Source of the DNA: Botryllus schlosseri
Lineage: Eukaryota
Reading direction: 5' to 3'
Length of the DNA: 64,000 bases
Assembly (NCBI GenBank): GCA_051294905.1
Contig: CM119380.1
Location: 22,878,001-22,942,000, forward strand
Shown: positions 1 to 64,000 of the stretch, one piece after another
Layout of the letters: the number at the start of each line of letters is the position of its first letter
How positions within the stretch are numbered: the stretch's first letter is position 1
The notes under the pieces: model-generated
What the model saw: only the letters and a program-made list of their open reading frames with translations
The model's database searches: none
Told to the model about the DNA's origin: nothing
Translations under genes and position numbers: made by a program

Positions 1-3000
1 CAACCCGTGGACTTGGACTCGCGTATATCCTCGTTGCTGCAAGGGGACTTGCTCGCGAGCAGGGAGCCCGACCGGGGCCACGACGCGATACCGGACCGAC
101 TGTCAGCTGAGCCACGCGAAAACGGACCCGCCCCGGCGCCAGTCCCGGTTCAGCATCATAACAACAGGGAGCCGCGCGATATTGACCAGCGGACTCTGCC
201 ACATGCAAACTCTGCCCCGGACCTGCCCGATGATAGATACGTCCCGAACGATCGATTACGATTTGAGCGTGATAACAGCCGAGAACACTCGCCCCGGTAC
301 CGACCACCCCGCCCGGAAATGGGACCAGACGATATGAAAATGCACGGGTATCGATACGACAGGGAGCGTGAACCCCCGCCGGGCAGGCGGTATTACGGCC
401 GACCCCCTGGGTACGACAGGGGGTATTACCGTGAGGACTGCGACGCGCGTGAAAAAGAGTACCGCAGGCGGGGCTACAGCCCGCCCCGGGGTCACTACCG
501 CCCCGGGCCGCACTCGCGGTACCGGCACCCGCCGTCGCCTGAGCGATTCGACCACGGGAGGTATTCGCCGCCGCCGCCGCGTGGTCGGCCAGATCGGTTT
601 CGAGGGTCTCGCAGTCCCGAGGGGTGGCGCAGATCGTCGCCCGGGTATCGCCCTGACGCAGACAGGGAACCGCGGCGCCGTGGGCGCAGTCCGAGCCCGC
701 CGGCGCGCGGTCGGGTCGATGTTGAGCCGCCCAGGGAGAATTCGAGGTAAAGATGCAGTCTCGCATATCATGTCTATAGATCACTAACCTGCGGATAGAT
801 AGATAACTTAGTCGTCACGCTTGAGCAGTCTAAAAGCATCGCAATTGGTAGTCCTATACTGGCGACCCGGGTGCTAAAAGTTGATAGAACTGGTCTCGAT
901 TGAAAGCCAGTTTCTCGCTGATTCTGAAAATAAAAATGAAAATCTTGTCTAGGCAATGGAACCACCCTGAAACTGTCCTCAAATTCGGAAAATCCGTATT
1001 GTTCTGAACAATCGCTTGACCAAATGGGCCGTCGTTGTGTTGCGGGCTCGCGTTGTTTGAATTGTGCCGATTTTCAGACTTTAAGGGCTGTTTCAGGGTA
1101 GTTCTGTTGCCCCGGGCAGGTTTTAGTTTCTATTTTCAGAATCAGTGCGAAACCAACTTTCGATTAAAACCTATCTTATTGAGTATCAGCGCCACGGTCG
1201 CCAGCTATAGCACTACCAATTTTCAGATTGCTCTGCACGACGCGGTTTGCGTATCTGTCTGTGTAGGTCAGTAATCTATATTATGTCCCGGGGTGAAAAT
1301 TGATTATTCTCGAAATAATTCCGTGTCTGACTTGAACAGCGGTAAAATTGTGACTTGGCATCCAGTCGAATATGCCAAATATTCGTAAGTAGAAGTGAAA
1401 TGTGAACGAGTGGGTTGTTCAAAAATAACTTTTTTCTTCAGTTTTCACTGGCTATTCGATAAAATTGTTACGTTGACTGAAAAACGCTATACCCGAAATC
1501 TGGCTCAATTCCAAGCTATAGAAGCGAAACCATTAGGTTTCAAATTTTTTTTTTCAAGTTCTTCTATAAACCCCTTACAATTGTTAAGTTTTCTAAAAAA
1601 TCGGTGTGTAGCAAATTTCACTCAATTCCAACTAGAACTAGCCACTGTAAATACTATTATTTCAAATCCAAAATTTTGTACTCGAATATCTTTGCTTTTA
1701 CCGGATGGAATTGAGTCAAATTTGCTACGTACAGTCCAGGGTTGTAATGACTCGACTCGAGTCATTTTCTCGAAATACGAAAATTGACTCGACTCGAGTC
1801 AATCTGTGTATTAACTCGACTTAGACTCAAGTCATTGCGCATGACTCGAGACTCGGACGGCCGAGACTGACATTTCATTGTAATTTCGTAGAATAGTAAG
1901 GCAACCACGCTATTGGGATTTCGTCTATTGGTACTGGCACTTGAAAATGCGGCCAGAAACTGCTAAAAGTGATAAAAATTAGTATATTATAAATGCAAAC
2001 GATTCGATATCACCAAACAGAGTTATAAAAAGTGGGTTTAACAAGACTTTAGCTGGAAAACTGAGCCGTCAACACAATGACTTGACTCGAGTCAAAACTA
2101 TAAAAGTGAGATTGACTTATGACTCGGAGCCTTGCGACTTGGTTGCAACCCTGGCTTTCTGATGAAAACGGATGCCACCGACAATGTTCCTCACATTTCA
2201 AGCGTCAATTTCGATTTTTCTATTACGCTTGCGTTTCTTGTCAGGAGGCCCAGCGGGGACGCTTCGAAAATGTCCCTGGACCAGCGTCTGAAGGAGATGA
2301 CAGGGGAAGCAGCGCCTGGACGCCAGAAGCGGAAGAAAAAAGACCTCACCAAAGAACAGCATCTCGTGCGTACCGCAAACTAGTGTCAAGTGGTCCATGA
2401 GAGGACGATGAAAATCTGACCGTTTTTTTTTCTGTGTCAATGACAAATTTTCTCGCGTCTATAATGGCGTAATGCTACCCAAAATTGCAATTACCTCTGA
2501 TTATTTCTATTTTGGCAAGATATTATCGCGTTTTATTGTCATGTCATTTTCTACATTGTGGTTTCGCTGCTACTTTAGCGTTGTAGGTAGAATAGTGTCA
2601 GCTAGGCTAGACGTGAACCAAGCTGAATTATTCGAGTACAATTGATTTCATTTTGCACTGCCCTTGTCTTCCAATTCGTTTTAATTGGGTTGCGTTGTGT
2701 TCCTACTCATGCAGTTGAAAAAAATCTGGGACCGGGTATCAGAATTTTAATTTAATTTTGTTGACTCCAATATCTATGTGGTTCAAAAAATTTCCTTGAC
2801 AAGATCTCGAAAAGGGCTTTACGCAGACCATTTAAAATTTTGATTCATTTCATTGTGTCTAGTCCTCAAAGGGGGTCCATTAAAACAAATTTAGGGGTCC
2901 GTGCTAAAAATGTTAAGAACCCTTGCAATAGCTGCTTTGCGCTTTGGCAACAATGATCATGAAAACGCGTTCGCCCTTTTTCGCAGGACAACGCGTCCTC

Positions 3001-6000
3001 TGTGGACATGGAGATATCGGAGGGGGAAAGCGACGCAGGGGACAAGCCCCAGGGCAACGGTTACGACAATCGGATCGCCGATCAGGGCGCGATTGCCGGG
3101 ACCACTCGCGAAGGGTGGAATATAACCGGCCCGCCGTGGAATGGGTGGGATTGTTTTTTTTTTGCTGCTTTTTGAGGTGTTATTGCAATGTCTCGCTGTG
3201 TTTCAGCCAAGGGGTGCCGACCGTCGAAGGGCATATGTGGAGCATGTCGCAACATGAAGGTGAGAATTATTAAACTGTTTGGGGCAGGATTGACATCTTG
3301 GTATTGTAGCAGCAGACGTTCAGATATTTGAAAAATGAGTTGAAGATTTACGACGGTTGGTTGACATATGAGCATGCGACATAATGGCATACACGGCTCA
3401 CGAGCATGTGGGTTAAAGTTAATGTCATGGTTAGGGTTACTTTAATAATAAAATAAGGGTTAATTTTAGGTTAGGTTTGAGCCTAGCGTTAGTTTGGGGT
3501 TGTAAAGTCGCGTGCTCAAATGTCTGGCGCTAATTTAGAAGTTGATTGGCAGCCATGGATGTGTTTTTTTCTTGTATATTATTATGCGTGTAGTTATTCT
3601 TTACTGTATTTTGTGTTGAAGACTTAATGGGGGAACAAAGATCCTTGTTTTGTGACTCGCGCATGGTTGAAAGGAATGTATGCGGCAATTTTGTTTGACG
3701 TGCCAGAAATGTAGGCCCACGAAATTCTAGCACCTTGATGTGTTCAGAGGTGACTCAGTAACGAAGTAAACTACTTGTCTACTTGCGCTACTTTCTCGAT
3801 CGGATTTTAGAATACTTGTAATTCACAATTTTCAGTTTTTCATACAAAACCAGGCCTTCAATACTGTTATTTACTCAGATATCGTCATTTCTATGTGAAC
3901 CTGAGCGGTAATTTTCGACGGTAATACTACTTGAGTACTGACTAAAACCCTTGAACATAGCTAACGGTGTACGGTTGCTTGCCTTACATTTTACTATCTT
4001 GTAAATTGCTATTTCTACTGGAATAGAAATTTACGTTCTTATTTCTACTTATGTACCAACGATGCCTAGTTTATAACCACCTCCAAACGTAGTTAAATGT
4101 CTCGATTTTGCTCACCTAACATTTCTACTTGCTCTCAAGTCGTTACTCGAGTAGAAATTTACAACGCCGTACGTGTTTCTCTCAGGCTTCGACAGAAACC
4201 CGCAGATTCCCGGACATTACCCGAACTACCCGAACGAGGCCTGGCCCGGGCACTTTCACCCGCCGGTGGTGCCTCCGGGGATGATGCCGCCCTACAATTT
4301 TGCCCCGCCCGACTCGTACCGCATGATGAACAACGTGGCCAACCGGCACGACCCGCGGATGTGGGACAAGGACGAGAATCTTTGTCAGTGTATCTTGTCT
4401 GCGATCGTGGAGGATTTGAAGTCGACCGTCAGTCGGGATTTGAACCGGAAGGTGGTGGAGACGATGGCTTTTAAGGTATGATGGGGCTTGTTTTTTTCAA
4501 TTTGATCGATTCCGCTCCGAAAACAACATTCGTAATTGAATATCTCATTCCAAGATCTACTGTACTGGCGCAATATTCACACCAATGCAGTGATAACCAG
4601 AGGTCGTATGTCACGAAGTACTTCTACTTTTAATGGTATAGCTTTCAATACAACATCCATTGTAATAGAACATATTAAACTCTTTCCGGGTGCCTCTTCA
4701 AGAGTTAACGGCACACTATAAGGGATTTAAACAGATTTAAAAGCAAAACCAAAAAGGCAAAGTGTGACGCAACAATCAAAATCACAGACCATGAAATTCG
4801 CATTGTACCAATGGCAACAATAACAAACTATGGAGTATACGGATATACGGTACTATAGTAGCAGCGCAATTCGTAAATAAACAGTTACACGCACGAAACA
4901 ACACGCACTAATGAGAAATTTGTAGGTTACTTTTAATGGTGTTCAAGGTATTTCGTACTTGCACTGCTCCAGTGGTGCATTTTCAGTTTGTAGGCAAAAC
5001 TAGGCCTATAATACCTGATTAATACTTGGTTTGAAATCGCTACTGTAGTGTGCATGCGTAGAAATTTATAACATTATTGCTGTGTGACAGGGAGTAGGAT
5101 TATGACTGAACTGGGCAATGTGCGGGCCAGATGCTGCGCACAGCACGATTTTGAGCGGCTTTTTATTCATTTGCCGCGATTACATAGCCTGCGCAGTCAT
5201 CCGAGTAATCCAGATTCAAAATAAAGCCAACGTAGCAAAGTGTTCCGTAACAATTAAAATCACAAAAAGTCACATTTCCTAATTAATCACCTTCTCATTG
5301 TCTAATATCAATACATCCACTGAGCAGCATGCATTAAAAATTTAATTCACTGCTTTCGAATTAGAAATACAATTAACAGGCCGCGCGATATAGTTAAGAT
5401 TATTGACTCGACCCGCCAACGTAATTGCATGCTTTGCATTTGGCCCGTGGAAAAAATGATTGCTCGGAAAATTTAAGATTTTCATGGTTGGCTCGGTCGT
5501 TTCTTTGAGGTTTACGAATCATGGTGGGACGAAAACGCAAACGCTCGAGCCCCGCCGAAACCACTCTCGGTCAGTGCCCCGCCCGAAAAGACTGTAGCCG
5601 TCGAAAAACCGGACCCCACGCCAAACGGTCAGCACGAGTCCGCCGTCAAGCCGGACGCGAAGCTCAAAAATCAATCACTGTTGAACGCCTTCGACCCCCT
5701 CAACTGGGCCAAGAACTCTTTCGAGATGGACGGTTTCCGGATAGGGCTGGGTTTGAGGTCGGCGGTTTCGAAAATGCCGTCGTTTCGGGTCAAAAAGCGG
5801 CCCAGGTCGCCGTCGCCTATGAAGGACGAGGACGGCGTCGACGCTGTCGCTGGCAAGAAAATGAAAACTGCGTCTGGAAAAGAGAATAGAGGTAAGGTGT
5901 TGTGGATGTGTTGGTAGAGTTCAAGATACTACATTCTAATGACTCGACTCGAGTCGCTGGCCTAAATTGACTCGACCCGACTCGGGCTGGATGTAAGAGA

Positions 6001-9000
6001 ATGCGGAATGACTCGTGACTCTCGGACAGATTTTTCAAGTCATCAGATATTCTACTTGACGTGCGCTCGGTTGAAAAATTCGAGACGACTCAACTTGATT
6101 TGACTCGGACGCGACGTTGGAGAAACGCGTGCGACTCTTGAGACGAATTTCAAGTCTTCCGATATTCTACTTGAAATTGACTCATAAAATCGTGTTGAAA
6201 ATTTGCATGACTTGACTCAGACTCGACGTATGAGAGCCGTGGAATGACTCGCGACTTGGAGACGAAAACAGACACATATTTTAAGTGCTCAAGTCATTGT
6301 TACCGTTGTGACATCATGAGGTGATATTTTCATACTCGTCTCGAAGCTGATACTCAATTCTGAATCGAATCATCCAGCCCTCGTGGTTATTATTCATCAC
6401 GATAAGTTTTCAAAGTTCATTCATCTTTCCTGTTGAATTAAAGAGGAGGAAATTTTTTTTGACCATCGCCCGGTAATGGACTACATCCTAGATGTAGATC
6501 GCACTGCATTTTTCGGCCCGCTGATGGCCTGACAATTTATATTCTTTTTCAGAACGAGTCCGGACGCCCTCTCGAAAGAAGCACCACCGTATCGCGGTCC
6601 TTGACAGTGAAGGGGAGGACGACCGTAGCGACGGCGAGGACAGTTACGCCGAGTCGGACCACGAGGGCAGGGTGAAATCTGGCGGTGGGTCACGGCTCGA
6701 TTGCTTGTGTTTGATAGATCGGTCGCGGCTAGATTTTTCGCTCAACCGCGGGGAGCGATCGTAACCAGGGTTGACGTGGTCGGTGGTGAAGCACACTGCA
6801 TTTTTTAGGGTAATCGAATAGGTTTTTGCCTACTAGCACTACTTGCTCGGGAGATGATCCTTTTTTTGGACTGCTTACATGCTCATTGGAGAGAATGAAC
6901 ACATTCGTTTGTGTTTCAAGTTCCATTCATTACTAAATCTGTATCTGGAGTTGTTAAAACCGGTGCCTATGAACCCGTTTCAGGTCTGTGGACTGGTTTT
7001 GAGGGATTGTTTTAATGCGAATGCTGAGACTAGAACTATGAAACTAAATTGTCGTTTATAACATCCCGTCCTGTCTTATTTCCAGCACTTACCGTAGGTG
7101 ACAAGCGAAAGTGACGACCTTTTTTAGTCACCAGGTTGCTTTTTAGGCAGCAAACGGACCAGATGGTAATACGAGGCTGTGATTTGGACCGGGGCGGAAG
7201 TAATGACCTTTTTTTCAGTCATCAGCTTCCGAAATTTCGCGGTTCGGTCAACCGCCCAAAAAATGTAGGGGTCCTTGCTAGAAAAGTCTAAGAAACACTA
7301 TATCATTATCAGCTTGAAAATTGCAAGATTGCGATTTATTGGAAGAAGAGTTATTTTGACTTTTGCGCAAGAAAATACAGCAACTTTCCGAAATAGCGAT
7401 GATAATTGTGAATGCCGTGGTTGTTTCCATGAAATTACACAATCCGACAAATCAGTTAGGTTGCGATGCCATTTCTTTGGAGGTCGAGTCTGTGATATAG
7501 CGATAGGGTCACGGGTCGGTGGCTGCGTGTGTCTTTTCCCCCGTGCTGAAGTTTTCGTTTTTCCGTTTCAGTTTTGAACGTGGACGAAGTTTTCAGCGAC
7601 TCGTCGGAAAGCAGTGCTGTGTCGTCCAGCGACGAGAAATCGTCTGACGAGGAAAGCACCGACTCCGAATCGGACGAGGAGGAAGACGGGGAGAATGAAG
7701 AGGAGGTGGTGCCACCGCGCCCCGTTGTGGAGGTCCGTGTCATGTCCGAATACAAGGCCATCTCCCATGATGGTTACCACTGCTGGCACCGTGATAACTG
7801 AATTTGGCCTGTCGAGTTTGGCACTCAGCGGCCCCTAATCATACCCTACCCGATTCTTGACTTGAATACATACAGTGATGCCGCATATTCATTGAAACAC
7901 TCATTTTTGGATTTATTATTATGATATCCATCCATCTCTTTTATAACGTGTTTTTTTTTAACCAGCCTAACAAATTTATCAAGTAGCCAGTGAAATCTGA
8001 AGAAGTTCATTTTTGAACAGCCCTACTGCACGTCCAAGTCCATATCTGGTCTATCCTGATCCTTCTCTTGTTAAAATCTTCAAATCTAGTAATGTTCTTT
8101 CAAATCAAAATTCACACTCGTCCCAGCTTTGCACTTTGTCGGGGCTGTTGTTAAAATATTTATTGTTCCTTTCACGCAGGAAATCAAAATCAAGGAACCC
8201 GCCGACCCGGTTTCAAAGCCTAGCGAAACCAGGAGAGAGTCAGAGGTTTCGGAAACGGCAGACGAAACCAAAGCCGAGCCCAAGGCGGTTTCCGGTTTCA
8301 TCTCGGAGTACGATCTTCCTTCGAGGAGCTCCTCTCGCCCGAGTCTGACCGTGTTGCATTTTTGGCAGGTCTCGTACCAGCACGGAAAGCGATACTCTGA
8401 GCAACGTGGACGACTCTAATATTTCGTCGTTGCTGTCGCCGACGGCCCACGGAGTCGCTCCTGGGGCCATCACGCCGCAACAGTTGCGACACGTGCATCC
8501 AAAGAAGCGTCATCGCTTGATATCTCACGACCAGTACGAGCCGTTTGCGAAGGTATCCTGGTTTTGAATAACGTCGATTAGTCCAGTGGTTCCCATTGCG
8601 GGCGGTATCGCCAAGGTTGTAATGACTCGAGTCGCGATTTTGTGGTGACTCGGCTTGACTCGAGTCATTTTTTTCAAATCGGCCTCGAACGTTGCATTGT
8701 AACGGAGTTTGGTATTGTGACGCAACCATGCAGCACAGGAGAGTGCGAATGCTCCATTGGTTGCGCAACAATGGCCGATACGCTTGCGGTTTGCGCTGCT
8801 TCTCACCTGCTCCCAGATGGCATGCTTGCGTCACTATGCCAAACTCCGTTACAATGTAACATTCAGGGCTGATTTTGGGGGAGTTCCAGGACCACGAGTA
8901 GAATAAAATTTATATATTCGCAATCAGTACCGCGGTAGTTTCGATTGATACCCGGCTATCAAATTTAATGCACAGAAAGTGTGACGTAGACCAATCTCAC

Positions 9001-12000
9001 TGAGCCATGAGATTTGCTTGTGTCCACACCATATAGGAGACTATAGTTAAACTATAGAAGTTGAACATGGAACGGCAACGACCGATTTTGCAGCTTCGTT
9101 CCGCTTCGCCGAGGCTGGAGTGGAGAATTGTTTTGCGTAAGCGACTGTAGGATTTCTGGCAACCCAAAAGTTATCTTCCCGAGCGCAGAAGCGGAACAAA
9201 GCTGCAAAATCGGTCGTTGCCGTTCCATGTTTAACTTCTATAGTTATACACAAGAGGCGCCCAAAGTGCTGCATGGTGTAGCGTAACATGCACCCTCTCT
9301 CTGTATTCAGCCTTCTTGTAACGTATCGATACATTTGCTGTACCTTGTGTGTCTTGAGCGGATGAAAATGTAAATGCTTACATTATTATTTGTGTGTCAG
9401 GTTCCGGCGACCGACCGGGACAAGCTCAAAGACGACCTGTCTCACATCACCGAAAAGGAGAGAACCGTACTCGAGGCCCTGACCGACTTGCACAAGACGC
9501 CCGAGCGCCGCATTACAACAGACTCTGACATGTCGGTGGCGTCGCTGCATGACAAAACAGCGGTGCCCCCGACGAAGCAAGACAACGAAATCGTGCCTGT
9601 CCCGGTCAGTCCGCAAAACGAACTCGAGGCGGTCCAGGCTTTGTTGTCGTTTAAGGAGGGCGCCGCGAAACAGCCCCCGCCCCAAAAGAGGCCAGCGGTC
9701 CGTCTGAAGTACAGGGACCCGATCACCCTGGCGGAGAGCGCGCTCGTGGCCGACCTGGCCGAGGAGCACAGTTACTTTGCGCGGAGTCATGCCGAGACGG
9801 TGTTGCCGAGCTGGGATCCGGCCCTGGCGAGGATTCTGGAAGAGCACAACTACAGGTTTGTTTGTGTTACTGTCGCGAGCTGTTATTTAAGAACAGAAGT
9901 AATCGCTGCGATTTTAGAGGGGGTGTGCACGGCCTGCATTTGTGTCGCGCTTTTCGTTCCTAATTTGCGCTACAGATTTGTAATAGCGCTGAACCCCTGG
10001 ATTTTTGGTTGAGTAAACCCTCTTTGTGACAAAGTATGCAAAAATTTTGTTTATTATTACTAGGGCAAGTTGCTGTTGCAGTCAAATCCATGGAAAGTTC
10101 CACGTTTTTTCACAAAAGTTGCAGTAAACAGTTGCATTTATGAAATTATTAGGGTATGAGATACTCGAGTCGAGTCGTATCCAAGGCACTGCAGCAAAAT
10201 TCGGTGTTGGCGACCTTAACAAAATCAATAGCCTGAAAAAATTAACCCTGTGGGAATATTAATTTTAGCAGTTCTAGCCTGAATGTATGTCTAATCAGAA
10301 AGGACGTCGAATATAAACGGCAGTGAAATAATCGAGCGATCTGTTTACATATAGTGCCAAATGTTTCCGGTAAAAAGTATGCTGCATGAAAACTCGTAAA
10401 AAATTACAAAAGGTCTCGTGAAAAATCGATAAAAAAGTTGCGTTGAAAAATGGAGAAAAGTTGGGATATAAGATTACTCCAAACAGCTTAAAACACCATA
10501 CTACTGAGTATTTAGGAAGCTGCCGGAGGCTGTGAAAAAAAGTTGCAATACCTTGCCCTAATTATTACACAATCTCCAATATGTGCTCTTTACTCCTGGA
10601 ATATTATTATTATAACCCCACCTCGTCATACAATATTAAGCACATGACCCCGGAAACTTATCAACAGCCGCTCTTTTGAGTTCTCATGCACTTGCTACAG
10701 TTTGATAGCATTTGCTACAGAAAAAGAGACGTACACGCAATATCTCAACTCCAGGACCCACTGTGAAGCGTTACAACAAGATAGCGTAATGGTGAAGCGT
10801 CCGGCTTCTTGATCGGTAGGTCGTGGGTTCCATTCCCGGCCGGGTCAGACCAAAGACCTGATTAGTAACACTGGTATCCGTGACTTCCCTGCTTGGCCGT
10901 CATGCATTACTGGGATACCATGGAGGGGTGGTGCATGACTTGGAAAGCTACTTTCTTGTCCAACGGCATATGCACATCATGCACTCGTGGTATGCATATG
11001 CGCAGATCGTGTGTATGTGTATCATGAGTCGGTGTATGTGCCGCAAAAAACATCAAGGACAAAAATAAACTACGTCCTTTCCTTATGACGCGTGTGCGTA
11101 AATACGCAGCTGTATTTGTAATTTTTTTCAGTCGCGCCATCCGCGAAGAAACCGCTTCCGACACGGAACGGCCCACCTCGCCCTTGTCGGTGTCCACCCT
11201 GTCCGCGGAATCCGTTTATAACTTCAAAGAAGACATCCCGGTAGGTACCGCAACACTCGCAATTAAGGCGGGGCAGTGGGCAATAACGGTATCTGAGTGA
11301 CTCGATTCACGATTGTTGGCTGCGAGTGCAGTATTCGAGTATGACTCGTGATGATGTCATAACAGTGTGAAAGATGCGGAAAGGTCAAATATGTACCTTT
11401 TATGCTATCACAAAGAATATAATACCATTCTACATTCGCATTTGGTATTTTCGACCATGCTTACGTTGTTGCACTTTATGCATTGCTTTGGGTTGAACAC
11501 GTCTTCACGGGTATGTTATTTCCGCGAACGTGCCAGGCTTTTTAGTACGTGTTTTGTATGCTGTAATATGACCAATCGGTATTTCAAGACTTCCGCAGTG
11601 GAAAATCCTATCGAAACTATGATTTTCATTGATAAATTTAGTCTTGGTGTCAAGGGTTGTATAATTTCCATACTCGAAAGAATCACTCTCTCATTACTCG
11701 ACTTGAGCATTAGAATTATGACTCGATCAGACTCGTACTCGAATCAAGGTACCCGAGAACCTCCCCGTAACTGACGACACGCGATTCGATTGCCAGGAAA
11801 CGATCACCGCCGCGGAACGCGTCAAGCTGCGTCGCGAGCAGCCCGAAAAGACGAGGAAATCCCCGAAGAAATCTGTGAAGAAAGCGCAGGCCGAGGTTCG
11901 TTTCGCGCCGCGCACCAAAGTCGAGGACCTCATCGTCGCGTACGAGATGTGGTGCAGCGGGCTGGACCTGGAAGACATGAAGGTGAGCGCGGTCGTCTGA

Positions 12001-15000
12001 GCGTTTGCCGGTGTGATTATCTTTAGAAGAAAAATTTTAAAATATATTTTACTTAATGAAAAAAAATATGCTGATTATTTGTTTATGCTGATTATTTGTT
12101 TCACCATAAATCCCGCCGAAAACACGCACGAAGGAGCTATAATAGTTTGAAGAGGAATGATTTTTCCAAGACGAAGTGAAAAATGAGAAAAATGAATTGA
12201 ACGGGAATCAGAATTAAAGATTTTTTTTGTTGAATATATCAACAAAATACCGAATTGTTGTGTTTTACTGTGAATCCCACCAAAACGTGTGAAGAAGCTG
12301 TAACAGTTCAAGGAGGCGTATCTAAATTTTGTTTCTTTTATTGTATGTGGAAAATAAGGAAAAGTATTCGAACTGGTTTCGTAGTTAAAAGGAAATATAT
12401 TCACAATTCCATTTGTGTGCCTTGGAATCAACTTTTATCAAAATACACCAACCAAAACTCTGTCAACAAAAGGAGTTCGTGTATCACCTCAAAATAGTAC
12501 ATTGAACGCTCTCTCATTCGAAATTTCATGCTGGTGACGTCATATTTTGTGATACGATTGTTGATATACAATGTTCTTTCCAATTCTCTACTAGTTGCTG
12601 ACGATTACCCCTGACGAGTGTCAGCCGAAAATATTCGGGTTCATTTCAATATGAATATAATATTTAATTGGAAATATATTTATGAAATTGATAAAAATAT
12701 ACCGAATCATTACTTTTACTGTAATGTTCATGTTTTTTTAAAGCATTTACGGAAAGTCTACGAGGACCACCTGGAAGACCCGACGGCGCCAACGTGGGTC
12801 AACGACTCCCACTGGGTGCCGCACCCAGTGACCGCCGCGGCGGCTCCCAAAAAGAGCAGGAGCAGGCGGGGCCGGAGGAAAGATGACGTCGCCGAGCCCC
12901 ACAAGACGGGCTCGGCGAGAACGGAAGGTGGGTAAACGGTGGTCACTCTCCGACTGTGGCTCTCTAATGGTACAGCGATTTTTTTTGCCACAAAAAAACA
13001 AGATTTTGTCCTAAAAAATCAAAATTTTGACATTTTTCGACCTTCCAAATATAAATTGCGACCAAATTTAACCTAACGTATGCAAATTAGGTGTTTTCCC
13101 ACGTAATGCTAAAATTTTACTACTTATTTTCATTTCTGGTTGGTACTGTCTGTCCTTAACAAAGCAGTTTGGCCCGAAAAAAAAACTTTGTGCCTCGAAA
13201 ACTGACAAATTCTTACATGAAAAAATTTTTAACGAAATTTGGCCCTGTGGAGAATTTCAGCAGTTGCATTCCTCATTATGGTAGAAATTTTTTTATTTTT
13301 AATTGTAGTACAACGAAATGTCTACGATACAAACGAAATGCAGGTTGCAAAAAAGTTCTAACTTTGTAAACAATTTTGACATTTTTTGACCCGACACTTC
13401 AATTTTGACTATTTTGACATTAAAAAAAAATCGCCCTACATGTGAGTCCGCCGAGTATATTACAATTTTCTATCTTTTGAATATTATAAGTTTACCAAAA
13501 ATTAGTATCCTATATTATTGTATCACACAGAATAAAATACAAACCTAAACCGTCATGCATGCTTATTAGGGCTGTTCAAAAATAACTTTTTTTCCTGAAT
13601 CTTGCTGGTTACTTGATTAAATCGTTAGGTTGCCTTAAAAAACGACGCATACCAAATTTGAATTCATTCCGACAAATATTCGCGGGTTACGTAGAGTTTG
13701 AAAATTTTGGATTTGGCCAAAAACGCAAAAAAAAAATTTTCTCAAATTTTTTTGCCAACCCCATGAAATTGTTGGGCTGTCTTCAAAAACTATGCAAAAC
13801 AAATTTGACTCAATTCCAAGCTGTAGAACCGGAGTTATTTATGTTTTTATTCGATAATTCTGGGATTATCCTTGATTGGTGGATAATCCAAGAATTATCA
13901 CCGAAAAACTGGAATAACTCCGCTTCTACGGCTTGGAATTGAGTCAAATTTGTTTTGCATAGTTTTTGAAGACAGCCCAACAATTTCATGGGGTTGGCAA
14001 AAAAATTTGAGAAAAATTTTTTTTTGCGTTTTTGGCCAAATCCAAAATTTTCAAACTCTACGTAACCCGCGAATATTTGTCGGAATGAATTCAAATTTGG
14101 TATGCGTCGTTTTTTAAGGCAACCAACGATTTAATCAAGTAACCAGCAAGATTCAGGAAAAAAAGTTATTTTTGAACAGCCCTAATGCTTATACATCGCT
14201 GTGTGATGTATTTCATGAACTTTTTAGATTGCTTTTCCCTGCATTAGCTGTAGTGAATGTCTGTTTCTTTTGTTTTGTTTCAGTTGCTGTGATGAGAGTA
14301 TTTCGTAGCTAACTGTAGATATTGGATTAGTTCTACCAGAACCAGTGTCTATTTGCTCACTTTCATGGGTACTTGATTAGCGCCGTTTCAATCTTCAGTG
14401 TTTTGCTTCTTGGATGTACAGAACTTCAATATACAATTGAATATTATATTCATATTGAAATGAATCCGAATACTTTCGGCTGACGCTCGTCAGGGGCAAT
14501 CGTCAGTAGCTAGTAGAGAATCGGAAAGGACATCGTATATCAACAATCCATCTTCTCCACCACAGGTTACTACAAGCTCGAACAGGGCATCAAGCTGACG
14601 CAGCGGCGGGAAATGTACGGCCAGAAAGACGGGCAGTCGTCCAAGTCGCTGCAGATGGCCAAGAGCGTCACGGGCAACGGACCCGAGCCTGGGGCTGGAT
14701 GCTCCGCCGACAAGAGCCTCGGTACTCGCGAGACCAGGCACTTCATGCGGAGGATAGCGGCCGAAGTCGGCGCCGACATGGGTGACCTCTTCAAGTACAA
14801 TCAGCTCATGGTGAGATGCGGGGCGCTTATTCTTTGTTGGTCACCACTGAATTCGTCACTCGATAAATTTGTCACTAGACATGTAATTTAAAAATTATTA
14901 TTATGAATGCGATGCATCAATATCGTATTGATAAATTATGAAATGAATGTTTCATTCAATATAAGCGGGAATTGTGATATACGACGATGTATGAATTAGG

Positions 15001-17518
15001 CGCTTTGTAAATGTGGCATTGAAGCTTATTTAGCAGGGTTGTAATGACTCGACTTGACTCGAGTCGTTTCGTTAAATGCGTAAAGTGACTCGACTCGAGT
15101 CAATTTTTGTATGCACTCGAGTGGTTGTGCGGGACTCAAACCAAGTCATATGGCTCGAGACTGGCGGCTGAGACGGACATTTCGTTGTGCCTTCGAAGAA
15201 TAGTAAAGTTACCACGTTGTTGGTATTTCGTCTATCAGTCCTGATACTTGGAAAATAGGGCCAGAAACTGTTTAAACCGGGGGAAATTATTACTATATTA
15301 TGAATGCGAGCCATTCTGTAGCACCCGAGCAGAGTTGAAAAGGTTAGTTGAACTGGATTGGACTGAAAACTGAGCAGTGAACATGATGACTTGTACTCAA
15401 GTCAAAACACAATGACGCATTATTGTCAGGGACCGTATAATCTCTCTTACTCGACTCATTGTGTCAAGCCCTACCTATTAGCACCTAAAAGTATGCGACC
15501 CTCGACCTAATCCACCTTTTGAAACTACTTTAGTTCTTTTCGTAACTTGGATTTGTGTTTCGGAAATGACTACTTTCGCTTGTAACCCTCTTTGGCGTGC
15601 CGGGCTCGATTTGGATGTTTTCCTTCCGCGACAGTTTCGCAAGAAGGCCGTGAAATTCAAGCGCAGCAGCATCCACGGCTGGGGCCTGTTCGCCGAGGAG
15701 GCCATCGGCGCCGACGAGATGGTCATCGAGTACGTGGGCCAGGTGGTGCGGACGCTCATCGCCGAGCGGCGGGAAGTCAACTACACGGAACTGGGGATCG
15801 GCAGCTCGTACCTGTTTCGCATCGACACGGAGCACATCATCGACGCGACGAAATGCGGCAACTACGCGCGCTTCATGAATCATTCTTGCAACGTGAGCGT
15901 CATGCTTTCCGTTTCATTTTTTCTCATTTATTTATATAATATTTTTTTGCAATATATTATTTTCTATATTTGTTAAACAACGCCCATAAACTACCCGAAT
16001 CTTGTGTTCGAGTCTTTGGGACGGTGTCCCGAACCCGCAAACTTTCGTCCCTGTCCGTGAGATATAACCTGCGTGAATGTGTCGGCGATTGGTAGAATAG
16101 GCAGACGATGTATATCATGTGCAGAGGTGGTTACACTAGGTGTCGTTGGTACTGAAGTAGAAATAACGACGGAAAACTGTAGTAGAAGTAGTCCAAAGCC
16201 ATACCCACGTAAGGAAGTAGTACGAGTATCAATAGCTCCTCGAGAGCTCTGCAAATGTAGAAGCACTTCTCTACTGACCACTAGTGATCTGATCTGATCG
16301 CCATTGGTACTCGATAGGGTCCATCAAACCACTAGGTGTCGCCAGACTTTTGGTGGTAAACGCCATTGTTACGTACGCGGTTGCCGTTATCAGGAACTTG
16401 TAGGTTACTTTCTCGATTGTGTAAGGGTATTTTATATGGAAATAACGGCTACAACATATTCTACGTAGACCGTGAGCTCGCTATAAAATGAACTAAAACT
16501 TTGGAAAGCTTCTACGGAAGGAAATAAGGCCGATTTGATAACTAGGTGAGAATGTGAAATTGTCAACTAAATTTCGGCTGCCAGCTCAGCACCAGAAGTT
16601 TTCGAAGTTTTAGTTCATTTTATAGCAAGCTCACGGTCCACGTAGAATATGTTGTAGCCATTATTTCCATATAAAATACTCTTACACAATCGAGAAAGTA
16701 ACCTACAAGTTTCTGATAACGGCAACCGCGTACGTAACAATGGCGGTTACCACCAAAAGTCTGGCGACACCTAGTGGTTTGATGGACCCTATTGGAAGTA
16801 CGAAGTGATGTCATAAATTATTACTCGAGTACAAGTAATAGTGATTTGCGGGTAAGAACTAGTTTTTCCAGGCCTAGTTTTGCCTGGAAAACTAAAACCA
16901 ACTAGAAGTAGAGTAGGCACCTCTGGGGTTATATCCAACTCCGAATACTTGGACAGTACGTCCTCATCCTTCTCCGCTATGTCTTGGTAGATCCGTGATG
17001 ACATAGATAAAGATAACAAGTCAGTCCTAAATTATAGTTTTAGTCCTAAACCTCTTTGCTTACAATTGAATAGTATATTCATATTGAAATGAACCCGAAT
17101 ATTTTCGGCTGACACTCGTCATGGGTAACCGTTAGCAACTAGTAGATGATTGTAACGAACGTTGTCGTTGTGTATCAAGAATAGTATCCCTAAATACTTG
17201 CTTGTTGCCGACGATTACCCCTGACGAGTGTCGGCCGAAAATATTCGGGTTCATTTCAATATGAATAAGCCGTGCAGGTGTAAATTGAAGTCCTGCGTCT
17301 CCAGGAAGCTCATTTTGCTAACCGTCGGCTCCTTATTCTCACAGCCTAGCTGCTACGCGAAAGTGATCACCGTCGACACGGCGAAAAAGATCGTGATCTA
17401 CTCGAAGGGCCCGATCGCAAAGTCCCAGGAGATCACGTACGACTACAAGTTTCCGCTGGAAGACGACAAGGTCATGTGCTACTGCGGGGCCGAGAACTGC
17501 CGACGGACGCTGAACTGA
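1..17518 (+). CDS. SETD1: Histone-lysine N-methyltransferase SETD1A/B (Set1) homolog, 5'-partial, multi-exon
   Basis: Phase-consistent exons: <1-746, 2245-2365, 2987-3144, 3207-3259, 4186-4475, 5510-5891, 6553-6684, 7572-7732, 8180-8307, 8369-8552, 9401-9855, 11132-11240, 11797-11982, 12744-12927, 14566-14810, 15635-15892, 17345-17518 (TGA). Set1 motifs seen: [42 protein letters not shown] ([21 protein letters not shown]), WIN motif GSARTEGYY, SET domain ([47 protein letters not shown]) and post-SET ([26 protein letters not shown]). Low-complexity internal exons are less certain than the SET exons. Confidence 0.95.
843..1221. mobile_element. Imperfect foldback element / MITE in a SETD1 intron
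   Basis: The left end aattggtagtcctatactggcgacc matches the reverse complement of the right end ggtcgccagctatagcactaccaatt. Internal arms (ctgattctgaaaata / tattttcagaatcag; accctgaaac / gtttcagggt) are also complementary. Confidence 0.65.
1737..2153. mobile_element. hAT-like MITE, family rich in GACTCGAGTC subterminal repeats
   Basis: Termini CAGGGTTG...CAACCCTG. Related copies or fragments lie at about 5935-6370, 8612-8680, 15034-15455 and 17957-18616. Confidence 0.75.
3745..4160. repeat. Dispersed repeat with many TACTT/AGTA motifs (probable non-autonomous DNA transposon)
   Basis: Shares cagagg..aagtacttctactt and gtaactgagtagaaattt-type motifs with about 4598-4640, 16120-16270, 16790-16920 and 42024-42450. 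Confidence 0.5.
10061..10560. mobile_element. hAT-like MITE with a perfect 8-bp TSD
   Basis: TIR TAGGGCAAG...CTTGCCCTA, flanked on both sides by ATTATTAC (10053-10060, 10561-10568). A related copy lies at about 22530-23290. Confidence 0.85.
10779..11085 (+). mobile_element. tRNA-derived SINE, family 1 (Meta-domain-like core)
   Basis: A-box-like TAGCGTAATGG and B-box-like GGTTCCATTCCC, followed by GGGTCAGACCAAAGAC. The body is shared with a 5'-truncated copy at about 35790-35985. Confidence 0.75.
11300..11760. repeat. Dispersed repeat (MITE-like) shared with about 38090-38528
   Basis: Both copies share gtcataacag..cacaaagaatataat..ttggtattttcgaccatg..tcgaaactat..tactcga..actcgaatca. Confidence 0.65.
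12495..12657 (+). repeat. ~170-bp dispersed repeat carrying a minimal hammerhead-like motif
   Basis: Near-identical to 49309-49480 (+). Partial copies lie at about 14445-14548 (-), 17070-17140 (-) and 17205-17265 (+). Confidence 0.8.
13567..14184. mobile_element. Near-perfect 618-bp palindromic hAT-like MITE with an 8-bp TSD
   Basis: TAGGGCTGTTCAAAAATAAC...GTTATTTTTGAACAGCCCTA. The arms are complementary almost to a 9-nt central loop (13872-13880). ATGCTTAT is duplicated at 13559-13566 and 14185-14192. Confidence 0.92.
16315..16791. mobile_element. Foldback element / MITE with ~190-bp inverted arms
   Basis: TAGGGTCCATCAAACCACTAGGTGTCGCCAGAC... is mirrored by ...GTCTGGCGACACCTAGTGGTTTGATGGACCCTA. 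No 8-bp TSD was found; a TA duplication is possible. Confidence 0.85.
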
Positions 17519-17956
17519 CGCCGCTCCGTTTACCCAATTCTTTTTCTTCATTAGATTACTGAATTCTTGTTTATTTTCAAATTATGACAGGTTTTTTGTA
17601 TCGACTTTTTTGAGATAAAAAAGATGTTCCTCCTAAGAAAGCATTCGGTGTTGGTGTTTCGTCGCGTGTGTCGGGTCCGGTAGTTGAGGCAGTGGTTCTT
17701 GACGTGGCTTACCACTACGCTTATCTGCAAGCAAATATGAACTGCGCAACAACACTATTGTAATAACCGTTAAACATGATTCTCACTGAAAACATTCAAT
17801 ATCTACTGCTAGTCGCGTGAATTCCTATATTTCCTTCGGGAAAGTAGTTCGTTAATACCAGACTTCACCTTCGTGAGTGACGCGGAATAGGGTGATACGA
17901 ATTGGTTAATTGCAAACGAGCTAATGACTTGAGATGGAATTGGCATATCGAAAAAC

Positions 17957-18616
17957 CAGGGTTGTGATGACTCGACTCGAGTCACGATTTTCCGATGACT
18001 CGAGTTATTTTCTCAAAATATAGAAATGACTCGAATCAATTTGTGTATTGACTCGACTTGGACTCGAGTCATTGGGCATTACTTGGAGCAAGTCATATGA
18101 CTCGAGTCTCAGACAGCCAAGACCGACATTTCGAAGAATAGTCAACTAACCATGACGCTGTTGGTATTTCGCCTATTGGTAGAGGTAATTGTAAATGCGA
18201 GAGAGAGAGAGAGAGTCTTGATTTTAATCAAACCAAAATACATAACACACGGCAGTGGTGGTGGTACAGAAAATATGCATGCACAGTATTCGGTATTAGA
18301 TAGGAATGATCGATAAGACCGTGAAGGTCATCTAGTCTGATCACACCAGCATCAAACAGGTACACTTGAACCATTCGATATCACCAAAGATAGTTATAAA
18401 AAGTGGTTTTAACAAGACTTCAACTCGAAACCGAGCAGTCAAGGCAATGACTTGGACTCTGGTCATAATACCATGACTCGGACTCGACCCTCTGTTCGCT
18501 GACTTGGACTCGGACTTGACTCGGTGGCGAACTAAAAACGACTCGAGTCAAAGCTATAGAAGTGAGATTGACTTGTGACTCGGAGCCTTTGTGACTTGGT
18601 TACAACTACAACCCTG
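17957..18616. mobile_element. hAT-like MITE (GACTCGAGTC family) containing a nested retroelement 3' end
   Basis: Termini CAGGGTTG...CAACCCTG. Flanks CGAAAAAC / CAAAAAAC match at 7/8 positions (TSD). An insert at about 18200-18370 is absent from the 1737-2153 copy. Confidence 0.75.
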
Positions 18617-19572
18617 CAAAAAACATGGTTACTACAATGGTGATAATTGAATTACTGATCGCGCCTATTTCCCTGCATCCAATGATAGCAATGACATCAC
18701 GAATCCCATGAGCCTGATAACTATGTCTTGTCCTCCGACGAATCCCTGGAGTTCGTGTGAGCTGTTGCGTTGCGTTGTTGTTTGTGTCAAGCCTATTCAT
18801 GGTGTTTCTACAATCGCCATTTACGATAGGCCGGTATTCTTTAAAGCATTGCCTTTTATTATTGCAAGCCATGTTGCATTCTGTCTAGCCTTGAGTTACT
18901 ATTAAAATAATGGAGCATTCCACTCGGATCTACTATATATCTTCTGCAATGTCAGAGTAGGCGAGATACGTTACAATGTAAAGGCGTTCAACAGCACCAC
19001 AATCATAAATTAAGTCGGAGTAGGGCGCGGTGAGTCCGAATGACTTTGGGATGCCAAAGATCTCGCTGAGGAAAACATAGCTTCAGGAATCATATCAAGA
19101 CCAGCGGTAGTCGAAGCATAGTCAGCATTGCTTCTCACGTGTAAATGGCCCTAAAATGAGCAAAGAAAGTCGCCGTTTATTGGCGACCCATGCACTAGAA
19201 CAGTAGTTCAGATCAAAATACACTAGATTTAATGTAATAACAGTAACACCGCGTCCTCAACCGACATGACTGTATCTGCAATCTGCATGAAATACGTTGC
19301 CCATCTGTGAAACAGCAGCCAGCAGTGACAAATGATCACTATGAAATTACGGTCCGACGTGCTCGTTCAAACGTTACTTGTGTTTCGCATGACACAACCT
19401 TTATTGCTAATGACGAAATGGACACCAATTTCATCGATTAGCTGTCGTTGTCCCATGAGATCCGAATAAAAGAAATTCCGTATATATAAAGTCAAAATAC
19501 GAACCTGATTTCTTGCATTAGATCTCTCGCCGAATCTGGCTTTGGTACGGACGATAATCAGAAGGAAAAGAT

Positions 19573-22500
19573 ATGCTTAGTTTGAGTTGTGTCTTCATTC
19601 AAATTATCGTGGCAACGCTTGGAGCTTCTTATCAAGCCTTACCAAGTAAATATCAGGTGAGATATACCATGCCTAATTTTAACTATTTCGGTTGCGCTTT
19701 TGAGATTGTTAGTTCTCCCATTTCAAGATCTATAACATTGCTACAGTGTGTGGCGATGAGACGAAATATCCACATTTTGAAACATGGGCGAAAATCTCCT
19801 ATCGGGATCAGTCTGATCTTAAGGTTTCGCGCCAAACCGTTCATATATTCGGCATGAACAGATTGCACAGTGCACAGTCTGCACACTGCGCACCTTATCA
19901 ATTTGGATATTAGCGATCGAAACCAATATGCTAGCAGATATCTAATATTCTTCCGTCACAATTATTTGCTTGTCCAGTCCATTTCATCTCATTGTCGCTG
20001 TTATTGCTATTGGCCATCATGCCGGCAATTTAAACGTTATTCATGATCGATTCAAGATCAAAATCAATCCACTTATCCGCGACTTGTCAAATTGAAAAAA
20101 AAATGAGGAATGTTATATACCTCGAAACGTAACCTATATTGCAGTGGTTCTCAATCTTTTTGTCTTCGCATACAACATTTTGGGCCGTCACGGACCTATG
20201 CGGACTCCTCTAGTTTTAATTCAAATTTAGCTCAATTATCGTACAACCGTCATCTGTCTTGTGCAAATATTAACCGTAGGCTAGTTATAAACAGGAGGTA
20301 CACTTTGAATATTGAATTCTACCTACGGTTTACGGTTTCGTGTCTTGAAAATCCGCGCCTTTTGCTAACGAGAGCCGAAAATCCATTTCCACAAAGATAG
20401 GTCATGGCGAATGTGATAATAACGCGTATACGCTTCCGACGACATATTTGGGTATATGATTGCAACAAATATATATGGCACCAAAATTGAGAAACAGCCT
20501 GGTCATTTCGGTCCAGCAGCTCATCTTGAAGTTATTATATAGATCGAGTGTATAATCACAGGAGAAAATGGATTTTTGTAAAGTCACCGCAATTGACCTT
20601 AATTATCCAACTTTCTATTTTTCCACAATCCCCAACAAAGCATGTCTATAAACAGCAATATGTTAGTATCAGTAGGCCATTAGCAATTCAATTAGCACAG
20701 TACAATATTTCATCTCAGACGACCCTTCTGTTGATGTGAGTCCTGGAGTTTATTTACTAGTAATGAAGCGAAATTGCCGAATGATTTCCCTAATTTAAAA
20801 AATGTAAAATTAGGTTATTGTAAATATGGAGGTTTTGCGGACATGCTGGCATGCGCAGGTGTGGTATTTCAATATTCAAATTCATCACCTTCTCGCATAC
20901 AGGCATGGTAGGCTACTTAGAATTAACAATGCGATGTCATAATTATAGTTTTGCGTTCGTGTTCACAAATAATTTTGTTAAAAGTTGGTCTGTATGTCAG
21001 GGACGGGCAACATACGGCCCGCGACGGGATTTTGACAGGCCCGTAGAGAATTTCTACCCTGAAAGCGAAATTCTATTCTGAAAATATTGACAAATTTTAT
21101 GCGCCACAAAATGAATCCAAGTTCGCTAACCTGAGGAAGATGGACATGAAACTATATATACTTGCTCTGTTCGGGTGTACACTGACACTGTACATATATT
21201 TTCGACCATGAACATTAACGAGATAAGGCTGCGTTACAATGTAACTGATGTTCACATGCAGTCTTTACTAATGGTTTCTACATATCGCATGTAGGCCTAG
21301 CCATAGTCTAAAGAACTTGTTGACAACTTTTACTGACCAGAGATGTCTGAATGACTTCAACAGCTACTGTTAATAAATTCAATAAATACAGTTTTTGGTC
21401 TTTAAAGTTTACATTAAATAAGCGATTAATGTATATATTCTGTAATCGGGCCCGGCAAGAGCTTCATTTTCCCATATCCGGGCCGCGGACTGGATAAGTT
21501 GCCCACCCCTGCTGTATGCGAACTCTACTTTCCATAGGTTGACGGAAACGCCAAAGACTATACCTCATTTGTCTCGATCTACCAAATTAACAGTAACGTT
21601 TAATTAGGCTTCATTTAGGCTCGCGTGGCTTGGAGCCGTCACCACATATGAAATACACACGATACAATGGAATCACAATTCATGAAATAGGCATGGGTAA
21701 CTGCATTGTGAGTCCGATGAAAAAAGTAGGACATTACATATGGAAGAATTGTACAATGTTCAAATCGTAGACGACAAAAATCAACTCCGTCTGTGTCGTC
21801 AACGTCATCATGTCAATCGAAGAAATGATCTATCCAGTATCCAGCACAATATTCCCAATGTGATTCAAACAGCCAAATATGTTATACCTTGGACTCGCCC
21901 CGTATACGATCTGCGGGTCTATTATCGTACCCGAGACCCAAAGATGATCTGGTGTTTAATTAGGAACCGGAGGCAATAATCCGGGCTCGTACGCACCATC
22001 ATTACATTACTCTTTATAGGCCCAGTTATTGCATATTTAAATATTAAAATTCCAGTAACATTCTAAGATTCAAGAATACCACCACAGTGGGATACCGTGC
22101 TATATATGCTCCATTATAACAGTGAACACACGTAGGCGGTTTGCTGCAGGCACACCCCATTACGCTCATCGAATCCTTATGTGTAGTGAAATTAATCGGC
22201 TTGTTCTCAAATACGATTAGCGATTACATTAAAATGTATTCAATTATTTAGTAACCCTGAAACATGCAACGAACTGTTGCGGATGACATTATACCAGCGC
22301 TGTTCAAGTAACCATGAACCTCTGCATCGTGCGTATACTCGAAATGATTCAATGATCATCTATCTTGTGGCCACGAAATAAATGATTAAAATCCCAATCC
22401 TCAAGGGGGGTAATCCAATGATTCAATAACATATGTTGAAGTCTGATTGCTTCTGATTCATCGTATTTCAGTTATACTTGCCGATCTTGTCATAATTTAG

Positions 22501-25500
22501 CTAACGACCAACCAGAGAACTTGGGTTATTATTAGAGCAAATTTTTGTCGCACTGATAAAATCGCGAGAAAGTTGCACTTATTTTTTGCAAAAGTTTCAT
22601 TAAAAAGTTGCATTTATAATTTCTGTTAAATGATTAGAATATGAGATACTCGAAAGGTTCCGTTGTGTAACCTGGATCCTGCGCATAACTGTCAATTTTT
22701 TTACTTTCCAATTTCACGGACGGCCTGGCGAAACCACCAAATATACATTTTTCCCGGTACACTGCAAGAAAATGACGCAATGCGGAAATAATTTCCCCAA
22801 AAAAGTTGAATCTAGTTTTCGGCGGTCTCGCCTAGGCGTTAGTGAAGTGGGGGACGATCTCAAATTTAATTTTTAGAATGATTAAATCGATTCATATAGG
22901 CCTACATATTATTCGGTCACGGTGGTGCTTGGCAGGGGTAGGCTATAGTTGCAGTTCTTGCTTGCGAGCCATTGTGTCACAGATAACAGTGAGATGCAGC
23001 TAGCCCCTCATATAGCTTTGTTTGTAATGCAAATTTGTTATGTATCACAGAGTATATAACTAAACCAGACATAGTTTATAGCATGTTTTCAATCAATCTC
23101 TTGCATTTTTACGTAATATTTGATAAAATTTGCACAAAAAATTGGCATGAAAAATACCGAGTATGTTGCAAAACGTTGCATTATAAAATCCCTCCAAGCA
23201 GCTTAAAACATTATAGCACATAGATTCTGAGTATCTAGAAAGCTGCCGAAAGCTGTAAAAAAGTTGCAAAAGTTGCAAATACTTGCCCCATAGTTATCAT
23301 CAATTAATCAATGTTTTCTTTTGTCATTTAGACACTTGTGCTTGGTTTTAATGACACAAAAGGTTCGATCATTCCGTTTGACAAAGGTGATATATATATA
23401 TAACTTTCAAATACCAAATAGTTTGTAGCGAAGCCAGTAGATTCGACGATTTAATTCTATATTGTCGTAACAGCGGAGAAAGCAGATGAGTTCGTGAAAG
23501 GGTCGCGTGAAGATTCTGCCGCGGAGAAATGCCATCAGACTTTTGACGCAGCTACCAGTTGGCGAGACGATCTATTTTTTATAAAGGTGATTAGCTGATG
23601 ACTGATTTGATGACTTCTCGTTAGCATTTCGTGCCTAACACTATATTTAGAAACGTAAATTTCACCATAGGATACCCGATATTGGAGAGTGCACGATCAT
23701 CAGGTGTATGACGGAATAGAAATGTCTGCGTTTTGGCAAAATTTCCCAAACATTTCACGAGTGGATGCCGCGTTTCCGCAACCGAATAGTGGGAGCATAG
23801 TCTTCATATCAGGTGAGTGTCGCCGTATTGACATGCATGGGACGATAGTCCGGTAAGCTTTTGTTAGTTCATCTCAGTTGTTCGCGAATTTGCAACTTTC
23901 GGGGTTGCATAATACCGCCGACATTGTCGAGACTCGCGTGTAGTGAATGCTGTTGTGGATATTTGTAGAATTTCCTGATACAATTCCGAAATTTGAGACA
24001 GAAGACATGTCTGTGAGCCTACTTTTCACGATACGGTTTATTCAGTTGAAGTATGTTCTAGTGCAGTGGTTCTCAACCGCCGGTCCGCGGACTGGTGCGG
24101 TTCCTTGACAAGTTTCCTGTCGGTCCGCCAGATATATTAGAATTTAATATCTCAATTCCAAAATGCAAGAAGTTGCGTGCCTGTCCATTGATTAAAGAAA
24201 TAGAACTGGAACTTTGAATATATTTAGAAGTGAGGGTCGTATTTTTTCATGGCGTCGAAATAGCGAGTTCATGGTTTACTTCTAAAGGCGTCCATCACAA
24301 TAGTACAAAAGTTATGAGAAAGTGTCAGAAAGCAGCCTACGACGCGTTTCGGACAAGTTATACGTGAGAGCTACGGAGACTCCAAAACAAACTTCAATTA
24401 AGCAACTCTGGGCTGCATAATACAGCATATAGCAAATTCAAATTCACAATAAAGTTAGTGGTCTTTAACAGAACTTCACCTTGTAGAAACTTCAATAGAA
24501 CCTCGTAGAAATATCTGGTATCAAAAAGGCATTATTAAATGGAGTTTCCAATATTATATTCAAGTTGAGTAGAGAAAAGTGTACCTATGTTTGATGCGAC
24601 CATATAGTGACTATACACGCACTTGCTCAAGTATCAGGACAAGCAGTCTTTCTTAATCATTTGTTCGACCCAAGCAGCTAGCTACACTACATATACTAAA
24701 CTACAAAAAATTGTCAAGTGGGAAGGAAGCAGTGTTTCCTTATATTTACATCAATTTAACGATTTTACAAAACCACACGATGTATTTACTCTGTCACAGA
24801 ATCATGGTATAAATCCAAAAATTGCATCAATTTGTGACTGCATCGCAAAGATGCATATTGCGATTTTCTTCCTCTATGCAACTGAATTATATAATTTGCA
24901 AACAATGTCCAATTTTATCTATAGTATATCGTTACTAAAAACTGTGATTGATGGTACATAGTAATCTTATTTTAGTTATTATTAGCAATCTAAACCGACT
25001 CCAGAGCCCCGGTCAGTGGCCCATTGGTCAGTATGAAATTTTCTATTTTGTGTGTTCACTTGTTTTTGTTATCTTTTTGAACTACGTAACAAATTTGTCT
25101 ATTGTCAAATTTGTCCCTACAATTGCAGGAGCGTCGTACTGGACGTATACGGGTCCGTACGCCGCGGAACCACCACCCCGTCCGACTAGCGACTTTGGTG
25201 TACACCAGAATGACACTATCCGTGCCGCTTATTACTGGGAAGGCAATACAAGGATATATCTTATTGGCACGAATCAATACTGGAGCATAAACCTCGTGAG
25301 AATCATACGGTTCGAAACTGTTGATGGTTACAATATTCTATGATTACTCTTTTCGGGCAGGATTTGAAACCTGTACCGGGCTATCCAAAAGATTTGAATA
25401 CCATTGGAGGTCTTCCACGTCAGCTGGATGCTGCTTTCGGTAAGGGGGAAGAAGTCTACTTCTTGGAAGGACAAAAAGCTTGGCGTTTGAACCTTGATAA

Positions 25501-25696
25501 ACTTGAAGTTGACGCTGACGACGTAATCAATGTGGCATCTCGATGGCTCGGATGCCCTAAAATTGAGACCAGCACCACTCATTCTAGCGTAATCGAAAAC
25601 ACTACAAGTAGCTGCAGAGGACTCGTTGGTAGCGCTATCGATGCGATCACATCATTGATTTTTTGTGCTATACTAGTGTTCTCGACGTACGTTTGA
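19573..25696 (+). CDS. MMP-type hemopexin-repeat protein with signal peptide and C-terminal hydrophobic (GPI-like) tail; no catalytic domain found
   Basis: Exons 19573-19656 (signal peptide MLSLSCVFIQIIVATLGAS), 23332-23386, 23474-23586 (CHQTFDAATSWRDDLFFIK), 23671-23812 (YWRV..FWQNFPNISRVDAAF), 25129-25295 (IRAAYYWEGNTRIYLIGTNQYW), 25361-25696 (GYPKDLNTIGGLPRQLDAAF..VYFLEGQKAW..WLGC, then a hydrophobic end). Splice phases match. The link to exon 1 is inferred. Confidence 0.8.
20998..21511. mobile_element. Charlie-like hAT MITE in intron 1 of the hemopexin gene
   Basis: Termini CAGGGACGGGCAAC...GTTGCCCACCCCTG. Flanks CTGTATGT / CTGTATGC match at 7/8 positions. Confidence 0.8.
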
Positions 25697-27418
25697 ATTG
25701 TACCGATTGCAATATGCATGTACAATGTACTAAATATATACTGTACCCGCAATGTTGAGACAGATAGATAGCCTACAAGTCAATATTTTCCAACCAATTT
25801 TGTGAGGCAACCCCACAAGGAAATCAGCGATATCTCATGACCCCTCTGCGGATCACATTTTTGTTTCATTTTAGTAAGATCAAATAATATGGATTTTACA
25901 TTATCTCATACATTTTCGACTAGGACTGGTTGTGAGAAGACTGGCTAAGAGCAACTTTTAAATTTGTGTCAACGTATTCAATAAAGTCCAATAGCCTCAC
26001 ATTCTCAACGACTTTATTACGTTTCTTGCCTTGGCGGTGAAGTACATGTGTGCTGAAAATCGCTCTAGGAAAGACTCGTTTGCTGAAACTACCTTCAACG
26101 ACATATTTTAGACAGGCTAGCTAGAAATGCAAATGAAAAATTCAATCAGATTCAATTCAAAAGATCGCGTGGATGTCCTGAATATTCGACACACCTAAAT
26201 TCGATAGTAATCTCGACAAATGGGCTGGGAAACACTGGTGTATAGTATGCTGTATAGGTGGCCTTCATGATATGATATGCATATATGAGCTAATGTAAAC
26301 AATAGTCATTAATATATTAGTCGCTGCACTTGATTATGTTAAATCTTGGGGCCACACTAGATTCCGTGTATTTTCTTCGTGCCATATAAGGTAGTGTTCC
26401 TTAACCTTGTCGCCAGCACCTCCCAAGAGCCCGTATATAGCCAAATACAATTATAGAATTAATTAGTCGAGTGGTCCTCGGGCGCGATTGAAGCTATTTC
26501 CAATAGTGAAGTCCCAACCCGAAAAGACCGATCGGCCTTTGAACTCTCACCCCTTCTTTAAATTACCGTAGTGAAACGACGCAAAAGTGTGACTCGACAT
26601 TAATCCGTATCAACCTCATGTTGCAGGTTCGTATCACAATTCATTCGGCCTATATTCCGCATAACTCTAGTGTCTAGATGCCGAGACCACATCTTCAATA
26701 CGATGTCAGTGAGATTTTTCGAGACGAACGAATACATACAACATAACATATGCTACAGTTAAGTCAGGCTTAGTAGTTGTATGCAACCGTCGGGTTATCA
26801 TTTCCGCACTTAACCTCGCGACTCAAGTGCCACGTCACTAGTACAAGTCGAGTGCTCTGAACGTGGATACCAGAACGAATCGGTCAAGCGTGGCGATAGC
26901 GGAATAGATCGGTCGATAGCCCAGCCTTGCGTGGAGATATAGTAGTATTCTACAGCTGTAACATTGTAACAACGGTGGCTTGTGAGTCCGACTCCTCCAT
27001 TCTATCTCAGCTATGCAGGTTTATACATGCTCCTCGCCATCCGATCTGTGTAAGCGCTGTCTTACAAATCCCTAGAATGAAAGTGCCTGGTGGCTTACGA
27101 ATCACGATGTGACATGACATCTGATGTCGAAACGCCACGAGGGCCAAACTGCTAACACAAGTGCTACCTCACCAAACCTAGCAAACGCACGAAGAGAGCT
27201 TGTTGATTTATACGAAAGTTTCCCCCGGATCGCTTTATTCGTAAAATATCAACCCGACATTATTGCAGCTTCATTATTTTCAGTGGCGCTTCATCCAGGA
27301 ACTAACGCTGGAGTACTATGGCAACAAGGTACAAGTAAACAACACTAACGATAGCCAGCATGCGTCGACACCACTGACATCACATATATTCCTATATTGT
27401 CCCGTCACAGGTCCCTGC

Positions 27419-27513
27419 TCAAAGTTCGGATTTGGTCTCGCCGTCCTCTGCCTTTTCGGTCTTTTCCGGTTCCTCTTCTTTCTTCTCTTCAGCGGCCGGT
27501 TCGTCTTTTTTCT
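27419..27513 (-). CDS. Alternative terminal exon of CRELD encoding an acidic tail ending KSEL-stop (soluble CRELD2-like isoform)
   Basis: Acceptor ctgttag precedes a phase-1 exon reading (E)KKDEPAAEEKKEEEPEKTEKAEDGETKSEL*. It matches the phase-1 donor G|GTGAGC at 27865/27864 inside the TM-coding exon. Confidence 0.75.
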
Positions 27514-27625
27514 CTAACAGGTAGAAAAGAACGAGGTTGTTCACGAGAACGTACACGACACGCAACGAGACACACGACTACAGGCAGGGCTACATGAAGA
27601 CAGACACGAGATTTATTACGTAACA

Positions 27626-30399
27626 CTACAGTTCTCGGTGGTGTTTCGTAAAATGATCCATCAACTGGTCGGACTTGTCTGCGGCCCACCACAGGCCGGC
27701 GCATAACAAACTAACAAAAAACAGGGCTGTCCATATCAAATCGCCTTTCGCGGCAGCGGTCCCAATCAAGCAGATCACGAACGCTACTGCAAGCCGTTTG
27801 ATATCTTCGTCGCTAAGGCTGTCGCTGGCCGGTTCAACGGCGTCGCCGGTTTCTACACGCTCACCCTCTGGTTTTCCTTCTTGTTTTGCTTTGTCTGCAC
27901 CTGGAACAACACGCGACACCGGTGCCATCCTCGAGTATATGTTAGGGTCTGGCTGGCACTGGCCGGTGGATTCGTCTCGGCGGAAATACCTTGCGCATTC
28001 GCAACGGTAATGACCCATGGTGTTGACGCATACTTCGTACATTCCGAGGCAAATAGCTCCGCTCGAACACTCATCGATATCTGCGCAATCGTCTCAAATC
28101 AGTACACGCAAACCCACAAACAATATTCCGCAACCACACCGCTACACATGTCCAGTTTACAGAGCATATATCCGTTGCGATATATAGTCGGGCTAATTGC
28201 GCTCTACGAGCGATATCCAGGAAGCTACAAAATTCTAGGCTGATGAAGCTAACATAGAAAGTAAAGATTGTTTCCTTAAGCATGTTTAATGTTTATAGAT
28301 ATTACCCAACTGACAGCGCCAATTTTCGTTAGCGTGATAGAATTTCCTGACGTTAAACAGGCTAATTGCGAATGAACATGAATGTGTGATGGTGCCTAAC
28401 CACCTCACGGGTCACGCAGCAGATGTTGAAGTGATTCGAGCGTGACTGTGAATCTACATGAAATCTGAACCTTCTATACTTTGGCTGTAACGAAGGTTAT
28501 GAATCAATCAACTTTGCGTTCCAGCACCTTGGCACATGTACGGCATCGTCATAATCGCCCCCCTAATGCACTCCTGACAGTGAGAGGGTCCGGGTCCGAA
28601 GCAAGTTTCGCACAAAGGACTGCATTCTAGGACGGTAAACGCACTACTGTAACTTGGTAGCTTGAAGGATTAGTTTCAAAGTTCTACCGACAGGAACACA
28701 CGACAAAGTAGCTATTGCACGACACCTATACGTGACCTTGGCAGACAAATGGTTGACGCATGATCAATCCTGCTTTGCAACCAAAGCAATTTGTGTGGAG
28801 AGGGCCGTAGCACTTAGTGCAAAATGGATGGCATCTCCAAGCTGAAAACAAGCAGATACATACCAACAATGGGTATTTACGTGGTCACAAGCACACTCAT
28901 TCCTCCAAAGTTCATTCTCACACAGCTCATTAACACACATGTAATCGATATGATCATCATGTCAATTCATTGAACCGTGGTTCATTTGGAAACCGCGACA
29001 CAGTCACACCAGTATTCATATTTGATCCACCACACCGAATGGCGAACGGAATAGTGATTATGAGTGATGGACACTATACATCCTGAGATAATTCTTGGTA
29101 GGTAAACGATAAACTGTTTTTCTACTCGCTGAGAATAGGTTTTATGCTGGCGCAGGAAAGTATATTACCTTCACAGCTGTAAGATCCTTCGTTGTTGAGG
29201 CAGTAAGTTCCGACCGAGCACAAGTTTTTCTTCTCTACACATTCATTGATATCGGTACATTTGATTTCGTCTTCGTTATCAATGTTTTCTTCTTGCCTGA
29301 AGCCGGCTTTGCATGTGATACACTCGTTGGATTTGTTGCCTTTGCATGTTGCGCAGGAATTATGACACACTGCATCATCGTAAAAATTCGGTTAGGGAAA
29401 TCATGGAAACTCAATGGAATGGGAAAGTTTCAACCTACATGAGCACATGATGTAAGTGTCATTTCTGAATGTTTCAAAATGTCCTTCGCCACAGTCGTTG
29501 CAGAGTTCGCCTCCGTATCCTTCGTTGCAAATGCATTCTCCGGTTCCCTCTTTATCTCCGTCACCCTGAAAATGGGATTGAATAGTGGATCAAATGAGGA
29601 TGAAGTCCACAAAACAATGTCGATTCTACTTACGGAACATGTTCCACGTCCATAGCAGATCTTTCCAGAGTCTCCTTTTGGACATTCTAAATTGTCAAAA
29701 AAATTCATTGAGCAAGGACCGAGACTGTATGTTTACTACATTCATTTGTACCTTGGCATTCTGGTCCAAAGGTGCCTTCGGGGCAGCACACTGATAAAAA
29801 AACAAAGAATTATGCTGTCGTTGCAATTTGTCAATAGTAACAATGTTCGTCATACTAACCTTCAGCTTCTTGAACACAAAGATAGTCGTAAAGGGACATA
29901 TCATCTTGTCTAGAACAAAATTATTCACAGATTTGGTGAAGAGGTTTTGCTTGAACTGGTTTAAAATACTCACAATTTATTGTACCATTCATAGATTGAG
30001 TCTTCCTTTTCTTCAAGAAGAGCATTGCACTTGTGATTGTCTTTCGAGCAAGCATATGTTTCCAAAACTTCTACGAGTCTGGTTTCACTAGTTTTATATT
30101 TTCCTAATTTTTTCTCCTCCCAGGCTACATCCCCGCCTTCAAAATTCTTCTTTTTTGTTTTGTCTAATCCCTGGATAAGTGAATATTTTGATAAGATATT
30201 CCGGTGACACAATAAAGCATACGGTAGGATACAGCACAAGTGCAAGTAGATTGAATTATGTGTTAAAAGATATTGCAGTACTTACATCGAGAATTCCTTT
30301 AGCAAGAGTTTTGCAATTTTCACATTTGTTGTCTGCTGAGGCGATCAGCACAAATGCTGATACCAGTGCAAGTACGAGAAGTTGACTTGATTTATTCAT
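27626..30399 (-). CDS. CRELD1: CRELD (cysteine-rich with EGF-like domains) protein, transmembrane CRELD1-like isoform
   Basis: Exons (-): 30399-30286 (signal peptide, KCENCK CxxC), 30170-29974 (NFEGGDVAWEEKKLGKYKTSETRLVEVLE, the WE domain), 29909-29860, 29790-29752 (CCPEGTFGPEC), 29686-29634, 29565-29439, 29369-29169, 28841-28737, 28626-28528, 28080-27626 (DIDEC EGF, then LAVAFVICLIGTAAAKGDLIWTALF, matching the CRELD1 two-TM region). All splice phases are consistent. Confidence 0.92.
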
Positions 30400-32479
30400 G
30401 ATTTACCAATAACGGGAATATATCTATATATGAATTAATGTCTAATATCTGTGTGTTGAGTTCATAATAATTGACATATTAATATTGGGTACAAATCAAC
30501 TACGCAATCAATCATGATATAGCATGACTTCTGATACAACACGACATAGCATGTATGTCAATCACACATCAACTACGCCAACATTAATGCAAAAAGTCCC
30601 CAACTATTTCAATCCAAAACAGACCAAATTCGTGCAAATAGTTTTAGTCAGAACAAAACTTTGACGACGATGACAACTACTGCAAAACAACTTTTTCTGT
30701 TCATGTTGTATATTTTATTATTCATCATCCGGAAGTATAATTCCCACGTAGGTTTGTCGCAGTACGCACTCAACCATGCGATAACTTGTATATAAAGTAA
30801 AATAATAGCTCAGTGTCGCACACGCCTTGTCCTACCCCATTCGTTAATTCAAAATGACGTTATAAGTTGATGATCAATTTAAAAATTAACTTTATTGTTA
30901 ATCATGCAATATAATATTAGGAATTTTCGCAATATTTTCGGTACGCTAGCTAGAGATAGAGAACAATCACTTTTTTGAAACTGCCAGATTTGGTACTGTC
31001 GCTCATTGTAACCCCGAGCTAAATATTGTTCCATCTTCGTGCGAGTTGGTAACGATATTCAAAGTTAATATTCGCATTCACATATAGATTCTTGGTATAT
31101 ATCTTTTCCTATAATTATATATTCCAGTGATCTAAATCGACCAAAACTTAGTATACCATGCTCTGTCGTTGTCCGACTTGTAATATAAAAATACCTTGAA
31201 AACTGCTATATCACCCTAACCAGATGACGACGAGATTCCGAATAAGGTCCAGCGTTCAGGCGTATGTACTTATTGGCCAGGATGTTCATGCGTGGATTTA
31301 TTGATTTTCACGTCACGCCGGTCGAGTGTCCTCACATATGCTATGAGATGAGGCTGGCCAACCAATGAAAAACTGACAAATTTGTTCGAGTATAACGGAT
31401 AGGAGTCAAGGACGCCGGCTGCGCACGCTGAGCGCTTGGAATAAACACGTGTTTCAATTAATCGTATGAAACCCATTGCTCTGTTTCACAATTAAATATA
31501 ATTTTATTGCCAACCTACTTGAAGTTGATACTCGACTGAAGGCTTCGTGTACTGATATGGGAGTTTTTCTGATTGGTTCGGCAGTTAGCAATTAGGACAA
31601 TGACGTGTCTATGATGTCGCGAAATTCCTTCATTTTTAGACATTAACATGTAGGCTGCTCTTGTGATAATATTCGTTCAACTAGGGCAGGATCGGCAACT
31701 GCAGCGCGCCGAAATATATCAATGTCAAAATATTACCAACTGGCGTGCCAAACAGTTTTTGTTTTGTAACATTTATCGTTTAAAGCCTGGAATCCCACCA
31801 ACCGCTTATCTGAAGCTGACAGCGGTATCGGTTAGGCCAACACTAATGGTTTTCAAAGTATTGTTGGCGTACGGCAGGGGTGGCCAAGCTGCGGCCGTAG
31901 AACGAAATTTGTGCGGCCGTTGTTGACACGTAATTCAATTAGTATGCGCCGGCGGCCGTCGACTTGCAATTTGAATTTACGAATTGACTCCCTAATTTTT
32001 GAGATATTTTGATTATTCTTGTAATTTTCTTCGCTGCGCGTGATTCAATGCTGCTATATTTTTCAATTTTAATATAGTAGGCTAACGTCCTTTGCAATCC
32101 GAGCCCCACAGACTCCCACAGTACATATGCGATCAGCAGAGGAAAATGATGCGCCTCATATAGAAATACCAACTTGGAATCGTGTGCTCCTCGCGAAAGA
32201 AATTTGTTTCTGGTACGTTTGGGCGACTACAATATCTGTCTACTATACCGAAAATACCGATGGCAGGTCAAGAAATAACAGCATGCAACAAAGTTACTAA
32301 TGAACAATTGGCCCATTCGAAGATGTATCATCATGTATAACTAGCCCTAAATTTTCGAAAACACCCCTTCCATCAACTCCACTGGGGAATCTGCTCACAT
32401 TGACTGAGAAAGGATAGATTTTTTAAGGTAAAAAGGGAAACTACTAGTATCAATGACGAAATTCAATCGTGAATAAGAA

Positions 32480-32900
32480 TTTTTTTCGCGCTTCGCGTGA
32501 ACGAACATGGCTTATACCGAATCCCGATATCTGTTCAACAACAACAACAACAAAAATCATTGGGTTATAATTTTCATCTGAACAAGTTACACACAATGCG
32601 ATAAGACACAATGCGATGTAATGAACAGATAGGAGAATGCCGAACGACACGCATCAGTAGCGATCCTTTACTTTAACATCCACCTCGGCCTAGAGTGCCC
32701 GATGTCACAGTTCTTAACGATGTTGATCGTTTTTGAAGCCGCGGTCCTTTCTACTAGTTCTTTCCATTCCTTGTGAGTGCTTTCTTTCTTCGGGTCTTTT
32801 TTCTGGGCGGGGGAAGAGGAGCCCAGATGAACCTCTGATGGGAATCGAACCCGGTCCACCAACTTAGTATAGGCACTTATCGTTACCACTGTGCTACCTC
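32480..32900 (-). mobile_element. tRNA-derived SINE, family 2
   Basis: The minus strand reads GGTAGCACAGTGG (A box)..GGGTTCGATTCCC (B box), then the core ACTGTGACATCGGGCA..CGAGGTGGATG..TCGTTCGGCA, then CAGATGAAA and a (TTG)n tail. A homologous copy lies at 36890-37290 (+). Confidence 0.7.
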
Positions 32901-34441
32901 CCCCGCATATTAACACTACCATTATACCACTAGCGATTTCGGTGGTGCGCATAGTAAGCCGATATGCATAAATAGATTTGTCCGGAATTCACCGGAAATT
33001 GACATGGGCAGATTAACATGGGTATTGGGAGTCCAGTTAGTTCTACAATGCCCTGGAATGCGGCCGCAGGCTACACGAGAAATCGAAATGCGACCGTGAA
33101 TAGCACAAAGGTTGTCCACCTCTGGCGTAGGGTATAAATTTTGGTCGATACCGCACTATAGAGCTATTGTTCAAATGTTCAATCTACGTAATATTTATTT
33201 CATTTATTGGGAAAAAATTGAGCCAAGATCGATCTTCTGTGGTTGCTATGGTCGCTTCCAAATCTACCGTGTTCGGTACCATAGCCAATAAGTCATGCGT
33301 GCACCAAAGTTGTCACAACGATTATGGCCTGACCTGCTATAATCTGCCCAGTGCCCGCCCCTGTATCATACAAGTGACTTTGATGTTACACTAAAGTAAG
33401 TATGACACTATAGGTTTTTCTGCAAAGCACTTAAGATATCAGTAGGCCTACCGCGGTAAAGATTGATTGCCTTTGCTCCAAATGTATTGGGATCACTTAC
33501 ACGTACAAGAAGAAACTAAAATAATATCTCCGTTTGTAAGATATACACCATTCCAAATTCCATTTCATCACGGGCTCATTATTTTCCTCTGTGGGTTTCA
33601 TTTGCACCGTGCTGCTCAGGCTGCGGGAAGTGGGCACAGGACTATTCGGCGTCTGTCCGTACATATCAATATCGAAAATTTCGGCCAATATACGCGATTG
33701 TTATATTTCAAGGCTTGATCGCCGCCAATCATTTTGTCACAGTCAAGAAATGGGGGGTAGGGGTCAATAAATCAATGTACATGATATCGCCCCAGCGCGG
33801 AGAAAATACCCAAGATAAACATAAAATAACATAAAAGGCTCTTTAGTAGAGTAGGCTGCGGAAAAGTAACTGGGATTAGGCTTCTAGTCGCGCGGAACGC
33901 GAAAACTTTGCGCGACCCCTTGAATGAATTTAGCCGATAATGTTGGTAGTTTCACATATTAGGGTCAAAATTTAATCAATTCTCAGTCCACGTGATCAGA
34001 TTAGCCAATGGAGCTGATGGAGGGTGTCTTCGACAAATTTCGGCTCAAAATTAATGATGACGCATATTTTCCGGTTTCCGGTTCGCGCCAAGCGCGAAGA
34101 AAACGGGATTGTAATCTTTCAAAGATTTGGGAACGAATTCGTAAATTAAAATTGCATATTGATGGCGGCCAACACGCGCTGATTTGACTGTGTGTAGATG
34201 CCGTGTGGTTACGGTCTTACGCGGCTTCATGCGGGCGTGGCCTACAATCGAAACCAGCAAAGGCTGCGGCCTATTGTAAATTATAATGAGGATTAGCGAG
34301 GATGCAACGTATAAGAAATGCTTGAAGTTACCGGACCACTATCTAACACAGTGGTTCTCAAACTCGACCCTCGAGACCCGCTGGCTATACGCCCATACAA
34401 TTATGTTCACTGCGCTATACGTATAAGCTTGCCGTAGGAAG

Positions 34442-34848
34442 TAGTGCGGAGCGGATCGACAAATTCTCTGGTCCGACTCCGATCCGGTTTGCCAATTCTC
34501 TGGTCCGGCTCCGATCAGGCTACGGCCGTATCAGGTAAAAGTACTGATCCGACTCCCGCCAAAAATGAAAAAATCCGGCCTAACACGGTACGGTGGTTCC
34601 GTGAATTCAAAAATATTGCTTGTTCTTTTCGCACTTGCTTGGTGGCTACTTGCGTGTGGTTGGTTGGTAATTATTTAGTTACAAACGACATGCGCATCCA
34701 TGACGATTCTGGCCTCATCAAAAAAAGTACTGATCCGGCTGCGATCCGGCTCCGGCCGTATCAGAAAAAGTACTGATCCGGCTCCGATCCGGTCCGGCCA
34801 AAATTGAAAAAATACGGCCGGATATCCAATCCGGCTCCGGTCTGTGCT
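34442..34848. mobile_element. MITE-like element with CCGATCCGG subterminal repeats
   Basis: Multiple tccgatccgg and agtactgatccg units occur at both ends. TIRs are imperfect. GTAGGAAG occurs near both flanks. Confidence 0.55.
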
Positions 34849-36889
34849 AGTAGTATAGTAGGAAGCACCAATTCAAAATGTTCCTGTTCATGTTCCTGTT
34901 CTGAAGGATAAAGTGGCGTATTTATTGTGATAGCTTGTCATTGTTCCATTATAATCTGGTATACACCCCTGTACACCCTTTCCAAGTGGTACACCCTTAA
35001 AAATTCTGGTACACCCTAGGATGCACGATACACTCGGCTGAAGAGCCCTGCCATCGAAAACATTGTTAGCAACAAGTATATGTCATTTGATCGCACTCCA
35101 GCAGCATACACTGAACTTCAATGCTGCCAGCAAACAACTGATGCTATTGAACGTTTTTTTTTCTACTCTTGTCATGCTATACTTCGTATGGACAGACAGT
35201 TCTAACCTGAAATGTAGAAAAGTACTACAATTCTAACATGATGTGCAACAATGTCTAATTTACCTACTTGAGGGCAACTATACTTTCATATTTAGTGCAA
35301 AATCTTCCATTTTTAGGTCAAAAAATAATCTCCCTAATTAAACACTTGTTACGTATGAGGTGACATCAATAAGGGGGAATAACTTCCCGTGTGTTCACTC
35401 TACAACTCAAACCCATATGGTGTCAGGTCTGTCTAGCCGATTTTAATTTGTAAGCGCTGATCATATATTGATCTCATACCAACTCAAACTGCGGCAATAT
35501 ATTCTCTGTACAGGTATAGCGTAGAATATATGTAAGTAAGATAGCAAAAGTCCCATATTTTCCATGTATTTTCATCTCCGTGATACCATGTATTTTCTGT
35601 TACCTGTTACCGAAACAGGACTTCCTCATCCCCCCAAAACGTTGGCCTTGGTCCTCCATTGAGTGATCAACTAAACTTATCTTTACCCCGCCCCCAAGAC
35701 CCCCCTTCATGGTTTGATCCTCTTTTCGCTCACGTGATGAGATATACAAGTATAGATTCACAGGTTGACACAAAAAAGGTCAACTCTTATCCATTGACTT
35801 CCCAGCTTGGCGCTCATGCATTTCTGGGATAGCGTGGAGGGGTGGTGCAAGACCTTCCTTGTCCAGCGGCATATGCACATGATGCACTCGTGGTATGCAT
35901 AAGCACAGATCGTCTGTATGTATATCATGAATCGGTGTATATTCCGCAAAAACATCAAGAACAAAAATAAACTACGTCCTTTCCTTTATACATCCCGAAT
36001 TCACATCTGCGATTGGCAATACGGAAGAGTTTATGGGTTTTATTTTATTGCTTTGTGTGACTACTGACTATAGTAAATCCAATGGGACTGTGGTAAAGAT
36101 CTTTTCTTGCTTACATTGAATTTAGTACTGCACCCAGTTATTAACTTTAATGTGAAGGTATTTCAAACAAAGCAATCCATATTATATATAGAACATTCAT
36201 GTGGGTTGTGGGTCACATCACTAAACAGTAGCCTATCATTCTTTATGAAGCAATGAAGAAATATTCTGAATATTTAATATATTAGCTCTCAAATACAAAT
36301 AAATTTAGGTAATCATTTTCACCAAAACTCAAAAAGCTTATCAAAGCATCTTACCAAGGGCTCTCACTTTTAAAAGTGGTACAGTCACACAGTGCCCCTT
36401 TCTGCGATTTCGACACGCTGTGGGATAAACTACCTCGTTCGAAACATTTTGTGAAAATAACCCGAGCTGGCATGATGGAAGTATTTTATCAGGGAATTAG
36501 CGACCTAAACGTGCGCGCAATTACTTTTACATGAAGTATAAGAAACCAGTCATCCACGAAATCATGTTGCAAACACCATCGGCAAATATTTCGCGCGTAG
36601 CGCAACTAAAAATTTCGGGATTTGACAGATTTTGTCGTGTGTTAATTTGCAACGAGAACTCACGGATATAAAAAACTGTTTTTCAACTTTAATCATAAGT
36701 CTCAACTGCACCCGCTACCGCGACGCCATTTTTCTTCAGCGCCCCCTATGCCGCCGACCTTTTTGCGTTCGTGCTGAATGATTCTGAGATTTTTTATGGA
36801 GACAATGCTCGCTACCGGCTAATTTTATGGCTAGTGACCCCTTTGAATGGAAGGGTAGTGGGGCTAATGTGGGCTTGGTAGTTCTGAGT

Positions 36890-37290
36890 TCATAACACCG
36901 AAACGGCATGTGCGTCTCGCGGCCTCGCTCTCGTTTGGAGGGGAGCCGGCCCGGGTTCGATTCCCGCCATCAGAGGTTATTCTGGTCTCCTCGTCCCTAG
37001 TGCCGTTGTTCTTACGGCGACAAATAAGCCCTGAAAAAAGGAACGTTGAAGAAATAGCTTTCTAAAAAAGGAGCGACGAAGAAATAATAACATCGAAGAA
37101 GACTGTGACATCGGGCAAGGTCGAGGTGGATGCCGGTTCATTATGAGACCCCAACTGGTTGGTCGTTCGGCACCCGCTATCTTTTCAATACATCGCATTG
37201 TTTGTCTTGTATATCACATTGTACATTGTGTGTATGTCTTGGGCAGATGAAAATATAATCTGTCGATTCACTCGATTGATTGACTGATCG
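36890..37290 (+). mobile_element. tRNA-derived SINE, family 2 (second copy)
   Basis: CCGGGTTCGATTCCCGCCATCAGAGGTT, the same core as 32480-32900, and a GATT-type microsatellite tail. Confidence 0.65.
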
Positions 37291-37484
37291 GCAGGCTGCG
37301 CACATCATTGCTCAATCGATGTTCTGATGTGTTCGAGTATGTGCGTACTTGCCGTACTGTTTATGCCGAAGGTGTTTTCATATTGGGTTGCGGCTCTTCT
37401 TGATATAAGTCCCGGATAGGTCTCGCTTACAGGGCTGGGCGAAATAGAGTATCGGAGTGATTTGATTCTGAATCCAATAAGTCG

Positions 37485-38080
37485 CTGCTGAAGAGATTTG
37501 GCGTCCTAAACATAGAAGATATGCGGAAACTAGAAATCGCCAAGTTTATGTATCAGTTTCACTGCGGTCGTTGCCCCGAATATTTCAATGACTTCTTTAC
37601 CTCTGAATCAAAAGCGCACAAGTACAACACACGCGCGTCCACGTCGTCCAAATATCACATGATCGACCGAAAAGATCATCGCTCCATCAAATATGCCGGA
37701 CCTGATGTGTGGAACAGTATCCCGCCGGCCATCAGACAGTCGACGAGCATGTCCACATTCAAGTCGAAATACAAACAATTACTACTAAATAAATACAGTC
37801 CATCCTCAAGATTACCGGACCACGACTGACCTATCGATCTCGCTTCCCATGACATGCCGCCCTATTTCTTGTCGCATTCTTTTTCTATACTATCTTCTTT
37901 ACTTTCATTCAGTGTGCATGGCTCCTCTTTACATCGCCTAGGCCAAGGTGGGTGTCAGATTCCATAGACTACTCCTTGTCGCTTCGACATCTTCCTGTCT
38001 TTTCATTGTATCGCATTTTTTGTGGTGTATTGAACTGATAAAATTGCTAATAAACCAATGATGATGATGATGATGATGAT
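37485..38080 (+). mobile_element. 5'-truncated LINE (CR1/L2-group-like) ORF2 C-terminus, 3' UTR and (TGA)n tail
   Basis: Translates KRFGVLNIEDMRKLEIAKFMYQF..HKYNTR..RSIKYAGPDVWNSIP..FKSKYKQLLL, near-identical to 63700-63987. Ends aataaaccaa(tga)n. Confidence 0.85.
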
Positions 38081-38952
38081 CACGTTATATGCTTCGAGTC
38101 GAGTCGAGTAATCGAGTATAGCTCACTGTGACGTCATAACAGAATATAATATGTCAAAGTTCAAATATACCGTTTGTGACACCACAAAGAATATAATGCC
38201 GGTTATCCATCTCATAAATGATACTTTGGTATTTTTTCGACCATGCCGATTTCATTCCACTTGGTGACAATGCAGTGGGATAATCATAACTTGGGAAATA
38301 TGCTACTTCCAGTAGTAACCCTTTTAGCTTTGTACTATATATTTCGTATGCTACGATCCGCCTATCAAGGTTTCAAGGCCTCAACAGTGAAAATGAGTAT
38401 CGAAACTATAATTCGTTGATAAATCAACTTTCAGTGGCGAGAAGCGTACAATTTCAGTACTCCAAAAATCGTCTTTCACTACTCGGCTCGATTCAGATTC
38501 GAGAACTCGAATCATTGTGCCCAACCCTAGGCTCTCGATAAGTGCGTTACGGGCTCAGATGCCGTGTGAACCCCGACGGACGTGAGAGGCTCTTTCAAAT
38601 GAATGATATGGCAATTACTATTAGCACCATAGCACGATCTAGCGTGGAAATTAATCCGTCCAAAATCCTCCAATCCAGTTTTCTCAAATCCATGCTCATC
38701 TCTAATCAGGGACGATTGAGCAATGAGCATCGATGGCGATCAATTTAACCCCGAGTGAACCGAGCCGTGTACGTAAAGCAATACCTAACGAAAGAGACGC
38801 CGACGTGTTTGAAAAATTGCTAATGAATGAACTTGAACAGTGTTCATTGAACAGGCATTGTGACACGGAGTAGAAGCGAGGCCGTTGTGTCGAAATTATC
38901 TTTCAATCTCACAATGAGCGCTAATTGTTCTATATTTGTTTTGTGTTTATTC

Positions 38953-39312
38953 TAGGCTTACCATATTTTGGAAATCTAAAAAGAGGACACTTTTTCAGAA
39001 ATTTGCAACTTGCAAAACCGGAGTAGAATTACCGGTGAATTTTTCCCACTTTGCGATCGGTTGACTAAAAAAAAAAAGGTCATCTTTTTCGCTCAGAGCT
39101 CAAAATACCGTTTTTCTCTCTACATTGCCAGATGGATGACTAAAAAAACTTTTCGCTCAGGGCTAAAATCACCGTTTTTCAGTCCGAAATACCCGCCGGA
39201 GCGTCACTTCTGTGCTAATTTGCGGCATATCACTCGCAATTTGCTCTAAATCGGACCTAAATTTTCAAAAAAGAGGACAAATCCTCTTAAAAGAGGACGT
39301 ATGGTAAGCCTA
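38953..39312. mobile_element. hAT-like MITE with a perfect 8-bp TSD
   Basis: TIR TAGGCTTACCATA...TATGGTAAGCCTA, subterminal AAAGAGGACA repeats, and GTTTATTC on both flanks. Confidence 0.88.
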
Positions 39313-40380
39313 GTTTATTCGTATTTGAACCTATGCGAGAGTTCTAGTGTTTCGATGTGAGGGATAATTGAGGAAGGAGGTACGAAGTCATATGCTCAGA
39401 AGGGGCTCCAAGGCAACTGGAATAACACGACGCTAAAATATTTGCCTGCTATGGGACTGCATGCCAAAGAAGAATTGCTTGCCGCTTGTAGGGCTAGCAA
39501 ATTGCTAAATGCTGGCGACACACTTTGCTTTGTGTTGCACGACCGCACTGCTATACTAACGGTCTCTCTCTAAATATTATCATAACAGACTGATAGCTCT
39601 ATCGTCGTGAAAATTTACATACTTTTACGGCTGCTGACTAGCTGGTGCTGACGTACCTTAGCTTGCACACTAGTTCCTCGAAGTGAAAATACACTGCTGC
39701 AATATTATTTTTCAAAAATTATATTGTAGTGTTTATTTTGCAAATAAGAGGAAATTAAAAATATAGCAAAATATGAAATCAATAGGGCCTGTGATTACTG
39801 CGATGCTTTTTGTTCCTTATTGTTAATAGTGTAGTTCAAAGGCAAGAACTAGACATCTTTAATACTGCTATATGTTCATTCTTCAACCATATCCCTTATA
39901 TCCAGCTAAATGAGGATGAGGTAGGCTTGGCAACCCCTTATTGAAAAACAATTTAGATGTAACAGGAATCTATGCACAGCATGGAGACCTTACTGAGGGT
40001 TATCTGACAACTAGCATCCGATCATAGTACGAAAATAGTAGCATGGCAGGAATCGGTGTGTTGACTGTAAGTTGAACCTCACTTTTTCATACATATCAGG
40101 CAGTGATACGAGTGTACGACTGCCCAGTGTAACGGTGATTAGAAATGTCAAAGATAAAAACAAAAACTATCAACACTCCCAATAACTATCACAGTGTTAA
40201 AATAAGACGAGACAAGACGGCATGTCAAATCACATTATGCACCGACAACTGCAACTCGACAAAATAAAATGGTGGAAGAGAAGTACACAAGGAACTTGAA
40301 AAATAGATACTACACAAATAGATTCTAAGATAATATATAATAACGAACGTAACAAATAGGTGCAGACTGGACTCGTGATC

Positions 40381-43300
40381 TCAATGAGATTTCTTCGCAT
40401 AAAAAAATGTCATAGAGATCGATCCCTCAGTTCTCCTTATTTTGAACGGAGTCCGTTTAGAAACGTGAGGAGACAATCGATTGCCCCTTCTGGAAGTTTT
40501 TGTGAAAGTCGTCCTCGCGACCGTCGAGTTCTGCGGGCAGTCCATTTTGAAGAACTGCGAGAAACTTTTCGGATCGTCGAAACTGACGACTTGTCGCCTC
40601 ACTTGAAATACACCGCCCGCCTGCTGACCGCGTTTGACGAGTTTGTCCCAAATATCTTTCCGCATTTCCTGCCTTTTCGTCGTAGCGAATTTGCATCGTT
40701 TAGGTAAGCTAACTATTTCGTTTCCGTTCGAGACAGGGCCGTGTCTGTTCCGGCTACGACGGTGCGTTTTAGCCCACTTGTACACTTCATCGGTACATTT
40801 TCGGACCCTCTTCATTTTTCTAAACGCCGAATCAAAGAGTTTTTCGATCTCGGACGCGAGCGTGCTGCATCTGACCGGTTTGTAGTAAAAATTGATTTTG
40901 ACTTTTTGCGATTCCGGACTGTAGTCAATCAAAAACGGAGTGGCATTGGTGACCATCAACTCCAAATGACCCTCGATACTCTCGCCAGACGGCCCCGTCG
41001 CGTTGACGGATTTCCACAGCGGGTCGGGCTGGTCACTTTGAGACGCCGAGCCGTGAAGGTATCCTGTGTCGTTTACGTGTCGAAAAAAAGCTCTGGGATC
41101 GACCGCGTATCCCGCGAATTTGCACCGCATTCGTCGGCATTCCTTAGACACAGAGTCTTGGCATTTTCCCAGCCCCGGCAAAGGCACGCACGCCGACGAA
41201 GCCTTTTTGTGGGCCGCCGCGTTGCCGTTTTTAAATTCCAAACATTCCCCGGAGAAGTTTTCGATCAATTTCTTGAGAGGATCCCACAGCACGGGAAGTA
41301 AAGGCAAACTAAAACTCGCTTTTACGTTGCACGCGCTCTCATCGTTCCAACACTTTGGCTCAAACCGATGGGTCATTTTCTTCAGCGCCGTCGAGTGCCA
41401 AAGGTCCATCTCTCGGAGTAACAGCGGGTAAACGTGTACCAGACGGCCGACAGCTGGCGTCGGCAGGCAGTATTCCTGTCTGTGATTCTCCAGCACGAGT
41501 CTGATAGTGTCGGGGACGGTTTCTCTCAGCTGAGCGGTCATCGCCCGCATCTGTCCTTCGCTTAAAACGTGCGAGATGTCTTGAAAATTTCGCTCCAAAG
41601 ACGCGGTCGACGACGAGACTATTCCGTCGAGGGTCAAGCCGTTGGAGGGCGGGTTATCGAGAGTTTGATCTAGGATATCCGGCGGCACGGCTCTTACTCC
41701 GTCTGCTCCGTTGCTGTCACGATCTATGTCTTTATTTCTTCCGCTTCTATCACAGTCACGGTTCCAAGCCACAACCATTCCTGTACATTAAAATAAGAGT
41801 CAGCGACAAAAATAATACTCTACCTATCTCATCTACTTCACCTCTTGCTTTGCACGTATCTGGTATCGGAAACGTTTCGTCGCTTATCGGCGATAGTAGC
41901 CTGTTCCTGTAAATTCAAGACGCAGTGTGAATATCGGTGGACAATATCAAATGGAATTGTATCAAGCATCTTAAGCTGTACGCGACTAATCCGAAAACAT
42001 CCATAGATCAGCGTACACATAGCCAGAGGCGGTTAATAACAAAGTACTTCTACTTTTTAGCAATACTCAAGTAGGTTGCGCCTACTTGCACCAATTTCAC
42101 TTCTAATTGAACAGTTTTCGTGGCAAAACTACTTTAACAATTTGGATTGCGCAAAGCGCACGGTAGTTTTACGATATGCTTGCATATTGATTATGAGTGA
42201 GAATGTCACGCACCTACATCTAGTAGCGGTGTCATCATGGTGATTTTTCCATTGGCCGCGAAAACGCATCGTGCAATTTTTAAGTAGCCACTTCCAACTA
42301 ACTACTAAAGGTATATCTGGCCCATCGATTAAATCTACTGTAACTACTTTTTAAGTACTTTCAGATCTTCTATTTGTGCTTCTACTTGGTAGTATTGGCA
42401 TCTTTCGTTGGAATTGCTACTTCTACATGTAACTGAGTAGAAATTTTACTGTGTTGGCGATCAAGAAATTGCGCCGTGTTTTTACACTTACTCATTTCCA
42501 TGTCTTTCAATGCACGCGCCTTCTACATCTATCCAGCCGCAGTCCGGATCCACTGAGCAGCATCTGCCAGGAAAAACGGAACATGATTCCCGCGCTTTTT
42601 CCGAAAAGCCAGTTATCCAAAGACTACTCACTCTCTTGCTTTGTACGCGTTGCATCGCGCGATCGGCATTTGGACCACCCGGTCCGTGAAGGCCGCAAAC
42701 ACCGAAGGCCTGGTGTGCTCCTGTTTGGAGACGTGAAGGGATCTTATGCTGCACTCGGAACATTCCCGCTCGTTCGCGACGTCGATGCTCTCGACCAGCA
42801 CCGTTTTCCACTCCTGTGAATAGGAAAATGAGTTATATACCGAAAACAAACAATTGGGAGCAGAAATCAAACATGGATCAACATTTGTGTAACGGGACGC
42901 AACTCACGTCGGGACTGACGATCATATTTCTTATCCGCAAAACTTTCCCTTCCTCTGATCCGACGTAGAGCATTATTTTTCTTTCTCCCCCGCCGTTATA
43001 GTCCACAGTGATCTGAGTAGCACGGAAGCTAGAGAGATACGGAGTATGATTAATACAGCAGCGGAGACCTTGAAGTCACGAGAACTCACTTGCTTGTGAC
43101 ATATAGCGGCTGATTGAATTTGGGCTCGGCGTTGTCATATAAAAGGTAGAATTTCTTTGCAGTATTTTCCGTTTCCGGGTTTCTCATATGGTCACTGTCG
43201 CACCTACAAAGACATATCCATTACTGAATAAGCTGTGTTCCGTCATTGGCAGCAAACCGGTACTCACGTTCGTGCTCGTGGAACCATGTCAGAATCGATG

Positions 43301-46300
43301 GGATATGATCGGGTGATCGTTCTTTCACTTTCCGGCACCGTTACAGGGTATCTGTTGAAAGAGAATCCCGGTAAAATAGCTGTGGGAGATTGCATCATTA
43401 AAAGCTCCGTTACCTTTGCTTGCTATGGACCATTGCTGGAATAATTATGTCGTACGTGTCCAAAAAGCGTCCCTCATCGAACACTCTGGCTATGTCGTTG
43501 ATTGAATAGGCACATATAGACGACAAGGACGCATCGCTCCATTCCCTGTGATGAAATAATTTGGTTAATTACAAAGCTTACACGAAACGATACAGTGTGA
43601 TGCAGAACAGGGTATGCAAACTGTGACCCGGTGAGAAAATTTGTACGATCCCGGAAAAACTGCTAATTTTGAATACCGAGTACTGGAGACTAGTCTAATT
43701 CAGCTTGGTCCGGTACGTTTGAGCTATACTCAAGCTGGCTAAGAGGAAGACCAAAATAATGCTAAAATACACGTATGGTGACTTTGCACAATGCACATCT
43801 ATAACGTGACGAAATTTATGCGGTAACCTGAAATTTTGCACAAGATGCGGTTTACTTTCAGGTATTCAAAATTCTTTTGTGTAGTCTAAAACACGAATTT
43901 TTTTGACATGTTTGGCTATTACAAATTTCTAATGAGTTGGTCGACTCGAAATCATCTGTGCGGCCCCAGCAGTAGCACAACTTACATCATATCGGCCAGC
44001 TTATCAAACAGGTTGCGTACTGCCATATACGGCAGATCCGCCAATTCAAATCTATTGTTGTGGCTGCTGCAACATCTCTAGTTGTTTTTGTGTGGCATGT
44101 TAAAGACTACTGTACTAAACTCACCAAGGGGATGTGAACGTTGCAAAGATAACATTGTCTAGATTTCCCGATTGGTCCGGAATCGACACGATATCCGACA
44201 CAGAAGTCAAGTTGTTGAAAATGTTTTGTTCCCGTCCTTTTTTGTAACACGTAAGTCTTGCTTTCATGAATGTTGACCAGCGACGGTACAGAGAATGGTG
44301 CCCTCCTGGGTCATTCTTACATACTCTAGCAACGCGGGCGTACGTTTCCTGCGAAAAGTTTCCGGTATAGTAAACAGAAGCAATTTTGCATCAGAAAACA
44401 TTTTCTTACTTCTTGGTTATCCAAGGACTCTCTTTCATCACTAGTTTCGCGGAAGAATAAGTAAAGATACTCCTTAAATTCAATAATCTTCAGGAATGTC
44501 GAATCTGCAATGAAATGATATGGCTGATAGTGATGGATTCAAGTCTTAACAACAGTATCCGGAATTACCTTTTAACCATGAATCCATACTTGTTAAAATG
44601 GGACCACCGTCTCTCATAATAAGGCTTCTGTCGTTCCTTCTTAGCGCTGTGAAGATCTGATAGCCGGCGTCTAAAAGAAGGTGCCACATTATATTCATGG
44701 TCATTTCAAACCAGTTGTTGAGATATAAATAGATATAAATTGTAATTGGAGAATATACTATCTATCAGAAATTGAAATTATGTATTGGCCCCTGAATTTT
44801 TGCTACATTTACTGAGACAGCATTACGGTAATATGCGCGTATTATTATCGCATAAAAAAATGAAAGTTTTATGTAAATGTATGCGTGTTTTATAAGCATT
44901 TGTATTACTATTTGTACAACTATCAAAGTGAACAATTTACTAACTTGTTTCTGAATAGAGAGAAACACTTCCGGCTGTCGGATGGGGTGACACTGGACAT
45001 GGCCCTGTACATGGCATTTGTCCAACAGTCGGCGAGTTTTCATCATCAATATGATAGACATCAGAAAAGTTCTCAATCTGAAGAAATAAACCATTTTTGG
45101 TACAACTTCTACCAATAATAATAAGTAGTTACTTACTGAATAATATCTGCATGCAGGTGAAAATGCGTTCGTACCGCACACTAGAAGTAAGTTGTTATCC
45201 ATGAGTTCAATAAACTGAATGTAGTTTTCACAAAGATTCTGTAACGAGGATAGTAAATTCAATATTATGAAACACTCAAGTACAATAACCAAATACATAC
45301 CGAGTCTCGATTTGGAACACTCATACATTCTTTCCTGTTGTCCACCGCCTTCCATGTTAAAATCTTTTTGTATGTCAGCGATTCTGGGACATGATCTATC
45401 TCCAAGTCTTCGTTATCCAACACGCCACTCACCATGTAAACATGATCTCTGCAATTTTTGTTTCATATTCATCGCTCGGTTTCAAACGGAAGAAGTTCAA
45501 GGCCGCATTTAAAAAGAGGCTTTGTTCAAATATGTCAAGTTTCAACATGTCATGCTTGGACGAGCACTACTCATTTGCTTTAATGACCCTCACAGTCTCT
45601 TGACTGGAACTTGTAAGGTGCCGAGATGGGCAGACTTCAAGGTGTACATAATTCCTAACTATTGTGAATGGCATCGTTGTGGATTCAAGAAGTTGGATGA
45701 AGTGCGCATAAGCTAGTCTTGAACGTATAAACTTTATATAATATGAGAAGTTTCCAATTATGATTATATATTATGACAGTAAAAACTTTTCCAAAATAAG
45801 AATAAAACAATTAGATTTCCTGTGATTGTAGGCATGATCCTCATCATGAAGTCACTAAAAACGTATTCGCGCTTTGATGTATTAGCACATGAAGCAAATA
45901 TAACCAGAAACTGTTTTGGTTGAACAGGAAGTATTTGACCCATATCTGGTGTAGCGTAAATCCTCGAAGTGACGTTTAGAGGTTTTGAAGGTGAATCCTT
46001 TGAAGTTATCATTATGTGACCACTTGAGCTGAAAGTATCATTTCAAACCAAACTCTTCGAAGTCAGATACAACAGTTTATTTTATGACATCATATTGACA
46101 TAAATAAGAAGATGCGACCATAAAATCGTTCCAGATTATTCTCTCAAACAATGAGCATACTGTAATTTATAAATATACAGAAAAGCACACTTACTTTCCG
46201 CCGATTAGTAAAATGTCCGTCTCATTTCCCCAGCGATACAAGAACTTGAAAGTTTGAAATGATAATGTATTCCTGTCGGGGCTAACACTGCGGCTGAAAC

Positions 46301-46837
46301 TACGACCAGATGCAGGTGGAGTGTCAGGCTCAGGGTTGAAGTGCTTAAATCCGGGGCCGATAGAACCTGAAAAGATTTCATGTTGTGCATTCCAACTCGG
46401 CAATGATTACAAAGCAATTATTTGTATTGGGTAGCATTGTATTGATTGAAGTTTCCTATTTGAGCGTTCTTAATGGCTGGCGACTGCTATTCAATATGAC
46501 ACCGTTCCATTTACTAGTACACATCAAGAAAATGATTCACCTTTGTAGTAGTTTTTTTTTCAAATATTTGATCACAATCAGACAACTTTAGTAGACACAT
46601 CAGAACAAAGGCTGAATAAATTCTCCCGAATTCCTTAACATACAGTTAGCTTTTAAACTTATCATTCATGTTTTGTGATTTTCAAGTGTATCCCCATCTA
46701 TAATTACACACTGAAATGTGTGATTGTCACTTACCGTCTGTGTATATGAGCGGTCTTTTGTTGCCCTCTGCAGCGCACAGCATATAAGATCCCAGTAAAG
46801 ATGTCACACTGATGCATATTAAGAGTGTCCTTGTCAT
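40381..46837 (-). CDS. Semaphorin (signal peptide, Sema, PSI, long unrecognised C-terminal region)
   Basis: Exons (-): 46837-46735 (signal peptide MTRTLLICISVTSLLGSYMLCAA), 46366-46195, 45448-45301 (KDHVYMV..KKILTWKA), 45238-45137 (CENYIQ..VCGTNAFSPACRYY), 45077-44945, 44670-44569, 44504-44410 (YLFFRE), 44348-44125 (ARVARVCKNDPGG..WSTFMKARLTC), 43545-43414 (ICAYSINDIARVF), 43351-43268, 43203-43090, 43028-42908 (LYVGSEEGKVLR), 42813-42632, 42563-42492 (PSI: CCSVDPDCGW), 41906-41842, 41780-40381. Phases are consistent throughout. Confidence 0.9.
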
Positions 46838-47149
46838 TTTAATCTTCGATATCACAGGTATCATCCAGCCACTTGTCAATAAATATCTTTAAATAATTTT
46901 AATTCGGCTCGTTCAAATGCAGAAGGGATATTATTGCATTTCGTGTAAAAATCCCGTTTTCTTTGCTGGTCTTTATGCGACTGGTGCAGTCTTTTCAGAA
47001 GTGTCTCCGTTGTTAGCTCCAAAGGTGATTATTGCATTCGCTGTTGTCTTGGTCTCTTTCAGTAATCTCTTTATGATGCTTTTCCCTTACAAGTTATATC
47101 ATTTACATAACTGCATGAGAAAATGATTTACCCGCTCAATTAGCCAATG

Positions 47150-48200
47150 ATAGCATGTGAAGCAATAAAATTTCAACCTCCGGATTTTAATGTGAGAGAG
47201 TGGGAATGATGTAATTCGTTGATCAAGTGCGGTCTTGTACATGACATAATTATTACACCAACACAAGTATTTGATGAGAACATTATTCCGCTTATTCGGT
47301 TACTTTTTATTACTTGTTGCATCCTCCGAACAGAGTAATGAGCATGTAACATGTAACCTAACATGTTTCACAAGCCGTCTCCAATCTTTATCTTGGGAGT
47401 ATCGTAAAACAGCAACATGACTAAGACCATGAAGTCATACATTAAAAATGTATCCTACGTTACTGCCCTTGTTAGATATTTTAGGCTTATGGGTAATCTG
47501 TGTCTGTTCAAACGTACCCACTCCACTGGAGCTACTGCAATATCTCGTAATGCCTAGCGATTTCACTTATGATTAGTCGTACGATAAAAATTTATGAAAA
47601 CTCCAGGTAAAGCTATTCTATTTATGTATGCTGATAGAAATCTTTTAGTGTTTAATGAAAGAATTTGGTAAGACAATACCTTAGATGCCTGCAAGGTATG
47701 ATGAAAGTCTCTTGCTGAGGATAACCAGTTAAGATAAACAACGCAAGGCACAAGCTTCATACTATAATACATCGGAGAATATCAAAATTTGCAGTTTTAA
47801 TGTCTATTGGAAACTCCCTATGATGTTCAAATCCCATCATCGAGCAAAATTTCTGTTAAGTATTCTGTTTTTTCAAATGAAATTTTTATCCTTGCTTTAT
47901 CGATTAAAAATCTGATTTGTGCTAATTCTTATTGTCTCAAATGGGATTTTCTTGAGCTGTAAAGCTTGTCAGAAATTCTCTGTGATGTTATAAGCAAGTA
48001 TTTCCTGCGCAAGTATTGATAGGAATTTTAATCCTGTAACAGGTAAACTATTTCTCTCAGTCCTAGAGCGACTTAAAACGCCAGTGCTTAGGCGCAAAAT
48101 TGCTTTTTTTTTCTCATTCAGGAAGCTCTTCCTATAAGAATGAAACTTCTGTATGGCATGGTATTATGGATTATCTCGATTTCAATTCCCAGAAATTACA
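47150..48200 (-). mobile_element. Highly decayed non-LTR retrotransposon RT remnant (RTE-like)
   Basis: Broken minus-strand frames give STNQIF, FPIDIKTANFDILR, MLLFYDT, IKYL and KIRRLKFY in the order expected for an RT. Many stops and frameshifts. Confidence 0.4.
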
Positions 48201-49308
48201 AATCGCTAATACCACGGTTGTAATAGTGAGGGGTATAATTAATGTAATATGAAATCTGAATAATGGAAAGAAATCACACCAATCTTTGTACCTCCATTAA
48301 TTCTTACCGGTAGTTCTACCAATACAATATGCTTATGTGGTGGATTGATGTATGGTAGCGGTATTATTTTCGTAGGACAACAGGAAAATCATTTTGCCCA
48401 GCTAGTTCAAAGATCAATTAAAATCCATTTCCTTTGATCTCAAATGAAGAACCAAATGGGCAAGTAGTTGGAGGAGCCCCTTTGAAGATGTTCTAGAAGT
48501 GGCTTGGCCATTCCTTATTTCTGCAGCTGTACCTACATACATTAACTCTTGTTATGTTTATCCAACAAAGTACAACCCTTACTTCCACACATTCATGGAA
48601 AGTAAGGAGTATTAGTGGCTTGGATGTAGGTTTACATGGTGATTAATCCCACTTGGTGAAAGCAGACAAGAATCTATTCTACAGCTACACCATAGGCCTG
48701 TCATGTTGTGGAATATTAAATTTCCTCAATCCCATCTGCCATACTTTGATTGTCTCCTGGGAAATGAATTATTTCCATATGAAGTTATGAGCTCACCAAT
48801 GCCTGAATATCTTTCAAAATGTCAATCATCTACAAAAGGATGTTTATTATAACCTATCTGAACACACTTCTATCACCATTGGTCTGTTACCTGGCTATAC
48901 CGAGAAACATGTGGTCAATTACAGGTATTGTGACAGGCTTACCAATATACACAAAGACACAGGAAGTGAATTGACGTAGAAGACTAAGATTTAGTTGCAA
49001 CCCCTTTTTCAACACAATGTAAAATACCTTTCTATAGCAAAAACCGTAAGTGTCAGAATCATGAATAGGAATTCTTTAGCCATTGAAATTCAGTTGACTC
49101 AAATTTCAAATAATATCAGGACATGACTTGGAAAGCTTAGTCTGGGTCTATGGTCTAAATGCCTGCAATTGTACTGCAAAACGTTCTTGAAATGACTTTT
49201 GAGCCAGCAACTACCTAATTAATCGCATTTCTGCTGGCAGTTCTAGTTAGGGTCCGTCCACTTATTACAAAACATATCGACTGCAAGACTACCGCACATT
49301 AATGAGGA

Positions 49309-49480
49309 TAGTACATTGAACGCTCTCTTATTTGAGATTTCATTCCACGCTGGTGACGTCATGTTTTGTGATACAATACTTGATACACAATGTTCTTTCC
49401 AATTCTCTGCTAGTAGCTGACGATTACCCTTGACGAGTGTCAGCCGAAAATATTTGGTTCATTTCAATATGAATGTACTA
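49309..49480 (+). repeat. Copy of the 12495 repeat, with short inverted termini
   Basis: TAGTACATT...AATGTACTA ends; the internal sequence matches 12495-12657. Confidence 0.75.
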
Positions 49481-52464
49481 TTCAATTATGGTAATGTGTA
49501 AAAATCCGCCAACGTCTTGTCCATAGAAATGAGGCATCTAAAAGTTTTATGAACTTCCCTCATATGTACCTAAAGTTACACAGAAGATACATATCCGGTC
49601 GCGTGGTTATTACGAATTTATGAAGCTACAATGCTTGCTGACCTAGAGTTCTAGTCGAAGCACTACGTTCACTGCGGGAAAATTTGTTACTCTTCGTTAC
49701 GCATGCTCCAAGACTTCATGTCTATTTATGGCTGGTAACAAAGCTCACATGCTTCCTAAACATCAACATTTTGGCGATACACTGTGACTCCAACATCGAA
49801 GAACTGCGCGATATATGGTCTCTGAATTTCCGCGTCCCGGCGGCAACGGCAACAGCCTACTTACGGCCGACTCAATCGCCGAACGCGTCTATTACTGAAC
49901 GCGAAATCGAGAGAAATCGAGCCGGAAAAGTTAATGTAAGAATGAGATAATAACGCTTGAGGCGATACGTCATTTGCAATCCGTTTTTGACGATGTAGAC
50001 CGGAACTTGTTATTAAGGGCTAGGAAATGCATAAGAATTCTTCTATTATTGCGGGCGCTATCGAAACTATGTAAACCGTGATTCGGAATAATCAAATGTC
50101 GAGTATTATTATCAACGACTACTACTGCTAAGTCGTATTACTATTAACTTCTCATATATATTTGATTGAAATGTAAAATAAGAACTTGTAATAGGCCCTA
50201 TGGACTATGGTTGTTTATCTGTGAATATTCGCATTTATACTCGCTACGAGCCGCGGCTTTCGTGAATATGTTAACGCTACTTTGCTGCGTTCTCTTTTAT
50301 CGAAGATATGTATGAGTAATCCGGAATGTACTTTTAAATCTGATGCTGTCCAGCGATAGTGTTTTAAACCAATCAAAGAACTAGTTGCGCCGTTTCGCGT
50401 AATTCCTAGCTTCGCCCTTTCCACGCATCATCACTGGCCTATTAATTATCCTGTTTCAAAGCAAATTTGCGAAGAGCAATGCCGATGGGTCATACGGGGT
50501 GCTCGGGTTTGTGAGAAGAATAACAGTTTCAGGCCTGATCATGTATCGAAAGCTGAAACACTCGAAATCCCCTTTCCATAATAATATAACTATGTTTTAA
50601 AAATGCATTCATATTACGCGTGTCATATTTGGTCATATTTCAGTCAACATCCGTTGAACCAGTGAGGTAATAGCTGAACCTGCCTTATTAAAGAAAGATA
50701 GACTTTCATATATAGCATGTTTACACCGCTGTGCCTCAGTTTGCACTGTCTGCAGTGAGCGAAAGTTAAACTTGATATCTCATTTTCCCTGATACCATGT
50801 TTTACCCAGTTTTGATGAAGCAACTATCCTCGCTTTAAACTCTAAATAGAAGGATTATAAGCTTATGGATTTATCGATCCTGCAATCTCTTTTGATTGAT
50901 CGCCTGACTTCGTCTGATTAGTGAAGGAGTAAACCGCTAATCTAAGTATGGGAGATTCTAGATCGTAATTTAGGATTAATTCGCAGCTTTCAAGTGCAGC
51001 AGTCGTATGCTTATTGCACGGCCGGTATCAGCACTGATTGCGCTAATCCTTCTAGACAAGGAGTTCGAGAACCTTGACCCGCAGGGAATTCAATTCGACT
51101 AGCCATGTACTCTTCCTATCACACTTTTTATATGGTGTGTCGTCATCACCGCCAGTTTACGAGTGACGGGCGTCTCCGTCGCGGTTGGCCATATTGCATT
51201 GAATGTGTGTGACTCGCCGCTGGAATGGCTGACGTACTAATTTCCTAGTGCCGTGGGATTTTGGGATGTAATAGATCATTTGTAGTATTGTTTCCCTTCA
51301 AATGACCTTATTGGATGCTGGCAACATATACGTTGGTTTGGCGAAATGTCTTTTTGCGTAACAGAGAGGAAGTCGTACCAAGATGCAGGTTGACAGATTT
51401 AACTGGATTAGTCTGCTTATGGCGGGAGAAAGGAACAGCCTACTTTGATTTAAAATATCCCGGAACATGGACACTTTGGGAAAGATATGAATCGCACGGG
51501 GCAGTTACTCAAGATAGATATGCGTGCATATGAACCTCCGGTCTGGATGTTTTTTCTTTTATAAATATAGCCACGCGCTGTCAACTCTGTACCACGCAGT
51601 TCCCATCGCATATAATCAAGACGAAATCGTCAAATATATATCTGCACCTACGTTTATCGATTTATAGTATGGTATAAATTGGAAAGCGTTGAAACCATTT
51701 CCGATGCTTATTCGTGAAATCATTGCCACAATTGATTGCTGACGAAAGTCTTTGTAATTGTCATTGAAACCGCACATAGGAAGTTATCTGTCGGTATTTG
51801 TCGTTTGCAACGTGTAAAATCGGCCGTGTATGTGTTTGAGGTTGCTCGTCAGAAGTTTTAATATAGGCACGCGTGCTGTGTTGACACCCTCGTTTTCACT
51901 CTGGAGAAACTGCGCATTGAATATTATATTTTCCGAATCGTTGGTAGGCTAATTAATTTTGGATTGTCTGTATGATTTCTGCAAATGTAACTTTGAATGT
52001 TTGAGCTCGTCTCCACGCCTCGAAATGCATTGTATGTCATCGAAGTAGGAAAAAATATGACAAATTAATCTCGAAATTCATAGATTTTAATCTGGCGATC
52101 TCCTTGTGGGGTTAACTGAACTCTACAAGTTTATAATTTTTTCTTGCAATTGACGGCATTTTATGGGTGTTAAGTTGAAGTATGAATGCCATATTTTGGC
52201 TAACAGCTTTCTCTCAAGAGAAGTTTGCGAGGCTTCCAGCAGTACATCCTAGGAAACTTGAGATTTCGTATTGACAAAATCATGCATGAACTAATTTTAT
52301 ACTGATGTGCATAAACTATAGAAATTGCCAAGTATTATATGATCGAAGCGAAAGATCATCGCTCTACCAATCAAATATGTCGGACCTATAATGTATAATG
52401 TTGTACACATTTCAACTCGAAATACAAGCAATTTCTGCTGAATGAATACTGTAGTCAGCCCTCT

Positions 52465-52640
52465 ACTTTACCGGACCTCGACCTGACATATCGATCTCGC
52501 CTACCGCCGCATGCAAACGCTACCTCATGTTGTCGCTTGTCCTTTTATATTAAATTATTGTACTTTTCATTCAGTGAGCAAGTGCGTGCCTCCTCTTTGC
52601 CTCGCCTAGGCCCAGGTGGCTGTCTGATCTCAAATACTAC
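52465..52640 (+). mobile_element. LINE 3' UTR fragment (same family as 37485-38080)
   Basis: ttaccggacc..atcgatctcgc..ttcattcagtg..cctcttt..cgcctaggcc..ggtgg aligns with 37810-37990. Confidence 0.7.
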
Positions 52641-55600
52641 TCCAAGTCGTTTCGGGACCTTCCTATCTTTTCATCGGATGGCAGTCTTGTGGTGTTTTGA
52701 AACGAATTAATAATAAACCCTTCTGCATGAATCAGTGAATCATGTCCTTTAGATCGAGATACACTTCTACCGCCTATATCCAAGTGATAATATATATAGA
52801 TATAACTTAGCATATGATTTTCGATCTTCGTACGCATGCATGTGAAATGCTACCTTATAAAATTTTCTGACGATCCCGTACTTGTTACTTATCATCTACC
52901 GATCACGTGATCGTAGTTGAAGCAGGCTTTGTCCTAGTGACTTAGAGATTTTCACATTGCATGTCACATTTTCCAAGTTATCTGCGTATAATCACAAGGA
53001 GACAAGTGAAAATTCGCTGTCCTTGACCACGCCTGTGACCTTGAGTTCAAGAGGCCTTGAAGCAGATTTCCTGTTGAAATGTGTTTTCAAATCTTACACT
53101 ATACTGTGTGTTTGGGTGCCCTTACCAAATAGAGTTCAATGGGCAGTGTTGACAGAATCCAATACATGAAGTGTATTTTACCGACCGTGACCTCGGATTT
53201 GTGTGGTGCTTTGACTTGTAATCTTGCTTTATATTCACGCAAATGACGAAACTTATGACGGTTTATATTGCCATGAATGAAATATACCAGAAGCTATTTT
53301 GATGATCTTTGATCTTATACTGTAAAAGTGGTTCTGTCTGATCATGTTTTTCAAACAATTCACCGAGGCAGTTATATAGTGACTATACGAAGTTAGTCGC
53401 TGACTCGGAATGCGTTTTTTCCTGTAGACACGGGACTAAAATCCCTCGTTCGACATCCTTGGATATATACTTCTTCGGAAGGCGATGGCGGATATGTGTT
53501 TGTCATATGACGCAAATCGAAAAGGATTCACCAAGTCAATGATACGTAGTGCTGTTAATCTTGAATGAAACCGCGTACCGCGTCACATGCTCCGGAATGC
53601 CACTACCTAATGGAGCACACTTCGCGTGGTTCCACTTTCTATGCTCAAAAGTGTCCTTGTTTTGTGTTGTATGCCGATGGATGTCCGAAAACCATTGATC
53701 TTGAGGCTCGGATCGAGAGTTTGACCCGAGTGAGTCGCTCTGTCTAAATCAGCGAAACTATACGGCGTCTGTGAAGAGCCGAAACTTGAGACATATGGGA
53801 CAAACACCTCGTCTCGTCACTGTTATATTTTGATAGCTGTCTGACTCGCCTGAACGACTTGTCGCGGTTATTTCCTTTTGATTACCCGCAATTCCCATCT
53901 TGTCGTGAGTTCATTTGGGGCTTGTTACACTTAGGTTTCCAGGTAACGTCGGCTTGCCATTATTTTTTTCTAGTTGTAGGTAGGGTACTGTCGGTCGTAC
54001 TATTAAGATACTACACGGATTTCAGGATAAAGTGTTGCTACCTCGCGGTGCACAAATCTAAACTTCAAAACGTTCCCAGAGTCTTCTTGTTTGGTTACAA
54101 AAACCCATTGATGGGTTTAGTTCGATATGCGCAAGCGTACAGAACATATAACCACATCAAACTATATCAAAGGAGCTAGGCCACCCTTCAAACCTCCCTG
54201 TTGTCAGCCTAATTCGTATAGTTGTTTAGATTTTCAACATATACATTTTCACGGCTTGGGAGCATTTTAATTGCATTTCTGCATTGAAACACTTAGGTCC
54301 GACAACGTATGTGGATTTCAATAAATGAACATGGCAAATCTTTCCAAGTAAATGTATATTATACAGAGGGCATCGTCGATACATGGAATGAGCTATGTAC
54401 GACGCAAGTCATATCGCGCCCAGACCGGGATGACTCTCAGATAAAATGATCTTGCTGGCACATGTTTTTATAGTCGGTTGCGCGTCCGCCCAACTGTCTA
54501 TAAATGGTTTTGTGGCTGCCACCCACATCCATTGTTATTCTAATCATCCGAGGAATCGCTTTCGAATACCCAGTTCAAAAGCGCGAGCGTTTATATAAAT
54601 CTCTACTCGTTATCCCACGGAGTTGACCTCGTAAAAGAGTTGATTGCTTGTCATCTGTGGACGGTGGGGTATATATTGCTTAAGTTAATTGCTCTCTTTC
54701 AATTTTACTGTAGGAAGTACGTGATGAGATAATTTACATGGATTATTGAACCTGGACAATGGACATCGATGAAGCCAGTAATGCGAGGGACGTGCCCAAA
54801 GCCAATCATTCTGTTTCTGTTCTGAAATGTGTCTCCACAAGCCCAAATAAATTTAATGTGCCAAAACAGAGCCCCGCGTAGAATCGCCGTTTCCATAACA
54901 TTTTATTCCACAGATTCAGAAGTTTAACATATTCCGCTGAACAAGTACAATTACTGGACTGGTGAGAATTTAGCGCATACTTTCTTATTCTTTTACATCA
55001 CGCATGAATGGCGCTGACGCAACGCAGCTTGTGTCGCTGAGGATGAATCATCAAAATGGCGATGCCGTCGTATTATTTGTTTTCTGCTTCAATATCCTCC
55101 TTATATTTTCTGGCCAATAGCATGCAGATTTCTGAGCTGATATTACCGGGATAGAATAATTGAAACTTCGAGTTCGCATTCTATTCATACATTCTTGGAA
55201 CTCAGGATTTTATTTTTATGGGCGTAACTGCACTGGTATTCAGACTTATTATTTTGTATATCCAATCCATCGAAATCAATCCGAGATTTGGTTTTTAATG
55301 TTGTAGCCTATATGCAGTTCCCCACTCATCAGAGAGACGCCAGCGAAAATGTTTTAAAATCCATCTCTAAGTTTGGGCTTTAAAGCTTAAGTCGAAATCC
55401 GTTGTGAATTCATTCCGCATCAAGCATCAATCGATGTTCTAATCGGGTAATAAAATCCATTCGAAATCCGAATGAAAAGTAATAGAAATTCCAGGTCCAA
55501 GTTCAATTAAAAATTCACTTTAATTCAAGTCCGATCAAAATCTGTAATTCCGGCATTAAAAACCCAAATCCACTCTCATCTCTGCATCCCGTGCCTCTTC

Positions 55601-55775
55601 ACGAATCGAACATGATGAATTGATTGATGGCGCCCCCATGCGTATGTATAGACGCTTTTTATAATTAAATACGCTCAAAATTACATGCTGTCCGGCATTT
55701 GTTTCGCTGGCTGTTGACGGGATCACCGGAAAGAAATTCACACGGAACATCCTATATAAGTGTTCCCTAAACATA

Positions 55776-58700
55776 TCAAAAAGATTTCGAGGGTATCGCT
55801 GTGATGAGCTCCTGCAGTCTCTCTTCAGAAACGATGTCACTGTGTTCGAAAAACAGTTTTGATGGCACTGCGTACCTTAGGACGATTTAAGAACAACAAC
55901 TTACCCATTTTCATTAGACACTACGTCGTAAAACAAGCCAGGCCCGAAGCCATTGAAATTGGACGCTATTGTGAAAGTGTACGATCCGCAATCTAATTGA
56001 TGAATACACAGATACACGTTACACAAGCGATCAGTATTCCGTTGCGCGTGTCGCACCGGTCACAACGAAATCCAATAGTATTTTAAGGATCATAATGTGA
56101 CATCGGGAATTACACGCTGGCGGTTTACATAATTAACGATAAACATGTTATCCGCGACCACCTGACCTCATCTGTTTACTCGCAATGTTAGCGAATCCAC
56201 GGAATGAGTTGTTGGGTATCTACGGATAACGATGACGCCAAGAAGTATCCGTGTGTTTTACTCATCCGTTTGTTTTATTCATTACTATGTCGTGGAATAT
56301 TAACTAACACAATATTTAAACAGCACGTATCGGAGCCACACAGATGTTTACGGGAAATTGCATTTGCTTACTTTTCCACATAATCCACTCTCCAATCTGC
56401 ACTTCCGGGAGCGTTCTGTTGCAAATGATATCAAGACCTGAACAAGTCGGCCCGTCTATTCTGCATTCGCGTCGGTTGCGCGTTTTCTGAATTCGATGGC
56501 GCTGATAATCTTAACGTGGCTATACCGGGCGTACTATATACTGTCGTTTCCAACCTCGTATTGCAACACCTCTGGCTCGCATTCTCCGTCACCGCGTATG
56601 CCCAGCAGTTCCAGTCCAAGTCCTCCGAAGACACCATCGTTGACAGTGTAAGCTACTGGACCCCCGGATTCGCTCGCTGTAAATGAAGTACGATTGTAAT
56701 AGCCCGCGACGGTGATCAAGATACGTTGGTTTGCTGTAATTGTCGTAAGTATTGTCGAAGTAGTAGTAAATAATCATAGGCAAGGATGGTGCCGTTCGTA
56801 AGAAGTCGCTAATATGTGACCTAATGAACTGTCACTACAGGATTTCACATAGTTACCTGGCGAAATTCGAATGTATCTGGGGTGTCTCAGTGCCCACAAG
56901 GACCCCGCATTTGCACGCAGTAATATCGGGATTCTAAGAGAGTTTCTTTGGGGCTAGGGTAACACTTACCCAAACACATCATTTCCAATCTTATCAGACA
57001 TGGTTAAATCTGCTGCTGTACGGAAATACAGGCTAGGGCTGAGCACGCACAACAACGACCGAAATATATTGATGTGTCAAGCAAAATTCTCAAAAATCAG
57101 TGACATTTATGAGGTTGCAAGGCACTGCTTGGTTTCGTTTTGAATTTCCGTTCTTGCTATCACCGCGATGCAGCAATTGCAACATGTTAGCAAGTGTACA
57201 ATTGTATATGCAAGGAATTTTGATTATGGATCGTTCGACTACAGGAAAATTCCGGTATTTCACAACAATCTTCTCCAGACAGTCCCTACTCTAATGGAAC
57301 CTATGAATTATAATTATAATTATTACAGTTCGCATGCCGCATATAGCAACGCGAACCGACCGTCAGAACCATCCATAGTAACGCAATGATCAACTCATCA
57401 AAACTACGAAGTTAACAGCGGTTTGAACTCAAAAGGTATGTGATGTTATTCTATTGTCTCTCAACCGTTATGTTGTGGTTCCACGTGTCCATGGTGCTAA
57501 TTCCTAACTACTAACTGGTGATTTGCATATTGTGGCGATAAACCTCTCGATGGCAGGCCACGTTTCAAAGTGCTATTAATGTTATATAACATATATTTCG
57601 ATTGCAAGCTGTAATCATGCGATCCAATCCCCCAGCGGCTATCATTTTTCTCGTTTTAAGTCTGTGAAAGGATATTTCTGCTTTAATGTGGCGAGGATGT
57701 GTGATCGATGTCAATGATGTGTTTCGTCAAGTACAAATATACACGCCATATGTATGCTTCCAAGACTTCTTGCAAATATTCGTGGAAAATAGGCCATATC
57801 ACTATTCCGCCTTAACATCTGTCAAAGCCGAACTGTACAATCACAACATATTCGCCATTTTATCATCTATGCAATACTGCGCATATTTGGTATTCCAGAA
57901 TAAATTCTAAAACTGATACTTCAAATTAACGCAGTCAATAAAATCGTTTCATACGATTTCTTGCCGTCCAAAGACAATGTAATAAATTCACTTCCCACAC
58001 ACATACCGAAAATTGCAGGTTTTGAAATAGCGCGGATTCCAGTAACGAATTTGCTAATTAATCCGACGTAATACTGAGACGAGAATGACTTCCTCTCACC
58101 TCGTTTGGCAATTACGTTCGTTACCAATGTGAATACTGACGTCGCGAAGAACTTCCCAGGCTCTGCAATCACTTTCAAGTGGTTCTTCATTTCTTCTGAG
58201 AACATTGTATCCAAACCGTTGTTTATCGTATCCGCAAACTGCGATTGAATCACACACAAAAAAACGGAACTATGAATAAATCAATGCAATAATGAACCAT
58301 ACAATTACGAACGAAAGCGCGAGATCATAGATGCTCAAATTAGTAAATTTTGGCGATTGCTCTTATGAATATATATTTCTGACTGGGATTTAATGAGACA
58401 AATTTTACAGTGAGAAGTAAAATTGGTGATGCGAAATGTATACGAATACGTTGATTATATGCCAATAGAGTTTGCCACGGATCAGCTCTGTAGGTGGTTA
58501 GTAGTAATACCATATTTTATAGGAAGCCGAGACACATATTAGTATAATTTCAAACGAACACCAGTGGTTCGCGGAGTAATTATCAAGTGATATTTCGCAA
58601 CTTCGCGCTGTATAATCCGAACGTACCTCTTGAAATGACACCAGCTGCTCTTTGATACCACGGAATCCGCCCCCGATGTCAAGTATACTAAACTCGAACC

Positions 58701-61700
58701 CGAGAGTCGCTCCGTAATCGAATAATGTCTTGGCGTCCTTCAACGCCCGTGTATATGCTGACTTGTCAAAACATCCACTGCCGACGTGAAAACTGTATGA
58801 ATACAGATTCGGTTGATAAACTGTATCGCATCCAATTTACAGGAGAAATACCGGCCTACGACATGCGATTTTATGCACACAACGTTTGTGAATTCCAGTC
58901 AAATATGATCAAAACGCACCATATCCCAACTGTGTTCATCTCCAATTCCTTAGACAGCTTTATCAGACGCCTCGCCTCCGCCATGCCAGCTCCGAATCTC
59001 GAACTCAAGTCGATAGTTACCTGGGAGCTGAATGCTTTTATCCGTATCATGATTCTAAGGAAAATGAAGCTCTTCAATCCCAGTTAAAGGAGTCGTGCAA
59101 AATTTTCTGGCTGCTGCGACATACAATACTTTGGTGGAACAGCTCGCACTGTTTCTTTGCAACAAAATCCTTCATTAGGGGTACAATTCCAGCGAACAAA
59201 CAACGCAGTTTTCTTTAATCTCGATCCATTCTCCCGATCATTGTTATCATCAACGGATGGAAGGAAACACAACTTAGCAAAAACGCGATACGAACTAACC
59301 AGTATAGAGTATGGCGAACGTACAGGCGATCATTAGAAAATGCCCATTATGTCAAGTTGAGTTTCTAATAAACTTGCGAGTTTCTCGCGTTTCATCTGTA
59401 TCGGTTGCAATTGCAATTGACAAATCAACCGCGAAACTAAATCGGGGGTTCCCAGCCTGGGGTTTGTGATCCGTGCTATGGCCACGGCGATCCGTCAGTG
59501 GACTAGAATTAATAAAAAAACGAAATTGGGAATCGCTGATGGAATTAAAGGCATAGCTTTTATAGAAAAACCTACTCGCTGTTTGGATGATATTTTTTTA
59601 TCTTTCGCAATTCCTCTTCGCCATCCGCAACGGTCAGATTGACGTTTGTCTTTCTTGCATGTTCCAAATGCGATATTTGTTTGTTCGTGTTTGACAAAAC
59701 TATATCACGTGCATGTGCGCCTAGACTTAGAGCCAGGTCAATCTCGGACTGTGGATATAGAAATGCGTATACGTAAGTCGCTTTTAGACATTCAATTAGT
59801 ATTACTCATGGAAACACAAGAGGCCATACCAATATGTAGCTGTAGGTAAAATGACGTTGAAGTAGGCTATACAATAAATAAATAAGCTACATAAAGTTGC
59901 ATGAAACATAACGAGACCACGACAGAATTGTATTGGTATAGCTCATCGAGTACAGGGCCGTAACAGCACTTCGTCAGCCCCCCCCCCAAATGGCGATAAA
60001 CCGAACTTCTGGGGGGCTTCGCCCCCCAGACCCACCTTAGGCTGTTCGCTGTTTACCGCTACTTATCTGCTAAATTGGGTGTCCGTTTAGTGAGTCAGCT
60101 TTTCTCGCCTAAACGCGCATAGCGCGAGAAATTTCTATACTTCGTTACTGAATCGGGAAATATGATCGGGAATTGCATATACATTGCTATCAATATTTAT
60201 CCTCTCTGCACACGTAATCTGATTTACCGGTAGAGATGAGTGAGGTGTGTTTGAAAAGGTAGGACCCCTCCATAATAATTAAACATCTCCGGGTGTATAG
60301 GCTACCCGTTGGCAGGAACGAAACAGCCCCCCCCCCCCCAAAAAAAAAAAAACTTCCGAAACATCACGTTGTTCGCTTTTGCCACGAAATTATAGCTGTA
60401 CAGTTGGGTGAGCCAGCGCGAAGCGCGATCGTTTTCGATAATTCGTGATAAAATCGGTCAATAAGATCGGGAATTGAATATATTTTGCTATCAATTTCTT
60501 GTCCTCTCTGCTCACGTAATCAGATTGACCGGTAGAGCTGATTGAGTTGTCTTTGAAACTGTAGAGCCCGTAAATAATAATTGAACATCTTCGGGCGGGC
60601 GGACCCTTTGGTATGAATTCGTTACATGATGTTATTTCGTGACCCCCTGTCTGCTACATCAAAAAATATAGAATCGCCCAAATGTACTAAACTGAAGGAT
60701 CACACGATTTCAGATTGGTATTTATTCACTGGCATATAATTTTTTTCCTGTGGGGTGGTATTTGTCTCGTGAGGTTCAGATTGCCAAGACAGGAACATTC
60801 GGCGCCAGTCAATAAGGCGCCTATATGGACAATCAAACCTATATGTATTTTGCATATACGGCGAAGTTTTCGGTCAGCATGAGGGAAGTCCTTTACGGCC
60901 AAGGTTTTGTCGCTGCCGATCGTTCTGGCACACTTCTTGGAATCGCATGTTACATGGCCTAAAACTTTATATGTATTGGTGGTAATGGCTAACGCCGATA
61001 TGCCCATTTCTACATATCTTGCGTATTTTTCTTGGGGTTAGAGTACCCAATAGTCGAGATATTCAGCGACTTGAATTCGCGCCAAGCGCGCAAAATTTTT
61101 GAAAAATCTGCATAAATTTTGACAAAATAATCTATAATTTATGCTAATTCACGAAATAACTTCGGGCCCCCTTCGAGCTCGCCCCCCCAATTGGGGCGTT
61201 TGGAGTGCGGCAGTTACGGCCCTGATTGAGTATAATTAGATAATGTCAATCAATGACCATCGACATATATGGAGTTACATATATACAATTACGTATATTA
61301 CGCCACGTATTCACTGCGACATCACCAAGAAGAGATTTGCTGTTTCTCTTCGGTGCAATTTCGGTGCTCCTTTAATGGAGCTTTGATTTGGAAGAGGTAT
61401 TTCTACATAATGATTACATATTGAACATGATACAATTCGACTGGCATATACGTTTGTTACACCTTTTCCTTTATGTTGATGGCGAATATTATTGATTGCC
61501 TGACCTGGGTGGCGCAGTCCAATCCGATCCCATCGAGTAGCAAGTATTTCACCAGGGTTGGATGCGGCGCAGCCTTCACGGCATAATACGGCCGTACACG
61601 TGGCATCAGCCTATTCCAAGTTTGCAGCTGCGCTGCGGCATCGCCAATATCGCAAATCCAAAACGAATCATCCCAATTCTGTAAATGATGTTAGAGCGCG

Positions 61701-62268
61701 CGATAGGTATTAACCAGGACTCGCCACTTGATTAATCAGTAATCGGTGTTCAAATTCCATACGGTATACAGTGTATCGGTAATTTACGATGGGAATTCGT
61801 AGATTGGATGGCGATGCTATTCAACTCAAAGCAAGAGCAGATTATGCTATAATATATTATATATTGGCCATGCCTAGCAATGTCGATTAGGTACCGACAA
61901 GCCAAAAGTACTTTTCTTTTCTAATATAGACCAAATTTGACTAGAGAACATGGAATAAAAAACAAAAACAATGAAACAAACCACGTGAGTAACCAACTAT
62001 TATATGAAAGGATACAAATCCCTACTAAAGAATTCCAAATTCCTCGTTACTGACCCCGTGTGGCTATTGGAGTTATAAACATGCCAGACGAAAAATGGGT
62101 TATGCCAATGTGCATAAGGAAGGACGGAAATATTCGACAGGGAATGATTTATCCCCAAATCCACGAGGGAAAGAAGAGAGAAGGATAGTTGTCAGTAATT
62201 TCCATATACCTACAGTGTATCAAATGTGTCATCTCGCGGCCAACTTCGTTTGAAACCCTTCCTTCCAT
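55776..62268 (-). CDS. Ornithine decarboxylase / antizyme-inhibitor family (fold-type III PLP decarboxylase), divergent paralog
   Basis: Confident exons (-): 61678-61505 (DSFWICDIGD..PRVRPYYAVKA..GLDCATQ), 59748-59576, 59054-58920 (IRI..SRFGA), 58792-58627 (FHVGSGC..ILDIGGGF), 58238-58100 (VIAEPGKFF), 56676-56555 (YTVNDGVFG), 56486-56372 (GPTCSGLD), 55992-55905 (NCGSYT..SNFNGF), 55839-55776. Tentative N-terminal exons are 62268-62210 and 61940-61895. Confidence 0.88.
59953..61224. mobile_element. 1.27-kb non-autonomous hAT-like element in an intron of the ODC-like gene
   Basis: TIR CAGGGCCGTAAC...GTTACGGCCCTG. Flanks ATCGAGTA / ATTGAGTA match at 7/8 positions. An internal imperfect direct repeat spans about 60160-60260 and 60465-60565. 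Confidence 0.8.
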
Positions 62269-63262
62269 TATCAGCAACTACTGCATATCGAGAGTCAATG
62301 GAGTGTTTGCTTCTGTTTCAAGATGTCTTACGTAGCTATGGGAATGCGGGTGCTTATTTATGAATAGCGTGGTGGGATCATGATACTTTACGAACTGTAC
62401 TTCAAAGGCCCACTAATTTACCGCATCGGCTTTGAAAGACGTTTGCATGTTTGTTTTATATACACACAATATTGGATTTTCCTGCACTACGAGTAAGATT
62501 GTTTTTATATTCTCAGACAAAAGAACTTTTGCCGCTGCAGCTTGATCAACGACGGTACGCTTGAATGACTATATCAGTTTACTGACCCGACGTCCGTGTG
62601 AAGACGATGCGAAATACCTTGCTGCTTCCGTGACTGATTCTGTACGTGTGACCATGTTGCTTTTCCCAGTATTGAATAGTCAGCAATCTATACGCAAGTT
62701 GAAATGTCTGTTACAAATTGTGACGCAATCCATAGCATAGTACCGCTAAGATGAAGGCTATTCTCACCTGTCAGGATCGTTCACGGAGTCGAACAATCTG
62801 CACCTCCACTCAGCGAGCTTTGTAAACAAGAATGTGAGTGATTCACCGAATCGAGTCGTTCTTGACTGATTCATTAGAATCGAATAAGGGTCAAACTTCT
62901 TCATCCATATGGACGCAGTAAGCATAAAGTTATGAAATATATCATCATTGGTTTATATGTAATCGGGTTCATCAATTTTGAGCAAATATGACTTGTTATT
63001 TCTAATAACAATCACAGATTAGAAACTAGGTCACGTCGTGATATTGTAGAAAGGTTTTATCGTAAGCACGTGCTTGACGCACTGAGCTATATAAACGGCA
63101 GTCAGCTAGCGTCTGTTCTTTTGTCATATTTTGTACCATCGGAGGGCGTCTTCGTATAACTAAGGTCTGTTGTCGTGCGACTATAGAGTATGACATATGT
63201 CATACTCTATAGTGCGACTCATAAACTGATCGGACACTGAACCAGTATAGGACACGGACACT

Positions 63263-64000
63263 ATGAAACAAGTGGTCAGTTCCCTTCGAATTGTCTATGC
63301 CAAGTCGGGTGCCTGCGATAACCTAACCGTTGACATCGCTGGTCAACCAATTTCAAACACTAAAAATGCCAAATACCTTGGTGTTTTACTGGATTCGGAC
63401 ATGTCCTGGAAGAGTCACATACAATCACTCAAACCACAACTATCGAAGGTATGTGGTCTATTTCGCCGCCTTAGCTACACTCTGCCAGTCTGCGTGCTGT
63501 TGATACTCTTCAACACTCTATTCCTATCAAAGTTACAATACGGAATTCTTTGTTGGGGTGCGGCCTGCAAGAATACAATTGACCCACTGCAAAAACTTCA
63601 ACATCGGCTCATCCGTATCATTGCCAAAGCCCCACGGGGGCCTGGATGTGCAACTGACAATCGCTTTTTAAAAGATTTGGTGTTCTAAACTTAGAAGATA
63701 TGAGGAAGCTAGAAATTGCCAAGTTTATGTATCAGTTCCATTGCGGTCAATGTTCCTCAAATTTCAACGACTACTTCACCTCCGAGACAAAAGCTCACAA
63801 GTACAGCACACGCGCATCAACGAAGAACAACTACCATATGATCAGGACTGAACACAAGAAAACGCATTGCTCTATCAAGTATGCCGGACCCCAATTGTGG
63901 AACAGCATCTCGCCGGCTATCCGACAGTCGTCGAGCATGTCGGCATTCAAGTCGAAATACAAGCAATTTCTTCTAAATCAATACTAGCCAGTCTTCAGGA
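63263..64000 (+). pseudogene. LINE ORF2 3' part (RT thumb and C-terminus) with a frameshift
   Basis: NAKYLGVLLDSDMSWKSHIQ..LSKVCGLFRRL..LSKLQYGILCWG..LQKLQHRLIRII. A one-base frameshift in the tttttaaaag run near 63665 is followed by LNLEDMRKLEIAKFMYQF..WNSISP..FKSKYKQFLL*. Confidence 0.85.

Follow-up and report, generated by a model that had tools for sequence, protein, structure and literature searches.

Does a single CRELD gene supply both a membrane-anchored and a soluble ER protein? CRELD proteins are ER proteins of the protein-disulfide-isomerase type, built from a signal peptide, a WE/DUF3456 domain, a CXXC motif, EGF modules and Cys-rich repeats. CRELD1 has links to septal defects of the heart and to the assembly of acetylcholine receptors; CRELD2 is an ER-stress factor. 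The question is raised by a CRELD gene of the tunicate Botryllus schlosseri, which occupies positions 27203-30450 on the minus strand of the window, the stretch of 64,000 nucleotides analysed here, to which all positions refer. An earlier note, made from the sequence alone, had proposed that this one locus encodes both kinds of protein through an exon-internal 5′ splice-site switch. We examined the proposal with RNA evidence from four runs of four studies: X23 (bulk), X21 (single-cell, 3′-tag), and X1 and X2 (Logan contigs).

Gene structure, copy number and family membership

The exon map of the gene is collected in Table 1. Beyond 30450, 79 reads of X23 and 44 reads of X21 run on into one shared sequence, which reads GATTGGAGTATTTGGTTGTATTA(AG) in the sense of the mRNA. 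The 25-nt leader of the CRELD mRNA is identical to the 'Chordata 1' spliced-leader consensus; the spliced-leader sequence has 467 dispersed copies in the genome versus 0 for the control, and one genomic copy is directly followed by a GT donor. At the other end of the transcript, the distal poly(A) site is marked in X21 by loose ends consisting of T runs before 27224 (13 reads) and 27203 (6 reads).

Table 1. Features of the Botryllus CRELD gene (positions in the window)
Feature	Position	Strand	Description
5′ UTR	30400..30450	-	behind spliced-leader trans-splice acceptor: AG 30450-30449, first exon base 30448
Exon 1	30286..30399	-	ATG at 30399, signal peptide, N-terminal CXXC (C-E-N-C); joint 30285/30169
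Exon 2	29974..30170	-	WE/DUF3456 domain; PF11938, E 2.1e-6, above cut-off; read joints
Exons 3-7	29909-29860, 29790-29752, 29686-29634, 29565-29439, 29369-29169	-	joints of 100-160 reads each
Exon 8	28737..28841	-	Cys-rich furin-type repeat, 'W..CYGP' type; normally used
Exon 9	28528..28626	-	alternative Cys-rich repeat, 'CFGP' type; almost silent in the sampled runs
Last EGF exon, common part	27865..28080	-	second cbEGF and linker, up to the internal phase-1 donor; EGF_CA E 1.5e-7
Internal acceptor ttccag/GTGCAG	27900..27901	-	first exon base 27900; joined from exon 7
Dual-use stretch	27626..27864	-	intron in the KSEL form; coding in read-through
Proximal AATAAA	27612..27617	-	8 nt past the HREL stop, then a GT-rich stretch
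Remainder of intron	27514..27611	-	pyrimidine tract, TAG acceptor
Distal terminal exon, coding	27419..27513	-	acidic tail EKKDEP...GETKSEL and TGA; depth ~300, maximum in the gene
Distal 3′ UTR	27203..27418	-	AATAAA 27239-27234; cleavage sites 27224, 27203

Hydropathy of the exon-1 translation predicts a signal peptide, with residues 1-26 hydrophobic. In the in-frame model, exons 3-7 encode the CCPxG, EGF-like, furin-type repeat and first cbEGF parts of the protein, and Pfam places EGF_laminin on exon 6 and EGF_CA on exon 7 plus the last exon. Exon 8 is covered to a depth of ~150 and joined on both sides (142 reads at 28841/29169 and 108 at 28080/28737). Exon 9 has a depth of ~1-2 and, among the joints listed, one of 4+1 reads at 28080/28528; its 'CFGP'-type repeat is the type found in Styela and Clavelina proteins. 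All EGF-module exons are phase 1-1, so whole modules can be skipped in frame, and a joint that leads from exon 7 straight to the distal acidic exon (27513/29169) is present. Another in-frame joint from exon 7, 27898/29167 (cut +2), enters the last EGF exon at its internal acceptor and is carried by 17 reads in total, 13 in X23 and 4 in X21. The earlier note had read this site as an alternative donor, from 27901 to 27513; no such joint occurs among those listed, and the reads identify the site as an acceptor. Every isoform model is in frame.

Searches of the 495-Mb assembly with either the WE-domain exon or the TM tail match this locus alone. It is the only CRELD gene found there, in keeping with the single gene that the earlier proposal presupposed. 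Two other DUF3456 loci (contig 2 at 16.58 Mb and contig 9 at 15.58 Mb) were rejected as CRELD copies because all other CRELD parts are absent from them; their matches cover no more than 31 residues of the WE domain or are unspecific. The closest named homolog is Styela clava CRELD2 isoform X2, with 67% identity over 447 aligned positions, and full-length relatives have both PF11938 and PF07645. Residues 88-146 of the last exon match vertebrate CRELD1-type tails with E values of 1e-9 to 1e-6 (HMMER) and match tunicate tails as well. A maximum-likelihood tree groups vertebrate CRELD1 with CRELD2 in one clade (95/85), leaves the tunicates outside it, and puts the Botryllus gene within the tunicate CRELD clade (100/100). 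On these sequences, the tree places the vertebrate CRELD1/CRELD2 split after the divergence of tunicates, which makes the Botryllus gene co-orthologous to both. This separation of the tunicate clade from the joint vertebrate clade agrees with the pre-duplication state envisaged at the outset.

Splicing and read-through in the last EGF exon

The last EGF exon contains an internal phase-1 donor, CAGAGG/GTGAGC, whose last exon base is 27865, and the distal acceptor, ...ttctacctgttag/AG, has its first exon base at 27513. Joining the two gives the frame ...KPE-EKKDEP...GETKSEL with a TGA at 27421-27419, and a read-supported soluble model of 398 residues that has no TM helix and carries KSEL at its C-terminus. 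The joint itself (27513/27865; GT..AG, minus strand) is spanned by 118 reads with 60 start points in X23 and by 10 reads in X21; it also occurs in two Logan contigs of X1 and has a matching loose end in X2. Reading through from 28080 instead yields the EGF module, a linker, two hydrophobic segments (388-412 and 404-429 by hydropathy) and HREL, followed by a TAG at 27628-27626, for a TM form of roughly 446 residues. Read-through RNA is present at low depth: ~20-23 at 27596-27869 versus ~260 at 27870-28006 in X23, and, in X1 and X2, 7-8 for a contig covering 27485-27894 versus 212-250 for spliced ones. Every other intron of the gene has a depth of 0. In the dual-use stretch, 7 of 8 variants are synonymous, an outcome with an estimated probability of ~4e-4 if a quarter of changes are assumed to be synonymous.

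Taken together, the RNA and sequence evidence for two isoforms lies far beyond chance. The reads over 27865/27513 and the read-through depth and contigs bear out the proposed switch at a single locus, the in-frame splice to an acidic KSEL tail and the two-TM HREL end obtained by reading through. One correction concerns proportions: the KSEL-form mRNA is the major product and no side product, and the TM/HREL form is minor in the sampled runs. Read-through accounts for ~6-9% of depth in bulk reads and 2-3.5% in the Logan contigs (~2-9% overall), and its peak in the 3′-tag run X21 is ~15% of the distal peak. This variation between runs is a hint at regulation and not a demonstration of it.

The locus is thus very probably a single tunicate CRELD gene with a composite terminal EGF exon, from which splicing produces the major soluble KSEL form and read-through the minor two-TM HREL form. 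Use of the phase-1 donor after 27865 removes an intron of 351 nt, and the spliced mRNA finishes in the small acidic-tail exon, encoding a soluble CRELD2-like luminal protein with a KSEL end. When the donor is left unused, translation would continue through the linker, the two TM helices and HREL to give a CRELD1-like membrane protein. Some of the read-through transcripts seem to stop at the AATAAA just past the HREL stop, and the remaining ones retain the intron and finish at the distal site. The choice between the two isoforms may be regulated.

A different account of the 3′ ends is less probable: the proximal AATAAA may be unused and all TM-coding mRNAs may retain the intron and share the distal end, which would make the switch a pure splicing choice with no poly(A) competition. 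Bulk depth does go on past the proximal AATAAA (17-23 at both 27587 and 27552, the same as upstream), so that much of the bulk read-through simply keeps the intron as far as the distal site; the Logan contigs likewise extend from 27894 into the distal exon, and none of the loose ends listed, a set that excludes 578 others, is a read with a poly(A) tail near the proximal signal (~27595). Against this stands the 3′-tag run, in which the depth at SNP rows drops from 59 at 27746 to 16 at 27647 and 0 at 27587, with 3 at 27552. The proximal 3′-tag peak lies ~100-150 nt upstream of the AATAAA, an offset equal to that at the distal site, and no A-rich stretch able to cause internal priming is present. 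The X21 coverage fits a separate poly(A) signal at 27617-27612.

KSEL and HREL as putative retrieval signals

The KSEL and HREL tails may both act as retrieval signals for the KDEL receptor, and the C-terminus of the TM form is probably luminal. Neither tetrapeptide fits the strict PROSITE pattern [KRHQSA]-[DENQ]-E-L quoted in PMC2140024, KSEL having S and HREL having R at position -3. The same study describes a widened code that takes K, R, H, N or an aromatic residue at -4, any residue but Pro at -3, E at -2 and L or F at -1, and reports that AKxEL reporters are ER-localised for each x except Pro (PMC2140024). KSEL lies inside the AKxEL series assayed in that work, which does not report the combination H-R-E-L. 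Luminal C-terminal HDEL/KDEL-like ends on membrane proteins have been noted for two yeast and four human proteins (cited in Raykhel 2007, PMC2140024). The Botryllus TM form resembles these in carrying a KDEL-type tetrapeptide at its C-terminus, with a topology and an HREL-dependent retrieval that are presumptive here.

It is conceivable that both mRNAs are real and that KSEL and/or HREL nevertheless do not function in retrieval, the acidic form being mainly secreted and the TM form being placed by its TM helices, in the ER or elsewhere. Apart from the departure of both ends from the strict pattern, such a reading can draw on the motif-free ends of Phallusia, whose TM form ends in PRDA, and of vertebrate CRELD1, which ends in KGR; xxEL is thus not universal in tunicates. 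A review states that AGR2 loses function on changing KTEL to KSEL, so that variants at -3 are not equivalent, and many ER proteins remain in the ER once their motif is removed (PMC2140024). We nonetheless consider it unlikely that the ends lack this role. E-L at -2/-1 and K/H at -4 are kept in nearly all tunicate forms of both kinds although the preceding low-complexity tail drifts freely, the reporters tolerated every x but Pro, and CRLD-1B behaves as a KDEL-retrieved protein in C. elegans (PMC6245729). TM forms ending in H/K-x-E-L occur in Styela, Clavelina, Ciona and further relatives, which extends to other tunicates the retrieval-type end that the earlier note had pointed out on the TM form. 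Many proteins of tunicates have acidic xxEL tails, and in Clavelina and a TARA tunicate scaffold the TM stop is followed downstream by an acidic exon. The earlier note had staked its reading on conservation of the KSEL exon, and these tails and exons bear that out. If functional, the xxEL end on tunicate TM forms would independently support a lumen-facing C-terminus of CRELD1-type proteins, which is disputed.

Conservation of the layout and comparison with known systems

Clavelina, the TARA scaffold, a coral and Hydra share one layout: the last EGF exon has an internal consensus donor in phase 1, reading through it gives a TM tail, and an acidic xxEL exon follows downstream. The junctions of the first three are predicted from sequence; the predicted joints lead from CCG/GTAAGA or ACG/GTGAGC to ...aaaaacag in Clavelina and from 13407 to 15386 in the coral locus. 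In Hydra, the annotated soluble form takes an AAG/GTAAAA donor and read-through leads into two TM helices. Two exceptions show that the layout is not universal: read-through of the last intron (44 nt) in the sponge Oscarella yields no TM segment, and the gene of the bug Rhynocoris is a TM form free of introns, whose ~3.6 kb of downstream sequence contain no acidic xxEL frame.

It is highly improbable that the soluble KSEL protein is the sole functional product and that read-through is non-productive, a retained intron without a role. Read-through amounts to no more than 2-9% of depth and, in the bulk run, spans the entire intron into the distal exon, as a retained intron would, but every other intron of the gene has a depth of 0. 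The stretch also forms an open reading frame whose product is homologous to the TM tails of CRELD1 in animals from tunicates to vertebrates, and it is low in non-synonymous variants (1 of 8). An AATAAA with 3′-tag coverage in accord follows the TM-form stop, an equivalent read-through TM frame is kept in Clavelina, coral and Hydra, and it is the TM isoform that AChR biogenesis requires in C. elegans (PMC6245729).

We therefore return to the two-product gene. It dates the CRELD1/CRELD2 split to the vertebrate stem and makes that split an example of alternative isoforms turned paralogs. Its layout, common to Hydra, coral and three tunicates, suggests that the switch belongs with the older alternative-splicing events conserved in animals. 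We give about even weight to a fuller scenario, in which the switch was already present in the cnidarian-bilaterian ancestor, its two outputs were divided between duplicates as vertebrate CRELD1 and CRELD2, and the tunicate TM form added a luminal H/K-x-E-L retrieval end. The principle of one CRELD gene with two isoforms has been in print since 2018 for C. elegans, and current views are not overturned; the Botryllus locus adds a read-supported case in which one gene gives rise to a membrane-anchored and a soluble ER oxidoreductase in the closest living relatives of vertebrates.

Both kinds of isoform are already represented among the NCBI models for Ciona, and the papers that came up in a literature search on tunicate CRELD make no mention of CRELD. 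The automatic model X2 of Ciona intestinalis is a TM form with an HQEL end and so combines TM helices with xxEL as the Botryllus form does. In model X4 the equivalent of exon 7 is followed directly by an acidic tail ending in KEEL, an event seen here as joint 27513/29169, and X1 of Hydra vulgaris uses the equivalent internal donor. These Ciona and Hydra isoforms and Styela clava X2 are bare NCBI model names ('CRELD2-A isoform X..'), for which we found no description of a switch.

In the immunoglobulin mu heavy chain, the choice between a donor inside the terminal exon and read-through to a nearby poly(A) signal decides between membrane and secreted forms. The polarity is opposite in Botryllus CRELD, where read-through gives the membrane form and splicing the soluble one. 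Vertebrate CRELD1, with two TM helices, and CRELD2, soluble with a REDL-type end, have the same domain order as the Botryllus gene; the TM tail here is homologous to that of CRELD1, and the acidic tail with its ER-type end resembles CRELD2. In vertebrates, the two outputs reside in two genes and the CRELD1 end is KGR instead of xxEL.

The closest parallel in the literature is crld-1 of C. elegans, a single gene that makes CRLD-1A, with two TM helices, and CRLD-1B, with a KDEL end (D'Alessandro et al. 2018, PMC6245729); the earlier note had cited this precedent correctly. There as here, membrane and soluble KDEL-type isoforms differ in the C-terminal tail alone. Both C. elegans isoforms are ER proteins, and both termini of the TM form have been proposed to be luminal. 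The tails of crld-1 are encoded by separate last exons, 9a and 9b, each with its own acceptor, whereas in Botryllus the EGF exon itself runs on into the TM tail and an exon-internal donor leads to the soluble one. Unlike crld-1, the Botryllus gene has a dominant soluble mRNA, and its TM form also ends in xxEL.

The last-exon splice switch and its RNA support

The switch lies at the 3′ end of the minus-strand CRELD gene, whose model was rebuilt from sequence and then corrected with RNA joints (see table). Without splicing, the last exon encodes an EGF domain, a linker and two hydrophobic segments ending in HREL-stop (TAG at 27628-27626), while joining of the internal donor at 27865 to the acceptor at 27513 yields an in-frame acidic tail ending in KSEL-stop. 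RNA was mapped on 26500-30600 using two raw-read runs and two Logan contig sets from four studies. The 27513/27865 joint was found in 118 reads with 60 start points in the bulk run X23, in 10 reads of the 3′-tag single-cell run X21 and in two contigs of set X1; in set X2, a loose end with letters matching the exon upstream of the donor represents the same joint. The RNA label of X1 and X2 was a guess; contigs in these sets have six exons spliced together and are therefore RNA-derived. Together with the read-through depth, the joint in all four datasets confirms the proposal of the earlier note that one locus produces both KSEL and HREL ends from this internal donor.

The soluble KSEL form is the main product. 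X23 depth is ~260 at 27870-28006, ~300 in the KSEL exon and ~20-23 across 27596-27869, and a contig spanning 27485-27894 has a depth of 7-8 versus 212-250 for spliced contigs. Read-through into the transmembrane (TM) tail is nevertheless not background: the remaining introns of the gene have zero depth in every run, and the read-through frame is open and shows homology to the TM tails of CRELD1-type proteins from tunicates and vertebrates. Seven of the eight variants in the dual-use stretch (27626-27864, minus strand), which is intron for the KSEL form and coding for the TM form, are synonymous third-position changes (estimated chance ~4e-4, assuming a quarter of changes synonymous) and the eighth (T to I) falls in the linker. 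This bias indicates within-species purifying selection on the TM frame.

At 27552, 27587, 27710, 27849, 27876, 27991, 29327 and 30015, essentially all covering reads or contigs in every covering run differ from the assembly, and thus the allele of the sequenced animals differs from that of the reference individual; the difference at 27876 is a G to A amino-acid change. Positions 27243, 27434, 27455, 27464, 27469, 27695, 27716, 27725 and 27746 are heterozygous within runs.

Features of the CRELD gene and related loci (a slash marks the splice boundary)
Feature	Position	Strand	Details
mRNA start, trans-splice acceptor AG	30450-30449	minus	reads
Exon 1, signal peptide and C-E-N-C motif	30399-30286	minus	translation
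Exon 2, WE/DUF3456 domain	30170-29974	minus	PF11938
Exons 3-7, EGF-type modules	29909-29169	minus	sequence and RNA joints
Exon 8, first Cys-rich repeat, 'W..CYGP' type	28841-28737	minus	sequence and RNA joints; depth ~150
Second Cys-rich repeat exon, 'CFGP' type	28626-28528	minus	depth ~1, almost silent
Last EGF exon	start 28080	minus	EGF_CA
Internal donor CAGAGG/GTGAGC	last exon base 27865	minus	phase 1
KSEL-exon acceptor ttctacctgttag/AG	first exon base 27513	minus	sequence
Non-CRELD DUF3456 (PF11938) locus	assembly G000 contig 2, 16583941-16587682		L014, L015, L019
Non-CRELD DUF3456 (PF11938) locus	assembly G000 contig 9, 15584823-15585807		L016-L018
Clavelina locus	L020		EGF-linker-TM-stop exon, then acidic exon ...KKEEL; phase-1 donor CCG/GTAAGA or ACG/GTGAGC in linker; pyrimidine-rich acceptor; predicted
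TARA tunicate scaffold	L021		order as Clavelina; acidic exon ...KKEEL; phase-1 donor AGG/GTAAGG; pyrimidine-rich acceptor; predicted
Coral Desmophyllum locus	L022, 13265-13627 and 15386-15501		phase-1 donor AAG/GTAAAA right past last EGF; acceptor 2 kb downstream; predicted
Hydra locus	L024, near 19265-19620		phase-1 donor AAG/GTAAAA, used by annotated soluble form

Transcript ends and further isoforms

At 30448-30450 (minus strand), reads of the CRELD mRNA extend into a shared 5′ sequence, GATTGGAGTATTTGGTTGTATTAAG, which is a trans-spliced leader of 25 nt. This leader exactly matches the 'Chordata 1' consensus for spliced leaders listed in PMC3795323, has 467 dispersed genome copies versus none for the reversed control, and is followed by a GT donor in the one copy examined (L006:1501-1527).

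At the 3′ end, the distal exon carries a poly(A) signal (AATAAA, 27239-27234) with poly(A) tails at 27224 and 27203. A second, proximal AATAAA (27617-27612) lies 8 nt past the HREL stop and precedes a GT-rich stretch. X21 depth at variant positions is 59 at 27746, 16 at 27647, 0 at 27587 and 3 at 27552, placing a peak ~100-150 nt upstream of the proximal signal, an offset equal to that of the distal site; the peak, about 15% as high as the distal one, fits use of the proximal site. Depth in X23 persists at 17-23 beyond this signal, so many read-through molecules there simply retain the intron, and the read ends listed include none with a poly(A) tail at the proximal site. The proximal site is likely used. 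A 63-nt GT..AG intron within the distal 3′ UTR (27316-27378, minus strand) is removed in 4 reads, all from the single-cell run.

Joining of 27901, which the earlier note had offered as an alternative donor, to 27513 is not among the joints listed; ttccag/GTGCAG at 27901 is instead spliced to exon 7 as an acceptor, in 17 reads. A further joint, in 18 X23 reads, links exon 7 directly with the KSEL exon (27513/29169), and in X21 this joint is as frequent as the full-length one (12 versus 10 reads). Both 27513/29169 and 27900/29169 (minus strand) skip the repeat-plus-EGF module in frame because all module exons are phase 1-1. The same short forms are seen in Ciona intestinalis isoform X4, which has the structure of the exon 7-KSEL exon joint, and in two unnamed proteins, P0158 and P0098. 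The two adjoining phase 1-1 repeat exons are alternative Cys-rich repeats; the nearly silent 'CFGP' type is the one carried by Styela and Clavelina proteins, and both types occur in other tunicates.

Copy number, phylogeny and conservation

When the assembly was searched with the WE exon and with the TM tail, this locus alone matched, in agreement with a single CRELD gene. Two further loci found by the PF11938 profile were rejected as CRELD copies, as they share at most 31 WE-domain residues with the gene and nothing else; given the proteins in which this domain occurs, both may be canopy-type.

Protein matches include Styela, Clavelina, Phallusia and Ciona, with Styela nearest among the named ones: Styela clava 'CRELD2 isoform X2' is 67% identical to the TM model over 447 aligned positions and 68% identical to the KSEL model across the latter's first 367 residues. 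Together with the 'Chordata 1' leader, these matches mark the genome as that of a tunicate. In a maximum-likelihood tree of 32 proteins, which has weak deeper branches, several long-branch rows and a mixture of TM and soluble forms, CRELD1 and CRELD2 of vertebrates are joined in one group (95/85), to which none of the nine tunicate sequences belongs; these make up a clade of their own (100/100). The gene in tunicates is thus co-orthologous to CRELD1 and CRELD2 alike. The reading of this locus as a pre-duplication CRELD gene with CRELD1-type and CRELD2-type outputs is supported but needs correcting on three points: most of the product is the soluble form, donor 27901 is unused, and the support for proximal poly(A) site use is indirect.

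The same division into two classes is seen among tunicate proteins in public collections. Acidic soluble forms end in KQEL, KSEL, KKEL or KEEL, and TM forms in HQEL (Styela, Clavelina, Ciona), HSEL, HTEL, KQEL or KTEL, with PRDA in Phallusia as the exception. Conservation of the KSEL exon in relatives is seen in these acidic xxEL forms and in the acidic downstream exons of Clavelina and the TARA scaffold. At the DNA level, the layout appears in three further loci and an annotated Hydra model; junctions outside this species are predictions, Hydra's excepted. The predicted coral product (...KKK-VEVVEDEDD...REEL) resembles anemone soluble forms, and the Hydra donor exon, when read through, gives two TM helices homologous to those of coral. 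In all cases, the codon that spans the donor in the read-through frame is Gly GGT. The layout is absent from the CRELD loci of the sponge Oscarella and the bug Rhynocoris. Both cnidarian loci (Hydra and coral) have a composite last exon and, downstream of it, an acidic exon of the KAEL or REEL type.

Possible ER retrieval and known precedents

The TM form combines a signal peptide with two TM helices, an arrangement that should leave its C-terminus in the lumen. Neither KSEL nor HREL matches the strict PROSITE pattern. Raykhel et al. 2007 (PMC2140024) found that AKxEL reporters accept any residue except Pro at -3 and that H and K perform equally well at -4; they also report membrane proteins bearing luminal KDEL-like ends. 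AGR2 loses its function when its KTEL end is swapped for KSEL (review), so -3 variants are not interchangeable. ER retrieval by both tails would be a reasonable inference, with motif conservation as support.

The C. elegans precedent in the earlier note is right: crld-1, the sole CRELD gene, produces CRLD-1A (two TM helices) and CRLD-1B (KDEL) through alternative last exons 9a/9b (D'Alessandro et al. 2018, PMC6245729). Both isoforms reside in the ER, the TM form is proposed to have both termini facing the lumen, and it alone supports acetylcholine-receptor assembly (PMC6245729). A single-gene arrangement was considered 'likely' in Drosophila (PMC6245729), where one CRELD gene gives two peptides (Paradis et al. 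2022, PMC9307246), and NCBI models of Ciona already include both isoform kinds. The one-gene/two-isoform principle is therefore not new. This locus contributes RNA reads that show it directly in a tunicate, an xxEL end conserved on the TM form of tunicates, and an architecture other than the worm's, in that crld-1 uses two separate last exons whereas the Botryllus gene has a composite last exon with a donor inside it, an arrangement that shows signs of being shared with cnidarians.

What the first reader, a model, noticed from the sequence alone, without database searches (positions are those of the whole stretch)
55776..61678. ODC-fold decarboxylase with intact PLP machinery but a rebuilt substrate pocket
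Using mammalian ODC numbering, K69 (YYAVK), D88, R154, H197, the GGG loop, E274, C360 and Y389 are retained. Both acids that bind the ornithine delta-amine are lost: D361 becomes Ser (GPTCSGLD versus GPTCDGLD), and the specificity helix SFNCILYD becomes GLGLELLG (D332 to Gly, with a Glu at about 329). Other changes are R277K, K169R, C70A/N71A and ANP to SNT. In this family the specificity helix sets the substrate (Arg, Lys, Leu decarboxylases are known paralogs). This predicts a non-ornithine, possibly neutral or hydrophobic amino-acid decarboxylase making an unusual amine, or a new antizyme-inhibitor-like pseudoenzyme.
Basis: partly seen in the sequence, partly recalled or inferred. Interest (0 to 1): 0.7.

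Follow-up and report, generated by a model that had tools for sequence, protein, structure and literature searches.

The report
Sea-squirt ODC-like decarboxylase, altered pocket
This is a real, expressed and conserved sea-squirt gene for an enzyme built like ornithine decarboxylase that keeps its catalytic parts but has lost the residues that hold ornithine. It is one of about eight such copies, so it probably makes some other, still unknown amine.

Summary
RNA contigs from two studies and raw RNA-seq reads show all eight introns inside the stretch examined, exactly as predicted, including the 56676 and 56486 exons.

K69, D88, E94, R154, G171, H197, S200, GGG, E274, C360, D364, G387, Y389 and F397 are kept. 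D361 is Ser and D332 is Gly, in a helix rebuilt with a 3-residue insert. C70A, N71A, K169R and R277K also hold.

A 70%-identical ortholog (an mRNA contig from another run) keeps the same pocket. Synonymous sites are saturated and dN is 0.22, which means strong purifying selection. Glu329 is Arg in the ortholog, so it is not a conserved feature.

The genome (an ascidian, about 495 Mb) also has one canonical ODC, one antizyme gene and about seven more ODC-like paralogs. With seven Styela clava "ODC1-like" proteins they form a tunicate-specific clade (100/99) nested in tunicate ODCs. This clade is separate from vertebrate ODC1, AZIN2 and leucine decarboxylase.

Across the clade the catalytic and cofactor residues are invariant, while position 361 and the helix vary. 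Best reading: an active PLP decarboxylase with a non-ornithine, probably neutral or hydrophobic, substrate (about 0.6). The substrate is unknown. It is a new variant of a known kind.

The parts
62587..62655 (-). Exon 1 (start codon at 62655-62653; 23 codons, phase 0).
   Evidence: tblastn of the ortholog P0003 N-terminus gives 61% identity. An ATG and a GTCAGT donor follow 62587. This exon was not covered by the reads laid.
61505..61678 (-). Exon 2. It holds the Schiff-base lysine motif YYAVKAAPH (K58 here = ODC K69; codons 61588-61562) and D88 in LDCATQ.
   Evidence: Pfam PF02784 E 4e-8. The joint 59748>61505 appears in X1, X3 and X17.
59576..59748 (-). Exon 3. It holds LSNTNKQ (ODC ANPCKQ) and the region that corresponds to the antizyme-binding element (ODC 117-140).
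   Evidence: PF02784 E 4.4e-11. Joints are on both sides.
58920..59054 (-). Exon 4. It holds R154 (IMIRIK) and K169R (SSRFGA).
   Evidence: Joints 59054>59576 and 58792>58920.
58627..58792 (-). Exon 5. It holds H197/S200 (FHVGSGC) and the Gly loop (DIGGGF).
   Evidence: PF02784 E 8e-16. PDB phmmer hits human ODC at 4.8e-14. Joints.
58100..58238 (-). Exon 6. It holds E274 and R277K (IAEPGKF).
   Evidence: Joints 58238>58627 and 56676>58100.
56555..56676 (-). Exon 7. It holds the rebuilt specificity helix NDGVFGGLGLELLGIRGDGECEP (residues 298-320; codons 56641-56573). Y323F, S325G, F326L, N327G, C328L and D332G are changed, and there is a 3-residue insert.
   Evidence: The joints 56676>58100 and 56486>56555 appear in X1, X3 and raw reads of X17.
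56372..56486 (-). Exon 8. It holds GPTCSGLD (codons 56453-56430): C360 is kept, D361 is Ser, and D364 is kept.
   Evidence: PF00278 E 1.3e-7.. Joints.
55905..55992 (-). Exon 9. It holds G387/Y389 (NCGSYTF, spanning the exon 8/9 junction) and F397/N398 (SNFNGF).
   Evidence: Joints 55992>56372 and 55839>55905.
55776..55839 (-). Exon 10. It is the short C-terminal tail, ending at the TGA stop at 55778-55776. There is no long ODC-type C-terminal tail.
   Evidence: The 65-nt intron 55840-55904 is confirmed by X1, X3 and X17.

Best explanation
The gene encodes a cytosolic, PLP-dependent amino-acid alpha-decarboxylase of the ODC (alanine-racemase-fold, group IV) type. It forms a head-to-tail homodimer and is catalytically competent, but it no longer uses ornithine.

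Mechanism, inferred from the family:
- Lys58 (ODC K69) carries PLP as an internal aldimine.
- H186, S189, G224-226, E265, K268 and Y368-equivalent residues hold the cofactor.
- The substrate forms the external aldimine and CO2 leaves.
- Cys341 (ODC C360) from the other subunit protonates C-alpha to release an amine.

What differs is the distal side-chain pocket. D361 is Ser. D332 is Gly in a helix that is 3 residues longer and rich in Gly and Leu. C70 and N71 are both Ala, and Y323 is Phe. Almost all of these changes are to smaller or apolar residues and remove charge. The preferred substrate is therefore most likely a neutral, probably bulky hydrophobic or aromatic, amino acid or amino-acid derivative, which would give a monoamine rather than putrescine.

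The gene belongs to a tunicate-specific radiation of ODC duplicates: about 7-8 copies in this genome and at least 7 in Styela clava. The catalytic core is frozen across these copies, while position 361 and the specificity helix differ between subclades. That pattern suggests several substrates across the family.

Shown here: gene structure, expression, splicing, residue pattern, purifying selection and phylogeny. Inferred: catalytic activity, dimer and substrate class.
For: 1. The gene is transcribed and spliced exactly as modelled.
2. The ortholog P0003 is 70% identical and comes from an mRNA-sized Logan contig. Between the two, pS is 0.82 (saturated) and dN is 0.22. The ortholog keeps GGLGL..LG, GPTCSG, AVKAAPH and K277.
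3. Of 19 alignable ODC 'critical' positions (the list is quoted in PMC5518511 from Ivanov et al. 2010), K69, D88, E94, R154, G171, H197, G235-237 and C360 are identical in all 13 clade members. That is 10/19 against 46/331 background columns, p = 1.5e-4. Some of the exceptions come from imperfect paralog models.
4. Position 361 is S/A/I/G/D across the clade, and the helix differs in length and sequence.
5. The AF2 model of the ortholog has pLDDT 92.7 and pTM 0.91. Its best PDB match is human ODC at TM 0.88.
6. The homodimer prediction scored 0.88 against a best control of 0.29. The three runs agree in at least 98% of their contacts and partner pLDDT is 90. The pass mark was reached by 21 of 30 proteins solved as homodimers and 0 of 23 solved as single chains. 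K58 of one chain touches T339, F376 and N377 of the other, which is the ODC-type shared active site.
7. A separate canonical ODC exists in the genome.
8. There is precedent for an ODC paralog that decarboxylates a neutral amino acid: mouse Gm853 leucine decarboxylase (PMC6313458, PMC7671201).
9. Variants in RNA are 9 synonymous and 10 non-synonymous, and none falls at a key residue.
Against: - No enzymatic data exist, and the substrate class is inferred from residue chemistry alone, without coordinates.
- By the Ivanov et al. criterion, a homolog lacking D332 and D361 counts as a likely inactive, regulatory form.
- Three of the residues reported as important for ODC dimerisation (K169, R277, D332) are changed. 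K169R and R277K are conservative.
- The dimer prediction may reflect memory of solved ODC dimers, as the tool itself warns.
- Mouse LDC keeps both Asp residues, so the analogy is imperfect.
- A conserved Glu (E317) shortly after the helix might still supply an acid to the pocket.
- Expression in the bulk RNA run examined is modest: depth of a few reads with 6% of the run read.
Confidence: 0.6

Rival explanations
1. It is an antizyme-inhibitor-like (or otherwise regulatory) pseudoenzyme. It has lost ornithine decarboxylation and acts by binding the genome's antizyme or the canonical ODC, as vertebrate AZIN1/2 do and as has been proposed for many independently arisen ODC homologs.
For: - D332 and D361, two of the residues used to call ODC homologs inactive, are lost (criterion quoted in PMC5518511 and PMC5574924 from Ivanov et al. 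2010).
- The genome has an antizyme gene at C15:14.93 Mb.
- The segment corresponding to the antizyme-binding element is recognisably conserved.
- Inactive ODC homologs arise recurrently (PMC5574924).
- At least one paralog (C8:25.58 Mb) really has lost H197, the Gly loop and E274.
Against: - A regulator has no need for K69, C360, D88, E94, R154, H197, the Gly loop and E274, yet these are invariant across 13 old, otherwise about 40%-identical clade members.
- Seven to eight inhibitors for one antizyme gene is hard to rationalise.
- The variable positions are exactly the substrate-distal ones.
- The clade is not related to vertebrate AZIN2 or LDC.
- The predicted homodimer is ODC-like, whereas, from my own knowledge, AZIN1 is monomeric.
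Confidence: 0.2
2. It is still a basic-amino-acid decarboxylase (ornithine, lysine or arginine), acting as a low-affinity or tissue-specific second ODC. Another acid, such as E317 (or D315 in the window copy), would replace D332/D361 in the remodelled loop.
For: - All catalytic residues are present.
- A Glu a few residues after the helix is conserved in the window protein, its ortholog and the Styela clade.
- In the chlorella-virus arginine decarboxylase, specificity is set by changes in this same helix (from my own knowledge; the fold matches 2nv9/2nva at TM 0.85).
Against: - D361 is unambiguously aligned and is Ser here (GPTC-S-G). Elsewhere in the clade it is Ala, Ile or Gly.
- From my own knowledge of T. 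brucei ODC mutagenesis, D361A raises Km for ornithine by orders of magnitude.
- D315 is Gln and E308 is Arg in the ortholog.
- The other pocket changes are to Gly, Ala and Leu.
- A canonical ODC is present.
Confidence: 0.1
3. It is a decaying or non-functional duplicate (a pseudogene in the making) of a tandemly amplified family.
For: The family is large, partly tandem (C10 22.51/22.53 Mb; C8 25.50-25.58 Mb), and has at least one degenerate member.
Against: - The reading frame is intact over 10 exons with canonical splice sites.
- It is spliced in RNA of several studies.
- dN is 0.22 with saturated synonymous sites against a distant ortholog.
- Catalytic residues are invariant.
Confidence: 0.03

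Closest known systems
Eukaryotic ornithine decarboxylase (ODC1; EC 4.1.1.17; e.g. human 1D7K/2OO0, T. brucei 1F3T)
   Same: - Same two-domain fold (TM 0.88 to 2oo0_A for the ortholog model).
- Same Pfam domains.
- Same intron positions as the genome's own ODC: exon lengths 173/135/166 are shared.
- Same Schiff-base Lys, PLP ligands and Cys360.
- ODC-like predicted dimer.
   Different: - 34-36% identity only.
- D361S and D332G, with the helix 3 residues longer and rich in Gly and Leu.
- C70A, N71A, Y323F, K169R and R277K.
- No long C-terminal tail.
- Belongs to a separate, tunicate-specific clade, while a canonical ODC exists elsewhere in the genome.
Mouse leucine decarboxylase (Gm853/LDC; P0403)
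   Same: It is an ODC paralog that keeps the catalytic machinery, does not use ornithine, and makes a neutral monoamine (PMC6313458). Both have Gly/Leu-type replacements at ODC positions 327-328 of the helix.
   Different: - LDC keeps the equivalents of D332 and D361 (R309-D310 and C338-D339; PMC7671201).
- It arose within vertebrates next to AZIN2.
- A tree forcing it together with the ascidian clade is rejected (p-AU 0.013).
Antizyme inhibitors AZIN1/AZIN2 and the 'recurrently emerging inactive ODC homologs' of Ivanov et al. 2010
   Same: They are lineage-specific ODC duplicates lacking residues needed for ornithine decarboxylation. The host genome has an antizyme gene.
   Different: - Here the cofactor-binding and catalytic residues are all conserved and only substrate-side residues changed.
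- The clade is independent of vertebrate AZIN2.
- AZIN1 could not be included in the tree, and antizyme binding was not tested.
Styela clava 'ornithine decarboxylase 1-like' proteins (P0064, P0269-P0273; NCBI automatic names)
   Same: - Same tunicate ODC-like clade (100/99).
- Same K-[AV]-A-P-[HY] motif after the lysine.
- Rebuilt helix with an insert and a conserved Gly-Glu after it.
   Different: - Only about 40% identical.
- They form a sister radiation, not orthologs of the window gene.
- Most keep Asp at 361 but change D364 to Arg or Lys.
- They are uncharacterised.

Membership tests
Group IV (alanine-racemase-fold) PLP decarboxylases, ODC subfamily | N-terminal PLP-binding barrel (PF02784) plus C-terminal sheet domain (PF00278) | tested here: met
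   Exon-wise Pfam hits: PF02784 at E 4e-8, 4.4e-11 and 8e-16; PF00278 at 1.3e-7. Both domains are precomputed on the ortholog P0003.
Group IV (alanine-racemase-fold) PLP decarboxylases, ODC subfamily | Schiff-base lysine and PLP ligands (K69, D88, R154, H197, S200, G235-237, E274, R277, Y389) | tested here: met
   All are present. R277 is Lys, which is conservative.
Group IV (alanine-racemase-fold) PLP decarboxylases, ODC subfamily | Catalytic Cys360 supplied by the partner subunit of a head-to-tail homodimer | tested here: met
   C360 is present. The homodimer prediction for the ortholog scored 0.88 against a best control of 0.29, with K58 against residues 339/376/377 of the other chain. This is a prediction only and may reflect solved ODC dimers.
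Group IV (alanine-racemase-fold) PLP decarboxylases, ODC subfamily | Overall fold | tested here: met
   AF2 model of the ortholog: pLDDT 92.7. Foldseek: TM 0.88 to human ODC and 0.85 to PBCV-1 arginine decarboxylase.
Ornithine decarboxylase proper (EC 4.1.1.17) | Asp361 and Asp332 binding the delta-amino group of ornithine | tested here: not met
   D361 is Ser and D332 is Gly in the window protein and its ortholog.
Ornithine decarboxylase proper (EC 4.1.1.17) | Orthology to canonical ODC | tested here: not met
   The canonical ODC of this genome is at C10:22.277-22.282 Mb and groups with the Styela, Ciona and Phallusia ODCs. The window gene sits in a separate 16-member clade.
Ornithine decarboxylase proper (EC 4.1.1.17) | Decarboxylation of L-ornithine | not testable with these tools
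   Needs an enzyme assay.
Antizyme inhibitor (AZIN) | Loss of PLP binding or catalysis with retention of the fold | tested here: not met
   Catalytic and PLP residues are retained and invariant in the clade.
Antizyme inhibitor (AZIN) | Binds antizyme more tightly than ODC does | not tested
A pull-down is needed.
Antizyme inhibitor (AZIN) | Orthology to vertebrate AZIN1/AZIN2 | tested here: not met
   AZIN2 groups with vertebrate ODC1/LDC (99/95), while the window gene lies inside the tunicate clade (99/97).
Leucine decarboxylase (Gm853/LDC) | Orthology to mammalian LDC | tested here: not met
   Separate clades. The constrained tree is rejected: delta lnL 48.9, p-AU 0.013. The group was named after the tree had been seen.
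Leucine decarboxylase (Gm853/LDC) | Decarboxylates L-leucine but not ornithine or lysine | not testable with these tools
   Needs an enzyme assay.

The most novel reading that the evidence does not exclude
Stolidobranch ascidians evolved, from their ODC, a whole family of neofunctionalised PLP decarboxylases. This genome has 7-8 copies and Styela clava at least 7. Their rebuilt and mutually different pockets would act on different non-basic amino acids or amino-acid derivatives. That would give these animals a private set of biogenic monoamines for signalling, defence or natural-product synthesis. It would be a much larger parallel to the single mammalian leucine decarboxylase, and the window gene would be the member with the smallest, most apolar pocket residues (Gly/Leu helix, Ser361, Ala70/71).
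Probability: 0.35. Interest if true: 0.7.

Novelty: new variant of a known kind. Interest (0 to 1): 0.55.

Why it matters
ODC duplicates are usually filed either as ODC or as inactive antizyme inhibitors. The only animal exception with a proven new substrate is mouse leucine decarboxylase.

Here an entire, old, expressed gene family keeps the chemistry and changes only the substrate-facing residues. That is the signature of enzymes exploring new substrates. If so, automatic names such as 'ornithine decarboxylase 1-like' are misleading for these genes. Counting them as polyamine-synthesis capacity in tunicates would be wrong. They would also point to unknown amine metabolites in the closest invertebrate relatives of vertebrates.

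The family offers natural variants for learning how the ODC specificity helix and residue 361 set substrate choice. The question is directly testable with recombinant protein.

Tried and rejected
- A single-exon query against the representative library mostly returned fragments. It was useful only because it found the ortholog P0003 and some full-length references.
- The window's own spliced protein could not be given to the structure, complex or homology tools without typing a long sequence. The 70%-identical ortholog P0003 was used as a proxy for folding and dimer prediction.
- No atomic coordinates are returned by the tools. Pocket volume, the position of E317 and docking could therefore not be examined.
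- dS against the ortholog is saturated, so no numerical dN/dS is given.
- AZIN1, Xenopus ODC2 and the viral arginine decarboxylase could not be added to the tree because no sequence files were available. The viral enzyme was compared by fold only.
- Paralog gene models are partial. The helix exon was not found for C10:22.53 Mb or C8:25.50 Mb. The last exon was mis-chosen for C10:22.51 Mb. C8:25.50 and C8:25.57 Mb were merged on the untested assumption that they are one gene with a 57-kb intron.
- Literature searches for ODC paralogs in tunicates found nothing relevant.
- Rfam found nothing in the intron-2 repeat.
- The pseudogene reading was rejected.
- Orthology to LDC or AZIN2 was rejected.
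- The organism is probably a styelid such as Botryllus schlosseri. The evidence is 16 large contigs, 495 Mb, and a canonical ODC nearest to Styela's, compared with about 500 Mb and 16 chromosome-scale scaffolds reported in PMC12448946. This was not verified.

Full report
**What is there**

The region holds a multi-exon gene on the minus strand. Stop-free frames containing ODC motifs hit Pfam PF02784 (Orn_Arg_deC_N) and PF00278 (Orn_DAP_Arg_deC) exon by exon, and they hit human ODC in the PDB.

A search of 1.8 billion representatives with one exon found P0003. This is a 410-aa protein from a 1498-nt Logan contig of run SRR32906212, which is the size of an mRNA. It matches every exon at 57-80% identity.

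Using P0003 as a guide and requiring GT..AG boundaries, I obtained a 10-exon model:
- 62655-62587
- 61678-61505
- 59748-59576
- 59054-58920
- 58792-58627
- 58238-58100
- 56676-56555
- 56486-56372
- 55992-55905
- 55839-55776

The model encodes 414 aa. Exon 1 (23 codons) lies about 900 bases upstream and was missed.

**Expression and splicing**

Contigs of two probable RNA runs from different studies (X1, X3) and raw reads of a bulk RNA-seq run (X17) were laid on 55750-61749.
- Depth is confined to the predicted exons.
- All eight introns in the stretch appear as joints with CT..AC ends at exactly the predicted bases. One 2614-nt contig in X1 crosses them in series.
- The short last intron (55840-55904) is also confirmed.
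- Exon 1 was outside the stretch laid and rests on homology and a consensus donor only.
- Nineteen exonic differences between RNA and genome are 9 synonymous and 10 non-synonymous. None is at a catalytic or pocket residue.

**The residues**

The protein was aligned to a 461-aa mammalian ODC whose K69 lies in FYAVKCND.
- Kept: K69, D88, E94, R154, G171, H197, S200, G235-237, E274, C360, D364, G387, Y389, F397 and N398.
- Changed: C70A, N71A, K169R, R277K, Y323F, S325G, F326L, N327G, C328L, D332G and D361S. The motif ANPCKQ becomes SNTNKQ.

Three refinements follow.
1. The specificity helix is 3 residues longer than in ODC. D332 falls on Gly314 in both alignments I made, but the exact pairing of helix residues is uncertain.
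2. The 'Glu at about 329' (E308) is Arg in the ortholog, and the Asp that follows Gly314 in the window (D315) is Gln there. Neither is a conserved substitute acid.
3. A Glu slightly further on (E317, about ODC position 335) is conserved in the window protein, the ortholog and the Styela relatives. I could not place it relative to the pocket because the tools return no coordinates. This is the main caveat to 'both acids lost'.

**Is it functional?**

Against P0003 the protein is 70% identical. Synonymous differences are saturated (pS 0.82), while dN is 0.22. The two genes have therefore been separated for a long time under strong purifying selection. The rebuilt pocket (AVKAAPH, GGLGL..LG, GPTCSG, K277) is shared.

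An AlphaFold model of P0003 is confident (pLDDT 92.7, pTM 0.91). It superposes on human ODC at TM 0.88 and on T. brucei ODC and the chlorella-virus arginine decarboxylase at about 0.85.

A homodimer prediction scored 0.88 against 0.29 for the best of three controls.
- The three runs agree in at least 98% of their contacts and partner pLDDT is 90.
- The pass mark was reached by 21 of 30 proteins solved as homodimers and by 0 of 23 solved as single chains.
- The interface puts K58 (K69) of one chain against T339, F376 and N377 (T359, F397, N398) of the other. It includes the helix insert (309-312) and the GPTCSGID loop. This is the ODC-type shared active site.
- As the tool warns, this may reflect memory of solved ODC dimers. 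It shows likeness, not binding.

**The genomic and evolutionary setting**

Earlier notes of this scan call the genome a sea squirt, and my tree agrees. A whole-genome search found ODC-like exons at nine places:
- C10: 22.28 Mb, 22.51 Mb, 22.53 Mb and the window at 22.93 Mb
- C8: 25.50, 25.57, 25.58 and 25.91 Mb
- C7: 16.23 Mb

I fetched them and built partial models.
- C10:22.28 Mb is the canonical ODC. It is best matched by Phallusia ODC and has FYAIKCNP, GSFNCLFYDH and GPTCDGLD.
- All the others are divergent ODC-like genes with the same intron positions as the ODC (exon lengths 173/135/166/139). They are therefore DNA-level duplicates, not retrocopies.
- C8:25.50 and C8:25.57 Mb may be one gene.
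- C8:25.58 Mb has lost H197, the Gly loop and E274. It is a pseudoenzyme or a pseudogene.

Styela clava has at least seven related proteins, named automatically 'ornithine decarboxylase 1-like'.

A maximum-likelihood tree of 59 sequences (LG+C20) gives the following.
- The window gene pairs with P0003 (100/99).
- That pair lies within a group of the genome's paralogs (100/98).
- That group lies within a 16-member ODC-like clade that includes the Styela genes (100/99).
- That clade lies inside a tunicate clade (99/97) with the canonical ODCs of Ciona, Phallusia, Clavelina, Styela and this genome.
- Vertebrate ODC1, AZIN2 and leucine decarboxylase (mouse Gm853 = P0403) form their own clade (99/95).
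- Forcing the ascidian clade together with LDC costs 48.9 log-likelihood units (p-AU 0.013).

The family therefore arose within tunicates, independently of AZIN and LDC. No member was seen among the Ciona, Phallusia or Clavelina hits. That suggests, but does not prove, a stolidobranch origin.

**The pattern across the family**

I compared 13 clade members at the ODC 'critical' positions listed in PMC5518511 (after Ivanov et al. 2010).
- K69, D88, E94, R154, G171, H197, G235-237 and C360 are identical in every member. That is 10 of 19 positions against 46 of 331 background columns (p = 1.5e-4). Several of the apparent exceptions are artefacts of my partial models.
- Position 361 is Ser, Ala, Ile, Gly or Asp.
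- The 325-335 helix differs in sequence and length between subclades.
- All members replace C70-N71 by [AVS]-[AG].

A frozen catalytic core with a variable substrate-distal pocket is what one expects of enzymes diverging in substrate. It is not what one expects of regulators that only need to bind antizyme.

**Interpretation**

I commit to an active, homodimeric PLP-dependent alpha-decarboxylase that no longer prefers ornithine (0.6). The replacements are almost all to smaller or apolar residues: Gly at 325, 327 and 332; Leu at 326, 328 and 331; Ala at 70 and 71; Phe at 323; Ser at 361. The pocket should therefore be larger and uncharged, which points to a neutral, probably bulky hydrophobic or aromatic, amino acid or derivative. 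This last step is an inference from residue chemistry only.

The mouse leucine decarboxylase shows that an ODC paralog can take a neutral substrate (PMC6313458). However, it keeps both Asp residues (PMC7671201), so the ascidian solution is different and more radical.

Rivals:
- **AZIN-like regulator (0.2).** This is favoured by the Ivanov criterion and by the presence of a single antizyme gene. It is disfavoured by the conservation pattern and the number of paralogs.
- **Residual basic-amino-acid decarboxylase using E317 (0.1).**
- **Decaying duplicate (0.03).** This is effectively excluded.

**Novelty**

I found no paper on ODC paralogs in tunicates. The relatives in databases carry only automatic names. 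The kind of event, an ODC duplicate with altered function, is known from AZIN1/2, LDC and the recurrent inactive homologs of Ivanov et al. I therefore rate this as a new variant of a known kind.

Three things are new:
- the combination of an intact core with loss of both substrate acids;
- conservation of that state between distant species;
- the size of the radiation.

Enzyme assays, antizyme pull-downs and a coordinate-level structure would settle the function. None could be run here.

Noticed in passing
window 59950-61350 (intron 2 of the gene): A dispersed repeat with units of about 300 nt, two of them in tandem here (60115-60293 and 60416-60595, 78-82% alike). A 301-nt probe gave 3828 first-look candidates on all 16 large contigs at about 80% identity. 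RNA-derived contigs cover it at depths in the thousands. There is no Rfam match.
   Followed up: partly
G000 C8:25577327-25586167 (loci L019/L020): An ODC-like paralog that keeps GPTCDGFD but has lost H197 (PGSSC), the Gly loop (NIREEF) and E274/R277 (MSQTGT). It is a pseudoenzyme or a pseudogene, unlike its sisters.
   Followed up: partly
Proteins P0281 and P0162 (Logan contigs; sister to the ODC-like clade in the tree): These tunicate-clade ODC homologs keep K69 and D332 (FYDH) but have C360 replaced by Arg or Leu and D361 by Thr (GPARTN, GPALTN). They are better candidates for a tunicate antizyme-inhibitor-like protein than the window gene.
   Followed up: no
G000 C10:22.51 and 22.53 Mb; C8:25.50-25.58 and 25.91 Mb; C7:16.23 Mb: The ODC-like paralogs lie partly in clusters on the same chromosomes as the canonical ODC (C10:22.28 Mb) and the window gene (C10:22.93 Mb). 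C8:25.50 and C8:25.57 Mb hold complementary exon sets and may be one gene with an intron of about 57 kb.
   Followed up: partly
G000 C15:14929753-14930013 (L026): This is the only match to the antizyme family PF02100 in the genome (E 1.7e-18). It is the natural partner for any antizyme-binding test.
   Followed up: no
window 55832-61594 (exons): There are 19 exonic differences between the assembly and RNA-derived sequences of the same species label, in 1245 coding bases. This fits the high heterozygosity reported for colonial ascidians. Ten are non-synonymous but conservative.
   Followed up: yes
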